Below are positions 1 through 64,000 of a stretch of DNA of 64,000 nucleotides, in pieces. The DNA comes from a virus. Lineage: Duplodnaviria; Caudoviricetes. Under the pieces are notes generated by a model, which ran no database searches, had not been told where the DNA came from, and saw only the letters and a program-made list of their open reading frames with translations. Each line of letters opens with the position of its first letter. The first letter of the stretch is position 1. Where the stretch lies: the IMG/VR virus record IMGVR_UViG_3300038825_000529, positions 1,539 through 65,538 of that record; one strand, 5' to 3'. Made by a program: the position numbers and the translations under genes.

Positions 1-1
1 T

Positions 2-466
2 ACTTTCTACGAAGGGGATATTTTAGCTTTTGCTTTAGATATGGATAATGGAGCATATTGGATGGGTAATTCAAGATACTCGGGAGTAGCTAATGGTTCT
101 TTTTGGATAGCACCAGGCGGTACAACCACAAGTGGTAGTGTAGCTACAACCGACCCCACAAATGGAAACTATGCTTTGGTTGGCGATGGCGGTGGTACTA
201 ACAGTGGAACTCCTAATTTTAATGGTGGCACGATAACAGGTGGCAGTTTATTAACAGCAGGTTTTACACTAGTAACGCCCTTACTAGGTGCATACCATAG
301 CAACACCGAAGTTACCCTAGAAGTAAACTTTGGTGGGTTTACATCTTACGGAGAAGATGGTGGATATTCAGATGCTAATGGATATGGTAATTTTGCTTAT
401 GCAGTACCATCGGGTTTTTACTCTCTTTGCTCAAAAAATATTGCAGAATTTGGAGGTTCGGGATAA
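2..466 (+). CDS. SPRY/concanavalin A-like lectin tail protein, C-terminal part (5' truncated by window)
   Basis: Frame is open from base 2 (TFYEGDILAFALDMDNG, SPRY-like). The C-terminus NFG...DANGYGNFAYAVPSGFYSLCSKNIAE is paralogous to the end of 60804..62231. Confidence 0.75.
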   Translation, partial: TFYEGDILAFALDMDNGAYWMGNSRYSGVANGSFWIAPGGTTTSGSVATTDPTNGNYALVGDGGGTNSGTPNFNGGTITGGSLLTAGFTLVTPLLGAYHSNTEVTLEVNFGGFTSYGEDGGYSDANGYGNFAYAVPSGFYSLCSKNIAEFGGSG

Positions 467-1536
467 TGGGAGCTTATACAACAATAGACGACCCATCTGT
501 ATATTTTCAGACTAAAACCTATACAGGTACAAGTGGCATACATGATGTTACTCTTGATGGTAATTCAGATATGCAACCTGACTTTGTTTGGTTTAAAAAT
601 AGAACTGTAGGATATAGTCATTCACTATATGATAGTAGCAGAGGTGTCAACAAGCCTTTATCTTCTGACCTTACAAATGATGAAGGAAGTATTACTAATG
701 GCTTAACAAGATTTGACTCCGATGGTTTTAGAGTTTCTTCAGCAGCAGCTATAAATGAAAATTCAATAGTTTGTTGGAACTGGAAAGCTAATGGTGGTAC
801 GACCTCAAGCAATACTGATGGAGATATAACTTCAACTGTACAAGCCAACACCACAGCAGGGTTTAGTATTATGACTTACTCGGGAACAACTGGTGATGTT
901 CATACCATAGGACATGGACTGGGAGTTACTCCCGAGGTTTGGATTGTAAAACAAAGAAGTGGTAACTCAGAATTTAAAGATTGGTTCTTTTGGCATCATC
1001 ATATGGCGGCTAGCAACATTATTGACAACAGGATGATGTTTCTTAATACAACTGCTGGTATAGCAACATACACAGGTATTAATGCTGTAACTAGCACTAC
1101 CATTAGAGTTAAAAGCTCTACAACAGCACAAAATGGAGACACTTATGTAGCTTATGCTTTTGTTGGAAAACAGGGTTATAGTCAGTTCGGCAGTTACACT
1201 GGAACAGGAGATGCAGATGGTCGAATGATAGCAACAGGTTTCAAACCTGCTTTTATATTATTAAAAAAATCAAGTGACAGTGGCGATAATTGGATGATGT
1301 ACGATAACGAAAGACCTGGATTTAATGTGACGGACCAAGCCTTACGCCCAAATTCAGATGCAGCAGAATATGATAATGCAAATGCAAATATAGACATATT
1401 AAGCAATGGCTTTAAACTGCGTACAAGTTTTGGATGGGTAAATCAAAGCAGTCACACATACATATACATGGCATTTGCAGAAAATCCATTCGTAACATCA
1501 GATGATAGCGGATCAATCCCAACAACAGCGAGGTAA
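466..1536 (+). CDS. Tail fibre/receptor-binding-associated beta-rich virion protein (cassette A gene 2)
   Basis: ATG at 466 overlaps the upstream stop. Motifs QPDFVWFKNR, WNWKANGG, GHGLGVTP, TGFKPAF, YIYMAFAENPF; paralogue of 62231..63292. Confidence 0.75.
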   Translation: MGAYTTIDDPSVYFQTKTYTGTSGIHDVTLDGNSDMQPDFVWFKNRTVGYSHSLYDSSRGVNKPLSSDLTNDEGSITNGLTRFDSDGFRVSSAAAINENSIVCWNWKANGGTTSSNTDGDITSTVQANTTAGFSIMTYSGTTGDVHTIGHGLGVTPEVWIVKQRSGNSEFKDWFFWHHHMAASNIIDNRMMFLNTTAGIATYTGINAVTSTTIRVKSSTTAQNGDTYVAYAFVGKQGYSQFGSYTGTGDADGRMIATGFKPAFILLKKSSDSGDNWMMYDNERPGFNVTDQALRPNSDAAEYDNANANIDILSNGFKLRTSFGWVNQSSHTYIYMAFAENPFVTSDDSGSIPTTAR

Positions 1537-1539
1537 ATT

Positions 1540-2115
1540 ATGTGGGCATTAGTAGAATCGGGAAATGTAACAAAACTTTATGTACGACCTAAAAAATTAA
1601 CAATAGGTGATGTAAATTATCCTAGTAATATATTTACTATGTGGTCAAGCTCTGAGTTAGAGGCACTAGGAATTTATGAAGTTATAGAAGATAACACCAA
1701 CTTTAAAGATGATGGGTATTATATTAATACCAATCAAACTTTTACATTTGCTAGTGGAAAAGTAACAGCATCCTATGGTACAGCTACAGCTAAATCTTTA
1801 GACGATACGACTGATCCCGATACTGGCAAGGTTACTAGAGGTTTAAAATATAAACATTCACAAAAAATAGATAATGAGGCGTATGGGTTGTTACAACCTA
1901 ATGATTGGATGGTAGTTAAGGCTACTGAAACAAGTGGCACAGTAGCAAGTGATTGGACTACTTATAGAACAGAAGTTAGAACAGCAGCACAAAGCATGAA
2001 AACAAAAATTAACGCAGTATCAACTGTAGATGCTTTAGCAGCACTATATGTTTATAACGATGCTACACCACCAGTTCGACCATTAGGTAAGTTTCCTGAT
2101 GCACCAACATCATGA
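1540..2115 (+). CDS. Tail fibre assembly/chaperone-like protein (cassette A gene 3)
   Basis: MWALVES start and LQPNDWMVV..W..YR..VR motif typical of fibre-associated chaperones; paralogue of 63296..63910. Confidence 0.65.
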   Translation: MWALVESGNVTKLYVRPKKLTIGDVNYPSNIFTMWSSSELEALGIYEVIEDNTNFKDDGYYINTNQTFTFASGKVTASYGTATAKSLDDTTDPDTGKVTRGLKYKHSQKIDNEAYGLLQPNDWMVVKATETSGTVASDWTTYRTEVRTAAQSMKTKINAVSTVDALAALYVYNDATPPVRPLGKFPDAPTS

Positions 2116-2204
2116 TTTATACAATCTTACATTTAAGTGTTGCAATTTTTTGTGTTGCAGGAACAGCTGTTTTATTAATGGGTGATGATAATCATCCGCT
2201 TTAA
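2112..2204 (+). CDS. Small membrane peptide (30 aa)
   Basis: MIYTILHLSVAIFCVAGTAVLLMGDDNHPL; ATGA overlap with upstream stop; one hydrophobic helix. Below the ORF-track cutoff. Confidence 0.45.
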   Translation: MIYTILHLSVAIFCVAGTAVLLMGDDNHPL

Positions 2205-2216
2205 AGGGAGAAAAAT

Positions 2217-2384
2217 ATGTTAGATATGTTATTAAAAATAATTCAGTTAGCACCTTGGGTTATTTCGGGAGCGTCTTTAGTTTGTGCTTTAACACCAACA
2301 CCAAAAGACGATCAAATGTTGGGTAAAATATACAAATTGATTGATTGGTGTGCAATCAACGTTGGTAAAGCAAAAGACAAATAA
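2217..2384 (+). CDS. Small membrane protein, holin-like (55 aa)
   Basis: GGGAG RBS; MLDMLLKIIQLAPWVISGASLVCALTPTPKDD...; TPTPKDD motif common in small phage membrane proteins. Confidence 0.65.
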   Translation: MLDMLLKIIQLAPWVISGASLVCALTPTPKDDQMLGKIYKLIDWCAINVGKAKDK

Positions 2385-2387
2385 CTC

Positions 2388-2570
2388 ATGACCACTACAA
2401 AAGAAGCATTAATTAAATTAGAAGCACATGAAAGAGAATGTGCTATTCGTTACGAATACATAGAAAAACGTCTTGACGAAGGTTCTGCTAAGTTTAAAAG
2501 ACTAGAACTGATTCTATGGGGTTTGTATGGTTTAATTGCTGCTTCTTTAGGTGTAGATAAACTATTGTAG
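2388..2570 (+). CDS. Small coiled-coil protein with C-terminal TM helix (XhlA/holin-like)
   Basis: HERECAIRY coiled coil followed by hydrophobic LILWGLYGLIAASLG. Confidence 0.6.
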   Translation: MTTTKEALIKLEAHERECAIRYEYIEKRLDEGSAKFKRLELILWGLYGLIAASLGVDKLL

Positions 2571-2579
2571 GAGAGTTAG

Positions 2580-4460
2580 ATGCCTTTACAAAAGTTCCTT
2601 TTTAAACCTGGAATCAACAAAGAAGGAACAGCTTATTCAAACGAAGGTGGGTGGTTTGATTCTAATTTAGTTCGTTTTAGAAAAGGTCTTCCTGAAAAAA
2701 TAGGTGGATGGGCTAAATCTAGTTTAGATTCTTTTCAATCAACTGCTCGAGGATTACATGCATGGGTTGGTTTAGATGGTACTAAGTATTTAGGCGTAGG
2801 AACCACATGGAAGTATTATATTTTAGCAGGTACTTCTTATTACGATATAACTCCTATACGTTCCACCGATGAAAACGTTACAACGTTTTCAGCTACTAAT
2901 GGTAGTGCTGTTATAACAGCAACAGATACAGCTCATGGAGCTGTGGTTAATGATTTTGTAACTATTTCTAATGCGGTTTCTTTAGGTGGTAATATTACTG
3001 CTTCCGTTTTAAACCAAGAACATCAAATAACTTCTGTTCCTGATGTAAACACTTATACGTTTACCGCTTCTGCAACAGCAAACTCTAGTGATTCAGGTAA
3101 TGGTGGTAGTGCTACAGATGCTGCTTATCAATTAAATGTAGGTTTAGATGTTTATGTGCCTTCTTCTGGTTGGGGAGCGGGAACATGGGGAACAGGAACT
3201 TTCGGTTCTACTACCGCTCTTAGTTTTGCTAACCAGTTGAGATTATGGTCACACGATAATTTTGGTGAAGATTTAATACTTAATCCTAGGTTTGGTGGAG
3301 TATTTTATTGGGATCAATCAAATGGTTTGACTACTCGAGCAGTAGCTCTTTCAGATTTATCAGGAGCTGATCTTGCTCCTACAAAAGCATTACAAGTTAT
3401 GGTTTCTGATATTGATCGACATGTTATTTGTTTTGGTGCTGATCCTTTAAACACAGGAGGAACTGCTAGAACAGGGTCTATTGATCCTATGTTTATTGCG
3501 TGGAGTGATCAAGAAAACGCTGCTGTTTGGAATCCTTTAGCTACTAATACTGCAGGTTCTTTTAGATTATCTGCAGGTTCTTCTATTGTGGGGGCAACTA
3601 GAGCTAAACAAGAAATATTAGTTTGGACAGATACTTCTTTATATTCAATGTCTTTTATAGGACAGCCTTTTACATTCGGGTTAAATTTAGTTAATGAGGG
3701 AGTAGGTTTAGTTAGTCCTAATGCAATGGTAAATAGTCCTAAAGGTGTTTTTTGGATGGATAAAAAAGGTTTTTATGGATATAACGGAGCTGTTCAAGAA
3801 ATACCCTGTACCGTACAAGACTATGTTTTTAGTGATATAAATGAAGTTCAAGCTTATCAAATTTTTGGTTTTGTGAATAAAGCTTTCGATGAAGTCGGTT
3901 GGTTTTATTGTAGTGCTGACGCAACAGTTATTGATAAATATGTGGTATTTAATTATGAAGAAAACGTTTGGACTATAGGAACTTTATCAAGAACTGCTTG
4001 GATAGACGAAGGTATTTTTGATAATCCGAAAGCAACATCTTCATCGTCGGATGTAGGTTATTTATATAATCATGAAATAGGTAATGACAATGACGGTAAT
4101 CCTATGACTAATGTTTTTATAGAGTCAAGTGATTTTGATATTGATCCAGGAGGAGAAGATTTTCAATTCATTAGTAGAATTATTCCTGATATTAAATTTA
4201 CAGGAACAGGATCAACAGGAAGTGGCGGACAAAGTGTTAATGTTGTTTTAAAACGTAGGAATTTTCCAGGAGAAAGTTTAACAACAGCAGTAACAAGTAT
4301 TTGTGATTCAGCAACTACTAAAATAGATACAAGAGTTAGAGGCAGACAAGCAGTTTTACGCATAGAATCAGATGACGACGGAGCAACAGGAAGCACTGAA
4401 GGTGTTGGTTTTAGAGTTGGAGCTATGCGATTAAACTTTAGACCTGATGGCAGAAGGTAA
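2580..4460 (+). CDS. Tail nozzle/DNA-stabilisation virion protein (P22 gp10-like beta-propeller)
   Basis: 626 aa; FKPGINKE start, WSHDNFGEDL, IAWSDQE, FWMD, EVGWFY and RPDGRR end, typical of podovirus tail hub proteins; AGGAG RBS. Confidence 0.7.
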   Translation: MPLQKFLFKPGINKEGTAYSNEGGWFDSNLVRFRKGLPEKIGGWAKSSLDSFQSTARGLHAWVGLDGTKYLGVGTTWKYYILAGTSYYDITPIRSTDENVTTFSATNGSAVITATDTAHGAVVNDFVTISNAVSLGGNITASVLNQEHQITSVPDVNTYTFTASATANSSDSGNGGSATDAAYQLNVGLDVYVPSSGWGAGTWGTGTFGSTTALSFANQLRLWSHDNFGEDLILNPRFGGVFYWDQSNGLTTRAVALSDLSGADLAPTKALQVMVSDIDRHVICFGADPLNTGGTARTGSIDPMFIAWSDQENAAVWNPLATNTAGSFRLSAGSSIVGATRAKQEILVWTDTSLYSMSFIGQPFTFGLNLVNEGVGLVSPNAMVNSPKGVFWMDKKGFYGYNGAVQEIPCTVQDYVFSDINEVQAYQIFGFVNKAFDEVGWFYCSADATVIDKYVVFNYEENVWTIGTLSRTAWIDEGIFDNPKATSSSSDVGYLYNHEIGNDNDGNPMTNVFIESSDFDIDPGGEDFQFISRIIPDIKFTGTGSTGSGGQSVNVVLKRRNFPGESLTTAVTSICDSATTKIDTRVRGRQAVLRIESDDDGATGSTEGVGFRVGAMRLNFRPDGRR

Positions 4461-4792
4461 TGTCTAAACTGTTACAAACTAAATTACCTGTTTCGATTGG
4501 AGAGATATCTTCTGAAACATTTAATCGTTTAGTAAGAGTTTTAGAGTTAAGTTTAAATAGGGTTGATATAGATGCAACACTATCGGTAAACGAAACACAA
4601 CGTAATGAAAATAAATTTAACAATGGCGATATTATATGGAATCTTTCTACTAACCAATTACAGCTGTGGAATGGTGAAACATGGATAGATTTATATTCTG
4701 GCAACGAAAAAGGTGTTCAAGCCGTAGCACAGATAGGCAATATAACTGTAGCTACTGGTGGAAATACTTCAATAGAACTGGGGATAAATTAA
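4460..4792 (+). CDS. Hypothetical virion protein
   Basis: 110-aa ORF coupled to the nozzle gene; GDIIWN...LQLWNG..W motif seen in tail-associated proteins. Confidence 0.6.
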   Translation: MSKLLQTKLPVSIGEISSETFNRLVRVLELSLNRVDIDATLSVNETQRNENKFNNGDIIWNLSTNQLQLWNGETWIDLYSGNEKGVQAVAQIGNITVATGGNTSIELGIN

Positions 4793-4794
4793 AT

Positions 4795-5241
4795 ATGAAT
4801 ATTAATAAATTAAGAGAAGAGTTAGAGTTTGATGAAGGCTGTATATATGAGATCTATAATGATCATTTGGGTTATCCTACTTTTGGTATTGGTCACCTTG
4901 TACTTGAAAGCGATCTCGAACACGGAGAACCAGTTGGAACCCCAGTATCAAAGGAACGAGTTATCGAATGTTTTGAAAAAGATATAGAGTCTGTATTTGC
5001 TGATTTAGAAAGAAATATGCCTTGGGCGTCTGATCAACCTGAAGATATAAAACGTGTATTAGCTAATATGTGTTTTAATTTAGGTATTACAAGGTTGTTA
5101 AAGTTTCAAAAGTTTTTAACTGCAATAGAAAAACAAGATTGGAATACTGCCGCAGTTGAGATGATGGATAGTCGTTGGGCTACACAAGTAGGACCTCGTG
5201 CGACTAGGTTAAGAGATAGAGTATTAAAAGGAGGATTATAA
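4795..5241 (+). CDS. T4-type lysozyme (GH24) endolysin
   Basis: EG..IYNDHLGYPTFGIGHL catalytic region, NMCFNLG, MMDSRWATQVG.RA.RL; start moved to ATG 4795. Confidence 0.9.
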   Translation: MNINKLREELEFDEGCIYEIYNDHLGYPTFGIGHLVLESDLEHGEPVGTPVSKERVIECFEKDIESVFADLERNMPWASDQPEDIKRVLANMCFNLGITRLLKFQKFLTAIEKQDWNTAAVEMMDSRWATQVGPRATRLRDRVLKGGL

Positions 5242-5342
5242 TGCCAAAAGTAGGAAAGAAAAAATTTTCATATACCCCTAAAGGGAAAGCAGCAGCAAAA
5301 GCTTATGCTAAGAAAATGAAAAAGAAAAAAGGGAAAAAGTAA
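5241..5342 (+). CDS. Lys-rich basic peptide (33 aa)
   Basis: MPKVGKKKFSYTPKGKAAAKAYAKKMKKKKGKK; AGGAGG RBS; TAATG overlaps at both ends. Confidence 0.7.
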   Translation: MPKVGKKKFSYTPKGKAAAKAYAKKMKKKKGKK

Positions 5343-5530
5343 TGCCAAAAAGTAAAAAGACTCATAAAACCAAAGACGGTCGAACAGCTAAAAAAGGTTT
5401 ATATTACAATATAAACAAAAAACGTAAAGAAGGCAGAAAAATGCGAAAGAAAGGAGCTAAAGGTGCTCCGACTGCAGCAGCCTTTAAACGTTCCGCTAAG
5501 ACCGCTAAGAAGCCTAAAAAGAAAAAGTAA
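5342..5530 (+). CDS. Lys/Arg-rich basic protein
   Basis: GLYYNINKKRK...KGAPTAAAFKRSAKTA; translationally coupled. Confidence 0.7.
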   Translation: MPKSKKTHKTKDGRTAKKGLYYNINKKRKEGRKMRKKGAKGAPTAAAFKRSAKTAKKPKKKK

Positions 5531-5805
5531 TGGCTAAGCCTAAGAAACGCAAAGAAAAGTCTATACGACGTACTACGAAGGGTAAGGGAGCTAATTTTCG
5601 ATCTACTAAGTCTGGTGCAGGTATGACTAAAAAAGGCGTAGCGGCTTACAGACGTAAAAATCCTGGATCAAAATTAAAAACAGCGGTTACAGGTAAAGTT
5701 AAACGAGGCAGTAAAGCAGCAAAAAGACGTAAATCATTCTGTGCTAGATCAAAAGGTTGGAAAGGTGAACGAGGTAAAGCGGCTAGAAGAAGATGGAAAT
5801 GTTAA
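5530..5805 (+). CDS. Lys/Arg-rich basic protein
   Basis: GMTKKGVAAYRRKNPGSKL...RRKSFCARS...RRRWKC, a widespread small phage family. Confidence 0.75.
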   Translation: MAKPKKRKEKSIRRTTKGKGANFRSTKSGAGMTKKGVAAYRRKNPGSKLKTAVTGKVKRGSKAAKRRKSFCARSKGWKGERGKAARRRWKC

Positions 5806-6237
5806 ATGTATGAGTATAACTGTACGGTTACTAGGGTGGTTGATGGCGACACTATTGATGTCATCCTTGATCTTGGCTTTTCTATTCTTCACAAGTGTCG
5901 TGTACGCCTTTATGGGATTGATACACCTGAATCAAGAACCCGAAATAAAGACGAAAAAGCCAGAGGTAAACTTGCGGCTAAGTTCTTAGAAGATTCTATT
6001 AAGAACGGTAAAGTAATTATTTTACAATCTAAACTAAAAGATTCTAAAGGTAAATATGGACGTGTTCTAGGAGCTGTTATCGTAGATGGAGTTGACATCA
6101 ACGAAAAAATGATATTAAAATCTCTTGCAGTTAGATATCATGGGCAGAGTAAACAAGATGTAGAAGCAGAACATATGGAAAACAGACGTAAGTTAATAGA
6201 ACTAGGTGAGTTTGTTCCAGTGGATGTGGAGAAATAA
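5806..6237 (+). CDS. Thermonuclease (SNase-like) family protein
   Basis: RVVDGDTID, RVRLYGIDTPE and GKYGRVL motifs. Confidence 0.88.
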   Translation: MYEYNCTVTRVVDGDTIDVILDLGFSILHKCRVRLYGIDTPESRTRNKDEKARGKLAAKFLEDSIKNGKVIILQSKLKDSKGKYGRVLGAVIVDGVDINEKMILKSLAVRYHGQSKQDVEAEHMENRRKLIELGEFVPVDVEK

Positions 6238-6238
6238 T

Positions 6239-6622
6239 ATGCAAAACGACGGTAGGTTTGGCGGGGATATGGATCGTAATGAAGTTGAGATGGATCTCAA
6301 CAAATTTATGGCGATGATACAAGAAATATCTGATCTTAAAGATAAAATAAGAGATTTAGAAGCTGATGATAAAATAAACCCACATCAAAAGTGGATTCAT
6401 TTAGCTAAAGCGGTAGATTCTTGGCGTATTTTCCCTAGAGCTTTTTTAACTGTTTATATTGTTTTATTGTATAAATGCACTATTTGGTTTATGGAACTTC
6501 CTGAACCTAGTTTTGAACAATCAGGTCTTATATCGATTGTTGTTGGTGCTGGTGCGGCTTGGTTTGGTTTATATGCGGGCACAACAGGTAGTAGTAAACA
6601 ATTTAAAGGTGAAGATTCTTGA
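6239..6622 (+). CDS. Two-TM membrane protein (holin-like)
   Basis: DSWRIFPRAFL..Y, WFM.L, QSGLISIVVGAGAAWFGLY; start moved to ATG 6239. Confidence 0.65.
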   Translation: MQNDGRFGGDMDRNEVEMDLNKFMAMIQEISDLKDKIRDLEADDKINPHQKWIHLAKAVDSWRIFPRAFLTVYIVLLYKCTIWFMELPEPSFEQSGLISIVVGAGAAWFGLYAGTTGSSKQFKGEDS

Positions 6623-7740
6623 ATAAAAAAGAAGAAGAACAACACGATAAGGTTTTTTCGTGGGCGGCAGTTTTCTTTCTAATAACGATAGTTATTGGTT
6701 TATCTGTTAATATAAATGCACAATCTAGTCAACAATCAGGAACAGCTTGTGTAAATGGTTCTCAGTATTGTGAAAATAATAGTTTAGATACTACTAATAC
6801 AACGACGACGACCAACACTAATACAAACACCAATACAAATACTAACACCAACACCAACACGAACAACAACACCAACGTTAATACTAATACAACGACGAGC
6901 ACAGCAACGAATACGAATTCAAACACTAATGTCAACACCAACACGAACAATAATATCAACACATCGACAGCAACTTCGACTTCGAACAACACCAATACAA
7001 ACAATAACGTTAATACTTCGACTTCTAATTCAACAGTAAATTCGACTGTTAATCAAAACGTTAATAACACAAATAATTCGACTTCAACATCGAACAACAC
7101 TAATACCAACACTAACGTAAATCAATCAACTTCAGATTCAAACGTTACAACAGATAATCGAAACGTAAACGAAAATAATTCAAGATCTGATAACACCAAT
7201 AGAAACATAAATGAATCAAACAGCACTCAAACGATTAATCAAAACGTAAAAAGTGAAGCACCTCCTGCGTCTGCGATAGCTCCTAGTATCATGTCTTACT
7301 CACAAGACCTCTGTACAACAGGTGTCTCAGGAGCTTTTCAAGGACAGGTGTTTGGTTTATCTGGTGGTAAAACTATTGTTGATGAAAACTGTGAAAGGTT
7401 AAAACTATCTAAGTATCTATACGATATGGGAATGAAAGTAGCCTCAGTTGCATTGCTTTGTCAAGACAAAAGAGTATTTAAGGCTATGTCAATGGCGGGT
7501 ACACCTTGTCCGTATAACGGTAAAATTGGTAAAGAAGCTACGGTGGCTTGGGAAGAAAACCCGCAAAAAAGACCTGATAAAGATGACGCTTTAGAAGATT
7601 ATATTGCTCAATGTACACATGAAGCTAACCCCAACAGAGACAAGATTAATAAAGATGTTGTAGGTTTAGTTAAAAAAACTTATACACGGAAAACTAAAAC
7701 AGCTAAACAATGCAAAAAAGAGTTTTATTCTACGCATTAG
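6619..7740 (+). CDS. Secreted Thr/Asn-rich low-complexity protein with Cys-containing C-terminal domain
   Basis: N-terminal signal/TM helix; about 150 aa of TN/SN repeats; PPASAIAP..CTTG..CERLK..C..GTPCP domain. TTG start. Confidence 0.7.
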   Translation: MNKKEEEQHDKVFSWAAVFFLITIVIGLSVNINAQSSQQSGTACVNGSQYCENNSLDTTNTTTTTNTNTNTNTNTNTNTNTNNNTNVNTNTTTSTATNTNSNTNVNTNTNNNINTSTATSTSNNTNTNNNVNTSTSNSTVNSTVNQNVNNTNNSTSTSNNTNTNTNVNQSTSDSNVTTDNRNVNENNSRSDNTNRNINESNSTQTINQNVKSEAPPASAIAPSIMSYSQDLCTTGVSGAFQGQVFGLSGGKTIVDENCERLKLSKYLYDMGMKVASVALLCQDKRVFKAMSMAGTPCPYNGKIGKEATVAWEENPQKRPDKDDALEDYIAQCTHEANPNRDKINKDVVGLVKKTYTRKTKTAKQCKKEFYSTH

Positions 7741-9956
7741 GGTGTTTAGTTAGTTTTAATGTATTAGGACAGTATACATACGAAGCTAATCAAGACCTTT
7801 ATGATCTTAATGCTAATGCTAATAACTTCAACGGTGAGTTAGCATACGAGGTATCTGATGATGGAATTAGTCCTGCGATTGACCTTTCTTTTAATTTTAC
7901 TTTTTATGGCTCTACGTTTAGCCAAGCAAGAATGGCAACGAATGGATGTCTCCATTTTGGTAATAGTGGGAGCTATTGTAATGACTATACTCCTGACCCT
8001 ATTAACGGACAGCACACTTATACCATATACCCTTTCTGGACTGATCTCATAAGAGATAACGATTCTCGTATGAAGTCTTGGGGTGATTCTAGTAAGATGA
8101 TTTTTGGTTGGTATAACCTTCGAGAATACAATAGAGCATCTGATAATAGTTTTGAAATTATACTTTGGAATAATAATTCTTTCGATTTACGATACAGAGA
8201 ACTAGATATTATTAATCATGATGTTTTAATAGGTGAAGTAGGAGCTAATAAAGATAACTCTTACACTTATTACTACCACGATGAATGTAATACAGGATCA
8301 ACTAACAGTTCTAGTTGTTATAACTACGATTGGAATAGCTCTGATAAAAATACTAATCTAGAAAATGGCGGGTCTTTATATGGTTCAGGTAGTGGCAACA
8401 GTATTGATTGTAGTGATCCGTTAAACGATACAAGTTGTTCAGGTTATGCTGATGCTTATCAAACTCAACAATGTAATATAGATCAACTTTATTCTGAATC
8501 TTGTCCTTACTATTGGGATGCTTATGACGATCAACAATGTGCAGATGATCCTCAATATGCTCCGTTTTGTCAAGGTTATCAACAAGAAGAATCAGTAGCT
8601 TTCTTTGATGATACTAACGTAGATTATGGCTATGTGGACGAACAAGAACAATTTGCTACGGGTGTATTCGAAGATGATTACCATGATGATTATGGTTTTG
8701 AAGAACAGTTTACCGTTGTTGAAGTATATGAGGATGAAATGTTTCCGTCTTATGAAGAATTTGGAGGTGATAACCTTGAAGAATATTTCAATGGTTCTGA
8801 ACCTGAAGAATTAATAATATTTTTTGAACCTGATCCTTTACCGTTTATAGATGATTTTACTTCACCTTATAATGAACCTTTTCAACAAGAAGAAGTGTTG
8901 TTAGATGAGTTTATATTTCAAGAAACTTTTTTAGTAGAAGATTATAGCGAACCTGAAACATTTATTGAATTTAATAGCGTAGAAGAACTGGAGGAGTGGT
9001 TTGAAGAAGAAACTAATGAACATTTTGAAGAACGAATTGAAGAAGAACTTGCTAATCTTGATGAACCAGAAGAAGAATTTATTGAAGAGATCTTCGAAGA
9101 AGAAGTCGTAGAAGAAGTATTCGAAGCAATCGAAGAACGTATAGCAGAAGCTGAGATAGAAGAAGAAAGAATCGAAAGAGAAGAAGTCGTAGAGGAGTTT
9201 GAAGAAGTTTTCCAAGAAGAGTTTGAAATAGCTGAACGAGAAAACACTAAAGGTGAAAGCTCTATTAGTAGAGAAATAGCCTTACGAGTTGTTTCTTCTA
9301 CGATAGCTACAGCTACACAAAGTGTTAGTGGTACAAACGCAGGTAACAGTGTACATTCTACAGGCAATACTGCGGCTTCTGGTAACGCTGTAGGCAACAG
9401 TTCTACAGGAGCTTCGTCAGGTAACGCAGGGATAAGTACGAGTAGTTCTCCGAGTATGTCAGATCAGTTTGCTTCAGCTACCGTACAAACAAATCAAGTA
9501 TTAGATATGAGTTCTATGTCTGTTTCTAGTTCTTCTACTAGTGATTCTATAAATACAACCGATGTTAATACTTCGGTTGTTGTTGCTAACGTAAATACTA
9601 ATACAGTTCAAGATCAGATAGATACTTCGATTAGTTCTATGAGTACATCTTCTGACACAGATACTACAGTAGAAGATGTAATAGCACAAAATTTACAAAC
9701 AGCACAAGAAGAAGTAGAAGCTCAACAAGAAGAAACAGGTGAATATGGTTCAGAAGATACGATTATTGCATATATGGGTTTTGTTCCTGGATTTAATACT
9801 TACGAGAAAGTTTTAATGGTAGATCAAGATCAATGGTATACGTCTAGAACCATCTATACTGAGACGATGCCTGATAATATAAACGCTTTTTATGGACTAG
9901 CAGGTAGTAATATAAGCAAAATGAACGATATAATAAATTCACAACCACCTTTATAG
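7710..9956 (+). CDS. Secreted protein: nidogen(NIDO)-like domain, Cys repeats, long acidic linker
   Basis: Signal peptide; DDGISPAIDLSFNFTFYG...TNG..F...IYPFWTDL NIDO-like motifs; C..DP.Y..C repeats; Glu-rich then Ser/Thr-rich regions. Confidence 0.7.
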   Translation: MQKRVLFYALGCLVSFNVLGQYTYEANQDLYDLNANANNFNGELAYEVSDDGISPAIDLSFNFTFYGSTFSQARMATNGCLHFGNSGSYCNDYTPDPINGQHTYTIYPFWTDLIRDNDSRMKSWGDSSKMIFGWYNLREYNRASDNSFEIILWNNNSFDLRYRELDIINHDVLIGEVGANKDNSYTYYYHDECNTGSTNSSSCYNYDWNSSDKNTNLENGGSLYGSGSGNSIDCSDPLNDTSCSGYADAYQTQQCNIDQLYSESCPYYWDAYDDQQCADDPQYAPFCQGYQQEESVAFFDDTNVDYGYVDEQEQFATGVFEDDYHDDYGFEEQFTVVEVYEDEMFPSYEEFGGDNLEEYFNGSEPEELIIFFEPDPLPFIDDFTSPYNEPFQQEEVLLDEFIFQETFLVEDYSEPETFIEFNSVEELEEWFEEETNEHFEERIEEELANLDEPEEEFIEEIFEEEVVEEVFEAIEERIAEAEIEEERIEREEVVEEFEEVFQEEFEIAERENTKGESSISREIALRVVSSTIATATQSVSGTNAGNSVHSTGNTAASGNAVGNSSTGASSGNAGISTSSSPSMSDQFASATVQTNQVLDMSSMSVSSSSTSDSINTTDVNTSVVVANVNTNTVQDQIDTSISSMSTSSDTDTTVEDVIAQNLQTAQEEVEAQQEETGEYGSEDTIIAYMGFVPGFNTYEKVLMVDQDQWYTSRTIYTETMPDNINAFYGLAGSNISKMNDIINSQPPL

Positions 9957-9966
9957 GAGAAGTACT

Positions 9967-10326
9967 ATGGATTGGTTTCAAAATAAAACAACACAAATAA
10001 TAGCTCTTGTAGGTATTGTTTCAACTCTTGCAGGGTTCGGCTACACAGGTGCTACTTATGTTAATCGTATTGCTAATCTAGAAGCTAAGATTGGTGGTAT
10101 AGGTGAAGCTGAAGATGAAATGAAAGTTATAGAAGAACGTTTCGCTTCAATAGAAACATCTGTACAGTTTTTAGAAAAAAGTATCGACGGTATAGCTGTT
10201 CCAGACGTTACTGAGATAAAAACAGATATTGCTACGATTAAAGCTGATTTAGAAAGCTTAGATGATAACTTACGTAAAGTAGAAACTAAATTAGATAAAA
10301 AAGACGATAATCCATTAAACGGATAA
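9967..10326 (+). CDS. Membrane-anchored coiled-coil protein
   Basis: N-terminal TM helix, heptad repeats, NPL end; AGGAG RBS. Confidence 0.65.
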   Translation: MDWFQNKTTQIIALVGIVSTLAGFGYTGATYVNRIANLEAKIGGIGEAEDEMKVIEERFASIETSVQFLEKSIDGIAVPDVTEIKTDIATIKADLESLDDNLRKVETKLDKKDDNPLNG

Positions 10327-10508
10327 TGAAAGTTTTTATTACAGAATTTAAACACGATGGGCTTTTTTACGAAGGTCCTAATATTGTAGCAGAATCATTT
10401 GAAGCCGCAGAAGTAACTGCAGAAACATATGGGGTAAATGTAGTCGGTATGCTTGATGTAATCATCACTGATCACAACGAAGATGACTATAAAAGGGTTT
10501 TACATTAA
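10326..10508 (+). CDS. Hypothetical protein
   Basis: 60-aa coupled ORF (YEGPNIVAESFEAA). Confidence 0.6.
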   Translation: MKVFITEFKHDGLFYEGPNIVAESFEAAEVTAETYGVNVVGMLDVIITDHNEDDYKRVLH

Positions 10509-10530
10509 CCCTTTCTTTGATATATAATCA
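10492..10530 (+). promoter_or_regulatory. Hairpin overlapping a sigma70-like promoter (TTTACA-18-TATAAT)
   Basis: AAAGGGTT/AACCCTTT inverted repeat; TTTACA 10499-10504 and TATAAT 10523-10528. Confidence 0.5.
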
Positions 10531-10535
10531 AAGTT

Positions 10536-10610
10536 CAGCCATTGTGCTGCAGTTTACGGGGTGAGCTATAACTCGCAAAACGTTTATATACGCTGAGGAA
10601 ACAATGGTTG
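10536..10610 (+). promoter_or_regulatory. Structured 5' leader sequestering the start codon of the downstream peptide
   Basis: CAGCCATTGT (10536-45) pairs with ACAATGGTTG (10601-10); internal hairpin GTGAG/CTCGC. Confidence 0.5.
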
Positions 10611-10711
10611 GAGTTGATAAAAAGACATACAAAAAGAATAAAGGTCGTCGTTCTGACTTCGTAATTTATTCGTCTAAAGGCAAGAAAACAAAAGCTAGGA
10701 GTAGATTCTGA
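10604..10711 (+). CDS. Small basic peptide (35 aa)
   Basis: MVGVDKKTYKKNKGRRSDFVIYSSKGKKTKARSRF; GAGG RBS; TGATG coupling to the next gene. Confidence 0.55.
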   Translation: MVGVDKKTYKKNKGRRSDFVIYSSKGKKTKARSRF

Positions 10712-11640
10712 TGTGGAATATTATTATCCCTGCTCTAACTGCTGTAGCAACAGCTAAATATGCTAGTAATACACGTAACGATCCTAAAGCCGCTATTGGT
10801 AGCGGTACAGCACCTGCATTACAACCTGGAGGAGATATTCAAGTTACGCCTGTTGAAGGCACTGATGTACAAGATTTTGGTGATTTCGAAACTGAAAATA
10901 TAGCAGAACCACAAAACTTAACTGAAGAAGAACAATTAATCGCTATGTTACAAGAAGCAGGAGTTGATCTAGAAGGGTTAGCTAGTTTTGCATACGGTGG
11001 ACCGCTTTATAAACAAAGTGGTGGTATTTTAGATATCTTAGGTTTATCTATGGATGACTTAACAAGTCCTGAAGGTATAAATTTTGATGAAATAGAACCT
11101 ATGGATCCATCATCTCCAGATGCTTTAGAAATAAGTATGGATCAAAATGAATTAAAACCTTCTATAGGTGATATGTCTGATCCAGAAGTAGGGCAAGAAC
11201 AAACAGGAATACAAAAAGTTCTTAATATAGCCGCAACAGACCCTGAATTATTTCAAACGGGAGTAGGTTCATTAACTAAAGTTATTAATACTCTTATAGC
11301 TGATCAACCTGAACGTAAAGGCAGTATGGTTAGAACACAAACACTTCCAGGAAATTCAGCACGTAGAAGATCAGCACAAATGAATATACAACCGATTGGC
11401 GGTTCTAAAGTTACGTTTGCTAACCAAGGTAAAGCCTTACAAAGACCGATGTTCATGCCTCACGGAGGACAGATGAGAGGTCCAGGAGGTCCTAAAGATG
11501 ACCTTATACCTGTAATGGCAAGTAACGGTGAATATATGCTTTCTAAAGCTGCAGTTGATGCTGCAGGTGGTGGTAGTCATGCTAAAGGTTTAGCTCGTTT
11601 AGACGCGTTTAATAAAATGGGAAATAAAAGATACGGATAA
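10711..11640 (+). CDS. Internal virion/ejection-type protein
   Basis: FAYGG motif and C-terminal GPGGPKDDLIPVMASNGEYM motif; first of a run of large helical virion proteins. Confidence 0.6.
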   Translation: MWNIIIPALTAVATAKYASNTRNDPKAAIGSGTAPALQPGGDIQVTPVEGTDVQDFGDFETENIAEPQNLTEEEQLIAMLQEAGVDLEGLASFAYGGPLYKQSGGILDILGLSMDDLTSPEGINFDEIEPMDPSSPDALEISMDQNELKPSIGDMSDPEVGQEQTGIQKVLNIAATDPELFQTGVGSLTKVINTLIADQPERKGSMVRTQTLPGNSARRRSAQMNIQPIGGSKVTFANQGKALQRPMFMPHGGQMRGPGGPKDDLIPVMASNGEYMLSKAAVDAAGGGSHAKGLARLDAFNKMGNKRYG

Positions 11641-11643
11641 TTT

Positions 11644-12774
11644 ATGGCAACTAGAGAAGAACAAGAATATTCAAGTCAAGCCCCCGCGGGTTATATAGGC
11701 GATTTTTTACAAACAGGTATTTTCCCTTACGCAAAACAGTTTTTAACTGACCAGTTTGAGAATATGGGTAGACCTGATAGTAGTCCATTTACTTATACAG
11801 GTCCACGAGTAGCTCAATTTGATCCTAGAGAAAGATATGCAATGGATTTACAAGATGCTGCTATCGGTAGTTATAGACCTTATTTAGGCGAACAAGCGGG
11901 ATTATTAAGCGAAGCCGCAGATGTTTCTAGAGCAGGAACAGTACGTGGTGCTGACGAAATATCTCAAGGTTTAAGAAGCGGTAGAAATTTAACTTCTCAA
12001 GCTAATATTACAGGTCAAGGAGCTACACGAGCTTTTGACCCACGTGGTATAGGTAGTTTTTATAATCCTTTTGAAGACGCAGTTGTTCAACAAACACTTA
12101 CAGATTTAGACCGACAAGGAGCACAACAAGATATGGCTCTTAGAGATAGAGCTGTATCTTCTGGAGCTTTCGGTGGGTCACGTGGTAGATTAGCTCAAGG
12201 TGAATTAGCTAGGCAACAAGAACGCGGAGTAGCAGAAGCGATTGCAGGTATACGTTCAGGTGGTTATCAAGACGCAGCAAATAGAGCACAACAAGCATTT
12301 GAAGCCCAACAAGGTAGACAAGCCCAATTCGCAGGATTACAAGGACAATTAGGTCAAGGAATGTTCGGTATGGGATTACAAGGTGGTCAAGGGTTAGCAG
12401 GGCTAGGTTCTCAGTTTACTCAAGGTTTTGGTCAATTAGGTCAACAATACGGTAGTATGGCTCCCGCATTACAAACATTACAACAAAACGATATTAACCA
12501 ACAATTAGCATTAGGTGGGTTAGGTAGAGGTAGACAACAATCTCTTATGGATCTCGGTTATCAAAACTTTACAGGTCAATACAACTTACCGATGCAAACA
12601 TTACAAAACGTTGGTTCGATTACCGCGGCTCTTGGACCGTTGGCAGGTGGTTACGGTTATGCAGGGGCTAACCCAACTACTAACGCAATGTATGCTCCGT
12701 CTACAGCGGGGTCAGTTTATAACCAAACTAATCCATTTTTCGGTGGGTTAGGTAACTACTTTAGTTACACATAA
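11644..12774 (+). CDS. Internal virion/DNA ejection (pilot-like) protein
   Basis: Gln/Gly-rich; FYNPFEDAVV and GAFGGSR motifs typical of podovirus ejection proteins. Confidence 0.7.
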   Translation: MATREEQEYSSQAPAGYIGDFLQTGIFPYAKQFLTDQFENMGRPDSSPFTYTGPRVAQFDPRERYAMDLQDAAIGSYRPYLGEQAGLLSEAADVSRAGTVRGADEISQGLRSGRNLTSQANITGQGATRAFDPRGIGSFYNPFEDAVVQQTLTDLDRQGAQQDMALRDRAVSSGAFGGSRGRLAQGELARQQERGVAEAIAGIRSGGYQDAANRAQQAFEAQQGRQAQFAGLQGQLGQGMFGMGLQGGQGLAGLGSQFTQGFGQLGQQYGSMAPALQTLQQNDINQQLALGGLGRGRQQSLMDLGYQNFTGQYNLPMQTLQNVGSITAALGPLAGGYGYAGANPTTNAMYAPSTAGSVYNQTNPFFGGLGNYFSYT

Positions 12775-14447
12775 TGGCTTTACCATTTATAGGTCCCGCA
12801 TCTCTTAATCCACAACAAGGCGGTGGTGGGGGAATAACGACTATTAAAATGAATCCTGCACAAGTTAGGTTTCCTACTTCACGTAGACCTGCTCCGCAAA
12901 GACGACCGTTAGAACCAACTAATGTAGAAAAGTTTGCTCCGTTAGCACCTTTATTAATGGAAGGAATATTTAGTGCGTTTAAAAAAGAACCTGAAAGATT
13001 AACCAACGAACAATATTTACAAAGTATTGGAGCTGATCCACAAGACCCAAGTAAGTTAGAACAAACACAATTAGACGCTTATAACCTTTACGGACCACGA
13101 GCAGAACCTAATACGTTCGGGATGGATGAAATAGCTAATATCGTAGCCGCAGGGCTTTCTGGCAGAGGATCGAAAGATTACGCGAATACTTATCTTAATT
13201 TAAGAAAAGCTAAAAGTGCATCCGATGCTAGAACTGATGCTGCACGGTCATCGTATATATCCACGCAAATGACTCCTAGAAATCAAAGTGTATTATTAAT
13301 GGATAAAGATGCTGCTGCTGTAGGTAACGCTGCTGATATGTATTATATGGGTCAATTTGATCCTCAAGGTAGTTTTCAATATTTTAATGAGGAAACTCGT
13401 CAGTTTGAAGATGTTGCTGATTCAGGTAAAAATTTAGTTCAAGCTAAATCATTTTTAGAAGGAGGTGACTCTAATCCGTTTAGAGATAAAGCTAAAAGTA
13501 AAGCTTATGATGAATACGCTGCTTTAGACGGAACGTTACAAGCCCAACAATCGTCTCTTATAGGAGTAACTGTAGCTCTTAATGAAACAGTTGATGCTCT
13601 TGATGTTGCTATTGATGATCCTGCATATAACCCTGTTTCTTTTTTATCATCCTTAACTAATATAGCTAATAGTGGTCTTGCTAATTTTGATCAAGCAGCA
13701 TCAATGTTGGGAGGAGGAAATTCGAATAATTATTTTGCAGACTCTGCTGATGTTGATGCAGGTATAGGTGGAGCTGATACTAGAGAAGGTACAGGTGATA
13801 ACGCTAAAAGATTGTACAATGCTTTAAAAACAGGTGACGATGAAAAAATAGCCGCGGCTATGAAACAGTTTGAAAACGCTAATGCTGATTATTTAGAAAC
13901 TTTAGGTATAAGAAATCTTTTTCAAGAAATTGGTTATCAAAATGTAAGAGCACAAGCTAATTTATTATCTTTAGCTTATCAAGCGGCAGCAGCAAACGGA
14001 CAGACAGGACGAACTTTATCAGATAAAGATTTAGCTTTCCATTTACAAATGGTGGGTTATGGTGCAACTCAAGACCCGCAAATATTAAGAGATAATTTAT
14101 TAGCTTTCGGAGATCAGTTGATTCAAAGAGCTGACGAACAAGCTGAAACAAGTTATGGTCGTTTAATTGAAAGTGAAGTTCCTGAGTATTTACAAGAAGC
14201 ACAATTTCAAAGATTTATAAACCGTTGGTACATTCCTGAATTAAATGCTGATGGACAAAGAATATATAACAATCCTAAAAATTTTACTTATCGAGATTTT
14301 TATACAAGAAACCAAGGTATAGAATCTATTGAAAAATTTAAAGGTTACGAAAGACGTAAATCTAAAAAAGAACAAATAGACGAACAAAGAAGAAAAGATA
14401 AAACTTTCGAAAATATTAATTTAAGTATCGTTAATCCAATTATCTAA
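12774..14447 (+). CDS. Internal virion protein
   Basis: 557-aa helical ORF coupled within the ejection-protein block; GRTLSDKD motif. Confidence 0.55.
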   Translation: MALPFIGPASLNPQQGGGGGITTIKMNPAQVRFPTSRRPAPQRRPLEPTNVEKFAPLAPLLMEGIFSAFKKEPERLTNEQYLQSIGADPQDPSKLEQTQLDAYNLYGPRAEPNTFGMDEIANIVAAGLSGRGSKDYANTYLNLRKAKSASDARTDAARSSYISTQMTPRNQSVLLMDKDAAAVGNAADMYYMGQFDPQGSFQYFNEETRQFEDVADSGKNLVQAKSFLEGGDSNPFRDKAKSKAYDEYAALDGTLQAQQSSLIGVTVALNETVDALDVAIDDPAYNPVSFLSSLTNIANSGLANFDQAASMLGGGNSNNYFADSADVDAGIGGADTREGTGDNAKRLYNALKTGDDEKIAAAMKQFENANADYLETLGIRNLFQEIGYQNVRAQANLLSLAYQAAAANGQTGRTLSDKDLAFHLQMVGYGATQDPQILRDNLLAFGDQLIQRADEQAETSYGRLIESEVPEYLQEAQFQRFINRWYIPELNADGQRIYNNPKNFTYRDFYTRNQGIESIEKFKGYERRKSKKEQIDEQRRKDKTFENINLSIVNPII

Positions 14448-17400
14448 TGGCAACAGTAGAACCAACCTTAGATGAACTTTTAGCTAGAGGAGTAGATTCA
14501 GTAAGTCAAACTCCGTTAGACGCTAATCCTAATAGAACCTATGGGGATATTCTTAGTCCTGATGAATTAAAAGTAGCTGCAATAAAAGGTATTCCGTATA
14601 TACGTGATCGTTTTATTGAGGCTGAAGGGGCTGATGTTATTAATAAACAAATTACTGATTTCGATGAGTTTGTAAAACCTAAATTACAAACTTATAATCG
14701 AGCTCCTTTTGAATATGAAGACAATGATTATTTTTCTGGATATGCTAGACAACTAGAAGATTATAATCAAAATATAGATAAATTACGCGAACGAAGACAA
14801 ATGATGTACGTGAGAGGTAATTATCCTGAAAGCGTACAAGAACCACGACCACCTTTTAAACCTTTTGGTTATGATAAAGCTAAAGAACTGGCTGATCTAG
14901 GATGGGATCCTTTTAATGAATTAGATTTTCCTGGAATTAGAAACTTTAGAAACCAATTAGCAAGAGGAGCACCACCAAACGTTATATTTTCTGATTTAAA
15001 TTATGCTAAAGAAAATATGGACGGAGGAAGATTTGCTGAAAGTCTTCCTGGAAAATTTATTCCAGCTGATCCTTCTGATCCTTCTAAAGGTTCAATTTAT
15101 AGAGAAGAAGGTAAAGAAGATCAAATATTTGATTCACCGACTGTAAGACCGTTAGACGTTTTAGAATTTGCTCAACAAGAAGTTCCTACCATAGGTACTG
15201 AAGTAGCTTTTGGTTTAAAAGGTCTAAAACATTTTGATGCTTTTTTACGTAAAAGTGATATTAAGTTTTTAAAAGATAATCCTATAGCTAGAAAATTTTT
15301 TGATAGTGTTTCTAGTAATGTCTTTTTAGCAGGAGGAGCAGCAGGAGCAAGATTTACACAACGTTTAATTGGAGCTGCTAACGGAGCTCATAATCGTTCA
15401 ATCGAAGATATGTTAGACGAAACAGGTTGGACATTTTTATTAGCTTACGGTGGTAATCAAACAATCGATGCATTTATGAATGGATTGCCGAAACTATATC
15501 GGGCTATTATGGGTAAAGATTTAGGAGCAGAACAAGTAGCTTCAATTAAAGAAGCAATAGAACGTAAACGAGCAAGTAAACGCGGTGAAAAAACAGCAAC
15601 AGTTTCTGGTCGCGATGAGGATATTACGTTACTTGATATAGATGAAGCAGTTGCACAATTAAGTAAAGATATAGGAGAAAATTTATCTTATAATCCTACA
15701 TTAGCTAGAGCTTCTAAAGAAGATGTTATTGCTGATATAGAAGCTATGTTAATTCAAGGTACAAACAACCCTGCGTATAAAAAGTTTTACGATGAAGCTA
15801 TGAAAGGTAACGAAGAAGTTATACAAAAATTATTTAGTAATCTTTTTGATAACTTAGACCCTAACGTTACAGGTCAAACAATTAGTAGAGAGTTATTGAA
15901 TTTAATGGGTAGAAAGAAAAAAGAATTTATCAATAATTCAGAACAAAGTATACAAAACCTTATTTTACAAGTTGATAATATTAAAACAGCAGGAAAAGAT
16001 ACACCTATTTTTCAAAAAGTATTAGATGAAAAAGCGGCTACTGATCTTTATCCCAGATTAACAAATCGTATAAACGAAATAAGTAGAACTTATAAAGACG
16101 ATATAAACACCGTGGTTGATGATGCTTTAATTAACTCAGGGATAGCCGATCTTACGTTTACTTCAAGACCTATTAGAAAACAAATATTGAATTTTAAAAC
16201 AGTAGCTGAAGGTAAAACAGGCAGTTTAGCTAGTCCTGGAAAAGGACAAATAAGAAAATTATTTAAAGAAACTTTTAGTGATGAAGGATTAGAAAGACTT
16301 ACAAAATATAGTGAAGGTGATTTAACTTTACCAGAGATTAATCAATTAAGAATCGATATTAATAGTATACGGTCAGGTATTGATCCTAGTAAAAGTCCAG
16401 GAGATTTAAAAGCATTTAATTTAACTAAAGATTTACAAGATTCTATAGAAAATCAAATGTATAAAACAATCCGTTCTAACTTACCTAAAAAAGAAGCACA
16501 AGATTTAGTCGATTTATTTGATGCACAGCGTATGGTATACGACACTGCTAATAAACAAGTTATAAAAGACATGGCTAAACAAGAGCCTGAAGGAGTTATT
16601 AATTATTTATTAAGCACAGGCAGTAAAAACAAACCATTAGTTAATACAAAAGCTAATGATTTTATGAACTTTTTAAAAGAAACAGGAAGTGTTCCAGAAA
16701 TAAGAGGAATACAAAATGGTTTAATTAATCATATCCGCAAGAATTTTTTAGATCCATCAAGTGGGCAACCGAATGTATTAGCTAAAAACTATAAAGAATT
16801 TATTGAACAAAATCAAGCAACATTGGAAGCGGTGTTTGGTAAAGAACTTTTTGAAAAAGGCTTTCCTAAAACAGGTAAAGCTTTTAACGAAAATATTATT
16901 GAACCGATAGAAAAACTAAATAGAAAATATAATTTACTAGAACAAAAATATGGTGACGCGAACCCATTTAATATTGTAAGTAGAATTTTAGACTCAAGCC
17001 CTACAGCAAAAATGTCTGGTGAGTTAATTGATGATTTAGATTTTTTAGATGATTTATTATCAATGGCAACCCCTGCAGAAAGAGAGATTTTAGAATCACA
17101 GATTAAAGATGGAGCTAAAAAATATCTCGCTACTAGAATGCAAACGGATGGTTTGTTTGATCCAAATAAATTAAATAGGTTGTTCAATGAAGGTTTTGCT
17201 CCTGCGGGTATGGTAGGAGATGATTTAAGTTTTAAAGGTGTTTATCGAAGATTATTAGGAGATGAAACAGATTCATTTTTTAAAAATTTAGAAGTAATAC
17301 GTGACATGGCTATGCGAGAGTACGGACAACTTGGTTCAGATTCTGCTGCAAGAGCTGCGGTTAAAGAAGGGGTTATAGATTCAGGAACTGAATACGCAAG

Positions 17401-17734
17401 AAGATTTTTTATCCCACCGTTAACACAGTTTGGTAGACGAATGACAGCATTAGATAATTTAATTGGTGAAAGAAATTTAAGATTTATGGGTAAAGTTATG
17501 TCTGATGAAAAATTATTTACTTCATACGTAGAGTTCTTGACGGGAAGAAAAACTTTAAATAATTTTGTTAGAACATTAAATAGTTATGAGAGTATTTATT
17601 TAAGTGATATTGCAAATACTTTAGAATACTATGATACAGAAGAAAAACGAGTTAAGTCAGATGATGAGGTTTCAAAAGTTCCAAATTTAAACCCATTAAC
17701 GAACGAAGCTTTTTTACCTATTAGGAATTTATAA
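14447..17734 (+). CDS. Large internal virion protein
   Basis: 1095-aa helical ORF in the position of the largest ejection protein. Confidence 0.55.
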   Translation: MATVEPTLDELLARGVDSVSQTPLDANPNRTYGDILSPDELKVAAIKGIPYIRDRFIEAEGADVINKQITDFDEFVKPKLQTYNRAPFEYEDNDYFSGYARQLEDYNQNIDKLRERRQMMYVRGNYPESVQEPRPPFKPFGYDKAKELADLGWDPFNELDFPGIRNFRNQLARGAPPNVIFSDLNYAKENMDGGRFAESLPGKFIPADPSDPSKGSIYREEGKEDQIFDSPTVRPLDVLEFAQQEVPTIGTEVAFGLKGLKHFDAFLRKSDIKFLKDNPIARKFFDSVSSNVFLAGGAAGARFTQRLIGAANGAHNRSIEDMLDETGWTFLLAYGGNQTIDAFMNGLPKLYRAIMGKDLGAEQVASIKEAIERKRASKRGEKTATVSGRDEDITLLDIDEAVAQLSKDIGENLSYNPTLARASKEDVIADIEAMLIQGTNNPAYKKFYDEAMKGNEEVIQKLFSNLFDNLDPNVTGQTISRELLNLMGRKKKEFINNSEQSIQNLILQVDNIKTAGKDTPIFQKVLDEKAATDLYPRLTNRINEISRTYKDDINTVVDDALINSGIADLTFTSRPIRKQILNFKTVAEGKTGSLASPGKGQIRKLFKETFSDEGLERLTKYSEGDLTLPEINQLRIDINSIRSGIDPSKSPGDLKAFNLTKDLQDSIENQMYKTIRSNLPKKEAQDLVDLFDAQRMVYDTANKQVIKDMAKQEPEGVINYLLSTGSKNKPLVNTKANDFMNFLKETGSVPEIRGIQNGLINHIRKNFLDPSSGQPNVLAKNYKEFIEQNQATLEAVFGKELFEKGFPKTGKAFNENIIEPIEKLNRKYNLLEQKYGDANPFNIVSRILDSSPTAKMSGELIDDLDFLDDLLSMATPAEREILESQIKDGAKKYLATRMQTDGLFDPNKLNRLFNEGFAPAGMVGDDLSFKGVYRRLLGDETDSFFKNLEVIRDMAMREYGQLGSDSAARAAVKEGVIDSGTEYARRFFIPPLTQFGRRMTALDNLIGERNLRFMGKVMSDEKLFTSYVEFLTGRKTLNNFVRTLNSYESIYLSDIANTLEYYDTEEKRVKSDDEVSKVPNLNPLTNEAFLPIRNL

Positions 17735-18783
17735 TGGCAGTAAATAGATTTAATAACAATATGTTCCAATTCGAAGATTTCGATATGTCAGGAATTATGA
17801 ATCCTGAACTTGTTGATGTTATGGAAATGCGTAAAGAAGCGAATCTTGCTAGAGGTAACGCAACAGATCAATATGAAGCTGACGTTGCTGATTTTAAAAA
17901 TATACAAGCAACTGAAGCTGAACAAGGGATAGCGTCGTTACCTAATGCACCATCTATGCCAAACATACCAACAGTACCTAATATTGATTATACAAACTTT
18001 AATCCAACATTATTTGATATACCTTTTACTCCACCCGATTTTAATTTTGAAGATATAGATTATACAAATATTCCAGATATACCTGTAATACCTAATATAC
18101 CAACATTCGTTGATAATCCATATACAGAAGTATTTGATACACCTACACCTGACCCAGACCCTGTAGTCAACCTTCCAGATTTAGGTGTTGTTAATTTTCC
18201 AGATTTTAATTTTGATATTCCTGAATTAGGTATTGTTAATGTAGATGATAATCTTTCTACTATGCCTGTTACTGATGATATCATCGATGTTGATATTCCT
18301 GTATCAGATAGCCCCCTACCTGATTATCTTTTCGTTGATCCTGAAACGGGCGGAGATTATGTTTTAGTTCCAGGAGATCCTAATAACCCTGTTGTAATTA
18401 GAGATCCTGAAACAGGTGAATTACCTCCAGGATATAATGATGACGGACCTGTTTACCCTCCAGGAACAACACCACCAGAAGTTTATGTACCACCTCCTCC
18501 ACCACCTGTACGTAGACCATACGAAACAGTTATCCCTTACGAAAGACCTTTAGATAATGTTTATGCAGGATATACAAGACCGATGGATCCAAGTTTATTT
18601 GGTAGCACTCCAGGATTCGAAAATAGTCCGTTTAGACAACAACCGACAGGGATGAAAGGCGGAGGTCGAGTACCTATGGGGAATAATAATATGTTAAATA
18701 GCGGGCTATCAAGGTTGCCCTTAAATCAACAAAACGATACACTTACTCAAGTGTTCCAATCAGGCTTTAGACCACGGAGATAA
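17734..18783 (+). CDS. Pro/Asp-rich putative virion protein
   Basis: PNIP/DIP repeats, poly-Pro, GIASL and GMKGGG motifs. Confidence 0.55.
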   Translation: MAVNRFNNNMFQFEDFDMSGIMNPELVDVMEMRKEANLARGNATDQYEADVADFKNIQATEAEQGIASLPNAPSMPNIPTVPNIDYTNFNPTLFDIPFTPPDFNFEDIDYTNIPDIPVIPNIPTFVDNPYTEVFDTPTPDPDPVVNLPDLGVVNFPDFNFDIPELGIVNVDDNLSTMPVTDDIIDVDIPVSDSPLPDYLFVDPETGGDYVLVPGDPNNPVVIRDPETGELPPGYNDDGPVYPPGTTPPEVYVPPPPPPVRRPYETVIPYERPLDNVYAGYTRPMDPSLFGSTPGFENSPFRQQPTGMKGGGRVPMGNNNMLNSGLSRLPLNQQNDTLTQVFQSGFRPRR

Positions 18784-18784
18784 A

Positions 18785-19489
18785 ATGGCAAACGGAATAG
18801 AAGACTTAATGAATATACGAACAACAGGTGGCACACAAAACGTTCCTCCTAGACCTCCTATGCAAGGTGGGTTAGCTTCTATGGGAGCAGGACAACCAAC
18901 AATGCCTCCTGTGGTAGACGATCAAATGTCAATGCCTCCGATGGGCGGACAAGAAATGCCTTCTGAACAACCTCAAGAACAAGGAATGTCTATTGAACAA
19001 GATGCAGCAATGTTAGCCGAAGCAACAATCGGTAGAACAGGTGGTGATCCTCAAGCAGCAGTCGCTATTTTAGATACAGCTAAAGCCATGTTGATGCAAG
19101 GTGGTCAAGAAGAACCTATGATGATGGCAGGTGGTGGTGCATTAAATCCAGGATTACAAGCCTTACAAAAAACAAACCCTGAAGTCGTTGATAAAATTTT
19201 AAAAAGAGAAATGGGTGGACCGTTATATGCTGAAGAAGGTATGCCTTTAACAGATACTGAAACGATGAAACAAATGATTATGAATAGTATTAGAGAAAAC
19301 CCTGTACTAAATAGTGAAGGAGCTTATAATATTACAAGTCCTATGGGGCAAAATGTAAGAACAGCTGTATCTCAGTTAAGTAATGATGTTTTAGGTAGAG
19401 ATGTTTCTGATAACCGTTCTGATGTTTCTAAAGATGAGTTAAGAGGAATTTACGGTAAGTCGCGTATTTTTAATATGCAGAAAAACTAA
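18785..19489 (+). CDS. Met/Pro/Gln-rich putative virion protein
   Basis: GGLASM, MMMAGGG and MGGPLY motifs; converges with the SNF2 gene with a 4-bp overlap. Confidence 0.55.
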   Translation: MANGIEDLMNIRTTGGTQNVPPRPPMQGGLASMGAGQPTMPPVVDDQMSMPPMGGQEMPSEQPQEQGMSIEQDAAMLAEATIGRTGGDPQAAVAILDTAKAMLMQGGQEEPMMMAGGGALNPGLQALQKTNPEVVDKILKREMGGPLYAEEGMPLTDTETMKQMIMNSIRENPVLNSEGAYNITSPMGQNVRTAVSQLSNDVLGRDVSDNRSDVSKDELRGIYGKSRIFNMQKN

Positions 19490-20928
19490 TCGATCCAGTC
19501 TTTCCACTTTTCATCACCTAGTACTTCTTGTGCTAGGTCAAGTTTATTTCTAAGAGCTTTTACGATCTTTTCATCAACCGTGCCTTTAGCAACTAAATCA
19601 ATATAGGTAACTTTATTTGTTTGACCTATACGATGAGCCCTATCTTCTGATTGTAAACGTTTTTCTAAATCGTAATTATTAGAATAATAAATCACGGTAC
19701 TTGCTTCGGTCAGCGTAATACCATAACCACCTGTTTGTACATTACTAATTAAATAAGTAAGGGGTGAGTCAGGATCTTGAAATGATTTAATGATTTGTTG
19801 TCTATCTTCATCTAACGTTTCACCGTAGTAAGTTGCTACTGCTTCTGTACCCACGGTATCTTGTAATGTTTTTAAGATACGTTTGATATCGTATTGATAA
19901 TTAGCCCATATAATAACTTTACCTTGAGTTTCTGCTAATACATCTAATAAACTATCTAAACGATTGCTTTTAATTTCTACTTCATCGCCTTGATCGTGTT
20001 TAACAAAACCACAAACAACTTGGTGTAGTCTAAGAATCTGTGTTAGAACAGAAGTAACACTTACTAATTCACTAGATTCTAATTGTGCGATAGCATAATC
20101 TTTTAATTGTTTATAAACTTTCTTTTGTTCAGGCGTTAGTTCAACTTCTCTGCGTTGATATACTTTATCGGGCAAGTCTAAACATTCTTTCTTTAGCACT
20201 CTGTAAGAGAACTCATTTACATTTTCTGTGAGTTCTTCTAAGTTTTGATAACCGACCACCTGTCTAAAAGTTCGTTGTCCCATACTTCTATTAATAACTT
20301 TTGCATACCTGTTTTGAAATGAATAGAACGATGAGTAACCTAATAACTGTGTAGATAGGAATGCACTTTGGCTATATAAATCCAACGGTGATTGCGTTAC
20401 GGGAAAGCCTGTAAGGATTCTACGGTACTTAGTATTGAGAGCTAACTTTAATAAGTTCTTAGTTCGTTGTGCTTTAGGGTTCTTAATAGTCGTAGATTCA
20501 TCGACCGCGATCAGTGCGTTGTGAGCGAGTATAAACTTCTCAACAAAAGCTACACCTTTCTTCGTACTAAAAGCTTCGACATTAATAATTAATATTTTAA
20601 GTTCAGGCGAAACTTCGAACAACTTCATTAGTTCTGCTTTTTGTTTTACCGTAGGTGCGGGATTCCATACACCAACTTCTCGTTCTACGTGGTCAGGCAT
20701 ATGAGCAGGTATTTCTTTTCCAGACCAGTTCCGATAGACCCCTTTGGGTGCTACGATGATAGCCGCGTTTATCCCACCTTTATCATATAAAAGTGCGATA
20801 TTGTCTATAAGTACTTTAGATTTACCTGTACCCATTTCCATAAAATAAGCATATTCACGCTTATTCCATGATCTTTTTAATGCCTCAAGCTGATGCTCAT
20901 AGGGCTTGGTTTTAAACTTATACTGCAT
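19486..20928 (-). CDS. SNF2-family (SF2) helicase
   Basis: PYEHQ, MEMGTGKS, VDEST, ILTGFP, GGYGITLT and QSEDRAHRIGQ motifs. It is the only credible minus-strand gene. Confidence 0.92.
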   Translation of the reverse strand: MQYKFKTKPYEHQLEALKRSWNKREYAYFMEMGTGKSKVLIDNIALLYDKGGINAAIIVAPKGVYRNWSGKEIPAHMPDHVEREVGVWNPAPTVKQKAELMKLFEVSPELKILIINVEAFSTKKGVAFVEKFILAHNALIAVDESTTIKNPKAQRTKNLLKLALNTKYRRILTGFPVTQSPLDLYSQSAFLSTQLLGYSSFYSFQNRYAKVINRSMGQRTFRQVVGYQNLEELTENVNEFSYRVLKKECLDLPDKVYQRREVELTPEQKKVYKQLKDYAIAQLESSELVSVTSVLTQILRLHQVVCGFVKHDQGDEVEIKSNRLDSLLDVLAETQGKVIIWANYQYDIKRILKTLQDTVGTEAVATYYGETLDEDRQQIIKSFQDPDSPLTYLISNVQTGGYGITLTEASTVIYYSNNYDLEKRLQSEDRAHRIGQTNKVTYIDLVAKGTVDEKIVKALRNKLDLAQEVLGDEKWKDWID

Positions 20929-20957
20929 ATTCTTTCTAATTTCTAGTTCCCATTATA

Positions 20958-21156
20958 TATTACAATTTACTTATAAAAAGCCCCAAACTAAAAAGTTTTC
21001 TCATGCCCTCTAATAGAATTAGTAGTTTCTAATAGATTGAATCGTACAATCTAATAGACTGTAACACTCTTAAACACTGGCTTTGTTTAAAAATCTATTA
21101 GATTATTACCGATATTAGTAGTTTTCGAAAAGTTTTTCCTATAAACTTTTTTATTC
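20958..21156. repeat. Left arm of a ~200-bp degenerate inverted repeat with CTAATAG iterons
   Basis: Blocks 20994-21012, 21023-21036 and 21092-21120 match the reverse complement of 42958-42976, 42931-42944 and 42839-42867. Confidence 0.85.
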
Positions 21157-21178
21157 TTAAAACTACTATATAACTAAT

Positions 21179-21241
21179 AGCTTTACTTTGTCGGTATTGC
21201 TAGATATTATTTAAGTTCTAGAAATAAGAAAGGAGAAAAAA
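21179..21241 (+). promoter_or_regulatory. Phage promoter (GCTTTACTT class) plus AGAAAGGAG RBS
   Basis: TTTACT 21182-87, 17 bp spacer, TATTAT 21205-10. Confidence 0.7.
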
Positions 21242-21568
21242 GTGACAGTATATGTCGTACAGGAGATTCCAGGACGCAACATTGCCTCGGCTAGAAGCTA
21301 TGGTGATTTTCAAGTTCTGTTACCCTCTAACACACAAATTATGTTAAGTGCTGCTCCCTCTGTTCGTAGGATGAAAAAACTCTTACAGGACTTCAAAGAA
21401 GGAGATTACTTATTATTAATAGGCGATCCTGCCGCCATTGGCGTAGCGTGTTCTATCGCTGCATTTTATAACCGAGGTAGATATAGTATATTAAAGTGGG
21501 ATCGACAGGAAAGTTTATACTATCCTGTTGATATCGATCTACATCAGAAAGGAGAAATAGATGAATAA
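21242..21568 (+). CDS. Conserved phage protein heading the replication operon
   Basis: GTG start with strong RBS; VYVVQE...DYLLLIGDP motif. Confidence 0.7.
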   Translation: MTVYVVQEIPGRNIASARSYGDFQVLLPSNTQIMLSAAPSVRRMKKLLQDFKEGDYLLLIGDPAAIGVACSIAAFYNRGRYSILKWDRQESLYYPVDIDLHQKGEIDE

Positions 21569-22133
21569 ACCAACTTTTGAGGACTTAGTCGGTACGGAAT
21601 CCGTTGAAGAATGGACGAATGAAGTATCTGACGGAGAACTTAATATTGTTTCTAACTTAGCTAAGAAACAACTTCAACTAGCTAGGCAAGTAGCCACGTT
21701 AGAAGAAGATCTCAAAGCTAAGAAAGAAGAACTTCGTTTAACTTCGGAGCAAGAACTACCTGATGCGATGCAAGCAGCAGGTCTTAATCAAATAGTACTT
21801 AGTACTGGAGAGAAAATCTCTATTAATGAGTTCTATAACGCTCACATATCGAAGGCAAACCAAGAAGTAGCATATCAGTGGTTAGTAGAAAACGGTCACG
21901 AAGGACTTATAAAGAACGAGGTTCTTTTAAAGTTCGGACGTGAGGAAAGCACAGTCGTAGACGAAACTGTTTCGGCTCTGCAATCTAGAGGTCTATCACC
22001 AGAAGTGCGACAGAGTGTTCATCCGAGTACATTAAAAGCTTTTGTAAAAGAGCAGTTTACTTCGGGTAACGATATACCAACCGAACCATTTGGTATCTAT
22101 ATAGGTACTAAAGCAACCATTAAAAAGGATTAA
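21561..22133 (+). CDS. Conserved replication-module protein
   Basis: Coiled coil, LPDAM, WL.ENG...LIK and VHPSTLKAFVKE motifs; strong RBS. Confidence 0.7.
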   Translation: MNKPTFEDLVGTESVEEWTNEVSDGELNIVSNLAKKQLQLARQVATLEEDLKAKKEELRLTSEQELPDAMQAAGLNQIVLSTGEKISINEFYNAHISKANQEVAYQWLVENGHEGLIKNEVLLKFGREESTVVDETVSALQSRGLSPEVRQSVHPSTLKAFVKEQFTSGNDIPTEPFGIYIGTKATIKKD

Positions 22134-22135
22134 TT

Positions 22136-22921
22136 ATGACAGATAAAAAAGATATAGCTGAAACATCTAATACCGCTATCAGCACTTTTGACGATACTTT
22201 ATTGTCAGGCGGTACAGGACTAGAAGAAACAACTACAGAGGATTTTGCGATCCCCTTTATAAGAGTTCTTCAACCCATGTCACCACAACTACAAAAACAA
22301 CATGGTAGTTATGTACAAGGTGCGAGTGCGGGTGATCTGTATAACACCGTTACAGGTGAAGCCCACGACGGAGAAAAAGGAATATTAATTGTTCCGTGTG
22401 CTTATAACAAAAAGTACATCGAATGGATTCCTAGAGAGAAAGGTGGTGGTTTAGTGAACGCTAACCATGACATTTCTATCTTATCTAAATGTACTAAAGA
22501 TCCTGAAACTAGACGGTCATATACGCCAGACGGTAACGAGATTGTAGAAACTGCACAGTTTTTCGTTTTAGTATTAGAAGGTGGTTCTCCACAACAGGCT
22601 GTAGTAACGTTTACTTCTACACAATTAGGTGTAGCTAGAAAATGGTTAACGATGTTAAGAATGGCTAGAGTAGAAAACAGTAAAGGTGAGTCTGTAGAAG
22701 CACCAATGTTTGCTTATACTTATAGACTTACTACAACCACACAGTCTAACGATAAAGGTAGTTGGAACGGATATTCTGTTAACCAAGAAGGTGCTACAGA
22801 GATGCCTATTGCAATGATGGCTAAAGACTTTATGTCTGCGGCAAGAGCAGGAGACGTTCAAGTTAAAGAGGAACATCAAAGAGATGACGTAAAAGATACT
22901 ACGTTTGACGACGCAATCTAA
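22136..22921 (+). CDS. Putative single-stranded DNA-binding protein
   Basis: IPFIRVLQPMSPQ, YIEW, NDKGSW and an acidic C-terminal tail (DTTFDDAI); lies upstream of the primase. Confidence 0.65.
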   Translation: MTDKKDIAETSNTAISTFDDTLLSGGTGLEETTTEDFAIPFIRVLQPMSPQLQKQHGSYVQGASAGDLYNTVTGEAHDGEKGILIVPCAYNKKYIEWIPREKGGGLVNANHDISILSKCTKDPETRRSYTPDGNEIVETAQFFVLVLEGGSPQQAVVTFTSTQLGVARKWLTMLRMARVENSKGESVEAPMFAYTYRLTTTTQSNDKGSWNGYSVNQEGATEMPIAMMAKDFMSAARAGDVQVKEEHQRDDVKDTTFDDAI

Positions 22922-22935
22922 CAAGGAGGGGTTTT

Positions 22936-24459
22936 ATGTCGTTAGCAGAGAAATTTGCTACACGCTATGCTGGATTGCGGAAAGCTTACGGTACGTTTAC
23001 CGCAAGTGATGAAACTCGAGAGGATGGCAAGGCAAGTGGTAAAAACATCACCATATCTAAGGAGTTATCTGATAAAGATCTTCTGAAACTGTGGGATGAC
23101 CACTTGTCAGGTCGTCAAAGCGTAGGGATTGTAGCGATAGATGAAAACAATAGCTGTGTATGGGGAGCGATCGATGTTGATGAGTATCAACTAGATTTAA
23201 AAGACCTCTCTAAGAAACTAGCTAAACAAGAACTACCTCTAATACTTTGTCGAAGTAAAAGCGGAGGAGCACATATTTATATCTTCCTACAAGAACCTGT
23301 TGCGGCTTCGATGCTACAACGAAAACTTAGACAATTAGCCGCGGCAATCGGCTACGGTCAAGCAGAGATATTTCCTAAACAAACACAACTATTATTAGAA
23401 CGTGGTGATAGAGGTAGCACGTTAAATATGCCTTACTTCGGAGGAGAGAACTCAACACGTTATGCTTACGGTAGAGACGGTGGAGCATTAACTCCAGAAG
23501 AGTTTCTTAACTTCGCATCTGAACTAGCCTTAACTGCAAACCAGTTAGAAAAATTAGAAGCCAGTCCATTAAACGAAGCTATTGATTGGTTAGATCAATC
23601 ACCCCCATGTATACAACATTTAATCGTACAGGGGTTTCCTAAAGGTACGCGTAATTCAGGATTATTTAATGTAGGAGTATTTCTTAGAAAGAAATTTCCT
23701 GACGATTGGGAAAAAAGATTAGAGGATGTAAATATAAAATATATGCAACCACCATTAGGAGCACAAGAAGTGTTGACCGTCGGTAAGCAAGTACAACGTA
23801 AAGATTACTTTTATAAATGTAATGATCAGCCAATAGCTAGTCATTGTAATAGTCCGCTATGTCGAACACGTAAATATGGGATTGGTGCTAATGGTGGTAC
23901 ACCGTTATTTAGTAATTTAACTAAACAAGATAGTGAACCACCGATTTGGTTCCTGGATGTAGAAGGCGGCAGGTTAGAATTAGAGACAGATGACTTACTA
24001 AATCAAAACAGATTTCAAAGAAAGTGTATGGATGCTCTAAATAAGATACCTCAGAAGGTTAAGGAAAACGTCTGGAGACAGATCATCCAGCAGCTCCTAG
24101 ACGCGTTAACCGTGGTCGAAGTTCCTAAAGAAAGTTCCACAGAAGGGCACTTTTTAGAACTATTAGAGAATTTTTGTACAGAACGACCTGCGAGAGAACG
24201 TGATGAGCTTTTATTACATAAACCATGGACGGATAATGGTAAAACCTATTTTCGACTTGGTGATTTAATGGAATATTTACATCGACATAACTTTAAAGAC
24301 TATCAAAGAAATAATTTAACATCTAAACTAAAACAACTACATGGAGAACCACACTTTTTTAATATCAAGGGTCGAGGAGTAAACGTTTGGTATATAGAAG
24401 AATTTAAAGCTCAAGACGAACCACATGATTTACCAGAATTTAACGATAACTTATTATGA
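22936..24459 (+). CDS. AEP-type primase (prim-pol) with PriCT-like domain
   Basis: WGAIDVD, RSKSGGAH, EIFPKQ, NMPYF, PPC...GTRN and a Cys cluster. Confidence 0.82.
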   Translation: MSLAEKFATRYAGLRKAYGTFTASDETREDGKASGKNITISKELSDKDLLKLWDDHLSGRQSVGIVAIDENNSCVWGAIDVDEYQLDLKDLSKKLAKQELPLILCRSKSGGAHIYIFLQEPVAASMLQRKLRQLAAAIGYGQAEIFPKQTQLLLERGDRGSTLNMPYFGGENSTRYAYGRDGGALTPEEFLNFASELALTANQLEKLEASPLNEAIDWLDQSPPCIQHLIVQGFPKGTRNSGLFNVGVFLRKKFPDDWEKRLEDVNIKYMQPPLGAQEVLTVGKQVQRKDYFYKCNDQPIASHCNSPLCRTRKYGIGANGGTPLFSNLTKQDSEPPIWFLDVEGGRLELETDDLLNQNRFQRKCMDALNKIPQKVKENVWRQIIQQLLDALTVVEVPKESSTEGHFLELLENFCTERPARERDELLLHKPWTDNGKTYFRLGDLMEYLHRHNFKDYQRNNLTSKLKQLHGEPHFFNIKGRGVNVWYIEEFKAQDEPHDLPEFNDNLL

Positions 24460-25034
24460 TTAAACATATCAAACATATATTTGCAGAGTTTGAGCACGGA
24501 ATAGATAAGTGGGACGATCCTCGTGAACGTATGTTCGAAGGCACGATGGTTAAAGGTCGACCGACTCGTGGGTTTGGTGATTCAACTTTTAATTATGCAG
24601 GTAAGTTATATGAACCTGAACCATGGACTCATAAAATGCAATTAATCAAGGTTGCGGCAGAAGATGTAGCTTCCAGAGTTTTCGATAAAGAAATCAAATT
24701 TACTTTTTGTTTATGTGGTTTTTATCCTGATGATAAAGGTATACCACACCACAGCGATACTGTACCTACTCTTGATGACGTGGTTGTTTCTTTAAGTTTT
24801 GGTGCACCTAGAGTTTTTGCTTGGAGAACTTATCAAAATAATATAAAACGACATACAAATACCAGTGATGTAGATTTTAAGGAAAATTTTATAAAAGATG
24901 AGAAGTTATATCTTCTTGATCACGGTGATGTAATTATGTTCGATGGATACTCACAGATGAAAGCTACTCATGCTGTTCCTGATTTAGTAGGAGCAGAAGA
25001 AAGAGTTAATTTAACTTTTAGAAGTGGTTTATGA
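24456..25034 (+). CDS. AlkB-like 2OG-Fe(II) dioxygenase
   Basis: HSD..SLSFGAPRVF, H(AVP) and RVNLTFR facial-triad/2OG-binding motifs. Confidence 0.88.
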   Translation: MIKHIKHIFAEFEHGIDKWDDPRERMFEGTMVKGRPTRGFGDSTFNYAGKLYEPEPWTHKMQLIKVAAEDVASRVFDKEIKFTFCLCGFYPDDKGIPHHSDTVPTLDDVVVSLSFGAPRVFAWRTYQNNIKRHTNTSDVDFKENFIKDEKLYLLDHGDVIMFDGYSQMKATHAVPDLVGAEERVNLTFRSGL

Positions 25035-26527
25035 CCTTACCTAGCCATACGCAAGTGATCCTTGGACCTCCAGGAACAGGGAAAACTAGCACACTCCTTG
25101 GCTTAATCGAAGACGAACTAGAAAACGGTACTGAACCTGAACGTATTGGTTTCTTCACGTTTACTAAAAAAGCAGTAAACGAAGGTAAAGAAAGAGCCAT
25201 GAATCGTTTTAGTATTACTAATAAACAACTGCCATTTTTCCGTACTCTACATTCATTAGCTTTTAGACAACTAGGACTTACTAGAGAAAGCGTAGTAAGT
25301 AATTCAGACATATCAGACCTAAACGAAAAACTTAATTTAAAACTTACAGGTAGGACAACTTCCGATGATGGTCATTTATTCGGTATGACTCATGATGATC
25401 GTCTAGCCTTTATAGAAAACTTAGCTAGGATGAGAGACGTGCCACTAAAAGAACAGTGGCACGAGGTTGAAGATGCGGTTGGTTGGTTTGAGCTAGAACG
25501 TTTTGCTCGAGGATTGAAGTTATTTAAAGAAGATCGGTTGCTTGTTGATTATACAGATATGTTACAAAACTTTTTAGTTGATGGTGATGTACCTGTATTA
25601 GATGTTATGTTCGTAGACGAAGCACAAGACCTTTCTCCTTTGCAGTGGGCGGTGGTGCGTAAGTTAGCAGAAAAAGCCAAAAAGATATACGTCGCAGGAG
25701 ATGACGACCAAGCAATCTATCGTTGGGCGGGAGCGGATGTTGAGTATTTGATAAAAAATTCTACCGACGCTATGATACTAAAACAATCTTATCGAGTACC
25801 GTCTTCTGTACATAAAGTTGCTAGTCGATGTATAGGTCAAGTAGGTTCGCGTATTTATAAAGAATGGAAACCTAGAACAGATGAAGGTTTGGTACGTTGG
25901 GAAGCTACGATAGAACAGGTAAACATGGATCAAGGTGAGTGGTTAGTGTTAGCTAGAACAAATTATTTATTAGAAAGCGTTGATGAGTATTGTAGAAACG
26001 AAGGATGGTTTTTCGAAGTTAAAGGTCGACCGTCTATTTCAGAGGCAAAGGTTAGAGCAGTTATCTATTGGGAACGATTACGTAAAGGTCAAACAGTAAC
26101 CTTGGCTGAATGTGCAAACATTCTAAAATATATCAAAGTTAAAACACCTAAGAAACTTGATTTATTAGATACTGATTTAGTTTTACAGTACGAAGATCTT
26201 AAAAGTCATCTTCCAGACTTGCCTGATGGTCATTGGTATGATGTTTTTACCTTATTAAGTCCTAAAGATATTAGTTACATACGAGCCATGCTACGTAGAG
26301 GAGAAAAGATTACTAAACAACCACGTATTAGATTATCTACAATCCATGCGGCTAAAGGTGGAGAAGCTACCAACGTTGTATTACTTACGGATATAACTAC
26401 AAGAGTTTATAAAAATTATCAACAAAACCCTGATGAGGAAAATAGAGTATTCTATGTGGGTATTACAAGAACAAAAGAAAACCTGTATTTGATAGAGCCT
26501 AAAACAACACGCTGCTATCAAATGTGA
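25031..26527 (+). CDS. UvrD/Rep-like SF1 helicase
   Basis: GPPGTGKT, FRTLHS, VDEAQD, GDDDQAIY, QSYR, STIHAAKGGE and YVGITR motifs. Confidence 0.93.
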   Translation: MTLPSHTQVILGPPGTGKTSTLLGLIEDELENGTEPERIGFFTFTKKAVNEGKERAMNRFSITNKQLPFFRTLHSLAFRQLGLTRESVVSNSDISDLNEKLNLKLTGRTTSDDGHLFGMTHDDRLAFIENLARMRDVPLKEQWHEVEDAVGWFELERFARGLKLFKEDRLLVDYTDMLQNFLVDGDVPVLDVMFVDEAQDLSPLQWAVVRKLAEKAKKIYVAGDDDQAIYRWAGADVEYLIKNSTDAMILKQSYRVPSSVHKVASRCIGQVGSRIYKEWKPRTDEGLVRWEATIEQVNMDQGEWLVLARTNYLLESVDEYCRNEGWFFEVKGRPSISEAKVRAVIYWERLRKGQTVTLAECANILKYIKVKTPKKLDLLDTDLVLQYEDLKSHLPDLPDGHWYDVFTLLSPKDISYIRAMLRRGEKITKQPRIRLSTIHAAKGGEATNVVLLTDITTRVYKNYQQNPDEENRVFYVGITRTKENLYLIEPKTTRCYQM

Positions 26528-26530
26528 AAG

Positions 26531-26599
26531 TGCTTTACTTTGCACATAAAAGTAAAGTATAAAGGTACTTATATTTATGTTTAAAGAAAGGAGAAAATT
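26531..26599 (+). promoter_or_regulatory. Phage promoter plus RBS for the DNA-modification operon
   Basis: TGCTTTACTTT, TATAAA 26558-63, AGAAAGGAG; CTTTACTTT/AAAGTAAAG also form an inverted repeat. Confidence 0.65.
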
Positions 26600-27082
26600 A
26601 TGAACATATTCTATTTTAACGAAGATCCTGTGATTGCGGCTAAGTCGCAACCAGATAAAATGCTAGTGAAGATGCCATTAGAAACCGCACAGATGCTCTG
26701 TACAGCTCACCGTTTATTAGACGGAGACGAATATGCAGATAGTGTAGGGTTATATAGGAAAGCTTATATGAACCATCCCTGTACAATCTGGGCTAGAGAA
26801 TGCAGTGGTAACTATTATTGGCTTTATAAACATTTTATAGCGTTAGGTAACGAATATACATATCGTTACCAACGGACTCATGCAAGTCTTGCTAAATTGT
26901 CAGACGCCTTATATGTAATGCCTAAAAACATTACTCGAGGTCTTATGACACCAGTTGCTCAAGCGATGCCTGACGAATATAAAAACGAGGACTCTGTTCT
27001 AGCTTATCGTAATTACGTTATTAACGAGAAACATTACGCTAAGTGGGAAAAGGGTAGAACTAAACCAAGTTGGTGGAGGTAA
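26600..27082 (+). CDS. Pyrimidine-dimer DNA glycosylase/DenV-like protein
   Basis: MNIFY...DK..VKM.LETAQML, NHPCTIWAR, EY..RY...H, QAMPDEYK and AYRNY motifs. Confidence 0.75.
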   Translation: MNIFYFNEDPVIAAKSQPDKMLVKMPLETAQMLCTAHRLLDGDEYADSVGLYRKAYMNHPCTIWARECSGNYYWLYKHFIALGNEYTYRYQRTHASLAKLSDALYVMPKNITRGLMTPVAQAMPDEYKNEDSVLAYRNYVINEKHYAKWEKGRTKPSWWR

Positions 27083-27087
27083 ATTAA

Positions 27088-27930
27088 ATGTCATCAATAA
27101 GAAAGAAACTTACTGTTAATGAAAACGACAGTAAAAATACTAGAATGGATCTTGCTTCGGCAGGAGTGTTAGGAAACTGGAGACCTGATGAACTTGCTCA
27201 TATGAGTCGGTTCGATAAAATCTCCTCTATGTGTATCGCTGAAGCTAAACGGTTAGGTCGACCACTTGATACGTTTGAAGTAGGTTGTGGTGAATGTTGG
27301 GCTTTACGTAATCTATACAAAGCCTATGTTGTAAAGAAATCAGATATTATCCAATCGTATTATGGTTACGATATTGATCCTGCTTGTGAATTAGAAAATC
27401 CTTTTTGGTCTAACGCAGGTGGAGAACTATCTGAATCCACATGGTTTCAAAACTTTAATGGTGAAATACGTATACAAGACTTAACTGTAAACCCTTTATT
27501 TAGACTAGAAGATGAAAGTATAGATTTTTTCTGGACGACCGAAGTTATAGAACATATGGGTAGAGAGTTTATTAGTGCATGGTTGGATGATGCTGCTAGA
27601 ACTATACGACCGAATGGGTTAGCTTTTGTATCTACTCCTAACCACGATGGTTCTAACGACAAGCTTCCTGAGGATCACGTATACGAGTGGGGGTTTCAAG
27701 AACTAAAAGAAGAATTAGAAAGAAACTTCGAGATAGTAGACGTTACAGGAACGTTTATACAATTACCTAATTTAAAGAAAGCGATGAAAGAAGATTCTGA
27801 AACAGGATGGACTCCTGAACAGTTTCAAAAATTACAAAACAGATACGGTAGACAGTTTTTACGAGTTGTTGCCGCCACGTTTTATCCTGAAGTCGCTAAT
27901 AACTGTTCTTGGGTGTTACGTAAAAAGTAA
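27088..27930 (+). CDS. Class I SAM-dependent methyltransferase
   Basis: FEVGCGE motif I, GYDID, EVIEHM, STPN and HVYEW motifs. Confidence 0.82.
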   Translation: MSSIRKKLTVNENDSKNTRMDLASAGVLGNWRPDELAHMSRFDKISSMCIAEAKRLGRPLDTFEVGCGECWALRNLYKAYVVKKSDIIQSYYGYDIDPACELENPFWSNAGGELSESTWFQNFNGEIRIQDLTVNPLFRLEDESIDFFWTTEVIEHMGREFISAWLDDAARTIRPNGLAFVSTPNHDGSNDKLPEDHVYEWGFQELKEELERNFEIVDVTGTFIQLPNLKKAMKEDSETGWTPEQFQKLQNRYGRQFLRVVAATFYPEVANNCSWVLRKK

Positions 27931-28862
27931 TGACTGAGTTTATTCCCGCAGAGTTGGATCGTTATTGCTATTGGCAAACTGAACGTGAGTCGATACGCAT
28001 TAAAAAAGAATCTGCAGTTCTTTCCCCTCCCTGGACTGACGATCCAATTTTGCAGGAGTTTAAGTTCTGCCAAGTGTTTAGAGAAGATGATCGTACAACA
28101 CGTTGGTTTAGAACACATATAAGAGAGCCTATGCGGAACGAAGAAGACGTTCTTATGGCTACGATTATATTCCGTTGGTTTAATTTAATAGAAACAGGGA
28201 GAACTTTAATCGATCATGATTTATTACGTAAGTGGAATAGAAAGAAAGCTATTTATGAAATAACTAAACAACCTAAGTGGATCACGGGTGCTTACATTAT
28301 TAAAACACCAAACGGTATGGATAAAGTAACAGGAGTAGCCGAGTGTGTTTCACATATTTGGAAAGCTAGAGAATCTATATTATCTAGATTACATGAGAAT
28401 TTAGTAAAGGGTGAATCTTCATTAGAAGCAACATGGTTAATTCTTAGAGATTATCCATACATGGGTCCATTTATGGCTTACGAAGTTGTTACTGATTTAA
28501 GACATACCTATTTATTAGAAAACGCTAACGATATTATGACTTGGGCTAATGCAGGTCCAGGAGCCATGCGAGGACTTAATCGTCTTACAGGCAGACCGTT
28601 AGACTATAGTCGTAAAAGCCATCCATGGTGTGAAGAAATGCAAGACCTATTTAAACAAGTAAAGAAAGTATTAGCTCCTTCGATTATTTTTAGAAACGGT
28701 GCTAATTATGAAATGCGAGAGATCGAAGGTGGTCTATGTGAGTTTGATAAATATTCTCGAATATATAAAAACGAGGGAAGAACACGATCGGTGTATAAAC
28801 ATAATAATCTTCCAATGGTGGAAGACTTAATAGAAGGAGAAAGTAAGTATGGGAATGAGTGA
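27930..28862 (+). CDS. aGPT-Pplase1 / 5-hmdU DNA kinase helical-domain protein
   Basis: ER..IR...PWTDDPILQEFKFCQVFREDDR, FRWFN, GPFMAYEVVTDL, GPGAMRGL and EGGLCEFDKY motifs. Confidence 0.82.
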   Translation: MTEFIPAELDRYCYWQTERESIRIKKESAVLSPPWTDDPILQEFKFCQVFREDDRTTRWFRTHIREPMRNEEDVLMATIIFRWFNLIETGRTLIDHDLLRKWNRKKAIYEITKQPKWITGAYIIKTPNGMDKVTGVAECVSHIWKARESILSRLHENLVKGESSLEATWLILRDYPYMGPFMAYEVVTDLRHTYLLENANDIMTWANAGPGAMRGLNRLTGRPLDYSRKSHPWCEEMQDLFKQVKKVLAPSIIFRNGANYEMREIEGGLCEFDKYSRIYKNEGRTRSVYKHNNLPMVEDLIEGESKYGNE

Positions 28863-29067
28863 TAGAGTAATAGAGTTGTTAGAAGAGTATGGTGATGTAA
28901 TCGATATACATTACACACAGTTTTTAGAGGTAGCTTTCTTTCTAAAAGTAGCCGCAGATGAGCGACTTGCAATAGCTTTTATAAAAAGAAAAGTACCAAT
29001 GTTAAACGATGAAGAAATTCGTTTTGTGATACATGAAATAGTAGGAGGTTATCAAGACACCTTATGA
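28849..29067 (+). CDS. Hypothetical protein in the modification operon
   Basis: 72-aa ORF with AGGAG RBS, overlapping both neighbours. Confidence 0.55.
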   Translation: MGMSDRVIELLEEYGDVIDIHYTQFLEVAFFLKVAADERLAIAFIKRKVPMLNDEEIRFVIHEIVGGYQDTL

Positions 29068-30155
29068 AAGTAATTAATGCAAGAAACGTAAACGACGCGT
29101 TAGAAAAAGGTATAGATTTATTTCAAGACCCTACTGAATATAGAGTACAGGAAAGTCGTAATGGTATAACGTATGAAGCTAAGACACCTGTAGCTACCGT
29201 ATACAAAAAACCTTGGGAAAGAGTTTGTTTAATAAAACAAAGAGACGCTAATCCATTTTTTCATTTTATAGAAGGGTTATGGATGCTCGATGGTCGTAAC
29301 GACTTAGAACCACTAACTTATTTTGTTAAATCGATGTTTGATTTTTCAGACGACGGTGAAACTTTATGGGGAGCTTATGGTTGGAGATGGAGAAGTTATT
29401 TTAAGAAAGATCAAATAGCTGCAATTATCGGTTTGTTAAAAGAAAACCCTTACGAAAGACGAGCAGTTCTACAGATGTGGGATCCTAAGGACGATTTAGC
29501 GAGAACTTGTAATAAAAAAGTTGAAAGAAAAGACGTACCTTGTAATACGAATATTTATTTTAAAGTACGTGATGGTAAGTTATGCATGACTGTTTGTAAT
29601 CGTTCTAACGATATGCTTTGGGGAGCTTATGGTGCTAACGCAGTTCATATGTCTATGTTGCAAGAGTTCGTAGCTCTTAATCTAAATTTACCGATGGGTG
29701 ATTATACTCAAATTAGTGATAGTTTTCATATTTATCCAAACACTCCTGTGTGGGAAAAAGTTAAAGATATTGAATTAAATGTATACACCTATAAACATAT
29801 ACAAAATCATTACGATCTTATCGATGAATATGAGCCTGTACCTATTGTTAATGACCTTATTTCTTTTAACAGAGAAGTCAGGTTCTTCTTCGATTATTTT
29901 GAAACTTTTAGATATAATCCAAAAGAAATGCTAAAAAGAACAGATGATATCGAATGGGATAATAATATTTTTCCAGACGTAGCAGTGCCTATGTTAAAAG
30001 CATTTCATTATCATAAAGAAAGAGATTATTTGAATTCGTATCGAGAAGTACAGTCTATTAAGTCTCTCGATTGGATGGAGGCGTGTTTTGAGTGGATCCG
30101 CAAACGAGACACCGCCTATACTTTAAACAATGCGGATATAGGAGAAAGCAAATGA
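29064..30155 (+). CDS. Thymidylate synthase-fold enzyme, likely dUMP hydroxymethylase
   Basis: SRNG, RDANPFF...E.LWML.GRND, GAYG.RWR, DVPCN catalytic Cys and RSNDMLWGAYGAN; Asn at the dUMP/dCMP specificity position. Confidence 0.82.
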   Translation: MKVINARNVNDALEKGIDLFQDPTEYRVQESRNGITYEAKTPVATVYKKPWERVCLIKQRDANPFFHFIEGLWMLDGRNDLEPLTYFVKSMFDFSDDGETLWGAYGWRWRSYFKKDQIAAIIGLLKENPYERRAVLQMWDPKDDLARTCNKKVERKDVPCNTNIYFKVRDGKLCMTVCNRSNDMLWGAYGANAVHMSMLQEFVALNLNLPMGDYTQISDSFHIYPNTPVWEKVKDIELNVYTYKHIQNHYDLIDEYEPVPIVNDLISFNREVRFFFDYFETFRYNPKEMLKRTDDIEWDNNIFPDVAVPMLKAFHYHKERDYLNSYREVQSIKSLDWMEACFEWIRKRDTAYTLNNADIGESK

Positions 30156-30499
30156 GCAAATGGGAAAACATGAAAGAAGTTGCCCAAAACGATCTTGAAG
30201 CTCTTAAACGAGCAGAGACTTCGTACGGTGATTCTTGGAGACGTCGTGGAGGTGTTGGTGCCTTTATGATGTTAGCACGTAAGTTCGATCGTATAGAACA
30301 CCAGTCTGAAAAGCACGGGTGGGATATCTTCGAAGCAGGTGAAGTCTACAAAGGCGAAGCAGGTTTACTCGATGATATTCGAGACTTACGTAGATATTTA
30401 TTATTAGTTGAAGAATACATTTTAGCTAATACTAATCAAGTTAGCGTTGAAGCTGACGATGTTAATTATGCCGCAGAAGATGGCAAGGAGGATTATTAA
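30152..30499 (+). CDS. Nucleotide-modification-associated all-alpha protein (Nmad1/DUF1599-like)
   Basis: YGDSW, KFDRI and DDIRDLRRYLLL pattern; follows the TS-like gene; start moved to 30152. Confidence 0.6.
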   Translation: MSKWENMKEVAQNDLEALKRAETSYGDSWRRRGGVGAFMMLARKFDRIEHQSEKHGWDIFEAGEVYKGEAGLLDDIRDLRRYLLLVEEYILANTNQVSVEADDVNYAAEDGKEDY

Positions 30500-30840
30500 T
30501 GAGTAATACAGATAGTTGGTGGAAAAAGTTTGTTAAATTTTTTACACCTTTACCAAAAGAAGAACTACAACCTAAGAAAGTTGTAAAGGAAGAAGTTCTT
30601 GAAAAAGCAATCAAAGATGCTGAAGTTGTTTTAAAGAAGTTTGACGACGAACTTAAAGCAGGGAACATCTATGAAGTGGTGCAGAAAGATCCTAAACGAG
30701 CTAGAACGAAAAAAGGAACATATAAGGCAGACGATAAGTCTACTCCAGATGTTAACGAAGCTTGGGAAGGTGGTAAAGCTCCTGCAAAAAAGCCAAAAGC
30801 TAAGAAAACTAAAGTCACGAGGATCAAAAAGAAGAAGTGA
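30499..30840 (+). CDS. Basic protein with RAR..KG.Y.ADD.STPDVNEAW motif
   Basis: AGGAGG RBS; motif recurrent in small phage proteins. Confidence 0.65.
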   Translation: MSNTDSWWKKFVKFFTPLPKEELQPKKVVKEEVLEKAIKDAEVVLKKFDDELKAGNIYEVVQKDPKRARTKKGTYKADDKSTPDVNEAWEGGKAPAKKPKAKKTKVTRIKKKK

Positions 30841-32702
30841 TTTTACAAACCCCTATGTTCGCTCCAACAAGTGACTGGTCTATACCTGAGATCTTTCCTC
30901 AGTTTTCTGAGACAGAAACGATTGCAGTAGATTTAGAAACTTACGATCCACACCTCATGACTTGTGGTCCAGGATGGGCTACAGGTCGTGGGTATATCGT
31001 GGGTGTTGGTATTGCGACAGAGGGTTGGAAGGGTTACTTTCCTATCCGTCATCAAGGCGGAGGTAATCTTGACGAAGATATTGTATTACGTTGGTTACGC
31101 AACACTCTAGCATCGGAAAAGCGAGACGTTATATTTCATAACGCCTTATACGACGTAGGGTGGCTCCGTAGAGAAGGCGTACACGTAGGCGGTAAAATAT
31201 TAGATACGATCGTGGCGGCTCCCCTAGTAAACGAGAATAGGTATTCTTATTCTTTAGATAACCTCGGTGAGTTTTACTGTAACGAAAAGAAAGATGAATC
31301 GTTATTACAAAACGCTGCTTTATCGTTTGGAGTAAATCCTAAATCAGAAATGTATAAACTACCGTCTAAGTTCGTTGGACCTTATGGTGAGCAAGATGCA
31401 GCACTAACTCTAAAACTTTGGCAAAAATTAAAAATCGAAGTTCAAGAACAAGGGTTAGAAAAAATACTCGACATGGAATGCCGACTGATTCCTTTACTGT
31501 TAGAAATGCGATGGCGAGGGGTTAGAATCGATGAACAAAAAGCTGACGATGTTAGTAAAAAGTTATCGATCGAAGAACAAAAGCTACAGGTCGAGATTAA
31601 ACGTAAATATGGTGCAGAAGTTAATTTATGGGCTAATGCATCGTTAGAAGCTATCTTTGAAAAGAACAAGATATGGTTTCCTAGAACCGCAAAAGGTATG
31701 GCTAGTTTTCAAAAAGACTGGTTAGAAGGACACGAACACGAGTTACCACAACTTATTGTTCGAGCGAGGAAACTTAATAAAGCTAGAACTACTTTCATCG
31801 ATAAGATGATTAAAGATCACTGTTTCGATGGTCGTATACACGCAGAAGCTCATGCTATGCGTAACGATCGTGGCGGCACGGTTAGTGGTAGATTTAGCTA
31901 TAGTAATCCTAATCTACAACAAGTTCCTGCAAGAGATCCAGAGATCGGTAATTTAATACGATCTTTGTTTATTCCAGAGGATGGTTGTCAGTGGGGTGTA
32001 TTCGATTATTCACAACAAGAGCCAAGGCTTACTGTTCATTACGCTGATCGAATGAACTTAGCAGGGGCAAAAGATGCGGTAGTTGAGTATACAGAAAAGA
32101 ACGCGGATTTCCACCAGATCGTTGCAGATATGGCTAATATACCGCGTAAACAGGCTAAGACGATTAATTTAGGACTTAGCTATGGGATGGGTAAAGAAAA
32201 GCTTATTAAAGAGCTAGGGATAGACGATACGGAAGCTGAGGGGTTATTTCAGCAGTATCATAATAAAGTTCCCTTTATACGAGGGTTACAAGATCAGTGT
32301 GCAAGGGTAGCCATGGAACGTGGTTATATACGAACGTTTGCTGGTAGACGTTGTAGGTTTAATCTATGGGAAGATAGATATGAACGTACTCTACCTCTAC
32401 CGTACGAAGAAGCACAGGAAAAATACGGTGATAATTTAAAAAGATCATATACATATAAGGCTCTGAATCGGTTGATTCAAGGATCGGCTGCTGACATGAC
32501 GAAGTTAGCAATGCTGGGTCTGTGGGAGGAAGGAATTGTTCCTCACCTACAAGTCCACGATGAGGTTGATATCTCAGTAGAGAACACTGAACAAGCTGAC
32601 AAGATTGCAGAAATAATGGAAACTTGTGTAGAACTTGCAGTACCCCTACTAGTGGATAAGGAACTCGGAAGTTCATGGGGCGAAACAAAGGAAATAAAAT
32701 GA
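30837..32702 (+). CDS. polA: DNA polymerase family A with 3'-5' exonuclease
   Basis: DLET, HNALYD, SGRFSYSNPNLQQVP, DYSQQEPR, AKTINLGLSYG, IQGSAAD and QVHDE motifs. Confidence 0.95.
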   Translation: MILQTPMFAPTSDWSIPEIFPQFSETETIAVDLETYDPHLMTCGPGWATGRGYIVGVGIATEGWKGYFPIRHQGGGNLDEDIVLRWLRNTLASEKRDVIFHNALYDVGWLRREGVHVGGKILDTIVAAPLVNENRYSYSLDNLGEFYCNEKKDESLLQNAALSFGVNPKSEMYKLPSKFVGPYGEQDAALTLKLWQKLKIEVQEQGLEKILDMECRLIPLLLEMRWRGVRIDEQKADDVSKKLSIEEQKLQVEIKRKYGAEVNLWANASLEAIFEKNKIWFPRTAKGMASFQKDWLEGHEHELPQLIVRARKLNKARTTFIDKMIKDHCFDGRIHAEAHAMRNDRGGTVSGRFSYSNPNLQQVPARDPEIGNLIRSLFIPEDGCQWGVFDYSQQEPRLTVHYADRMNLAGAKDAVVEYTEKNADFHQIVADMANIPRKQAKTINLGLSYGMGKEKLIKELGIDDTEAEGLFQQYHNKVPFIRGLQDQCARVAMERGYIRTFAGRRCRFNLWEDRYERTLPLPYEEAQEKYGDNLKRSYTYKALNRLIQGSAADMTKLAMLGLWEEGIVPHLQVHDEVDISVENTEQADKIAEIMETCVELAVPLLVDKELGSSWGETKEIK

Positions 32703-33043
32703 AAGGTATCTCACAAGAAAAAGCTAAAGAATACTCTATTAAGTACAGACGAATGTACGAACAATGGGTAGAGAGCTCTACGACTCTAGAACAAATGGGT
32801 AGAGAGCATAATTTAACAAAACAACGTATGTGGCAGATCATTACACGTTGTAAACTCGGTGATGGTGATTACTACTACGGTACACAGATTGCTAGAAACA
32901 AATGGTCTGAGTTTAAAACAATGTACGATGACCTCGATCAGACTAAACGTGCTTTCGATGACTGGTTAAAAGAAAGAGACATCAAACTTATTGCTAATAA
33001 CCAAAAAGCCGCTCCACATACTGGTTGGGACTGGTCGGGCTAG
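32699..33043 (+). CDS. HTH DNA-binding protein (sigma region 4-like)
   Basis: TLEQMGREHNLTKQRMWQI helix-turn-helix pattern. Confidence 0.6.
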   Translation: MKGISQEKAKEYSIKYRRMYEQWVESSTTLEQMGREHNLTKQRMWQIITRCKLGDGDYYYGTQIARNKWSEFKTMYDDLDQTKRAFDDWLKERDIKLIANNQKAAPHTGWDWSG

Positions 33044-33048
33044 GACAG

Positions 33049-33080
33049 TGCTTTACTTTCTAAACTTTGCCTTTTATATT
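33049..33080 (+). promoter_or_regulatory. Phage promoter (TGCTTTACTT class)
   Basis: TTTACT 33052-57, 17 bp spacer, TATATT 33075-80. Confidence 0.65.
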
Positions 33081-33088
33081 TAAGGTAT

Positions 33089-33805
33089 ATGTTTTTAGCA
33101 AGTAACACACAAATAGAACTACCGAACAACGGAGAGTGCAAGGTATGTTCGAAACCTTTATACGGACAAAGACGAAAGTTTTGTAGTTCTAAATGTAGCG
33201 TTAAGTTTCATGATCAAGATAAACATAAACGATTATATGTAGAAGCTCCTCGATCGTGTGCACATTGTTCCATTGAGTTTTTTAAGAGTCAGACTGGATT
33301 ATTAAATTATTGTTCTAAGGATTGTCAAAAACAATATCAGTATTCTAAAAATAAAGACCCACATTCAACTTATGGATCAGGCAAACGTAAACAGATATTA
33401 TCAAATAAATATCAAAATTGGTCTTGTTGTGCTTATGACGAAGCGGTTATAGATAACGATATTTTAGACCATATAGAATATTTAGCGACTGATGAACCTT
33501 ACGTACAAGAAGATATGGAGTGGCTCGAACGTGTATTACATGAAGAACATACAACACCTAGATACTCAGACGGAACTGTATACAAACCTGATCCGTTATC
33601 GTTTAAATTGAAAAAATGGAGAAATTATTGGTGGCGAGAACCCAATGTATCTAAACATCGAAAACGAGCAAAATACGCAAACAGTCGTTCTTTTAATGAA
33701 CGTTGGTCTATTTTAACAAAACGCTCGATTATGAAACGTTACCGTAAAATGAAATATGGCGAAAGAAAAAAATTTATGGCTCTTGTTAAGATCAAATCTT
33801 CCTGA
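33089..33805 (+). CDS. Protein with two CxxC...(F/Y)CSxxC zinc ribbons and a basic C-terminus
   Basis: CKVC..FCSSKC and CAHC..YCSKDC; no evident RBS, so possibly near-leaderless from the 33049 promoter. Confidence 0.6.
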   Translation: MFLASNTQIELPNNGECKVCSKPLYGQRRKFCSSKCSVKFHDQDKHKRLYVEAPRSCAHCSIEFFKSQTGLLNYCSKDCQKQYQYSKNKDPHSTYGSGKRKQILSNKYQNWSCCAYDEAVIDNDILDHIEYLATDEPYVQEDMEWLERVLHEEHTTPRYSDGTVYKPDPLSFKLKKWRNYWWREPNVSKHRKRAKYANSRSFNERWSILTKRSIMKRYRKMKYGERKKFMALVKIKSS

Positions 33806-34145
33806 AATACATTTACAACGAATTGAAACAGGTATGACAGGAGCAGGTGTTCCTGACGTTAACGGTTGTGCCAAAGGTAAAGAGTTCTGGATTGAGCTAA
33901 AAGAAATACATTCAGGTAATGCTCTTACTCTACGCCCTATGCAAATATCGTGGTTAGCGAAACGTGCATCGTTTGGTGGTCAAGTTTTCGTTATGGCTCG
34001 TAAAAACGATGAGATCAAGCTCTACCATATTGACAGTCTTACAGGTATTCAAGACCTCGTTAAAACTGGATATAAATCAAAAGCTCTTGTGACTCTTACG
34101 ATTCCTTACGATTGGGACGCTCTTGTTAGTGCTTTACTTTCGTAG
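33756..34145 (+). CDS. PD-(D/E)XK nuclease, Holliday junction resolvase/VRR-NUC-like
   Basis: RIE...GVPDV..FWIELK...LRPMQISW motifs. Confidence 0.82.
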   Translation: MAKEKNLWLLLRSNLPEIHLQRIETGMTGAGVPDVNGCAKGKEFWIELKEIHSGNALTLRPMQISWLAKRASFGGQVFVMARKNDEIKLYHIDSLTGIQDLVKTGYKSKALVTLTIPYDWDALVSALLS

Positions 34146-34227
34146 TTTTCGTACCTATAATGATAAAAGTAGCTAATAGGCTACGTGATTAACCAGTGCA
34201 GCCATGCACATTAGAAAGGAGAAAATT
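34130..34227 (+). promoter_or_regulatory. Phage promoter, two leader hairpins and RBS
   Basis: TTTACT-17-TATAAT; GTAGC/GCTAC and GTGCA/TGCAC hairpins; AGAAAGGAG. Confidence 0.75.
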
Positions 34228-35262
34228 ATGGCACACCAAGTAGAAACGATGGCTTGGACGGGGGATGTACCTTGGCACGGATTAGGTGTCGAGGTTGATT
34301 CTAACCTTAAACCATCTGAAATGCAGAAAGCGGCTCAGTTAGACTGGACAGTTAGCAAACGTCCTAGTTATACTATAGACGCTCCTGAGTGGAGTGACGA
34401 TGTTGGTCTTATCCAAGCGGAAAATACCTTCCACGTTGTTCGAGATAGCGATAACCGAATACTATCGCATTGTGGTAGAGACTATGTCCCTATACAGAAT
34501 GAAGACGTATTCAAATTCTTTAAACGCTTTACGGATGCTGGTCATATGACCATGGAAACCGCAGGTAGTTTGAAAGACGGTGGAGAAATTTGGGGTTTAG
34601 CTAAAATCTCAGAAGACTTCGAACTAGCGGGTGACGACCTTATTAAAGGTTATTTGCTTATCAACCAACCACATATCGTTGGTCGAGCAATGACTATTAA
34701 GTTGACACCTATCAGAGTTGTTTGCAACAACACTTTAACGATGGCTTTACAACACGGTGGCACAGCGTCCTTCCGTATGCCACACGTTAAAGCATTCGAT
34801 GACGATGTTATACAGATCGCAGAAGAAGCTCTAGGGCTATCTGCTGAACGTATGACAGAGTTTAGAGAAGCTGCAAACTTACTCTCTAAGAAGAAAGCTA
34901 AACATTCTCAGTTTCTTGAGTTTGTAGGTGATATTTATCAACCTGATATGATTGCTGCTTATAGACACGACCAACAGCTCAAAGCTGAAGGTAAGTTGAT
35001 AGGTATGCAAGAACCTCTTGTTGAGAAATTTAACAAGTTTCCACTTCTTGCTGTCGATGCTCTAGAACAGTCTCCAGGTGCAAACCTGAAGTCTGCTAAA
35101 GGTACGTGGTGGGGAGCATTGAATGCTGTCACCTACGTTGAAGACCATTTACGTGAGTCTGTAACCGAAGGCAACGCTTTACATAGTTCATGGTTTGGTG
35201 CTGCGGCTAATCGTAAAGCTAAAGCCTTAGATTTAGCTGTGAAATATGCGGAGGCTGCATAA
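34228..35262 (+). CDS. DUF932 family protein (phage/plasmid-like)
   Basis: MAHQVETMA...PWHGLG, ETAGSL..G..IW.LA, TPIRVVCNNTL and GTWWGALNAVT motifs. Confidence 0.88.
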   Translation: MAHQVETMAWTGDVPWHGLGVEVDSNLKPSEMQKAAQLDWTVSKRPSYTIDAPEWSDDVGLIQAENTFHVVRDSDNRILSHCGRDYVPIQNEDVFKFFKRFTDAGHMTMETAGSLKDGGEIWGLAKISEDFELAGDDLIKGYLLINQPHIVGRAMTIKLTPIRVVCNNTLTMALQHGGTASFRMPHVKAFDDDVIQIAEEALGLSAERMTEFREAANLLSKKKAKHSQFLEFVGDIYQPDMIAAYRHDQQLKAEGKLIGMQEPLVEKFNKFPLLAVDALEQSPGANLKSAKGTWWGALNAVTYVEDHLRESVTEGNALHSSWFGAAANRKAKALDLAVKYAEAA

Positions 35263-35501
35263 TGCCGAGAGACCCTAAATCATATTTAGTCGATGGTGAA
35301 GTTTTAGCCATGGTCTGGTCAGCATTGTATGAGGGAGCTAACGATGAGTTAGCTTCCGTCATACGTGATACGATGATTGCTCAAGGCTGTCAAGAATTAC
35401 ACGGTATTACCGATCAATCATTAATTTTAATGTTCTGGAAAAACTTCCTAGAAGAAAAAGGTCTAGTTGAGTTTTCCGACCCACCTAAGGAGGTGCACTA
35501 A
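35262..35501 (+). CDS. Hypothetical protein
   Basis: 79-aa coupled ORF with GGAGG RBS. Confidence 0.65.
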   Translation: MPRDPKSYLVDGEVLAMVWSALYEGANDELASVIRDTMIAQGCQELHGITDQSLILMFWKNFLEEKGLVEFSDPPKEVH

Positions 35502-35761
35502 TGCAAGAACCTATAATCGAATCAGGTATACCTTTACCTGAGGATCAACGTTCGCAGACAAGCTATCCGTTTGCTAAGATGAAAGTAGGAGACTCGATCT
35601 TCTTCCCACTTAGCCCAAGCGATAACTCTCAGCGAATGAAGAACCGTTTAGCTCAAGCCAGTCGAGGCTTTGGCAAAAAACAAGAACCCGAATGGAAGTT
35701 CGTCATTAGATATCGTTTAGAAAACGAAATCTCAGGCGTCCGCGTTTGGCGTAGCTTGTAA
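35501..35761 (+). CDS. Small DNA-binding-like protein
   Basis: IESGIPLP..YPF..MKVGDS.F...GVRVWR family motif. Confidence 0.7.
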   Translation: MQEPIIESGIPLPEDQRSQTSYPFAKMKVGDSIFFPLSPSDNSQRMKNRLAQASRGFGKKQEPEWKFVIRYRLENEISGVRVWRSL

Positions 35762-35790
35762 ACAGTCTGCCTATGAGGTACTCGTTATAG

Positions 35791-35879
35791 TGCTTTACTT
35801 TCACGTATTTCGTAGGCATACTTGTAATAGTTGTTCTAACGCAAGTTAGAATTTGTTAACCAAAAGAAAGGAGAAAGAT
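35791..35879 (+). promoter_or_regulatory. Phage promoter, GNRA hairpin and RBS
   Basis: TTTACT-17-CATACT; TTCTAAC-GCAA-GTTAGAA; AGAAAGGAG. Confidence 0.75.
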
Positions 35880-36251
35880 ATGCAAACAGCAACATCTACA
35901 TCTACCTCTGCAAAGAGAGTTCCTGCGAAAGCAGTAACAAAACCTTTGAGCAAAGCTAAAGTGACAGCAGTCCCGAAGCCTAGTTCAACAGGCAAAGGAG
36001 CTTCTAGAACTTTATATAAGTTCATAGGCAAAGTTCCTGAAGCCAAAGGTTTTACTCCGCAGATGAGAGCCTTGATCTTAACTGTTAGTGAAGCTAAAAA
36101 GAGTGATTTAGACTCTGCTAGTTTTACAGCACAAGATCTAGTATCTCTTGCAGTAAAGCAAGGCAATCTGACTACAGGTCAAGACCCGCTTAGAATCTTT
36201 AGATTTTATGCGAAAAGACTTGTTGATGAAGGCTACTTCGCAAAGGTATAA
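35880..36251 (+). CDS. Winged-helix-like protein, paralogue 1
   Basis: Basic disordered N-terminus, then FTPQMRALI...QDPLRIFRFYAKRLVDEG; similar to 43701 and 44356. Confidence 0.65.
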   Translation: MQTATSTSTSAKRVPAKAVTKPLSKAKVTAVPKPSSTGKGASRTLYKFIGKVPEAKGFTPQMRALILTVSEAKKSDLDSASFTAQDLVSLAVKQGNLTTGQDPLRIFRFYAKRLVDEGYFAKV

Positions 36252-36256
36252 TCTGT

Positions 36257-36293
36257 TAAGTGCATAACAATGTTTGTTGTGCACTTATTTTTT
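36257..36293 (+). terminator. Rho-independent terminator
   Basis: TAAGTGCATAACAA/TTGTTGTGCACTTA stem plus T-tract. Confidence 0.7.
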
Positions 36294-36304
36294 AGGGGAA
36301 AACG

Positions 36305-36508
36305 ATGGAAATAGAAATAACTAAACAAAACGGATTAACGTTTAAAACCAACGTAGCAGTTTTAGCACGACACGTAATACACGCAATGTTAAAAGATCCG
36401 TTTATTGAAATTAAAAACGAGGATGCTGAGCTTTTTGAAAAAGCAGTACATAACGTTATGTATGAAGCAATCGATAATCTTATAGGGGAAAAAGATGGCA
36501 CAAGTTAA
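36305..36508 (+). CDS. Hypothetical protein
   Basis: 67-aa ORF with AGGGG RBS. Confidence 0.6.
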   Translation: MEIEITKQNGLTFKTNVAVLARHVIHAMLKDPFIEIKNEDAELFEKAVHNVMYEAIDNLIGEKDGTS

Positions 36509-36812
36509 ATATGCAACGGTTGAGATATTAGAAACTCTTACACAAAAAGCCGAAGATTCTGGCAAAAACAGATACCCTGACGTAGGGATTGTTAACGGAG
36601 CTTTACTCGAATTAGGCTACGATTTAGAAGAAGTCAAACTTCCGATTACTTACACTTTAGATCATAACGATGTAGAAGTTAGAGCTATGTTTGTAATTCC
36701 AGGACCTGATCCAGAAGCAAACGAGCGATTCTTTTTAGATATGGAATACGAAGATTATAACAATCTACCTTATGTCGATTTACCCAACAATATTCTGTCA
36801 GACGAATTATGA
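36495..36812 (+). CDS. Hypothetical acidic protein
   Basis: 105-aa ORF in the operon. Confidence 0.6.
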   Translation: MAQVKYATVEILETLTQKAEDSGKNRYPDVGIVNGALLELGYDLEEVKLPITYTLDHNDVEVRAMFVIPGPDPEANERFFLDMEYEDYNNLPYVDLPNNILSDEL

Positions 36813-37021
36813 TTTATCGATTATTAACAGTATTTATCATTACAGGCTGTGCGGCATACGTTCCAGAAACTAAGGAATGGAACGATCGATATGATCCTGC
36901 GGCTTGGCGTAAACAGTTTGAAGAATGTCGGGATAAGTTGTATACAACCTATCCTGAAGAAGTTAACCAAGACCAATGGTCAAAATGTATGGAAATAGAT
37001 TATGAACTTAAAGAAAGCTAA
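36809..37021 (+). CDS. Small lipoprotein
   Basis: MIYRLLTVFIITGC lipobox-like signal; two further Cys residues. Confidence 0.6.
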   Translation: MIYRLLTVFIITGCAAYVPETKEWNDRYDPAAWRKQFEECRDKLYTTYPEEVNQDQWSKCMEIDYELKES

Positions 37022-37190
37022 ATTATTACGCAAAGTTTTAGCAACAGGTGGAGCTGATTGGCGAGACGCTAAACACGTACAAACAAAAGATCGGTTTGGT
37101 ACTTTACTACCTACGATCTTTTTAGATCCTAAATGCGGTCGTGCAATATATCGAAAAACAAAAACTATGGCACGAATGCGGGGGTCTTAG
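37002..37190 (+). CDS. Small basic protein
   Basis: MNLKKAKLLRK...CGRAIYRKTK pattern. Confidence 0.6.
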   Translation: MNLKKAKLLRKVLATGGADWRDAKHVQTKDRFGTLLPTIFLDPKCGRAIYRKTKTMARMRGS

Positions 37191-37193
37191 TAG

Positions 37194-37226
37194 TGCTTTA
37201 CTTTGCTAACTTTCGTACTTTATACT
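37194..37226 (+). promoter_or_regulatory. Phage promoter (TGCTTTACTT class)
   Basis: TTTACT 37197-202 and TATACT 37221-26. Confidence 0.7.
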
Positions 37227-37248
37227 ATAAGTATGTTTACTAGAACAA

Positions 37249-37522
37249 GTTTGATAAGTCCAGAGAGATTCATATGATTACTCCATTAAATAATGATACC
37301 GAGCGGAGTTTTTTAGTTAGACCGCTCACCTCTCTGGCTCAAAACCGTGGTGATGTCCCGATCCTTGTAAAAGCCTGTACTTTCGAGTCGGTTAGGATGA
37401 ACGGAGGTATATGCGGAAACCGAGATCCTCTCATCACCACACTTTTTTACTCTCCAGCACCAAGAGCGGGAGTCTAAATATGAATTTGGTGATAGATGGC
37501 GGTCTATCACAAAACACCGCCA
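37249..37522 (+). ncRNA. Putative multi-domain structured RNA with 3' pseudoknot
   Basis: Helices CCAGAGAG/CTCTCTGG, GAGCGG/CCGCTC, GTGGTGATG/CATCACCAC, ATCCT/AGGAT, ACT-TTCG-AGT and GTGATAGA/TCTATCAC with loop TGGCGG pairing CCGCCA; directly downstream of a promoter. Confidence 0.65.
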
Positions 37523-37551
37523 ACAGTTTATTAATAAGAAAGGAGAAATAG

Positions 37552-37806
37552 ATGGAAAAGAATGAAATACTACAAATGATCGATACGCTTACACAAAGCC
37601 TCGATTTATTAGTACAAACGCAACGCTCGACACAAGAGTTTATGCAAACACAACTCGATGTGAATAATATGTTGATACAACGTATTAAAAAACTCGAAGT
37701 CGAAGCTAACGTGATCAAAACAAAAGAACCTGTTGCGATTAACGATATTTTCGATACGATGATTAACCGTTTCAAAAAAGAAGGTGAAGATGCCACGAAA
37801 AGCTAA
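37552..37806 (+). CDS. Coiled-coil hypothetical protein
   Basis: AGAAAGGAG RBS; heptad pattern. Confidence 0.7.
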   Translation: MEKNEILQMIDTLTQSLDLLVQTQRSTQEFMQTQLDVNNMLIQRIKKLEVEANVIKTKEPVAINDIFDTMINRFKKEGEDATKS

Positions 37807-38038
37807 ACCCAAGTTTGATTTAAACCCTATAGAACGAGCTGTTGCGACGATCGCTATTGCTTTAGAGCCTTATATAGCTGATCAAACGTCTGAAGAATAT
37901 TTAGCACGTATGGATCGTAATAGAGTCGAAAGGGGTATAGCATTATTATTTGATACATTAGAAGCCGATGACGTTATCGATTATGAAAAAATAACCGATG
38001 CTATGTTAGAAGGTTTCGATTATAAGGAGGACTTATGA
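37790..38038 (+). CDS. Hypothetical protein
   Basis: MPRKAKPKF start; AGGTG RBS. Confidence 0.6.
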   Translation: MPRKAKPKFDLNPIERAVATIAIALEPYIADQTSEEYLARMDRNRVERGIALLFDTLEADDVIDYEKITDAMLEGFDYKEDL

Positions 38039-38208
38039 CACAACATAAGGCAGTCGTTGAGCAACAACGCAAAAAACTTGCACAAGAGGAAGATAATAAC
38101 AAATTACTTTCATATTATTATCAAAAAAGTCCAACAACCCATTATCGCGAACTTAAATATAAAAGCGGTCGCGTGGTTACAACAGATTTGAGTGGCAAAG
38201 ATGAATAG
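38035..38208 (+). CDS. Hypothetical protein (57 aa)
   Basis: AGGAGG RBS, ATGA overlap; MTQHKAVVEQQRKK...KYKSGRVV. Below the ORF-track cutoff. Confidence 0.6.
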   Translation: MTQHKAVVEQQRKKLAQEEDNNKLLSYYYQKSPTTHYRELKYKSGRVVTTDLSGKDE

Positions 38209-38329
38209 AGTAATTATAGAATTAGAATTTAACGATAATCCAACAAATGAAGATGTTTACAATTACCTAAAGGAATTAATGGACAACGACTGTTTGGGTT
38301 ATGAAATTAAGAAGAATGAAAATGAGTGA
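38201..38329 (+). CDS. Hypothetical protein (42 aa)
   Basis: MNRVIIELEFNDNPTNEDVYNYLKELMDNDCLGYE; fills the gap between overlapping neighbours. Confidence 0.5.
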   Translation: MNRVIIELEFNDNPTNEDVYNYLKELMDNDCLGYEIKKNENE

Positions 38330-38567
38330 TTTTAATATGATGGGTGCTGTAGGCTATAGGATCTCACATACGGACGAATCACAAGATTATCCGATTGCTA
38401 CCATTAAAATAGCATTTAAGCTTCCTGAGGGCGAAAACGGTCGAATCGAGATGTTTCACGTTCATGAAGCTTTACGCAGGATGATCGATAAAAAACAAAT
38501 AGCTTTTGATTTAACTTTACCACCTACCGAACCACCTAAAATTTGGAGTAATAATGAAAGTAATTAA
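38322..38567 (+). CDS. Hypothetical protein
   Basis: ORF-track 38301..38567 with the start adjusted. Confidence 0.55.
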   Translation: MSDFNMMGAVGYRISHTDESQDYPIATIKIAFKLPEGENGRIEMFHVHEALRRMIDKKQIAFDLTLPPTEPPKIWSNNESN

Positions 38568-38859
38568 TGATATCGTTGATTGGGCGGAGGTACGCGGACT
38601 AATTTACGGACAAGATATACAACCTGAAAAACAGATGTTGAAACTTGTAGAAGAAGTCGGTGAGACAGCTCGAGCACTCGCCTACGATGATGCACCTGGA
38701 TTGAAAGACGGGATAGGGGATTGTGTTGTTTGTTTGATCGTTTTAGCCGAACAAAAAGGTTTAACGCTCGAGGAGTGCATGCAAGCCGCTTACGATGAGA
38801 TATCTGGTCGTACAGGTCGATTAGAAAACGGTTTATGGAAGAAACAAGAAGACCTCTAG
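38554..38859 (+). CDS. MazG-like all-alpha NTP pyrophosphohydrolase
   Basis: WA..RG, KQMLKLVEEVGE, DGIGD..V.LI and AY.EI..R.G motifs. Confidence 0.85.
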   Translation: MKVINDIVDWAEVRGLIYGQDIQPEKQMLKLVEEVGETARALAYDDAPGLKDGIGDCVVCLIVLAEQKGLTLEECMQAAYDEISGRTGRLENGLWKKQEDL

Positions 38860-38878
38860 GTTTCTTGCCTTCTAGTAC

Positions 38879-38959
38879 TGCTTTACTTCGCGGTACTCTT
38901 AGGCATACTTGTATTAGTTATTAAATGGTTTAATAACATTAACTAGAAAGGAGAAAGAT
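38879..38959 (+). promoter_or_regulatory. Phage promoter, hairpin and RBS
   Basis: TGCTTTACTT...CATACT; GTTATTAAA-TGG-TTTAATAAC; TAACTAGAAAGGAG. Confidence 0.72.
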
Positions 38960-39307
38960 ATGGATATTGAAAAAATCCAACAACAGGTGGCTGACCTTAA
39001 AAACAATGTCAGTTTATTAGAACATGCTACAGTCAGCGAATTTAATTCAGACTTACTGACTTCATTACATCGTATTACCGATGTTTTAGATGATTTACAG
39101 CCTCGAGTAATCGATCCTGCTGATTTATCGAAAGAAGCCGAGCAAAAAGTACTTAACACATTATCCGAGTTAACTGCTCGTATCGATAATATAGAAGCTC
39201 GTGAGTACACTGAAGAAGGTATCGAAGATATCGCCAAAGGTGCTATTCAAAATATGGATTTCAGTGCCGAGTTAGACGACGGTAGTTTATCAGTGTGGGC
39301 AAGATGA
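38960..39307 (+). CDS. Acidic coiled-coil early protein
   Basis: Strong RBS; 115 aa. Confidence 0.7.
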   Translation: MDIEKIQQQVADLKNNVSLLEHATVSEFNSDLLTSLHRITDVLDDLQPRVIDPADLSKEAEQKVLNTLSELTARIDNIEAREYTEEGIEDIAKGAIQNMDFSAELDDGSLSVWAR

Positions 39308-39675
39308 TACACGGACTACTTATCGACCCGTTCGAGCAAATTGTTACCGAGGTAGAGTTGTCAGAAGACTCTACCTTTGCCGACGCTAAAAAACATATGC
39401 AACTTGATGGACCCCTCGACGTTGTTACATTAAGTGACGATACGATGGTCATAGTTGACGATGAAGGTTTATTAAAAAACAATAATCGATATTTCAAACT
39501 ATCAGAGTTCCATCAGCCGTTAGCAGGTCGTGCCATTATTGTTGGTTATGATGATGAGGGTGCGACTATTAGCGGTAATTATAATGCTGATACGATCGAG
39601 TGGATGCCTGAGGATCATGTCGAAGAACCTTTTATGCAATTTATACCGATTCCCGATGAGAAGGAGATGCACTGA
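39304..39675 (+). CDS. DUF3846-like protein
   Basis: LIDPF, IVDDEGLL and PLAGRAIIVG motifs. Confidence 0.7.
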   Translation: MIHGLLIDPFEQIVTEVELSEDSTFADAKKHMQLDGPLDVVTLSDDTMVIVDDEGLLKNNNRYFKLSEFHQPLAGRAIIVGYDDEGATISGNYNADTIEWMPEDHVEEPFMQFIPIPDEKEMH

Positions 39676-40034
39676 TGAAACAAGAAAAATTAATTATTTA
39701 TTATCATTTATTTGTGCCATGGATACATGATGGTTACGATCGAGCTGATTTATTAGACGCTTGGTCTAGTGGTGAGTCTCCCGAAGACCATGCACTAAGT
39801 ATTGCAGGTTCTTTTCCTGTGCAACATTTCAAAAATTGGGACGAAGTAAAACATCACTGGGATAACGGTTGGGATGATAACCCATACGATGGCAGTAAAG
39901 ATACTGAAGACTTAAAATTTAAAACTTGGTCTGATTGGTATGAACATGATGGTTATGTTGAAGGTATTCCCGATACTTTAGATGTCGAGTGGGATTACGA
40001 TGATGAGTACTTTACACCTATATCAATAAGATGA
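39675..40034 (+). CDS. Acidic Trp/Asp-rich hypothetical protein
   Basis: AGGAG RBS; TGATG coupling. Confidence 0.65.
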   Translation: MKQEKLIIYYHLFVPWIHDGYDRADLLDAWSSGESPEDHALSIAGSFPVQHFKNWDEVKHHWDNGWDDNPYDGSKDTEDLKFKTWSDWYEHDGYVEGIPDTLDVEWDYDDEYFTPISIR

Positions 40035-40198
40035 GATTTGTACCACAACTAAGCGAAGAACAGGTCAAATTTTGGGTAGAAACCGAAAATATCGATTATG
40101 TCGAGATTATTAAATTAATTGCTAATGGTGAGATGAGCCCTAAAGCATTAAATACTGAAATATTTGATAACGAAAACTGGGATCCAACGGAGGAATAA
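40031..40198 (+). CDS. Hypothetical protein (55 aa)
   Basis: ATGA overlap; MRFVPQLSEEQVKFWVET...; fills the gap. Confidence 0.55.
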   Translation: MRFVPQLSEEQVKFWVETENIDYVEIIKLIANGEMSPKALNTEIFDNENWDPTEE

Positions 40199-40200
40199 TT

Positions 40201-40659
40201 ATGGGATTAGATTGTTATATTGTTCACAGTAATGACCGTGAGAAGCCTTTCACAGCTGAAGATGACCCACGTATAAAAGATATTAATTTATGCGGTGGGA
40301 TGATGAGTGGTCACGGTGCCGACGGATCGTTCCGAGGTAAATGGTACGAGCCTTTAATGGATGAGTTGATGGGAGATGACGGTATATGGCATATGCCTGA
40401 AGATAGTTTTGGAGTTTTACCTGAATGGTTAAAAGAACAAGCTCAAGCTCTAGCTGATCTATTACATGCAGTCGAATCAGATGCTAAAGAACAAGATCTA
40501 CTGATTGACGATGGTAAAGCTACTCTATCACCTGAAACGATTATTTATCAAACACATCATGCTTCACCGTATGAATATACTTATCAAGAAGTCCAAGACT
40601 TGGAATTGTTATTACGTTGTGCGAGTGAGCGTGGTGCGGTAATGCTGTGCTGGTGGTAG
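40201..40659 (+). CDS. Hypothetical acidic early protein (MGLD..WW family)
   Basis: GGAGG RBS; MGLD start, SFRGK.Y and terminal WW. Confidence 0.7.
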   Translation: MGLDCYIVHSNDREKPFTAEDDPRIKDINLCGGMMSGHGADGSFRGKWYEPLMDELMGDDGIWHMPEDSFGVLPEWLKEQAQALADLLHAVESDAKEQDLLIDDGKATLSPETIIYQTHHASPYEYTYQEVQDLELLLRCASERGAVMLCWW

Positions 40660-40667
40660 TGCAAGGC

Positions 40668-40732
40668 TGCTTTTATTCGCTATACTCGGCTTTATACTAT
40701 TTATAAGTAAAAAATAACTAAGGAGATTTACT
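40668..40732 (+). promoter_or_regulatory. Phage promoter variant plus RBS
   Basis: TGCTTTTATTCG with TATACT 25 bp after the first T; TAACTAAGGAG. Confidence 0.6.
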
Positions 40733-40966
40733 ATGAGTGATAAAACTAAACCACTTTCGATTCACGAGTCGAATTTATTCTGGACTCCAGAGAGTTCAGA
40801 GGAGTTGAACGCTTACATCGATAAGCATATACCTGAAGAGGCTGTACTGATGCATATGGCGTGTGCATTCCAGCAGAACTTGATTGTTAGCACCGTATTG
40901 AAATACGGTATTGAGAACACCGAGTTTGTTGCCGCTAAACCATTATTTACGAGGAAAGAAGCATGA
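40733..40966 (+). CDS. Hypothetical protein
   Basis: AAGGAG RBS; 77 aa. Confidence 0.65.
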   Translation: MSDKTKPLSIHESNLFWTPESSEELNAYIDKHIPEEAVLMHMACAFQQNLIVSTVLKYGIENTEFVAAKPLFTRKEA

Positions 40967-41148
40967 GTGATGATAACCACCCATCAGAAATAGCAGATGC
41001 TATTTTAGTTGCAGGAGTGATGGCTGCTGACCCTTATCCGAAGATTGACTTCGATAAGATTAACGCTGTGTTGAAAGTAGTTCGAGAAGAACTAACAGAC
41101 GCTGAGTTCAGATGGTTTATAAAGAAACTTGAGAGCGGTTCACCATGA
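40963..41148 (+). CDS. Hypothetical protein
   Basis: ATGA-coupled; 61 aa. Confidence 0.6.
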   Translation: MSDDNHPSEIADAILVAGVMAADPYPKIDFDKINAVLKVVREELTDAEFRWFIKKLESGSP

Positions 41149-41339
41149 CCGACTGTACTCTATGTGACGAACCTATTAGCCAAGGACGAAGAAGCCTTGG
41201 CTATATGACTTGTTTAGGTTGTGGTGAAGCCGCAGCCAACGAGTTAGCGGAAAAGCGTAAAAAACAGATTGCTCCAGTTTATAACAAAGGAGCTTATCAA
41301 TATATAACTGAAAACGATTTAGAGACTATCGGGAGGTAA
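41145..41339 (+). CDS. Small zinc-finger protein (DksA/TraR C4-like)
   Basis: CTLC..I..GR..LGY.TCLGC and APVYNKGAYQYI motifs. Confidence 0.7.
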   Translation: MTDCTLCDEPISQGRRSLGYMTCLGCGEAAANELAEKRKKQIAPVYNKGAYQYITENDLETIGR

Positions 41340-41348
41340 CTCTATTAC

Positions 41349-41422
41349 TGCTTTAATTCGGCTTGGTCGCGGTTATACTATATATAGTTAAAAACTAACC
41401 ATTATTTAGAAAGGAGAAAGCA
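41349..41422 (+). promoter_or_regulatory. Phage promoter variant plus RBS
   Basis: TGCTTTAATTCG...TATACTATATATAGTTAAAAA; AGAAAGGAG. Confidence 0.68.
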
Positions 41423-41725
41423 ATGGAAAAAGAACTAAAAGAAATTATCGATATGTTGAATAAAAACGAACGTCGATTAGTCGGTGAGGATGGCGGAATG
41501 GCTTTGAATGTACTCGCTACCCATCTATCGCCTGTTGGTATTATAAATGCTGGTCGTATTGATTATGGCTTCGGTGGTATTTGTGATCTTATAATACGAA
41601 TCTATAACTACGGTGATTGGAAATTTGTAGTCCAGGAAGATGTTGATGCAAAACCAGTGCATGACGGTGGTACAGTATATACAGGGACTGTCGATTTATA
41701 TAATATCAATAGCAAGGCAGTATGA
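41423..41725 (+). CDS. Hypothetical protein
   Basis: Strong RBS; 100 aa. Confidence 0.68.
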   Translation: MEKELKEIIDMLNKNERRLVGEDGGMALNVLATHLSPVGIINAGRIDYGFGGICDLIIRIYNYGDWKFVVQEDVDAKPVHDGGTVYTGTVDLYNINSKAV

Positions 41726-41835
41726 GAGACCCAGACAATATGTTATTATTCTTTTTGTTCGGCTTGGTGGCGTTAGTGATAGCGTCGTACGTTGCTTTAT
41801 TTCCGCTAATTCCTAGCTATACTATATATAGTTAA
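41722..41835 (+). CDS. Small membrane peptide (37 aa)
   Basis: MRDPDNMLLFFLFGLVALVIASYVALFPLIPSYTIYS; ATGA overlap; its 3' end overlaps the next promoter. Confidence 0.4.
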   Translation: MRDPDNMLLFFLFGLVALVIASYVALFPLIPSYTIYS

Positions 41836-41875
41836 AAAATAACTTTTTAGCGATTAACTAAGAAAGGAGAAAGAT
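41793..41875 (+). promoter_or_regulatory. Phage promoter variant plus RBS
   Basis: TGCTTTATTT...TATACTATATATAGTTAAAAA (same 21-mer as at 41374); TAACTAAGAAAGGAG. Confidence 0.68.
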
Positions 41876-42145
41876 ATGAGAATATTAACTAAAGAAGAGA
41901 TTGATGCTTATAACCAAGGTATCAACGACGCGAAAGCAGGATTACCTTGTGACGCATCGAAAACACGGGTAACAGCGAACTACTTCGGAAAGTATGTCAA
42001 CGATTACTATGACGGTTATACAGCAGCAGAAGCAGGGATTAAGTTACATACTAGATACCCTGAGAATGATTCTACCGTGGTAGAATTAGAGTATGAGGAG
42101 TGCTTGATGTCAGAAGACGCTTATTACGAATCAGCGTGGGCATAA
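41876..42145 (+). CDS. Hypothetical protein
   Basis: AYNQG..D..AG and Y.DGY motifs; strong RBS. Confidence 0.68.
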   Translation: MRILTKEEIDAYNQGINDAKAGLPCDASKTRVTANYFGKYVNDYYDGYTAAEAGIKLHTRYPENDSTVVELEYEECLMSEDAYYESAWA

Positions 42146-42147
42146 TC

Positions 42148-42702
42148 ATGCATAAAACTAAAGATACAATGAAAGTATTCGTAGACAATGCTCAACCCGT
42201 GATCCAGGAGATTAAACGAGTACATAACGAATTTATTCGATTAGAGTATTTTGCATTTAGTCCAGAGGATTTATATGAGCAAAGTGGAGTGATTGATTAT
42301 ATAAAAGATAACAAATATAATCCCGAAGATTTCGACGGTCCTATTAATGCTATCTATGCTCAGTTCGGTGAAGAAACTGGAGCCGCTCTATTGTTAGAAA
42401 TAACTCCCGAAGTTCGTGCTTCGTTAAGTAGTGACGTTGTTGATGTTTTATGTGATCGTGGTGAACAAGGTGATATCGAGTTTATCCGTGCTTGGGAGGA
42501 GTCCGCTGATAAAACGGTCTACTTTCGTATGGATCATTGCTATTATATGTATGATAGTGGCTTCGAGCTTTCTAATGATTGCGATCAAATTACTAGGTAT
42601 CTTGGTGACGGTCTTTGTCATATCACTCAACGTCTAGGTTTGACTTATCTTAATGAAATGATTGATGATCTACTTTATGCTCATGGTTGGGAACTTAATT
42701 AA
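42148..42702 (+). CDS. Hypothetical acidic protein
   Basis: Long ORF; start adjusted to ATG 42148. Confidence 0.65.
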   Translation: MHKTKDTMKVFVDNAQPVIQEIKRVHNEFIRLEYFAFSPEDLYEQSGVIDYIKDNKYNPEDFDGPINAIYAQFGEETGAALLLEITPEVRASLSSDVVDVLCDRGEQGDIEFIRAWEESADKTVYFRMDHCYYMYDSGFELSNDCDQITRYLGDGLCHITQRLGLTYLNEMIDDLLYAHGWELN

Positions 42703-42723
42703 GGCTTGACTCCCTCAAGCTTT

Positions 42724-42759
42724 GCCCTCGGTCAGCGGTGCGTTGGTCGGGGGTTTTTT
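42724..42759 (+). terminator. Rho-independent terminator ending the early region
   Basis: CCCTCGGTCAGCG/CGTTGGTCGGGGG stem with G-U pairs plus T-tract. Confidence 0.75.
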
Positions 42760-42802
42760 ATGTCTATCGTGTTCTATTAATCTATGTGTATTGTTATTCT
42801 CA

Positions 42803-43011
42803 AAATTAAAAAAGTTTTTGAAAAAAGTTTTTCAAATGTACTAATATCTCTAATAAACTAATAGATTCGTTCTGTAAGTCTCTTGGTTACTCTATTCTTT
42901 GATTCTGCAAAACTAATAGAATTCTATTACTCTATTAGAAACTATGGTAAGATTACCTAGAGGGCATGAGAAAACTATTTATTTGATAATAAAACTAATA
43001 TGATTGTAATA
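42803..43011. repeat. Right arm of the ~200-bp degenerate inverted repeat
   Basis: TAGAGGGCATGAGAAAACT (42958-76) is the exact reverse complement of 20994-21012; further colinear blocks. Confidence 0.85.
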
Positions 43012-43036
43012 ACTTTATGCGAAGCTCGGAGGTAGA

Positions 43037-43567
43037 ATGAAACAGCTGACATACACGTCATTAATGCCAACAGAAGATGGTAAAGGATTCATTGACGATA
43101 GTGGTAAGATTTGGCAGCCACTCAACTCTAAACAAAAGAAGTTTTGTAAAGAGTACTTCAAAGGACAAACAGCCACTGAAGCCGCGATAAAAGCAGGGTA
43201 TACGAAGGATCGCAAGGGTGCGAAGACACAGGGGAGTGTATTACTAAATCATAACCCAGTTGTAAAGAATTACTTGATCGACTTGGAAATCGCAGCTTCG
43301 GAAAGAGATGCAGTTTCCTTGGAGGCACACCTCTCTACTCTACACGACCTTAGAGAGGAGGCGAAGGACCAAGGTCAAATATCCGCAGCCATCACAGCCG
43401 AGGTCCATCGAGGGAAGGCGGGTGGACTCTACATCGATCGACGCGAGATACTAACCGCGAAAATCGATCTGATGTCCAAGGACGACATACTCGATCGACT
43501 CGAAAACCTTATTAAGAAAAGAACTTTGGATGCAAAAGTTGTTGAAGGAGAGATAGCCGCGGATTAA
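43037..43567 (+). CDS. terS: Terminase small subunit
   Basis: LNSKQKKFCKEY...TATEAAIKAGY HTH, LREEA....QISAAITAE..RGKAGGLY; GGAGG RBS. Confidence 0.8.
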   Translation: MKQLTYTSLMPTEDGKGFIDDSGKIWQPLNSKQKKFCKEYFKGQTATEAAIKAGYTKDRKGAKTQGSVLLNHNPVVKNYLIDLEIAASERDAVSLEAHLSTLHDLREEAKDQGQISAAITAEVHRGKAGGLYIDRREILTAKIDLMSKDDILDRLENLIKKRTLDAKVVEGEIAAD

Positions 43568-43584
43568 GATTCGTGCGAATCGCC
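43568..43584. promoter_or_regulatory. Palindromic site GATTCG-TG-CGAATC
   Basis: Near-identical copies at 44138-44153 and 44168-44181. Confidence 0.55.
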
Positions 43585-43613
43585 ACGCCAAGGTAATCCT
43601 GGACTCTTTATAC

Positions 43614-43700
43614 TGCTTTACTTTCGCTTGTATCTAAGCAATAATATACTTATCTTAAATAAAGGTTATTTAAGAATTAACTAAAGAAAGGAGAATTATT
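43614..43700 (+). promoter_or_regulatory. Phage promoter, hairpin and RBS
   Basis: TGCTTTACTTT; TCTTAAATAA-AGG-TTATTTAAGA; TAACTAAAGAAAGGAG. Confidence 0.72.
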
Positions 43701-43994
43701 ATGATAGATAAGAACTATCAAGCAGGAGCCCAAAGAGGGTCAATTAACTACGACGCAGTGATCACTTTGATTGCTACGCCAAAAGGAAAGTTCCCACCCC
43801 AAGCAGGGAAGATCATCGAAGCGTTAATCGCTGCGAAAGATCACACCATGACGGTGGGTGAGCTGATCGGCACTGACGGTTCGACCGAGAGTGCATTAGT
43901 CAAAGCTGGATTGGTAACAGTCCAAGAGCCGAATGACATTTGGGCTCATTATAGAAAACGCTTGATCGAGGAAAAGCTGATTACTGTCAGCTAA
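43701..43994 (+). CDS. Winged-helix-like protein, paralogue 2
   Basis: FPPQAGKII...TVGEL...QEPNDIWAHYRKRLIEEK; monocistronic. Confidence 0.68.
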   Translation: MIDKNYQAGAQRGSINYDAVITLIATPKGKFPPQAGKIIEALIAAKDHTMTVGELIGTDGSTESALVKAGLVTVQEPNDIWAHYRKRLIEEKLITVS

Positions 43995-44009
43995 CCACGG
44001 ACAGCGAAC

Positions 44010-44033
44010 GAGGGGACTTCGGTCCCCTTTTTT
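44010..44033 (+). terminator. Rho-independent terminator
   Basis: AGGGGAC-TTCG-GTCCCCT plus T-tract. Confidence 0.9.
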
Positions 44034-44039
44034 GTGTCC

Positions 44040-44124
44040 GCTCTACTCTACGCTCTACTCTATCACTCAATCTACTCTATCACTCTATCCGTCGCTCTAC
44101 TCAACCCTTCCTGCTCTACTCTAT
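44040..44124 (+). repeat. Imperfect CTCTA(C/T) tandem repeat tract
   Basis: gctctactcta cgctctactcta tcactcaatctactcta tcactcta ... gctctactc ... gctctactcta. Confidence 0.75.
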
Positions 44125-44137
44125 ATATAATAAATAC

Positions 44138-44221
44138 ATTCGAGCGAATCGCCCAGAAAGAAAAAACATTCGTGCGAATCGGGTAAATAAAAAATAAAAT
44201 CGCTAAAATCGTAAAAATCGC
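44138..44221. repeat. Two ATTCG(A/T)GCGAATCG palindromes 30 bp apart plus three AAAATCG half-sites
   Basis: Read directly from the sequence. Confidence 0.7.
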
Positions 44222-44355
44222 TAATAAATAAATAATTAAATAAATGTATATATATGTATACAAGTAAAGTAGTTTAGTTATATAATAGGTTATTGATTAG
44301 GCAACTAGGCTACCTTATCAATACTAACTAACTAATAGCCTAAGAGGTATCCAAC

Positions 44356-44757
44356 ATGGATAAACAAAGTAAAGATAGATTAGCAGTCAAAACGGCTACT
44401 GCTAATGTAGATAAAAGAAAAGCCGATATAGATAACATTGCCCCTATTGGTAAAAGCGGTGGCGGTGTTGCTCAATCAATGGTCTTATCATTAACTGATA
44501 ACGCCATGAATGATAGAGGTATAGCACCTAGACAAGTACAACTAGTTTTAGCTTACCTTCATCTTTTAGGCGGTAAGGCTACAGTCAAGCAAATAGATGA
44601 CTTTAGCGTAACTGCTGAGGATAGTATTGCATGGGTAACTGCTAGCGGTGATGCGTACGAACAAACCCCTAGTAAAATACTACGTACCTACATATCTAAA
44701 ATGAAAGGTACTGATGCTTGGAACAAATCCAACGGTATTAAACCACTAGTTAGCTAA
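44356..44757 (+). CDS. Winged-helix-like protein, paralogue 3
   Basis: APRQVQLVL...TVKQI...EQTPSKILRTYISKM; GAGG RBS, upstream TATAAT and its own terminator. Confidence 0.62.
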   Translation: MDKQSKDRLAVKTATANVDKRKADIDNIAPIGKSGGGVAQSMVLSLTDNAMNDRGIAPRQVQLVLAYLHLLGGKATVKQIDDFSVTAEDSIAWVTASGDAYEQTPSKILRTYISKMKGTDAWNKSNGIKPLVS

Positions 44758-44775
44758 CCTCTAGCTACCTTACCT

Positions 44776-44802
44776 AAGGGCTACATTCGTAGCCCTTTTT
44801 TT
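44776..44802 (+). terminator. Rho-independent terminator
   Basis: AAGGGCTAC-ATTC-GTAGCCCTT plus T-tract. Confidence 0.9.
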
Positions 44803-45023
44803 ATGCCTACAATATAACCCTAGCCCCTTACATCACTAACACTACCTCTACCCTTACACCATATATAGCTACTCTTAGAACGTACCCTATACCCCCCTAG
44901 ACCGCTTCTACGTCCTCACCCTCCGCCGCTCCTTGGGTTCAGCCTTCCGATTGCAACTACTTTACAAATAAGTCCCTGTGATAAAAATTTTGCGAAAAAA
45001 TTTTTTACGATTATACTTTTCGG

Positions 45024-45407
45024 ATGGGTTTTAAACTTAGCTTGGTTCTCGGAGTCCTATTGGCGGCATCTTTGGCGGGTTCGTGGTTCTTATTAGACCA
45101 GATATCCACGCTCAAAGGTAATCAGATAATCCTGGAATCAAAAATATCCGAGCAAAACGAATCCATCAAACAATACCTAGCTAAACAAGAACAGCTGTCC
45201 GCGAGTCTTGGTACGTTAGAAGCCGAAAAACAAAACGCACTTCGTGAAGTAAATAAATTAAGAAACACATTTGCTAAGCACGATCTAGATAACCTTGCAC
45301 TAAACAAACCTAAACTTGTTGAGAAGATGGTTAACCGTGGTACTAAACGAGTAATAGATAACCTTGTAGAGTTGACCACGGTCAGCGAGGAGGAGCCGAG
45401 TGGATGA
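45024..45407 (+). CDS. Inner-membrane spanin (Rz-like)
   Basis: N-terminal TM helix then periplasmic coiled coil; followed by a lipoprotein gene. Confidence 0.75.
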   Translation: MGFKLSLVLGVLLAASLAGSWFLLDQISTLKGNQIILESKISEQNESIKQYLAKQEQLSASLGTLEAEKQNALREVNKLRNTFAKHDLDNLALNKPKLVEKMVNRGTKRVIDNLVELTTVSEEEPSG

Positions 45408-45760
45408 AGAAGGACCGATTGAAAAAATTTAGTATTATTGCGTTGTTCGCGGTCAGTGGTTGTTCGTTATTACCTACAGCTAAACCGATAGATGTGAATA
45501 CGATCGCATTACCTGCTCCGATGTACCACCCACCGTTACCTATGGAAATCCAAGCGACCGAGGTAACATTTGAAGTGTTAACTCCAGAGATCATGGAAGA
45601 ATACCTACAACTCGTTAAAGACGGTAAAGCTCCTGCGGTTGCATACTATGCGTTGACTACACAACAATACGAAAACCTTTCGATGAATATGGCAGAGATC
45701 ACACGCTACACAAAGAACATTTTAGCGATTGTAGAGTATTATAGGGAATACGATGAGTAA
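45404..45760 (+). CDS. Outer-membrane spanin lipoprotein (Rz1-like)
   Basis: FAVSGC lipobox, Pro-rich segment, YENLSMN motif; GAGGAG RBS. Confidence 0.75.
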   Translation: MKKDRLKKFSIIALFAVSGCSLLPTAKPIDVNTIALPAPMYHPPLPMEIQATEVTFEVLTPEIMEEYLQLVKDGKAPAVAYYALTTQQYENLSMNMAEITRYTKNILAIVEYYREYDE

Positions 45761-45893
45761 AGGAAGTAAACGTAGACCAGAAAAAGGTAATCAATACCAA
45801 GATAACTGGGAAAAAATATTCGGGAAGAAAGATGCCAAAAACAGTACCAAAGTTCAAAGAACCACTAATCTTCGGGTATCACATCCACGCTAG
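45753..45893 (+). CDS. Small basic protein (46 aa)
   Basis: MSKGSKRRP...YQDNWEKIFG, a recurrent small phage ORF; below the ORF-track cutoff. Confidence 0.55.
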   Translation: MSKGSKRRPEKGNQYQDNWEKIFGKKDAKNSTKVQRTTNLRVSHPR

Positions 45894-46149
45894 ACCTGAA
45901 TTAGGCGAGATCAAATGGCAGTGGGCTGATCAACGTAAACAGTTTTGGGAAGATTGGATTCCTAAAGATAAAGATCTAATTATTCATACCAAACTATCCG
46001 CGGACCACGAACAGTTGTTCAGGGATGCCTTCTGGCAAGACATGGAAGACGAAATACGGAATACGAAAGATAGTCTAAATTTCAGGGCTAGGGAACGACG
46101 GGCTAAGAAAAAAGCTACCGCGAACCAAGGATCCCACCCCTCACCCTAA
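45832..46149 (+). CDS. Hypothetical protein
   Basis: 105-aa ORF. Confidence 0.55.
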   Translation: MPKTVPKFKEPLIFGYHIHARPELGEIKWQWADQRKQFWEDWIPKDKDLIIHTKLSADHEQLFRDAFWQDMEDEIRNTKDSLNFRARERRAKKKATANQGSHPSP

Positions 46150-46211
46150 CTACTTTACTTATCCCTAAAACACAACGTTTTACATTTTGTTATTAATTAG
46201 CTTATACTTCG

Positions 46212-46826
46212 ATGATGGCGGATCTCGATCGTATAACCGAATTGCTTTTATCAGAAGATTTTGGTGCTGACGTACCTGATTCTTTAATGGGTCGAATGAT
46301 TCCTGATACCGAACCTACACTAAATCCTTTATTAGAATTATTAACCGACCGACAAGGACAAGATGATTTTTTAATGATGATGGCAGGACTTCCTAAAAAA
46401 CCCGCTAAAAGTGCAATCAACGTAGGGATGCAAAGATTTATGTTACCTGTAGATGAAATAGCAAGAACAGCTACTACACGATCAGGAGCACCAAAACTTA
46501 CAGGCGAAGCGTTAAAACGACAAAACATGATTAACGAAGCATACCAAACAGCTAACCCTGCTCCTACGTTAGCTACTATGTATCAAAAAGCTTTAGATCA
46601 AATACAAAAAGCAAAAGAACTAGCTAGAGATACGATTGGCATGAAAAACCCAGCAGGACAAATAAAACAAGCCGATGCAATGGAAGCAGCAGCATTAAGA
46701 GAGATCGAACGAATAAGAAAAGCAGGAGGCGGTAAACTGCCTGATTTAATGCCTGATAAATTAACTCCCGAACAAATACAACAAGCAATGCGAGAAGCAG
46801 GTCTAGGAAGCTTATTTAAACCCTAA
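46212..46826 (+). CDS. Met-rich hypothetical protein upstream of TerL
   Basis: 204 aa; TTTACA...TATACT immediately upstream suggests a leaderless transcript. Confidence 0.6.
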   Translation: MMADLDRITELLLSEDFGADVPDSLMGRMIPDTEPTLNPLLELLTDRQGQDDFLMMMAGLPKKPAKSAINVGMQRFMLPVDEIARTATTRSGAPKLTGEALKRQNMINEAYQTANPAPTLATMYQKALDQIQKAKELARDTIGMKNPAGQIKQADAMEAAALREIERIRKAGGGKLPDLMPDKLTPEQIQQAMREAGLGSLFKP

Positions 46827-48353
46827 ATGACATCTAACGCAGATAAGTTAGCAGCTTTACGAGAAATAGATGTTTCTCATTTAACTAAAGCAGAAGCTAA
46901 AGAATTTACGATTCTTTTAGAAGAACTAGAAAAACGTGAATTTCAAGAAAAAGCCACAAGCACCTTTATGGATTTTGTTAAATCTATATGGCAAGAATTT
47001 ATTAACGGTGATCATCACGTTAAAATGGCAAAAGCTTTTGACGATATTGCTACAGGTAAACTTAAACGTTTAATTATTAATATGCCGCCTAGACATACAA
47101 AGTCTGAGTTTGCATCACATTTGTTCCCTGCGTACTTATTAGGTAAAAATCCTAAATTAAAAATTATAGAAGCAACCCATACCGCTGACCTTGCGGTTAA
47201 CTTCGGACGTAAAGTTAGGGATTTAATTGACGGAGAAGAATACGCGGCTTTATTTCCTGAAACTGAACTAAAAGCAGATAGTCGTTCTGCAGGTAAATGG
47301 TTAACAAATAAAGGCGGTGAATATTACGCAGCAGGTATTGGTGGTGCATTAGCAGGAAGGGGTGCGGATTTGTTTATTATTGACGATCCACATTCGGAAC
47401 AAGACGCTATGTCCGATAAAGCGATGGACGAGGCTTACGAATGGTTTATGGCAGGTCCACGACAAAGGTTACAACCTGGAGGTGCAATCGTTATTGTGAT
47501 GACCCGTTGGAATAAAAAAGATCTTACAGGGCGGTTAGTTAAGAAAATGGCACAAGATCCTGGAGCAGACCAATGGGAGGTTATTGAGTTTCCTGCAATA
47601 TTACCAAGCGGTAAACCTTTATGGAATAATTTTTGGAAATTAGAAGAACTCGAAAGTATAAAAGCATCAGTTAGTCCAGGAAAATGGGCGGCTCAATATA
47701 TGCAACGACCTACAGGTGAAGGTATTTCAATTATACCGAAAGATTGGTTTATGATTTGGGACGAAGAAAAACCACCTAAATGCGATTATCTAATACAAAG
47801 TTTTGATACAGCGTTTTTAAAATCAGAAAGAGCTGACTATACTGCTATAACAACGTGGGGTGTATTTTATCCTGAAGGTAAAATAGGCGAAGAACACTAT
47901 CACGGGGATGAAGCTCATTTAATTTTGATTGATTGTATAAAAGAACGTTACGATTTTCCTGAATTAAAAGCCGAAGCTTTACGTTTGTATGAATATTGGC
48001 AACCTGATACAATTATTATTGAAGCAAAAGCTAGTGGTTTGCCATTAGTACAAGAATTACGTAGAATCGGTATTCCTGTAAATACTTTTTCTCCTGGAAA
48101 AGGGCAAGATAAAATAGCTAGACTAAATTCTGTGTCTCCTATTTTTCAAGATGGACGTGTTTGGATTCCAGATAACCGTTGGGGCGAAGAACTTATGGAT
48201 GAAGTTTCTGATTTCCCGAACGGTGAGAACGATGACTTAGTAGACGCAACGACTTTAGCGTTAGCTAGGTTCAGGGAAGGCGGGTTTTTGACACTTTCGA
48301 GTGATTATTTTGAAGAGGAAGAACCCTATCAAGGCGAAAGGGTTTATTATTGA
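46827..48353 (+). CDS. terL: Terminase large subunit
   Basis: INMPPRHTKS Walker A, GRGADLFIIDDP Walker B, VMTRW, SFDTA, IEAKASG and DDLVDA nuclease motifs. Confidence 0.95.
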   Translation: MTSNADKLAALREIDVSHLTKAEAKEFTILLEELEKREFQEKATSTFMDFVKSIWQEFINGDHHVKMAKAFDDIATGKLKRLIINMPPRHTKSEFASHLFPAYLLGKNPKLKIIEATHTADLAVNFGRKVRDLIDGEEYAALFPETELKADSRSAGKWLTNKGGEYYAAGIGGALAGRGADLFIIDDPHSEQDAMSDKAMDEAYEWFMAGPRQRLQPGGAIVIVMTRWNKKDLTGRLVKKMAQDPGADQWEVIEFPAILPSGKPLWNNFWKLEELESIKASVSPGKWAAQYMQRPTGEGISIIPKDWFMIWDEEKPPKCDYLIQSFDTAFLKSERADYTAITTWGVFYPEGKIGEEHYHGDEAHLILIDCIKERYDFPELKAEALRLYEYWQPDTIIIEAKASGLPLVQELRRIGIPVNTFSPGKGQDKIARLNSVSPIFQDGRVWIPDNRWGEELMDEVSDFPNGENDDLVDATTLALARFREGGFLTLSSDYFEEEEPYQGERVYY

Positions 48354-48379
48354 GGAAAATCATACTATGATGTATTACC

Positions 48380-50809
48380 ATGGCTATTGAAAAACAACCA
48401 ATTCCTATGCGTTCTCGTTCTGAAGACCCAATCGAACTAGAATTAGTACAGCAACCCGACGAAGAAACTGAGCTTTTCGTTCAGCCTGATGGTTCTATTG
48501 TGCGTGGCAGCGACATGGAAGAAGAAACACCGTCTAAGTTTGGCGAAAACTTAGCAGAAGTTTTAGACGACCGTGAATTAAACACTATTGCCGCAGAATT
48601 AGTTTCATCTTACGAAGAAGATTTAGATTCTAGAGATGATTGGTTTCAAACATACAGCGAAGGTTTAGAATTATTAGGCATTAGTTCTGATTCTAGGTCA
48701 CAACCTTTCGTTGGAGCTTCAGGAGTACATCATCCGATCCTTGCTGAAGCAGTAACACAGTTCCAAGCACAAGCTTATAAAGAAATGTTACCCGCAGGTG
48801 GACCTGTAGATACAGAAGTTTTAGGAATTACCGATAATGCTAAGATGGAAAAGGCAAATCGTGTAAAAAACTTCATGAATTACCAAATTACGTACAAAAT
48901 GGAAGAATATGACCCAGAAATGGATCAATTACTCTTTTATTTACCGCTTTCTGGCTCCGCTTTCAAAAAAGTTTACTACGATCCTGCTTTAGGACGTGCG
49001 GTTGCACGTTTTGTTAAGTCAGAGCACCTTGTTGTTCCGTATTACGCAGTAGATTTACTTACCGCACCAAGAATTACCCATGTAATTCATATGAACGAGA
49101 ACGAATTACGTAAATTACAAATTTCTGGGTTCTATAAAGACACCGATATGATGTCTCCGACCAGTAATCCTGATTTAACGGAAGTAGATGATAAAATTGA
49201 CGAACTTCAAGGGTTAACTAGAACAATAAGCGACGAAGAATTTACGTTATTAGAAATGCACGTTAATTTAGACCTCGAAGGCTTCGAAGATGTAGACGCT
49301 AACGGTGAAGAAACAGGATTAGCATTACCCTATATCGTTACTATTTGTAAAGATAATAATAAAGTATTAGCGATTAGACCTAACTATGATCAAAACGATC
49401 CTATGCGTAAAAAAGTTGAATATTTTACTCATTATAAGTTTCTTCCAGGATTAGGTTTTTATGGTTTTGGTTTAATTCATATGATGGGTGGATTAACTAA
49501 ATCAGTTACTTCTATTTTACGTCAGTTGATTGATGCAGGTACGCTTTCTAATTTACCCGCAGGATTTAAATCAAGAGGACTAAATATTCAGCGTCATGAT
49601 GATCCGTTACAACCTGGAGAGTGGCGTGATGTCGATGCTCCTGGAGGTCGATTACAAGACGCGTTTTTACCACTGCCTTATAAAGAACCAAGCGGTACAT
49701 TAGCCACCTTACTAGGTGCTTTAGTTGATTCAGGTAAAAGATTTGCAGCAACCGTAGAAAATCCGACAGGCGACGGTAATTCCGAAGCTCCTGTAGGCAC
49801 AACCGTAGCATTAATGGAAAAAGGACAACGAGTAATGTCCGCAATCCATAAAAGATTACATTATGCACAAAGATGTGAGTTTAAAATACTAAAAAGAGTA
49901 TTTGGTGAGTTTTTACCACCTGAATACCCTTATCAAGTACAAGGTGCTTCCGAAAACGTATTTAAACAGGATTTTGATGGTTCTGTAGACGTTATACCAG
50001 TTTCTGACCCTAATATCTTTAGTATGACACAAAGAATTACATTAGCTCAGACACAATTACAAATGGCACAAGCCGCACCTGAATTACACGACTTACGTGA
50101 GTCGTATAAGAAAATGTATATCGCATTAAACATAAAAGATATTGATGCACTCCTTCCACCTGAACAAGAAGTACCTGCACGTGATCCTATTAGTGAACAA
50201 CAAGCAGTTTTAACAGGAACACCGATTAGAGCTTACGAGTTTCAAAACCACGAAGCTTATATAGCAGCACATAGTGCGTTTATGCAAAATCCTATGGTCC
50301 AACAAAATCCAGTAGCTTCACAAGCAATCGGTGCAAATATACAAGAACACCAAGCGATGTTATATAAATTACAAATAGAACAAGCGATGGGACAACCGTT
50401 ACCAGAAATACAAGCAGGACAAATGCCGCCTGAAATGATGAATGAGATTGCATTAATGGCACAAGCAGCAACACAACAAGTTACAGGTCAAGCACAAGCG
50501 ATGGCAGCAGCAATGCAAACACCAGATCCACAAAGACAGATGTTCGAACAACAACTACAACTTGAAAGAGAACAGTTGATGCAAAAAGAAGGCGACGATC
50601 AAAGAGATGCACAACTAGCCGCAATGAAAGCTGAATTAGACGCACAAATTAAACGTGAGAAGATCGAAGCTGATTTACGTGTACAAGATACTAAAGCCGC
50701 AATAGAATTGCAAGAACTAGAGCAAAGAGCTAAAGTTGATGCAGAAAAGAACTATACGGAATTAGTTAAAACAGTTCGAGAAACTCGAAAACAAAACGGA
50801 GAAAAATAA
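48380..50809 (+). CDS. Portal protein
   Basis: 809 aa after TerL; HPILAEAVTQFQAQAY.E, GSAFKKVYYD, GFYGFG, LRQLIDAGTLSNLP; Gln-rich barrel. Confidence 0.9.
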   Translation: MAIEKQPIPMRSRSEDPIELELVQQPDEETELFVQPDGSIVRGSDMEEETPSKFGENLAEVLDDRELNTIAAELVSSYEEDLDSRDDWFQTYSEGLELLGISSDSRSQPFVGASGVHHPILAEAVTQFQAQAYKEMLPAGGPVDTEVLGITDNAKMEKANRVKNFMNYQITYKMEEYDPEMDQLLFYLPLSGSAFKKVYYDPALGRAVARFVKSEHLVVPYYAVDLLTAPRITHVIHMNENELRKLQISGFYKDTDMMSPTSNPDLTEVDDKIDELQGLTRTISDEEFTLLEMHVNLDLEGFEDVDANGEETGLALPYIVTICKDNNKVLAIRPNYDQNDPMRKKVEYFTHYKFLPGLGFYGFGLIHMMGGLTKSVTSILRQLIDAGTLSNLPAGFKSRGLNIQRHDDPLQPGEWRDVDAPGGRLQDAFLPLPYKEPSGTLATLLGALVDSGKRFAATVENPTGDGNSEAPVGTTVALMEKGQRVMSAIHKRLHYAQRCEFKILKRVFGEFLPPEYPYQVQGASENVFKQDFDGSVDVIPVSDPNIFSMTQRITLAQTQLQMAQAAPELHDLRESYKKMYIALNIKDIDALLPPEQEVPARDPISEQQAVLTGTPIRAYEFQNHEAYIAAHSAFMQNPMVQQNPVASQAIGANIQEHQAMLYKLQIEQAMGQPLPEIQAGQMPPEMMNEIALMAQAATQQVTGQAQAMAAAMQTPDPQRQMFEQQLQLEREQLMQKEGDDQRDAQLAAMKAELDAQIKREKIEADLRVQDTKAAIELQELEQRAKVDAEKNYTELVKTVRETRKQNGEK

Positions 50810-51012
50810 TGAGAGATTATTACGATAACGATAAATATCCTTCACCGTCACCTAAGAAAACAAAGGCGTCTCCTAGTTTTCCTAGCGTAGAGGATACAAC
50901 AAAAACACAATCTGTTCAAGCAGGTGAATGCTTAGACAAACCTGAAGAAGCTAAAGTAAAAGCGGCTTATGGACAGACAAAAGGACTTCTTTGGTATCGT
51001 TCTATTAAATAA
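50809..51012 (+). CDS. Small hypothetical virion-region protein
   Basis: GGAG RBS; coupled to the portal gene. Confidence 0.6.
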   Translation: MRDYYDNDKYPSPSPKKTKASPSFPSVEDTTKTQSVQAGECLDKPEEAKVKAAYGQTKGLLWYRSIK

Positions 51013-51015
51013 TTA

Positions 51016-51213
51016 ATGGACTATATCTTAGCAACGGAGCATTTGCTTCGTAAATTTCGTGAGAGGAAAGAAGCTCTCATGCAAACATTGGCTTCTGGAA
51101 GTATTGAGAATTTTGAGCAATACCAAAGGATAGTCGGTGAAATAGCAGGTTTGAGTTTCTGTGAACAGGAAATTCAAACTTTACATTCTAATATGGAGGA
51201 TGCAAATGACTAA
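51016..51213 (+). CDS. Small conserved protein upstream of GroES
   Basis: LASG....EQY...VGEIAGL motif. Confidence 0.7.
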   Translation: MDYILATEHLLRKFRERKEALMQTLASGSIENFEQYQRIVGEIAGLSFCEQEIQTLHSNMEDAND

Positions 51214-51658
51214 TGAAGTCGAAAACACAACTGTTCCAGATAGGGTAGATAATTTCGGTAGTAATGGTGCGGCTAAAGCAGAATTAGCTTCAGAGCCAAC
51301 AATTACTCCTGATAATGTAGACTCTCATGCAAGTTCGTTACCCCGTCCAACTGGGTATCGAATTTTAATATTACCTTTTAGCCCCAAAGCGGTAACTAAA
51401 GGTGGAATACATATAGCAAAACAAACGGTCGATAAGGAAAGGTTAGCGACTGTTGTAGGGTACGTAGTTTCTCTAGGACCTGATGCTTATAGTGATCCAC
51501 ATAAGTTTCCAGAAGGAGCTTGGTGTAAAGAAGGTGATTGGGTTATCTTCGGTCGATATGCGGGAGCTCGTTTTCAAATAGAAGGTGGCGATATGCGTCT
51601 TTTAAATGATGACGAAATTTTAGCTTGTATCGATGACCCAGAAGCAATTTTATCATAA
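51206..51658 (+). CDS. groES: Co-chaperonin GroES (Cpn10)-like
   Basis: PTGYRILI, TKGGI, VVSLGPDAY, GDWVIFGRYAG and LLNDDEILA motifs; GGAGG RBS. Confidence 0.88.
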   Translation: MTNEVENTTVPDRVDNFGSNGAAKAELASEPTITPDNVDSHASSLPRPTGYRILILPFSPKAVTKGGIHIAKQTVDKERLATVVGYVVSLGPDAYSDPHKFPEGAWCKEGDWVIFGRYAGARFQIEGGDMRLLNDDEILACIDDPEAILS

Positions 51659-51676
51659 CAAACTTGAGGAGGACTC

Positions 51677-52564
51677 ATGCAAAATAACGAAGCCGAAAAA
51701 ATAGAATTAGAATTACCTGAAGGGGAAGTCGATATACACGCAGCAGACGTAGACGATTCGATTAAAGACGAAGTCGTCGAAGAAGCTCCTGTAGAAGAAG
51801 TAAAAGATGAATTAGATACTATTTCTGATTCAGTGCAAAAGCGTATCGATAAGTTAACTTATAAGATGCGAGAAGCCGAAAGACAGCGGGATGAAGCTGT
51901 TAATTACGCTCAAAGTGTTAATCAAACAGCAACTAGTTTAAAAGAGAAATTAAAAAACTCTGACACTTCCCTTTTCAAAGAGTACGATAACAGGGTACAA
52001 TCTGAAATTGAAGGAGCAAAGAGACTTTTAAAAGATGCACAAGAAGCAGGAGATAGTGAAGCAGTGGTTGAAGCAACTACGATTCTTTCTCGTGCTACCG
52101 CTGAAGCAGAAAATCTTAAAAGACTACAAGCTCAACAACAAGTTAGGGAAAAGGCAAAACCAGAAGAAGTTCCAGTTGAGCCTTATCAACCGACTTTACA
52201 GCCAGAACAAGCTCCAGGACCAGATCCTAAAGCTGAAGCATGGGCTGAAAAGAATGAATGGTTTGGAGATGACCAAGCAATGACATTTGCAGCATTTGGA
52301 ATACATAAAGAATTAGTAGAAGAAGGCGTTGATCCGACTTCTGATAAGTACTATGCCGAAGTTGATAAACGTATGGCTGAAAATTTCCCACACAAGTTTT
52401 CTAACGAGCAACCTGCCCCCGTGCAACAGGTCGCTGCTTCTAGCCGAGGGGCTAGTGGTAAAAAATCATCACGCAAAATTAAGTTGACACCTAGTCAAGT
52501 AGCAATAGCTAAAAGACTAAATGTGCCACTAGAAGAATATGCTAGACATATCGAAGGAGTATAA
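51677..52564 (+). CDS. Capsid scaffolding protein
   Basis: Acidic coiled coil, VQKRIDKLT, DPKAEAWAEKNEWFG and LTPSQVAIAKRL motifs. Confidence 0.78.
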   Translation: MQNNEAEKIELELPEGEVDIHAADVDDSIKDEVVEEAPVEEVKDELDTISDSVQKRIDKLTYKMREAERQRDEAVNYAQSVNQTATSLKEKLKNSDTSLFKEYDNRVQSEIEGAKRLLKDAQEAGDSEAVVEATTILSRATAEAENLKRLQAQQQVREKAKPEEVPVEPYQPTLQPEQAPGPDPKAEAWAEKNEWFGDDQAMTFAAFGIHKELVEEGVDPTSDKYYAEVDKRMAENFPHKFSNEQPAPVQQVAASSRGASGKKSSRKIKLTPSQVAIAKRLNVPLEEYARHIEGV

Positions 52565-52565
52565 A

Positions 52566-53060
52566 ATGACCGAAGAAAATAAAACAGAAGTCAATACTGA
52601 TCGTAACTCACGATCTGCAGAGACACGAGCCTCTCAAACTCGCAGAAAGCCTTGGGCTCCCCCGTCTATGTTAGACGCACCCGAAGCTCCTCCTGGATAT
52701 CAATTTAGGTGGATTCGTGAAGCTACTCGAGGAATCGATGATAAATCTAATATGTCTAAACGTATTAGAGAGGGATATGAACCTGTGAGAGCAGAAGACT
52801 ATCCTGATTTCGAAGCTCCTACTATTGAAAACGGTAGCAACACTGGAGTAATTGGAGTCGGAGGATTAATACTTGCTAAAGTTCCAGTCGAAACCGCAGC
52901 AGAGCGTAATGCTTATTTTAAAGATCAAGCAGATACCGCGATGCAAGGTGTAGATCAAAACTTTATGCGAGAAAGTGATGCTAGAATGCCTATTAAAGAT
53001 AGTGATATCCAAAGGACTTCTAAAGTCGCCTTCGGTAGTAAACCTACCGATGCAAAGTAA
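52566..53060 (+). CDS. Conserved head-module protein
   Basis: WAPPSMLDAP..P.GY..RWIR...REGYEPV motif; AGGAG RBS. Confidence 0.72.
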   Translation: MTEENKTEVNTDRNSRSAETRASQTRRKPWAPPSMLDAPEAPPGYQFRWIREATRGIDDKSNMSKRIREGYEPVRAEDYPDFEAPTIENGSNTGVIGVGGLILAKVPVETAAERNAYFKDQADTAMQGVDQNFMRESDARMPIKDSDIQRTSKVAFGSKPTDAK

Positions 53061-53097
53061 TTAATAATAACAATGTATATAGACAAAGGAGAAAACA

Positions 53098-53637
53098 ATG
53101 GCTAATACAAATAAACCAGATGGTTTTACTCCCGCATATCATATGTACGGAGGTGTTATTCGCCCTGCTAAAATGAGAATCGCAAGTGCAACTAACGCAT
53201 CAATCTTTTCAGGTGATGTTGTTAATTTATCTAGTGGTTATGTCATCCAAGGCACAGCGACAGGCACACCCGTAGGTGTATTTTACGGAGTATACTATAC
53301 AGCTACTGACGGCACCCCAACTTTCTCGAAAGTTTGGACTGCTGACACAGCTACCCAAGGCGGAGCAGATGCAGAAGCTCTCGTTTATAACGATCCTGGA
53401 ATCGTTTACGAGGCTCAATTTACAGCTGGAACACCAGCAGTAAGTTTTATCGGCTCTAAATATACTCTTTCTACGACTGCAGGTTCAACATTGAACGGTA
53501 GATCAAAGGAAGGGGCAACCGCAACAACCTCAAGTGGTGTAGCGTTATGTGTAGGATTCGCCTCGCAACCAAGCAACGAAATCGGTGCTTATGCGAGAGG
53601 GTTATTCACATTCCCTACTAACACTTTTGCTGTTTAA
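53098..53637 (+). CDS. Capsid decoration/minor capsid protein
   Basis: MAN...GF.P, IFSGD.V, GVFYG and DP..VYE motifs; immediately upstream of the major capsid gene. Confidence 0.7.
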   Translation: MANTNKPDGFTPAYHMYGGVIRPAKMRIASATNASIFSGDVVNLSSGYVIQGTATGTPVGVFYGVYYTATDGTPTFSKVWTADTATQGGADAEALVYNDPGIVYEAQFTAGTPAVSFIGSKYTLSTTAGSTLNGRSKEGATATTSSGVALCVGFASQPSNEIGAYARGLFTFPTNTFAV

Positions 53638-53654
53638 TTCTAAGGAGATAAATA

Positions 53655-54563
53655 ATGGCGATTAACAGAGCACAACTAGTCAAAGAACTAGTTCCTGGAC
53701 TCCATGCTCTCTTTGGATTAGAGTATGAGAGATATAATAACGAACACGAAGACATCTTCGATACTGAGAACTCCGAAAGGGCTTTTGAGGAAGAAGTAAT
53801 GTTAAGTGGATTTGGTGAAGCACCGACTAAAGGAGAAGGAGCCGCAGTCATTTATGACACAGCTCAAGAATCCTGGACATCTCGTTTCACGCATGAAACT
53901 ATCGCACTAGCGTTTGCGTTAACAGAAGAAGCAATCGAAGATAACCTCTACGACACACTTTCTTCACGTTACACAAGAGCACTAGCACGTTCGATGCAAC
54001 AAACAAAGCAAGTTAAAGCAGCTAATGTTTTAAACAATGCTTTTAGTTCATCTTACGTTGGCGGTGATGGAAAAGAGCTTTGTGCTACAGACCATCCAAC
54101 TGTTGCGAACGTTGATTTAAGTAATGAGCTGTCTACAGCTGCTGACCTTAATGAAACTTCTCTAGAGCAATCATTGATTGATATCGCTGGGTTTAAGGAT
54201 GAAAGAAACCTTAAAGTAAATGCACAAGCAAGGAAATTAATTATTCCACCTGCTTTGCAATTCGTAGCGGATAGATTGATGGAAACTCCAGGAAGAGTTG
54301 GTACTTCAGATAACGATATTAATGCAATTAGAAATATGGGAATGGTCTCAGAAGGCTACGTTGTAAATCATTATCTAACAGATACTGACGCTTTCTTCAT
54401 CAAAACTGATGTTCCTAACGGGTTAAAACACTTTGTTAGAACTCCTGTATCTACTAGTATGGAAGGCGACTTCGAAACTGGTAACGTAAGATACAAGGCG
54501 AGAGAACGTTACAGCTTTGGTTGGAGTGACTGGAGAGGTATCTTCGGTTCACCAGGAGCCTAA
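53655..54563 (+). CDS. Major capsid protein (HK97 fold, Mu gpT-like)
   Basis: MAINRAQLVKEL.PGL.ALFG.EY, SERAFEEEV, EEAIEDNLY and YKARERYSFG.SDWRG motifs. Confidence 0.93.
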   Translation: MAINRAQLVKELVPGLHALFGLEYERYNNEHEDIFDTENSERAFEEEVMLSGFGEAPTKGEGAAVIYDTAQESWTSRFTHETIALAFALTEEAIEDNLYDTLSSRYTRALARSMQQTKQVKAANVLNNAFSSSYVGGDGKELCATDHPTVANVDLSNELSTAADLNETSLEQSLIDIAGFKDERNLKVNAQARKLIIPPALQFVADRLMETPGRVGTSDNDINAIRNMGMVSEGYVVNHYLTDTDAFFIKTDVPNGLKHFVRTPVSTSMEGDFETGNVRYKARERYSFGWSDWRGIFGSPGA

Positions 54564-54583
54564 TTCATTAACGTGAATTCATT

Positions 54584-54614
54584 AAAGGGGAACTTCGGTT
54601 CCCCTTTTCTTTTT
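54584..54614 (+). terminator. Rho-independent terminator after the capsid gene
   Basis: AAAGGGGAAC-TTCG-GTTCCCCTTT plus T-tract. Confidence 0.9.
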
Positions 54615-54638
54615 GTAGGCATTCGTATACAATCAAAA

Positions 54639-54719
54639 GACTAGGATATATTAACCTGTTCTACAGACTGACCTAGCAGACAAGCCGAGACAGTAGAACT
54701 TATTTCCACGGAGGAAATT
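54639..54719 (+). ncRNA. Putative pseudoknotted cis-regulatory leader RNA
   Basis: GTTCTAC/GTAGAAC stem; 5' CTAGG pairs with loop CCTAG; ATTTCC/GGAAAT hairpin over the GGAGG RBS; TACAAT -10 at 54628. Confidence 0.55.
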
Positions 54720-55226
54720 ATGGCAAAATCAACCTTTTCGGGTCCTGTACAATCATTGGCAGGATTTATATCAGCAGGTAACGCTAACGTTGTTAGTTTA
54801 ACTGCAGACACATCCCTGACAGTGGCTGCCCACGCAGGAAAAATATTAACTTGTAACGACGCAGATGGTAAATTTACTTTACCTACTATCGTAGCTACTG
54901 CTCCAGGAAGAGACGATGATCCTAATCAAACAAATAATTTAGGTGCTTCATTCTTTTTCGTAGTAGAGACTGCTGCAACTGACATGGACATCTTAACAGA
55001 TGGTACAGATAAGTTTGTAGGTGGGCTTTATACTGGTGTAACAGACGCAACAGGTAAAACTTTTATTTCTGGTGCATCTAACGATGTTATCACTATGAAT
55101 GGTTCTACTAAAGGTGGACTTGCAGGTAGTATCGTTAAAGTAACTGCTATGGCAAGTGCTAAATACGCAGTAGAGGGAATTATTTTAGGGTCAGGAACTT
55201 TAGTTACACCATTTGCTGACGCTTAA
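54720..55226 (+). CDS. Virion structural protein (head fibre/decoration-like)
   Basis: MAKSTFSGPV start, HAGK and FTLP motifs. Confidence 0.7.
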   Translation: MAKSTFSGPVQSLAGFISAGNANVVSLTADTSLTVAAHAGKILTCNDADGKFTLPTIVATAPGRDDDPNQTNNLGASFFFVVETAATDMDILTDGTDKFVGGLYTGVTDATGKTFISGASNDVITMNGSTKGGLAGSIVKVTAMASAKYAVEGIILGSGTLVTPFADA

Positions 55227-55246
55227 TCTTAATATAGGAGATTAAT

Positions 55247-55573
55247 ATGAGTTCATCAGATGTAAAAGCGACCAAAGCTTTAACTTCAACAGGACAATTA
55301 CAAGGATTTATTGGTTCTGGTGCAGGTACTGCTACTAATTTAGGTCCCATAAGAATTCAGTCTGTTCAAGCACAATCAAGTGCAGCAGACGGTTCTATAA
55401 AAATCTATGACGGAACGAGTGCAAGTGCAACTAAGTTACTTATTGAATTTAAGTTCGGTTCAGCAGCAAATGAGGCTTTTGACCATTATTTGCCAAATGA
55501 CGGAGTAAAATTTAATACGGGGGCTTATGTTGTGTTGTCTAATTGCGACTTTTTTGTAGCATACTACAACTAA
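55247..55573 (+). CDS. Small beta-rich virion protein
   Basis: AGGAG RBS; LP.DGV.F..G.YV motif. Confidence 0.65.
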   Translation: MSSSDVKATKALTSTGQLQGFIGSGAGTATNLGPIRIQSVQAQSSAADGSIKIYDGTSASATKLLIEFKFGSAANEAFDHYLPNDGVKFNTGAYVVLSNCDFFVAYYN

Positions 55574-55574
55574 C

Positions 55575-56246
55575 ATGGCAACCTCGGGAACTCGTGCATT
55601 TAGTTTAGATGTAGCGACCGCAATCGAAGAGGCGTACGAACTTGCAGGATTAGAAGCTCGTACGTCATACGATGCTGTTACAGCACGTCGTTCTATGAAT
55701 ATCATGTTTGCCGATTGGTCAAACAGAGGTATTCAAATGTGGGAAGTAGCCAAAGAGGAGCTAACTCTTACAGAAGGCACTAATGAGTATACGATTAACT
55801 CATACGATATCGATGTTTTAGACGCTTATGTAGAACGAACAGTTAATACTGTAGTTACTGATTATCCTTTAGACAGAATAGATCGGAATGAGTATATAAG
55901 TATTCCTAACAAAGCTACTAAATCACGTTCTACAGAATTTTGGCTAGAACGTAAAAAGTCTCCTGTTATTCATCTTTATCCAACGCCCGAGAACTCAACG
56001 GACAAACTCATTTACTATGTCTGGCGTACGATAGAGGATGCTGCGGCTTCTACTAACGATGTAGATATACCTACACGGTTTATGCCTTGTTTAGTATCAG
56101 GACTAGCTTATTATTTGTGTATAAAGAAAAATGTTCAGAAACTTCCCGTGATCCAAGATTTATATGAAAGAGATTTAGCTAACGCTTTACGTTATGATGA
56201 AGACCGTTCTAATATTAGACTGGTTCCTAAACAAGAGTATATCTAA
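55575..56246 (+). CDS. Head-tail adaptor/connector protein
   Basis: MATSGT..F, IEEAYE, ARRS.N....W.NRG, Y..IPNK and RF.PCL..GLAYY motifs. Confidence 0.72.
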   Translation: MATSGTRAFSLDVATAIEEAYELAGLEARTSYDAVTARRSMNIMFADWSNRGIQMWEVAKEELTLTEGTNEYTINSYDIDVLDAYVERTVNTVVTDYPLDRIDRNEYISIPNKATKSRSTEFWLERKKSPVIHLYPTPENSTDKLIYYVWRTIEDAAASTNDVDIPTRFMPCLVSGLAYYLCIKKNVQKLPVIQDLYERDLANALRYDEDRSNIRLVPKQEYI

Positions 56247-56623
56247 TGGCTTACGCTTCAGGAAAATATGCTTACTTTATTTGCGATACTTGCGGGTTTA
56301 GATACCCATATAAAGAAGCTAGAGGCACTTGGGAAAACAATAGAGTTTGTCATGAGTGTTATGAACCTAAACACCCACAACTAGACCCACCAAGTATAGG
56401 AGCAGACGCAGAACTGCTTTGGAGACCCAGACCCGACGTTCCTTTACCTCAAGCAGGGTTAGGTGTTGTTACTACAATAGATCCTTCAACAGCAGTTATA
56501 AATAGCACAACAAGTCCTAGTGGAACTAGAACAATGACTGTTACAGATGATCCTATAGGTAGTGTGTTTGAAGGTGAGTTTGGAACAGGTGAAGTAGGTA
56601 CTTTAGAAGCAGGTGGAGACTAA
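56246..56623 (+). CDS. Small Cys-motif protein of the neck module
   Basis: YASGK.A..ICD.CGF.Y and VC.EC.EPKHPQ motifs. Confidence 0.68.
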   Translation: MAYASGKYAYFICDTCGFRYPYKEARGTWENNRVCHECYEPKHPQLDPPSIGADAELLWRPRPDVPLPQAGLGVVTTIDPSTAVINSTTSPSGTRTMTVTDDPIGSVFEGEFGTGEVGTLEAGGD

Positions 56624-57279
56624 TGGCAGGATTTACATACGCAACATTAAAAACAGCAATACAAGATTATTTAGATAATACAGAAACTACTTTTGTTAAT
56701 AACCTAAATACTTTTATACAAACAACAGAAGAAAGAATTTTAAAAGGAGTACAACTTCCTGTTTTTCGTAAAAACGTTACAGGTAGAGCTACACAAGGTA
56801 ATACTTATTTAGCTACGCCTTCAGATTTTCTATCTCCGTTTAGTTTGGCTTTGATCGATAGTTCAGGTAATTATAGCTATTTATTATTAAAACACGTTTC
56901 CTGGATTAGAGACTACACTCCTTCAGCAACTACAGAAGGATTGCCTTTATATTATTCTCAGTTTGATGACAATACTTTTTTACTAGCCCCCACACCTAAC
57001 GCTACATTAGATTTTGAACTTCATTACAACTATAGACCCGCATCTTTAACAAGTATGCAATCAAGCGAACAAACTTGGCTTTCCGATAATGCCCCTAATG
57101 CTATGTTATACGGAGCCTTAGTAGAAGGTGCAGTGTTTATGAAAGAAGCTCCTGATACTATTATGTTATACGAACAAAAATTTCAAGAAGCTTTAGCCTT
57201 ACTTAAAGTTCTTGGTGAATATAAAGACGTTAGAGATGAAGCTCGAAACGATCAACTTAAAATACAACCACAAGCATGA
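56623..57279 (+). CDS. Tail adaptor (tubular protein A-like)
   Basis: TY..LK.AIQDY, FI...EERI, P.DF, APTP and TWLS.NAP...LYG.L.E motifs. Confidence 0.72.
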   Translation: MAGFTYATLKTAIQDYLDNTETTFVNNLNTFIQTTEERILKGVQLPVFRKNVTGRATQGNTYLATPSDFLSPFSLALIDSSGNYSYLLLKHVSWIRDYTPSATTEGLPLYYSQFDDNTFLLAPTPNATLDFELHYNYRPASLTSMQSSEQTWLSDNAPNAMLYGALVEGAVFMKEAPDTIMLYEQKFQEALALLKVLGEYKDVRDEARNDQLKIQPQA

Positions 57280-58004
57280 AGGAACTAGAGGGTAAAAACG
57301 TTGCAATCGTTGCTATGGGGCAAAGCCAAATAGATTTTCACCTTTCGCAAACACATAGTGTAGAGTTTGATGAAGTTTGGGCTATAAACGCAATGATTGG
57401 TGTTTTACCCAATATTGATAAAGCTTTTATACTAGACCCGATGAGTCGGTTTTTAGATACCGAAGATGCAGGAAGTATGACTTCTATGATGAGGAAAAAA
57501 TTACCTAAATGTAATTTTCCTATTTACACCTGTGAATTAGATGATAGAGTTCCTGCCGCAGTTGAGTACCCTATAGAATTAATTGTACATGATTTAGGTT
57601 GTTCTTATTTTAATAATACTATTCCTTACGCTATAGCTTTTGCTTTATGGAGTAAGGTTGGTAAAATTTCTTTATTTGGAATAGATTTTACTTATAGAAG
57701 CAATATGCATTTTGCAGAAGCAGGTAGATCATGCACTGAGTTTTGGTTATCTAAATGTATTGATGCAGGAATGCAAATTGAAGTTGCTCCTAGATCAACT
57801 TTGTTAGACATGGATATTCCTTTACATGAGAAACTATACGGTTATCATAGACTTGATGATCCTAAGATTGTTTACCAAGACGGTAAAGACATGAGTGTTT
57901 GTAAACTATCTGAAGTACAGATGGAACCAGAAAACAAACCTGTAGGGATTATTAATAGACATGATTTAAAAGAATTAAATCCTGTAGAACCGAAAGAGTA
58001 TTAA
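57276..58004 (+). CDS. Glycosyltransferase-like Rossmannoid protein in the structural operon
   Basis: VAIVAMG, DEVWAIN, NTIPYAIAFA and ISLFGIDF pattern resembles sialyltransferase/Maf-type folds. Confidence 0.5.
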   Translation: MKELEGKNVAIVAMGQSQIDFHLSQTHSVEFDEVWAINAMIGVLPNIDKAFILDPMSRFLDTEDAGSMTSMMRKKLPKCNFPIYTCELDDRVPAAVEYPIELIVHDLGCSYFNNTIPYAIAFALWSKVGKISLFGIDFTYRSNMHFAEAGRSCTEFWLSKCIDAGMQIEVAPRSTLLDMDIPLHEKLYGYHRLDDPKIVYQDGKDMSVCKLSEVQMEPENKPVGIINRHDLKELNPVEPKEY

Positions 58005-58005
58005 T

Positions 58006-58296
58006 ATGTTTTCTTTAAGATCAGATTTAGAAGTAGGTAGTTTAGGCGTAACCACCACAGATAACAGAGGACTTAGTGTCGATGAAGTTTCTGAAATGGC
58101 GGTTAATAAAATAATTTCTGTGAGCGATACAGCTCCTGCACCCATAAGGGCACAAGCTCATGCATTTAGAGATGCGTGTAAAAAGATAGTTATGTATTAT
58201 ATGCAAGAGGCGATAAAAAACCATATGTGTACAATATGTAATCAATTAGAACAGCAAGGTCAAAAAGACTTAGCTAATATTATCAGGAGACTATAA
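58006..58296 (+). CDS. Hypothetical virion-region protein
   Basis: TT.NRG, KIISVS..AP.PIR.QAHAF motif. Confidence 0.65.
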   Translation: MFSLRSDLEVGSLGVTTTDNRGLSVDEVSEMAVNKIISVSDTAPAPIRAQAHAFRDACKKIVMYYMQEAIKNHMCTICNQLEQQGQKDLANIIRRL

Positions 58297-58727
58297 TGGC
58301 GATAACACAAGCAATGTGTACTAGCTTTAAAAAGGAACTATTAGAAGGGAAACATAATTTTCTTGCTTCTGGTGGTAATTCTTTCAAACTAGCTTTATAC
58401 ACAAGCTCAGCAACAATGAGTGCAGCAACAACTGCATTTACAACAACAAACCAAGCATCTGGAACAAATTATACTTCAGGTGGTGCGGCATTAACCAATG
58501 TTAATCCAACATCTTCAGGAACAACAGCGTTTACTGATTTTGCTGACTTAACTTTTGGTACAGCTACAATTACTGCAAGAGGATGTATGATTTATAATGA
58601 TACAGCTTCAGGCGATCCAGCAGTTGCTGTGTTTGATTTTGGCGGAGATAAAACATCTACAGCAGGTAGTTTTACTATAACATTTCCAACAGCCGACGCA
58701 TCAAACGCGATTATTAGAATAGCGTAA
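58296..58727 (+). CDS. Structural protein (tail/baseplate-like)
   Basis: MAITQAMCTSFKKELL, FKLALYTSSA and DFGGDKTST.G.FTI.FP motifs. Confidence 0.72.
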   Translation: MAITQAMCTSFKKELLEGKHNFLASGGNSFKLALYTSSATMSAATTAFTTTNQASGTNYTSGGAALTNVNPTSSGTTAFTDFADLTFGTATITARGCMIYNDTASGDPAVAVFDFGGDKTSTAGSFTITFPTADASNAIIRIA

Positions 58728-58735
58728 ATTAGCTT

Positions 58736-59371
58736 ATGGCTAGTATCACTGGCTGGGGCAGAGGCACTTGGGGCGAAGGAGCCTTCGGTGAACCTGCACC
58801 TGTTGCTCTTACAGGAGTTGCAGGTACTTCTGCGTTAGGCTCAGAAACAGTTACAGGTGATGCAAATATTACCGAAACAGGACTAGCGGGTACTTCTGCT
58901 TTAGGTTCTGTTACAGGTAAAGGTTCAGCACTTATTGCTGAAACAGGAGTTGCGGCTACAGGAGCAGTGGGCACAGCCACCGCTACAGGTGTTGCTCTTA
59001 CGGGGGTTACTGGAATATCAGGAACTTCTCAATTAGGAACTGAAACTGCAACAGGTACTGCAGAAGTTGTTATTAGTTCTGGCGTTGCTGGAACTAGTGC
59101 TTTAGGTAACGAAACCGTAACAGGTGTTGCTAACGTATCCCCCACTGGTTTAGCAGGTACTTCTGCATTAAATAGTGTATCAACAATTACAGATAACCGA
59201 TTTGGTATTACAGGACTTAGTGCAACGTCGGCATTAGGTGTTTTACAAGAAACAACAGGAGACGCTAATATCTATCCAACAACCGTTGTTGGAACAGGTG
59301 AAATTAATTTAGTTCTTATCTGGGGTGAAATAGTTCCAGGAGTAACGACTAACTGGCAAGAAGTTGCTTAA
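58736..59371 (+). CDS. Gly/Thr/Ala repeat structural protein
   Basis: WGRGTWG N-terminus; ~21-aa repeats TG(V/L)AGTSALG.ETVTG.A. Confidence 0.7.
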   Translation: MASITGWGRGTWGEGAFGEPAPVALTGVAGTSALGSETVTGDANITETGLAGTSALGSVTGKGSALIAETGVAATGAVGTATATGVALTGVTGISGTSQLGTETATGTAEVVISSGVAGTSALGNETVTGVANVSPTGLAGTSALNSVSTITDNRFGITGLSATSALGVLQETTGDANIYPTTVVGTGEINLVLIWGEIVPGVTTNWQEVA

Positions 59372-59420
59372 CATTTTGATAAAAACCATATACAATCAAG
59401 AAAGTACGGAGATATAAAAC

Positions 59421-60797
59421 ATGGCGAGTACATACGTAAACAACCTAAGACTTAATGAGATGGCTACTGGTGACGCCAGTGGAACTTGGGGAACAACAAC
59501 CAACACCAACCTCGAGCTTATCGGGGAGGCTTTAGGCTTTGGCACTGAAGCTATTACAACCAACGCAGATACACACACAACGACAGTAGCAGACGGAAGT
59601 TCTGATGCAGGTCGTTCGATGTATTTAAAATATACAGGCACATTAGATTCAGCTTGTACTATTACGATTGCTCCTAATACTATGAAGCGTATGCAGTTTA
59701 TAGAAAATGGAACAAGTGGTTCTCAAAACATTATTATTTCACAAGGCTCAGGAGCTAATATAACCATACCTCCAGGAGACACAAAAGCAGTTTATTTAGA
59801 CGGAGCTGGTTCTGGAGCAGCAGTTGTTGATGCTTTTGCCAGTCTTTCAGTCTTAGATTTAAAAGTACAAGATGATTTAACAGTAACAGATGATCTTATT
59901 GTTAATGGTGACATAGACCTAGAAGGTTCTATTGATGTTAATGGTACAGCTAACTTAGATGCTGTAGATATAGATGGTGCTGTAAATATGGCTTCTACGC
60001 TACAAGTAGATGGCAGTATAACTTCTTCTGATGGAGCAACTATTACTGTTAATGACAACAGCGAAGCTTTATCTTTAATATGTACGGATGCTGATGCTAG
60101 TGAAGGTCCGATTATGTCTTTTTATAGAAACTCGGCTAGTCCTGCTGATAATGACGTTTTAGCTCAGTTATATTTTCAAGGCGAAAATGATGCTGACCAA
60201 AAAGTAAATTATGGGGTTATAAAAGCTGCAATTCAAGATGCTTCTGATGGCACAGAAGATATGAAACTAAGTCATAAGACACTGGTTGCTGGAACTGAAA
60301 GAGAAAGAATGACACTTCTTGGAACAGAAACAGTATTTAATGAAGATTCTGTTGACTTAGATTTTCGTGTTGAATCAAATGGCAACGCTAATATGCTGTT
60401 TGTTAATGGCGGTACAGATAAAGTCGGTATCGGAACAGCATCACCAACAACTCAAATTACAGCATCTACTTCAGCAAACATTACACAAGTAGCATTAACC
60501 TCAAGCTCTAACGCAGTAGCTTGGGATGCAACAGCAGCAGCCAATGCCTATCATGCAACCACAGAAAATACGACTTTCTCAGCACCTAGTAATGCTGTAG
60601 AAGGTGCAATTATTTCTGTAGAGATAGCACAAGGTAGTACAGCTAGAACAGTTGCTTGGAATACAGTCTTTGAATTTGCAGCTAGTACAGCACCCACAGT
60701 TACTGCTACAGCTAACAAGACAGACATTTTTAGTTTTAGATACAATGGTTCTGTCTGGCAAGAAATTGGCAGAGTTCAAAACATGGCACAAACTTAA
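59421..60797 (+). CDS. Tail fibre protein
   Basis: MASTY...L..MATG..SGTWG..TNTNL anchor domain, DG..D repeats and DFRVES...KVGIGT fibre motif. Confidence 0.8.
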   Translation: MASTYVNNLRLNEMATGDASGTWGTTTNTNLELIGEALGFGTEAITTNADTHTTTVADGSSDAGRSMYLKYTGTLDSACTITIAPNTMKRMQFIENGTSGSQNIIISQGSGANITIPPGDTKAVYLDGAGSGAAVVDAFASLSVLDLKVQDDLTVTDDLIVNGDIDLEGSIDVNGTANLDAVDIDGAVNMASTLQVDGSITSSDGATITVNDNSEALSLICTDADASEGPIMSFYRNSASPADNDVLAQLYFQGENDADQKVNYGVIKAAIQDASDGTEDMKLSHKTLVAGTERERMTLLGTETVFNEDSVDLDFRVESNGNANMLFVNGGTDKVGIGTASPTTQITASTSANITQVALTSSSNAVAWDATAAANAYHATTENTTFSAPSNAVEGAIISVEIAQGSTARTVAWNTVFEFAASTAPTVTATANKTDIFSFRYNGSVWQEIGRVQNMAQT

Positions 60798-60803
60798 TAA
60801 TCT

Positions 60804-62231
60804 ATGGAAGTATTACAACGCACAGCTAATCGTGGAAGCATATCTACTGGTGAGTATGAGATTGCTAACTCTATAAAAATTGAACCCGCTAATGATGAAG
60901 GATTATATTTTACGCCATCATCAACAACTAACACCGATACTTTTACTTTTAGTTGTTGGTTTAAAAGAACAGAAATATCAAATCAAATTAATACTCTTTT
61001 TGGTTCTTATACTGATGCTAGTAATCATGCATTATTTAGATTTAAAACAGACGATACATTAGAGCTAAGATTTGTTACAACAGGAACTGGTAAAATTTTA
61101 GTAAGCAATATGGTATTTAGAGATACATCGGCTTGGTATCATATGGTATTGGCAGTTGATACAACCGATGGAACTACAGCAAATAGAGTTAAAGTTTATA
61201 TAAATGGAGAGCAAATAACATTAACAGGAGATTACCCAAATCAAAATCAAGATTGTATTGGTATTAATACAGCTAGTAAGGCAATGAATGTTGGATATTT
61301 AAGTAATGTTTCTAATCTAGAATTTGCAGGTTATATAGCCGAAGCTCATCATATAGATGGCTCTCAATTAGCATCAACAGACTTTGGTCAATATGACGGA
61401 GATAGTGGTATATGGAAGCCTAAAGCCTATACAGGCTCTTATGGTACTAATGGTTTTTATTTAGACTTTGAAGACAATACTTCAGCTGGAAAAGATACTA
61501 GTGGTAATAATAATAATTTTTCTGATGCAAATTTAAATGCAGCTGACCACGCAACTGACACACCGACTAATAATTTTTGTACAATTAATGCTTTAGTAGA
61601 CAACAACTTTTCTATATGGGCTTTAACAGAAGGTGGTACAAGAGGACCGAATACAGGTGAAAACAATGCATCTGTAGGTACTTTTGCTGTAAGTTCAGGC
61701 AAATGGTATTGGGAAGGTGTTACCACATCTTTTTCTGGTACTAACTATTGGAAATGGGGAGTAATCCGAGCAGATGTTCAACAAGGTAATAGTGCTGACC
61801 CAGCTTCAGATGCAGGTTCATCGTGGTATACAGGAGACAACGCTTTTTATACTCAAACATCAACCACCGCATCTTCGGTTGCTTATAACACAGGTTTTAC
61901 TGGTTATACTGCAGGAGATATTTGGAGCATTTCTTTAAACTGTGATGTTAGTCCTTATGAAATGACTATTCGCATTAATAATTCAGTACCAGGGACTTCT
62001 GCTAATAATACTGACAGGTCAGTTGGTACTTTTGCAAGTTCAGATTCAGTAGTGCCTTTTTATATGTTAGCAAATAGTGCTAGTGATAATACATGGCACA
62101 ATTTTGGTAATCCATTCATATCAAATTTAAGTGGTGGAAACTCTGATGCAAATGGTTATGGAGATTTTAAATACGCACCACCATCAGGCTACTACGCCTT
62201 ATGCACTAAAAACTTAGCGGAGTACGGATAA
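60804..62231 (+). CDS. LamG/concanavalin A plus SPRY lectin-domain tail protein (cassette B gene 1)
   Basis: FTFSCWFKR, FRDTSAWYH, YING, W.PK.YTGSYGTNGFYLDF, DTPTNNFCT, SGKWYWE and PPSGYYALC motifs. Confidence 0.8.
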   Translation: MEVLQRTANRGSISTGEYEIANSIKIEPANDEGLYFTPSSTTNTDTFTFSCWFKRTEISNQINTLFGSYTDASNHALFRFKTDDTLELRFVTTGTGKILVSNMVFRDTSAWYHMVLAVDTTDGTTANRVKVYINGEQITLTGDYPNQNQDCIGINTASKAMNVGYLSNVSNLEFAGYIAEAHHIDGSQLASTDFGQYDGDSGIWKPKAYTGSYGTNGFYLDFEDNTSAGKDTSGNNNNFSDANLNAADHATDTPTNNFCTINALVDNNFSIWALTEGGTRGPNTGENNASVGTFAVSSGKWYWEGVTTSFSGTNYWKWGVIRADVQQGNSADPASDAGSSWYTGDNAFYTQTSTTASSVAYNTGFTGYTAGDIWSISLNCDVSPYEMTIRINNSVPGTSANNTDRSVGTFASSDSVVPFYMLANSASDNTWHNFGNPFISNLSGGNSDANGYGDFKYAPPSGYYALCTKNLAEYG

Positions 62232-63292
62232 TGGCTTATACAAATATAGACGACCCATCTGCATATTTTCAAGTTGCTACTTATACTGGTAATGGCACTG
62301 ATAATACAGCCATTACTTATGATGGTAACAGCGATATGCAACCTGACTTTCTTTGGTTTAAGTTACGAAGCACTACAGGTAACCATGTTTTATTTGACAG
62401 CAATAGAGGAACTAGTAAATATGTAAGAAGTAATACTACTGCTGCTGAGACAACAAATGCTACGCTTTTAAAATCTTTTGATAGCGATGGTTTTACAGTT
62501 GGCACTGCTGGAAATACAAACTCAAACGGAAATACATTAGTTTCTTGGGGTTGGAAAGCTAATGGTGGTACGACTAGTACAAATACAGATGGTTCTATAA
62601 ATACGACAGTACAAGCTAATACTGATGCTGGATTTAGCATCGTTGGTTATACCTGCCCTGACCCTATCACTAATTTTACAATAGGGCATGGTTTGGGTGT
62701 AACTCCTGATGTGATTATTGTAAAAACTAGGGATGGTTCAAGAAACTGGGGTGTATATCATAAAAGTTTAACCGCACCTGCTGCAAATCGTAATTTAAAA
62801 TTAAATCTTACAAACGCAGAAGCAGCAGAAAGTACTTTTTGGGCTAATACAGCACCGACAAGTTCAGTTATAACAATTGCACAAAATGCTTCTGTAAATT
62901 TTCAAGGGCATAATTATATAGCCTACTGCTTCGCAGAAAAACAAGGCTACAGCAAATTTGGTAGTTATGTCGGCAATGGAAATGCAAATGGTCCATTTAT
63001 CTATACAGGCTTCAAACCTGCTTTTTTCTTACTTAAAAAAACAAGTGGTGCTGATGGGTGGAGATTATTTGATAACAAAAGAGCAGGATATAATGATGAT
63101 AATTATAGACTAGCTCCAGATGCTGCTGATGCAGAAGATACAGCAACAACTTATTTAGATATACTTTCAAATGGTGTAAAAATTAGAGGAACAGCAGGTT
63201 CTTTTAATCAATCGGGTGGAACATTCATCTACATGGCATTTGCAGAAAATCCATTCGTAACATCAACAGGAATCCCAACAACAGCGAGGTAA
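62231..63292 (+). CDS. Tail fibre/receptor-binding-associated protein (cassette B gene 2)
   Basis: Paralogue of 466..1536. Confidence 0.75.
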   Translation: MAYTNIDDPSAYFQVATYTGNGTDNTAITYDGNSDMQPDFLWFKLRSTTGNHVLFDSNRGTSKYVRSNTTAAETTNATLLKSFDSDGFTVGTAGNTNSNGNTLVSWGWKANGGTTSTNTDGSINTTVQANTDAGFSIVGYTCPDPITNFTIGHGLGVTPDVIIVKTRDGSRNWGVYHKSLTAPAANRNLKLNLTNAEAAESTFWANTAPTSSVITIAQNASVNFQGHNYIAYCFAEKQGYSKFGSYVGNGNANGPFIYTGFKPAFFLLKKTSGADGWRLFDNKRAGYNDDNYRLAPDAADAEDTATTYLDILSNGVKIRGTAGSFNQSGGTFIYMAFAENPFVTSTGIPTTAR

Positions 63293-63295
63293 ATT

Positions 63296-63910
63296 ATGTG
63301 GGCTTTAGTAGAATCAGATAACGTAACACAAGTCTTTACAAGACCTAAAGGTATAACCGTAGGAGAAGTTAATTACCCTAGCAATATCTTTATGCTTTGG
63401 ACAGCTTCAGAACTAGAAGCTATAGGGATTTATGAAATCGTTATCGACAACACAAACTTAAAAGATGAAAAGTATTACATCAACACCAATCAAAGCTTTG
63501 ACTTTGCAGATGGCGTTGTAACAGCTTCTTATGGTACAGCTACAGCTTTACCCTTAGACGATGTACTCTTTACAGCTCAAGATGAAACCGATGGTCTTGG
63601 TACAGAAGGTGATGTAAAGCAACCCGGTATCCGTCAAGGTCATATAGATACTATCAACGCACAAGCCGGTGGTATACTACAACCTACAGACTGGATGGTG
63701 GTTAGAGCTGCAGAAGGGGGTACAGCAGTACCTAGTTCTATTACAACTAAAAGAGCTGCAGTAAGAACTAAGGCTAACGCTATGTGTACACAGATAACTA
63801 ACGCTGCAGACGTAGATGCTTTGATAGCTTTATACGAGTACACAAATACTGGTACAGAATCAGACCCAGTATACACAAGACCTCTTGGCGAATTACCACA
63901 GGTAGACTAA
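63296..63910 (+). CDS. Tail fibre assembly/chaperone-like protein (cassette B gene 3)
   Basis: Paralogue of 1540..2115. Confidence 0.65.
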   Translation: MWALVESDNVTQVFTRPKGITVGEVNYPSNIFMLWTASELEAIGIYEIVIDNTNLKDEKYYINTNQSFDFADGVVTASYGTATALPLDDVLFTAQDETDGLGTEGDVKQPGIRQGHIDTINAQAGGILQPTDWMVVRAAEGGTAVPSSITTKRAAVRTKANAMCTQITNAADVDALIALYEYTNTGTESDPVYTRPLGELPQVD

Positions 63911-63917
63911 CGTGGAA

Positions 63918-64000
63918 ATGGTGTCACCTTACATTGTTTGGAATGTTCTCATAACTTTGGTACTTGCTCCAATCTGGTTTCAGATTAGACAAAACTCTTC
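63918..64000 (+). CDS. Small membrane protein (3' truncated)
   Basis: MVSPYIVWNVLITLVLAPIWFQIRQNS; hydrophobic helix running off the window. Confidence 0.5.
   Translation, partial: MVSPYIVWNVLITLVLAPIWFQIRQNS

Follow-up and report, generated by a model that had tools for sequence, protein, structure and literature searches.

The segment 37236-37551 of the virus DNA analysed here, a stretch of 64,000 nucleotides that we refer to as the window, probably forms the 5' leader of an early-type transcript, a leader that is non-coding and modular and whose modules are best understood as accessory RNA elements. The first-pass annotation of this DNA had seen a multi-domain structured RNA of about 290 nt. 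When the locus is compared with its relatives, a constant 5' domain followed by exchangeable modules becomes apparent and not one RNA with a fixed architecture. The more general part of that description, i.e., separable domains that fold on the + strand within a promoter-proximal and non-coding stretch, has stood up to the comparison.

The virus record from which the window originates (65.5 kb, 64 kb of which make up the window) is rated complete by CheckV. The phage encodes a SNF2-type helicase, an AEP primase, a UvrD-type helicase, a family A DNA polymerase, and a terminase. Its polymerase and terminase share 47-58% identity with their counterparts in the Pelagibacter phages HTVC023P and HTVC027P and in two further phages that are uncultured or unclassified, and HTVC023P-type Pelagibacter phages are the closest cultured relatives of the phage group (about 50-58% protein identity). 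An integrase was not noticed among the selection of phage proteins scanned. Within a series of small + strand genes, a gap of 361 nt (37191-37551) separates ORF 37002..37190 (62 aa) from the ORF for an 84-aa protein, and the claim that some 320 nt between a promoter and the next ribosome-binding site (RBS) are free of genes in an otherwise gene-dense region is thus borne out. The 84-aa gene has 15 relatives among viral contigs as well as a weak positional homologue (32% identity over 50 aa) in a clade that lacks the RNA. The DNA of 37000-37900 has no match in GenBank phage records, and neither the locus nor its motifs were found to be described in the openly accessible literature. In metatranscriptome contigs from four RNA runs, which carry no information on RNA ends, strand, or level and may include carried-over DNA, the gap is covered in the same way as its neighbours and one contig spans the promoter. 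Another apparent structured gap in the window, 30156-30498, turned out to be coding (ORF 30092..30499).

The putative promoter in front of the leader, TTTACT-18-TATACT at 37197-37226, agrees with the consensus in 9 of 12 positions. The consensus promoter described in the first-pass annotation is upheld by this match and by the family to which the site belongs, but not by a generic promoter scan, which is at chance level (6 sites in 36500-38500 compared to 6.7 ± 2.6 in shuffled sequences). The extended block TGCTTTACTT is matched 25 times with at most one mismatch, as opposed to 9.1 ± 3.1 times in shuffled sequences, and none of 100 shuffles reaches 25 matches. Of 14 + strand matches inspected, ten are followed by a TATAxT-like -10 element and then by the strong phage RBS AGAAAGGAGAAA and a start codon (Table 1), whereas the matches at 16123, 23429, 46151, and 49717 lie inside genes, lack a TATAxT-like -10 element with RBS, and were dropped. 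Judged from sequence, this repeated, phage-specific sigma-70-type promoter with its about ten copies is real as a family. The distance from block to start codon is roughly 60-105 nt at the other nine copies (one of them ambiguous) and 358 nt at 37194, which makes the latter the sole long-leader promoter of the family. An identical block is located ahead of the homologous gene in the related loci L031-L036, L038, and L094. Transcription is predicted to start near 37233-37236. A second promoter-like site at 37251-37278 was discarded because its -10 element overlaps a non-conserved ATG.

Every helix that the first-pass annotation had drawn in its three domains was recovered in place (Table 1). 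The + strand of 37235-37551 folds with -85.8 kcal/mol (z -3.00), a value reached by only 1 of 100 dinucleotide shuffles, and the suspicion that the folding energy might be no better than that of such shuffles was therefore not confirmed. The - strand yields a z of -2.30 (2 of 100 shuffles). When the domains are folded separately on the + strand, B reaches a z of -3.69 (0 of 200 shuffles), while D1 and D3 arrive at -1.71 (11 of 200) and -1.66 (16 of 200), respectively. On energy alone, only B stands out and D1 and D3 are unremarkable; D1 even folds better on the - strand (z -4.13) than on the + strand.

Table 1. Positions of the promoter family, the predicted leader RNA with its helices, and the downstream gene in the window.
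Feature	Position	Strand	Sequence or remark
Promoter-block copies before genes	21179, 26531, 33049, 34130, 35791, 37194, 38879, 41349, 41793, 43614	+	
Promoter	37191..37226	+	block TGCTTTACTT 37194-37203; -35 TTTACT 37197-37202; -10 TATACT 37221-37226
5' segment, conserved and mostly unpaired	37236..37259	+	UAGAACAAGUUUGAUAAGU...
Domain 1 (D1), paired part	37260..37337	+	constant 5' domain including the 5' segment: 37236-37337
Helix D1 P1	37260-67 / 37330-37	+	CCAGAGAG / CTCTCTGG
Helix D1 P2	37301-06 / 37322-27	+	GAGCGG / CCGCTC; conserved loop UUUUUUAGUUAGA
Linker	37338..37346	+	CUCAAAACC
Module B (domain 2 of the first-pass annotation)	37347..37442	+	96-nt three-way junction with GUGG...CCAC frame
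Helix B P1	37347-55 / 37432-40	+	GTGGTGATG / CATCACCAC
Helix B P2	37361-65 / 37394-98	+	ATCCT / AGGAT; bears UUCG hairpin
UUCG-loop hairpin on B P2	37374-75 / 37390-91 plus 37379-81 / 37386-88	+	ACT-TTCG-AGT 37379-88
Helix B P4	37403-07 / 37427-31	+	bears CGG-AAA-CCG 37414-22
U6 tract	37443..37448	+	two bases past the closing stem of B
Module D3 (domain 3 of the first-pass annotation)	37449..37524	+	
D3 first hairpin	37449-54 / 37468-73	+	ACUCUC / GGGAGU
D3 hairpin i	37489-96 / 37503-10	+	GTGATAGA / TCTATCAC; loop TGGCGG 37497-502
D3 helix ii, competing or pseudoknot	37497-37503 / 37516-37522	+	CCGCCA 37517-22
Portable RBS block	37522..37551	+	AACAGUUUAUUAAUAAGAAAGGAGAAAUAG; SD 37540-45; before ATG 37552
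Downstream gene	37552..37806	+	84 aa, no known family

It could be argued that the segment contains a small protein gene. Two candidates, ORF 37274..37477 (67 aa) and ORF 37411..37551 (46 aa), are open in the window, and the sequences GAGAG and GGAGG precede ATG 37274 and ATG 37411, respectively. Against this stands the behaviour of the frame among relatives: ATG 37274 is present in 11 of 28 arrays and absent from 15 of the 26 that can be judged (two are truncated there), and where it is kept, the ORF varies between 27 and 87 aa with differing C-termini that change with the module content. Close relatives carry frame-breaking indels of -2, +1, and +4 nt within the ORF, its start region is deleted in L094, a divergent relative, and the 67-aa product belongs to no Pfam family. 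Substitutions are governed by helices and not by codons. Conservation that follows the reading frame of ORF 37274..37477, which the earlier annotation had named as one of the observations that would speak against an RNA, was thus not seen, as start, length, and C-terminus all vary. A small gene is hardly credible under these circumstances and 37236-37551 is, as judged from this pattern of variation, non-coding.

The RNA does not belong to a catalogued family either. At gathering scores, Rfam 15, with its riboswitches, ribozymes, 6S, CsrB/Rsm, C4, Y RNA, and other families, gave no match across the whole 64-kb window nor in eight related loci, and when the threshold was relaxed to E ≤10 for 37100-37650, four matches at chance level appeared (10.6-22.4 bits compared to gathering scores of 39-80). 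An E-value search with the array of locus L064 and with one locus carrying module E (see below) likewise returned chance-level matches only. ARAGORN detected no tRNA or tmRNA in the window or in ten related loci, and no similarity to CRISPR repeats was found. The Rfam search that had been suggested for the window has thus been run without retrieving any Rfam 15 family, and the earlier statement that no tRNA, tmRNA, or riboswitch core is recognizable agrees with these results. The hammerhead ribozyme has the core consensus CUGANGA/GAA. Inspected by eye, UCCCG and GAAC, which are the junction strands of B, do not match this core, and a hammerhead was rejected.

Relatives were collected from marine viromes and metagenomes. 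The flanking proteins led to 15 loci (downstream protein) and 24 loci (upstream protein) in viral contigs, while DNA patterns of D1 retrieved these 15 viral contigs again, together with 20 metagenome contigs. The comparison set comprises 50 loci including the window with 27 distinct versions of the array; 28 distinct arrays were used for the comparison of ORFs described above. Among the 24 loci identified via the upstream protein, 14 contain the RNA, three are in other contexts, and seven (L031-L036, L038) lack it. These seven have the same promoter, a leader of ~35 nt, and the positional homologue of the 84-aa gene. Since this distant clade combines the same promoter with such a short leader, the RNA is an insertion into an ancestrally short leader, placed between promoter and RBS in one clade.

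The 27 distinct arrays span 256-797 nt when counted from the promoter block up to a few bases beyond the start codon. D1 comes first in every one of them, a universality that is in part due to ascertainment, as D1 itself served to find many of the loci. All 27 arrays contain one or more modules with a GUGG...CCAC frame (B in 19, E in five, F in three, G in four), and nine further types of module, c2, D3, H, K, c4, c5, c6, M, and N, are optional. The modules are 57-124 nt long and each is single-copy per locus. The window contains one framed module only, B, and has the order D1-B-D3, whereas the longest array reads D1-c2-B-D3-G-c6-M-N. The portable RBS block is conserved in all arrays and also occurs ahead of unrelated genes in a third clade (L081, L082, L088). 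Several modules are 100% identical between arrays, which fits either recent exchange or strong constraint, and D1 and B differ by no more than 12%. Flanking proteins are 73-100% identical across phages that differ in number, kind, and order of modules. The modules share junctions, C(A/U)CAAAAC / GUGGUG ... CCACAC followed by a U-rich run and ACAG, and CACA is enriched (12 occurrences compared to 4.3 expected, p 0.002). The leader is thus highly variable, and related phages swap, drop, and reorder its modules, probably by recombination at these short shared junctions.

For D1 and B, the most informative relative is L094, which came to light when the portable RBS block was used as a search pattern. 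Here, the same promoter is followed by a shortened D1, a B-like module whose third arm is enlarged, a small terminal hairpin, the RBS block, and the homologous gene. Covariance models built from close relatives detect both domains in L094 (B with 52 bits, E 2e-10; D1 with 70 bits, E 9e-11). The 5' segment 37236..37259 is invariant or nearly so in 20 variants of D1, and 25 nt of the unpaired 5' segment, UAGAACAAGUUUGAUAAGUCCAGAG, are identical in L094, in which the loop of D1 P2 is also mostly conserved. The AT-rich interior of D1 (37268-37300, 33 nt) is missing from L094 and is therefore dispensable.

Without L094, 11 distinct B sequences fit the three-way-junction model with 99.0% of the positions paired. 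Three paired positions vary, changing from U-A to U.G (twice) and from C-G to U.G, and the other point-variable columns are unpaired; in L027, the small P3 hairpin differs in sequence but not in length, with loss of its three inner pairs. In this set there are no compensatory double changes and a shuffle control is uninformative at such low divergence. The interior that RNAalifold itself proposed for B was rejected, several of its pairs being broken in one or two of the 11 sequences. The corresponding 20 sequences of D1 contain one compensatory double change via G.U intermediates, which is not significant (equalled in 59 of 500 shuffles). The picture changes when L094 is included, in alignments that were fitted to the models and in which nearly all double changes come from L094 alone: B then has 27 pairs, 98.5% of the cells paired, and four compensatory double changes (0 of 500 shuffles; 32-59% paired in slid controls), and D1 has 15 pairs, 99.0% of the cells paired, and also four compensatory double changes (0 of 500 shuffles; 24-51% paired in slid controls). 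Hence, in domains 1 and 2, for which a covariation check had been proposed, pairing is kept through compensatory changes, mostly in the divergent L094. D1 thus draws its support from comparison with relatives and not from energy. The + strand is the folded molecule, because the U.G pairs that recur in the helices would turn into A.C mismatches if the - strand were read.

A scan with the core of E and F yielded 17 viral contigs, 13 of which (L077-L089) are devoid of D1; a looser pattern added three matches, all of them chance matches inside genes. Outside the D1 arrays, the 57-nt E motif is situated between a small acidic gene and a gene for a zinc-finger primase-like protein, at the end of a unit before another promoter, or behind a different promoter and ahead of an orphan gene. 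One E-bearing phage has an SSB gene that is 72% identical on the DNA level to that of Pelagibacter phage HTVC115P. In the third clade mentioned above, a different leader is followed by E, the portable RBS block, and a gene for a MazG-like or Cys-rich protein, and L082 contains diverged c4 and c6 in addition to E. The nine distinct E sequences form three helices with compensatory double changes in five of 15 pairs and a covariation score of 0.296, compared to 0.146 for shuffled alignments, and none of 500 shuffles reaches 0.296. In the P2 hairpin of E and F, four of five variable pairs differ with pairing kept, and c4 and its diverged copy show compensatory double changes in four of 18 pairs. 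E matches no Rfam family and no GenBank phage at E ≤1, and an exact search for its core in the bacterial genome set gave nothing. The motif is absent from the window. With regard to a riboswitch, which would be expected ahead of genes with a consistent function, B is found in one gene context only and E precedes unrelated genes (primase-like, MazG-like, orphans). The motif AGGAUGR is common to B, E, and F only. Modules that are absent from the window are thus folded RNAs too, and the uncatalogued motifs with comparative support number at least four (D1, B, E, and c4).

Module D3 is known from four of the 27 arrays in three haplotypes (window, L058, and L064/L070). A pattern of its hairpins gave no match in viral contigs and relatives occur at three metagenome loci only. 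In the first hairpin, a U.G pair is replaced by C-G in L058, fitting an RNA helix, while the 8-bp hairpin i does not vary. The H-type pseudoknot that had been proposed for this domain is not supported: the complementarity is present (8 bp plus 6-7 bp), but the first pseudoknot loop would have a length of 0 nt, and a variant weakens the second helix. As a plain 7-bp hairpin, helix ii amounts to -10.4 kcal/mol compared to -9.7 kcal/mol for hairpin i (-11.9 kcal/mol with a GGCG tetraloop), and in the other two haplotypes the facing G and C at the centre of helix ii are both changed, giving U.U and a shift from -10.4 to -6.7 kcal/mol. The coincidence of these two changes is notable in position, yet it is not compensation. 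The pseudoknot is unproven, a pair of alternative hairpins being no less likely. Inspection by eye shows a comparable small hairpin, UGGNNG ... CNNCCA, right before the RBS block in L094 and in module N, which favours helix ii as a simple terminal hairpin.

The U6 tract is possibly a leaky terminator, a candidate role suggested by its position. At least four T within 8 nt are found at 20 of 37 framed module ends in the 27 arrays, and 17 of 37 lack a run of four T. As B is followed by U6 after two bases and such T runs occur at 20 of 37 ends, part of the transcripts may end there. The tract is missing from L094 and is not universal, so that termination would be a tendency and not a conserved property. 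A terminator scan, which covers simple hairpins only, found nothing.

According to the working model that we propose, a + strand leader would be read from the repeated sigma-70-type promoter and would carry D1, B, the optional D3, and the RBS block as independently folding units. The modules would function as RNA, either on the early transcript itself or from it, with binding or processing/attenuation signals being favoured. B together with U6 would end part of the transcripts and yield an RNA of ~210 nt (D1 and B), while read-through would carry D3 and the 84-aa gene. We prefer accessory elements over dedicated control of the 84-aa gene because the sister clade does without the modules, because their number and kind vary between near-identical phages, because whole modules are conserved as units, and because E precedes unrelated genes. 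Neither dedicated control nor a function as antisense regulators is favoured. With the crude method applied, the strongest duplexes that D1, B, and D3 form with any of 97 translation-initiation regions did not surpass those of shuffled modules, and the complementarities encountered comprise 9-11 nt only, which is at chance level. What speaks against the accessory-element view is that the leader runs directly into the RBS, an arrangement that fits a purely cis-acting role too. In such a 5' untranslated region, the modules would set the stability, translation, or read-through of the mRNA for the 84-aa protein and nothing else, serving as 5' stabilisers, attenuators, or RBS modulators. The position of the RNA between promoter and RBS without a conserved terminator, a possible small hairpin at the extreme 5' end, and the occurrence of modules with the same RBS block before unrelated genes in L081, L082, and L088, reminiscent of PeSL-type cassettes (see below), are all consistent with this notion. 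We nevertheless consider it unlikely, as the homologous gene of the sister clade works with a 35-nt leader, whole modules are at or near 100% identity, and the variability in number, kind, and order despite such similar flanking proteins would be odd for a dedicated regulator. Moreover, there is no conserved pairing between modules and RBS, and the U-tract with which the RBS pairs in the minimum-energy fold is not conserved.

The opposite possibility is that the leader releases trans-acting accessory RNAs that bind a factor of host or phage, for instance as decoys or sponges directed against a defence or RNA-binding protein, and that the array corresponds, in RNA, to an island of accessory or anti-defence genes. 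The presence, absence, and order of modules do vary in the manner of accessory genes among small orphan early genes, the conservation of whole modules together with conserved junction nucleotides would suit recognition of a fold, and module E is common to unrelated phage lineages at different loci. On the other hand, the modules resemble neither tRNA nor CRISPR repeats nor any Rfam family, and a sponge of the CsrB/RsmZ type, which would capture CsrA, was rejected, as the modules (1161 nt in total) show no enrichment of GGA motifs, with 15 occurrences compared to 17.4 ± 3.5 expected. Release of trans-acting RNAs is hence improbable in our view. Much less probable still is an element that functions as DNA, such as single-stranded hairpins of an origin, a priming or recombination site, or attC-like structures, and the same applies to functionless scars of recombination. 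The inverted repeats fold on the - strand too, modules are gained and lost like cassettes at short shared junctions, and the phage encodes a primase and helicases. However, U.G changes in three helices of B, in D1, and in E maintain pairing only on the + strand, the array is located directly behind a promoter in sense orientation, iterons or repeats are absent with all modules being single-copy, and no integrase was noticed among the proteins scanned. Scars would keep neither compensatory changes nor 100% identity. The boldest reading is an RNA cassette array, again equivalent to an accessory or anti-defence island but made of non-coding units, in which a fixed promoter and 5' domain express changeable, self-contained modules directed against factors of the host or of rival phages, the modules being decoys, aptamers, or catalytic RNAs that are traded at the junction motifs. 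We put this forward as a speculation with a rather modest chance of being right; if true, E would be its first widely distributed member.

Accessory regions of phages have been read almost wholly as protein genes. Here, in abundant uncultured marine phages, the slot behind an early-type promoter holds folded RNAs that behave like accessory genes: they are conserved and swapped as units and at least one of them is common to several lineages. Should the modules act in trans, they would add a new class to the accessory functions known from phages and supply RNA folds not seen before; should they act in cis, the concept of the mobile regulatory cassette would be widened from simple stem-loops to multi-helix RNAs. 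Either way, D1, B, E, and c4 are now open to testing as uncatalogued motifs.

With respect to layout, the nearest known systems are probably the early leaders of lambdoid prophages that contain strings of non-coding RNAs, such as the dicF precursor of the Qin dicB operon. In both cases, a gene-free stretch behind an early promoter accommodates several folded RNAs before the first gene. The leaders described here have no relation to these on the sequence or Rfam level, belong to marine phages with hosts other than enterobacteria, lack a DicF-like terminator hairpin, and vary by the swapping of whole modules inside a conserved frame. The c4 RNA of phages P1 and P7 and the CI RNA of P4 are processed leader RNAs that pair with downstream sites on the same transcript. 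Like the modules, they are small folded RNAs with a closing stem between promoter and first gene and have allelic variants among relatives, but neither conserved downstream complementarity nor an Rfam match was found in our case. Integron cassette arrays, in which one promoter is followed by variable, exchangeable units with attC sites, are a conceptual analogue only. They share with the arrays the single promoter, the exchangeable units, and short conserved junctions with hairpin potential. The units described here, however, are non-coding RNAs of 57-124 nt and not genes with attC sites, no integrase was found in the selection scanned, and strand-specific wobble pairs point to RNA.

The nearest described principle is that of the promoter-early stem-loop (PeSL) elements of T4-type phages, mobile regulatory cassettes made up of repeated units of promoter and stem-loop between which recombination shuffles genes (Arbiol et al. 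2010, PMC2839356). Common to both are a repeated sigma-70-like phage promoter (here with ten + strand copies from 21179 to 43614), small structured units, a variable region of non-essential small genes, and differences between close relatives caused by recombination between short shared units. PeSL is one repeated unit of promoter plus terminator that shuffles protein genes between its copies. In the phages studied here, a single promoter is followed by unlike multi-helix RNA modules, it is the modules themselves that are shuffled, and termination is only predicted.

Module E, an exchangeable element of the arrays related to the leader RNA, is not confined to loci that begin with D1, the constant 5' domain of that RNA. 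Thirteen more viral contigs (L077-L089), all of them devoid of the D1 leader, carry it at differing loci as a three-helix RNA motif of 57-58 nt with the core GGAUGRGRCUUAAAGGAACAAUCC, usually with a T-rich run on its 3' side. The closing stem and P2 covary, as exemplified by the pairs GUGGUG/CGCCAC, GAGGUG/CGCCUC and AAGGUG/CGCCUU. Module E matched no family in Rfam and no GenBank phage record, and an exact match to its core was absent from every genome of the bacterial genome set.

Three of these contigs (L081, L082 and L088) belong to another phage clade, in which a different structured leader of about 200 nt is followed by module E; in L082, the modules c6 and a diverged c4 are present as well. 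In all three, a MazG-like or Cys-rich gene is preceded by the RBS block AGUUUAUUAAUAAGAAAGGAG, the same as in the window. The string of modules together with the RBS block thus looks like a portable unit.

Location of module E examples, leader loci, genes and promoters
Feature	Location	Strand	Remark
Module E	L078:7247-7304	-	motif match
Module E	L079:5679-5735	-	motif match
Module E	L085:3730-3787	+	motif match
~200-nt leader and E	L081:8653-8940	-	
~200-nt leader and E	L082:4004-4500	-	
MazG-like pyrophosphatase	window 38554-38859		PHROG 1992 at 3.9e-30; Pfam MazG
Protein with DUF932-annotated relatives in phage records	window 34204-35262		
DUF3846 protein	window 39295-39675		
Possible ORFs	window 6239..6622, 7348..7740		SD-preceded; within gene-map gap 6238-7709
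Promoter copies	window 21179, 26531, 33049, 34130, 35791, 37194, 38879, 41349, 41793, 43614	+	

Apart from the tabulated genes, the small genes around the leader RNA matched no family, save for a single borderline hit to a PHROG of unknown function. The ten phage-specific promoters of the window form one family (TGCTTTACTT, about 17 nt, TATAxT), all read on the + strand within the 21-44 kb interval, and are each followed downstream by a strong ribosome-binding site, AGAAAGGAGAAA. The gene map leaves 1.47 kb without a long ORF (window 6238-7709), where two short ORFs on the - strand are also found.

Both strands of window 20929-21241, the divergent gap between the SNF2-type helicase gene (- strand) and the + strand genes, fold unusually well (z about -4.2 and -4.6 against 60 mononucleotide shuffles), which suggests palindromic DNA of a regulatory region or of an origin. 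Window 30156-30498 resembled another gap with strong folding (z -3.9) but is coding (ORF 30092..30499), the apparent gap being an artefact of ORF selection. L038, from the sister clade without the leader RNA, has a long closed hairpin (GAUGAUAGUAGGA ... UCCUACUAUCAUC) at another intergenic spot (L038:3986-4070, + strand). Folded non-coding inserts may be common within this phage group.
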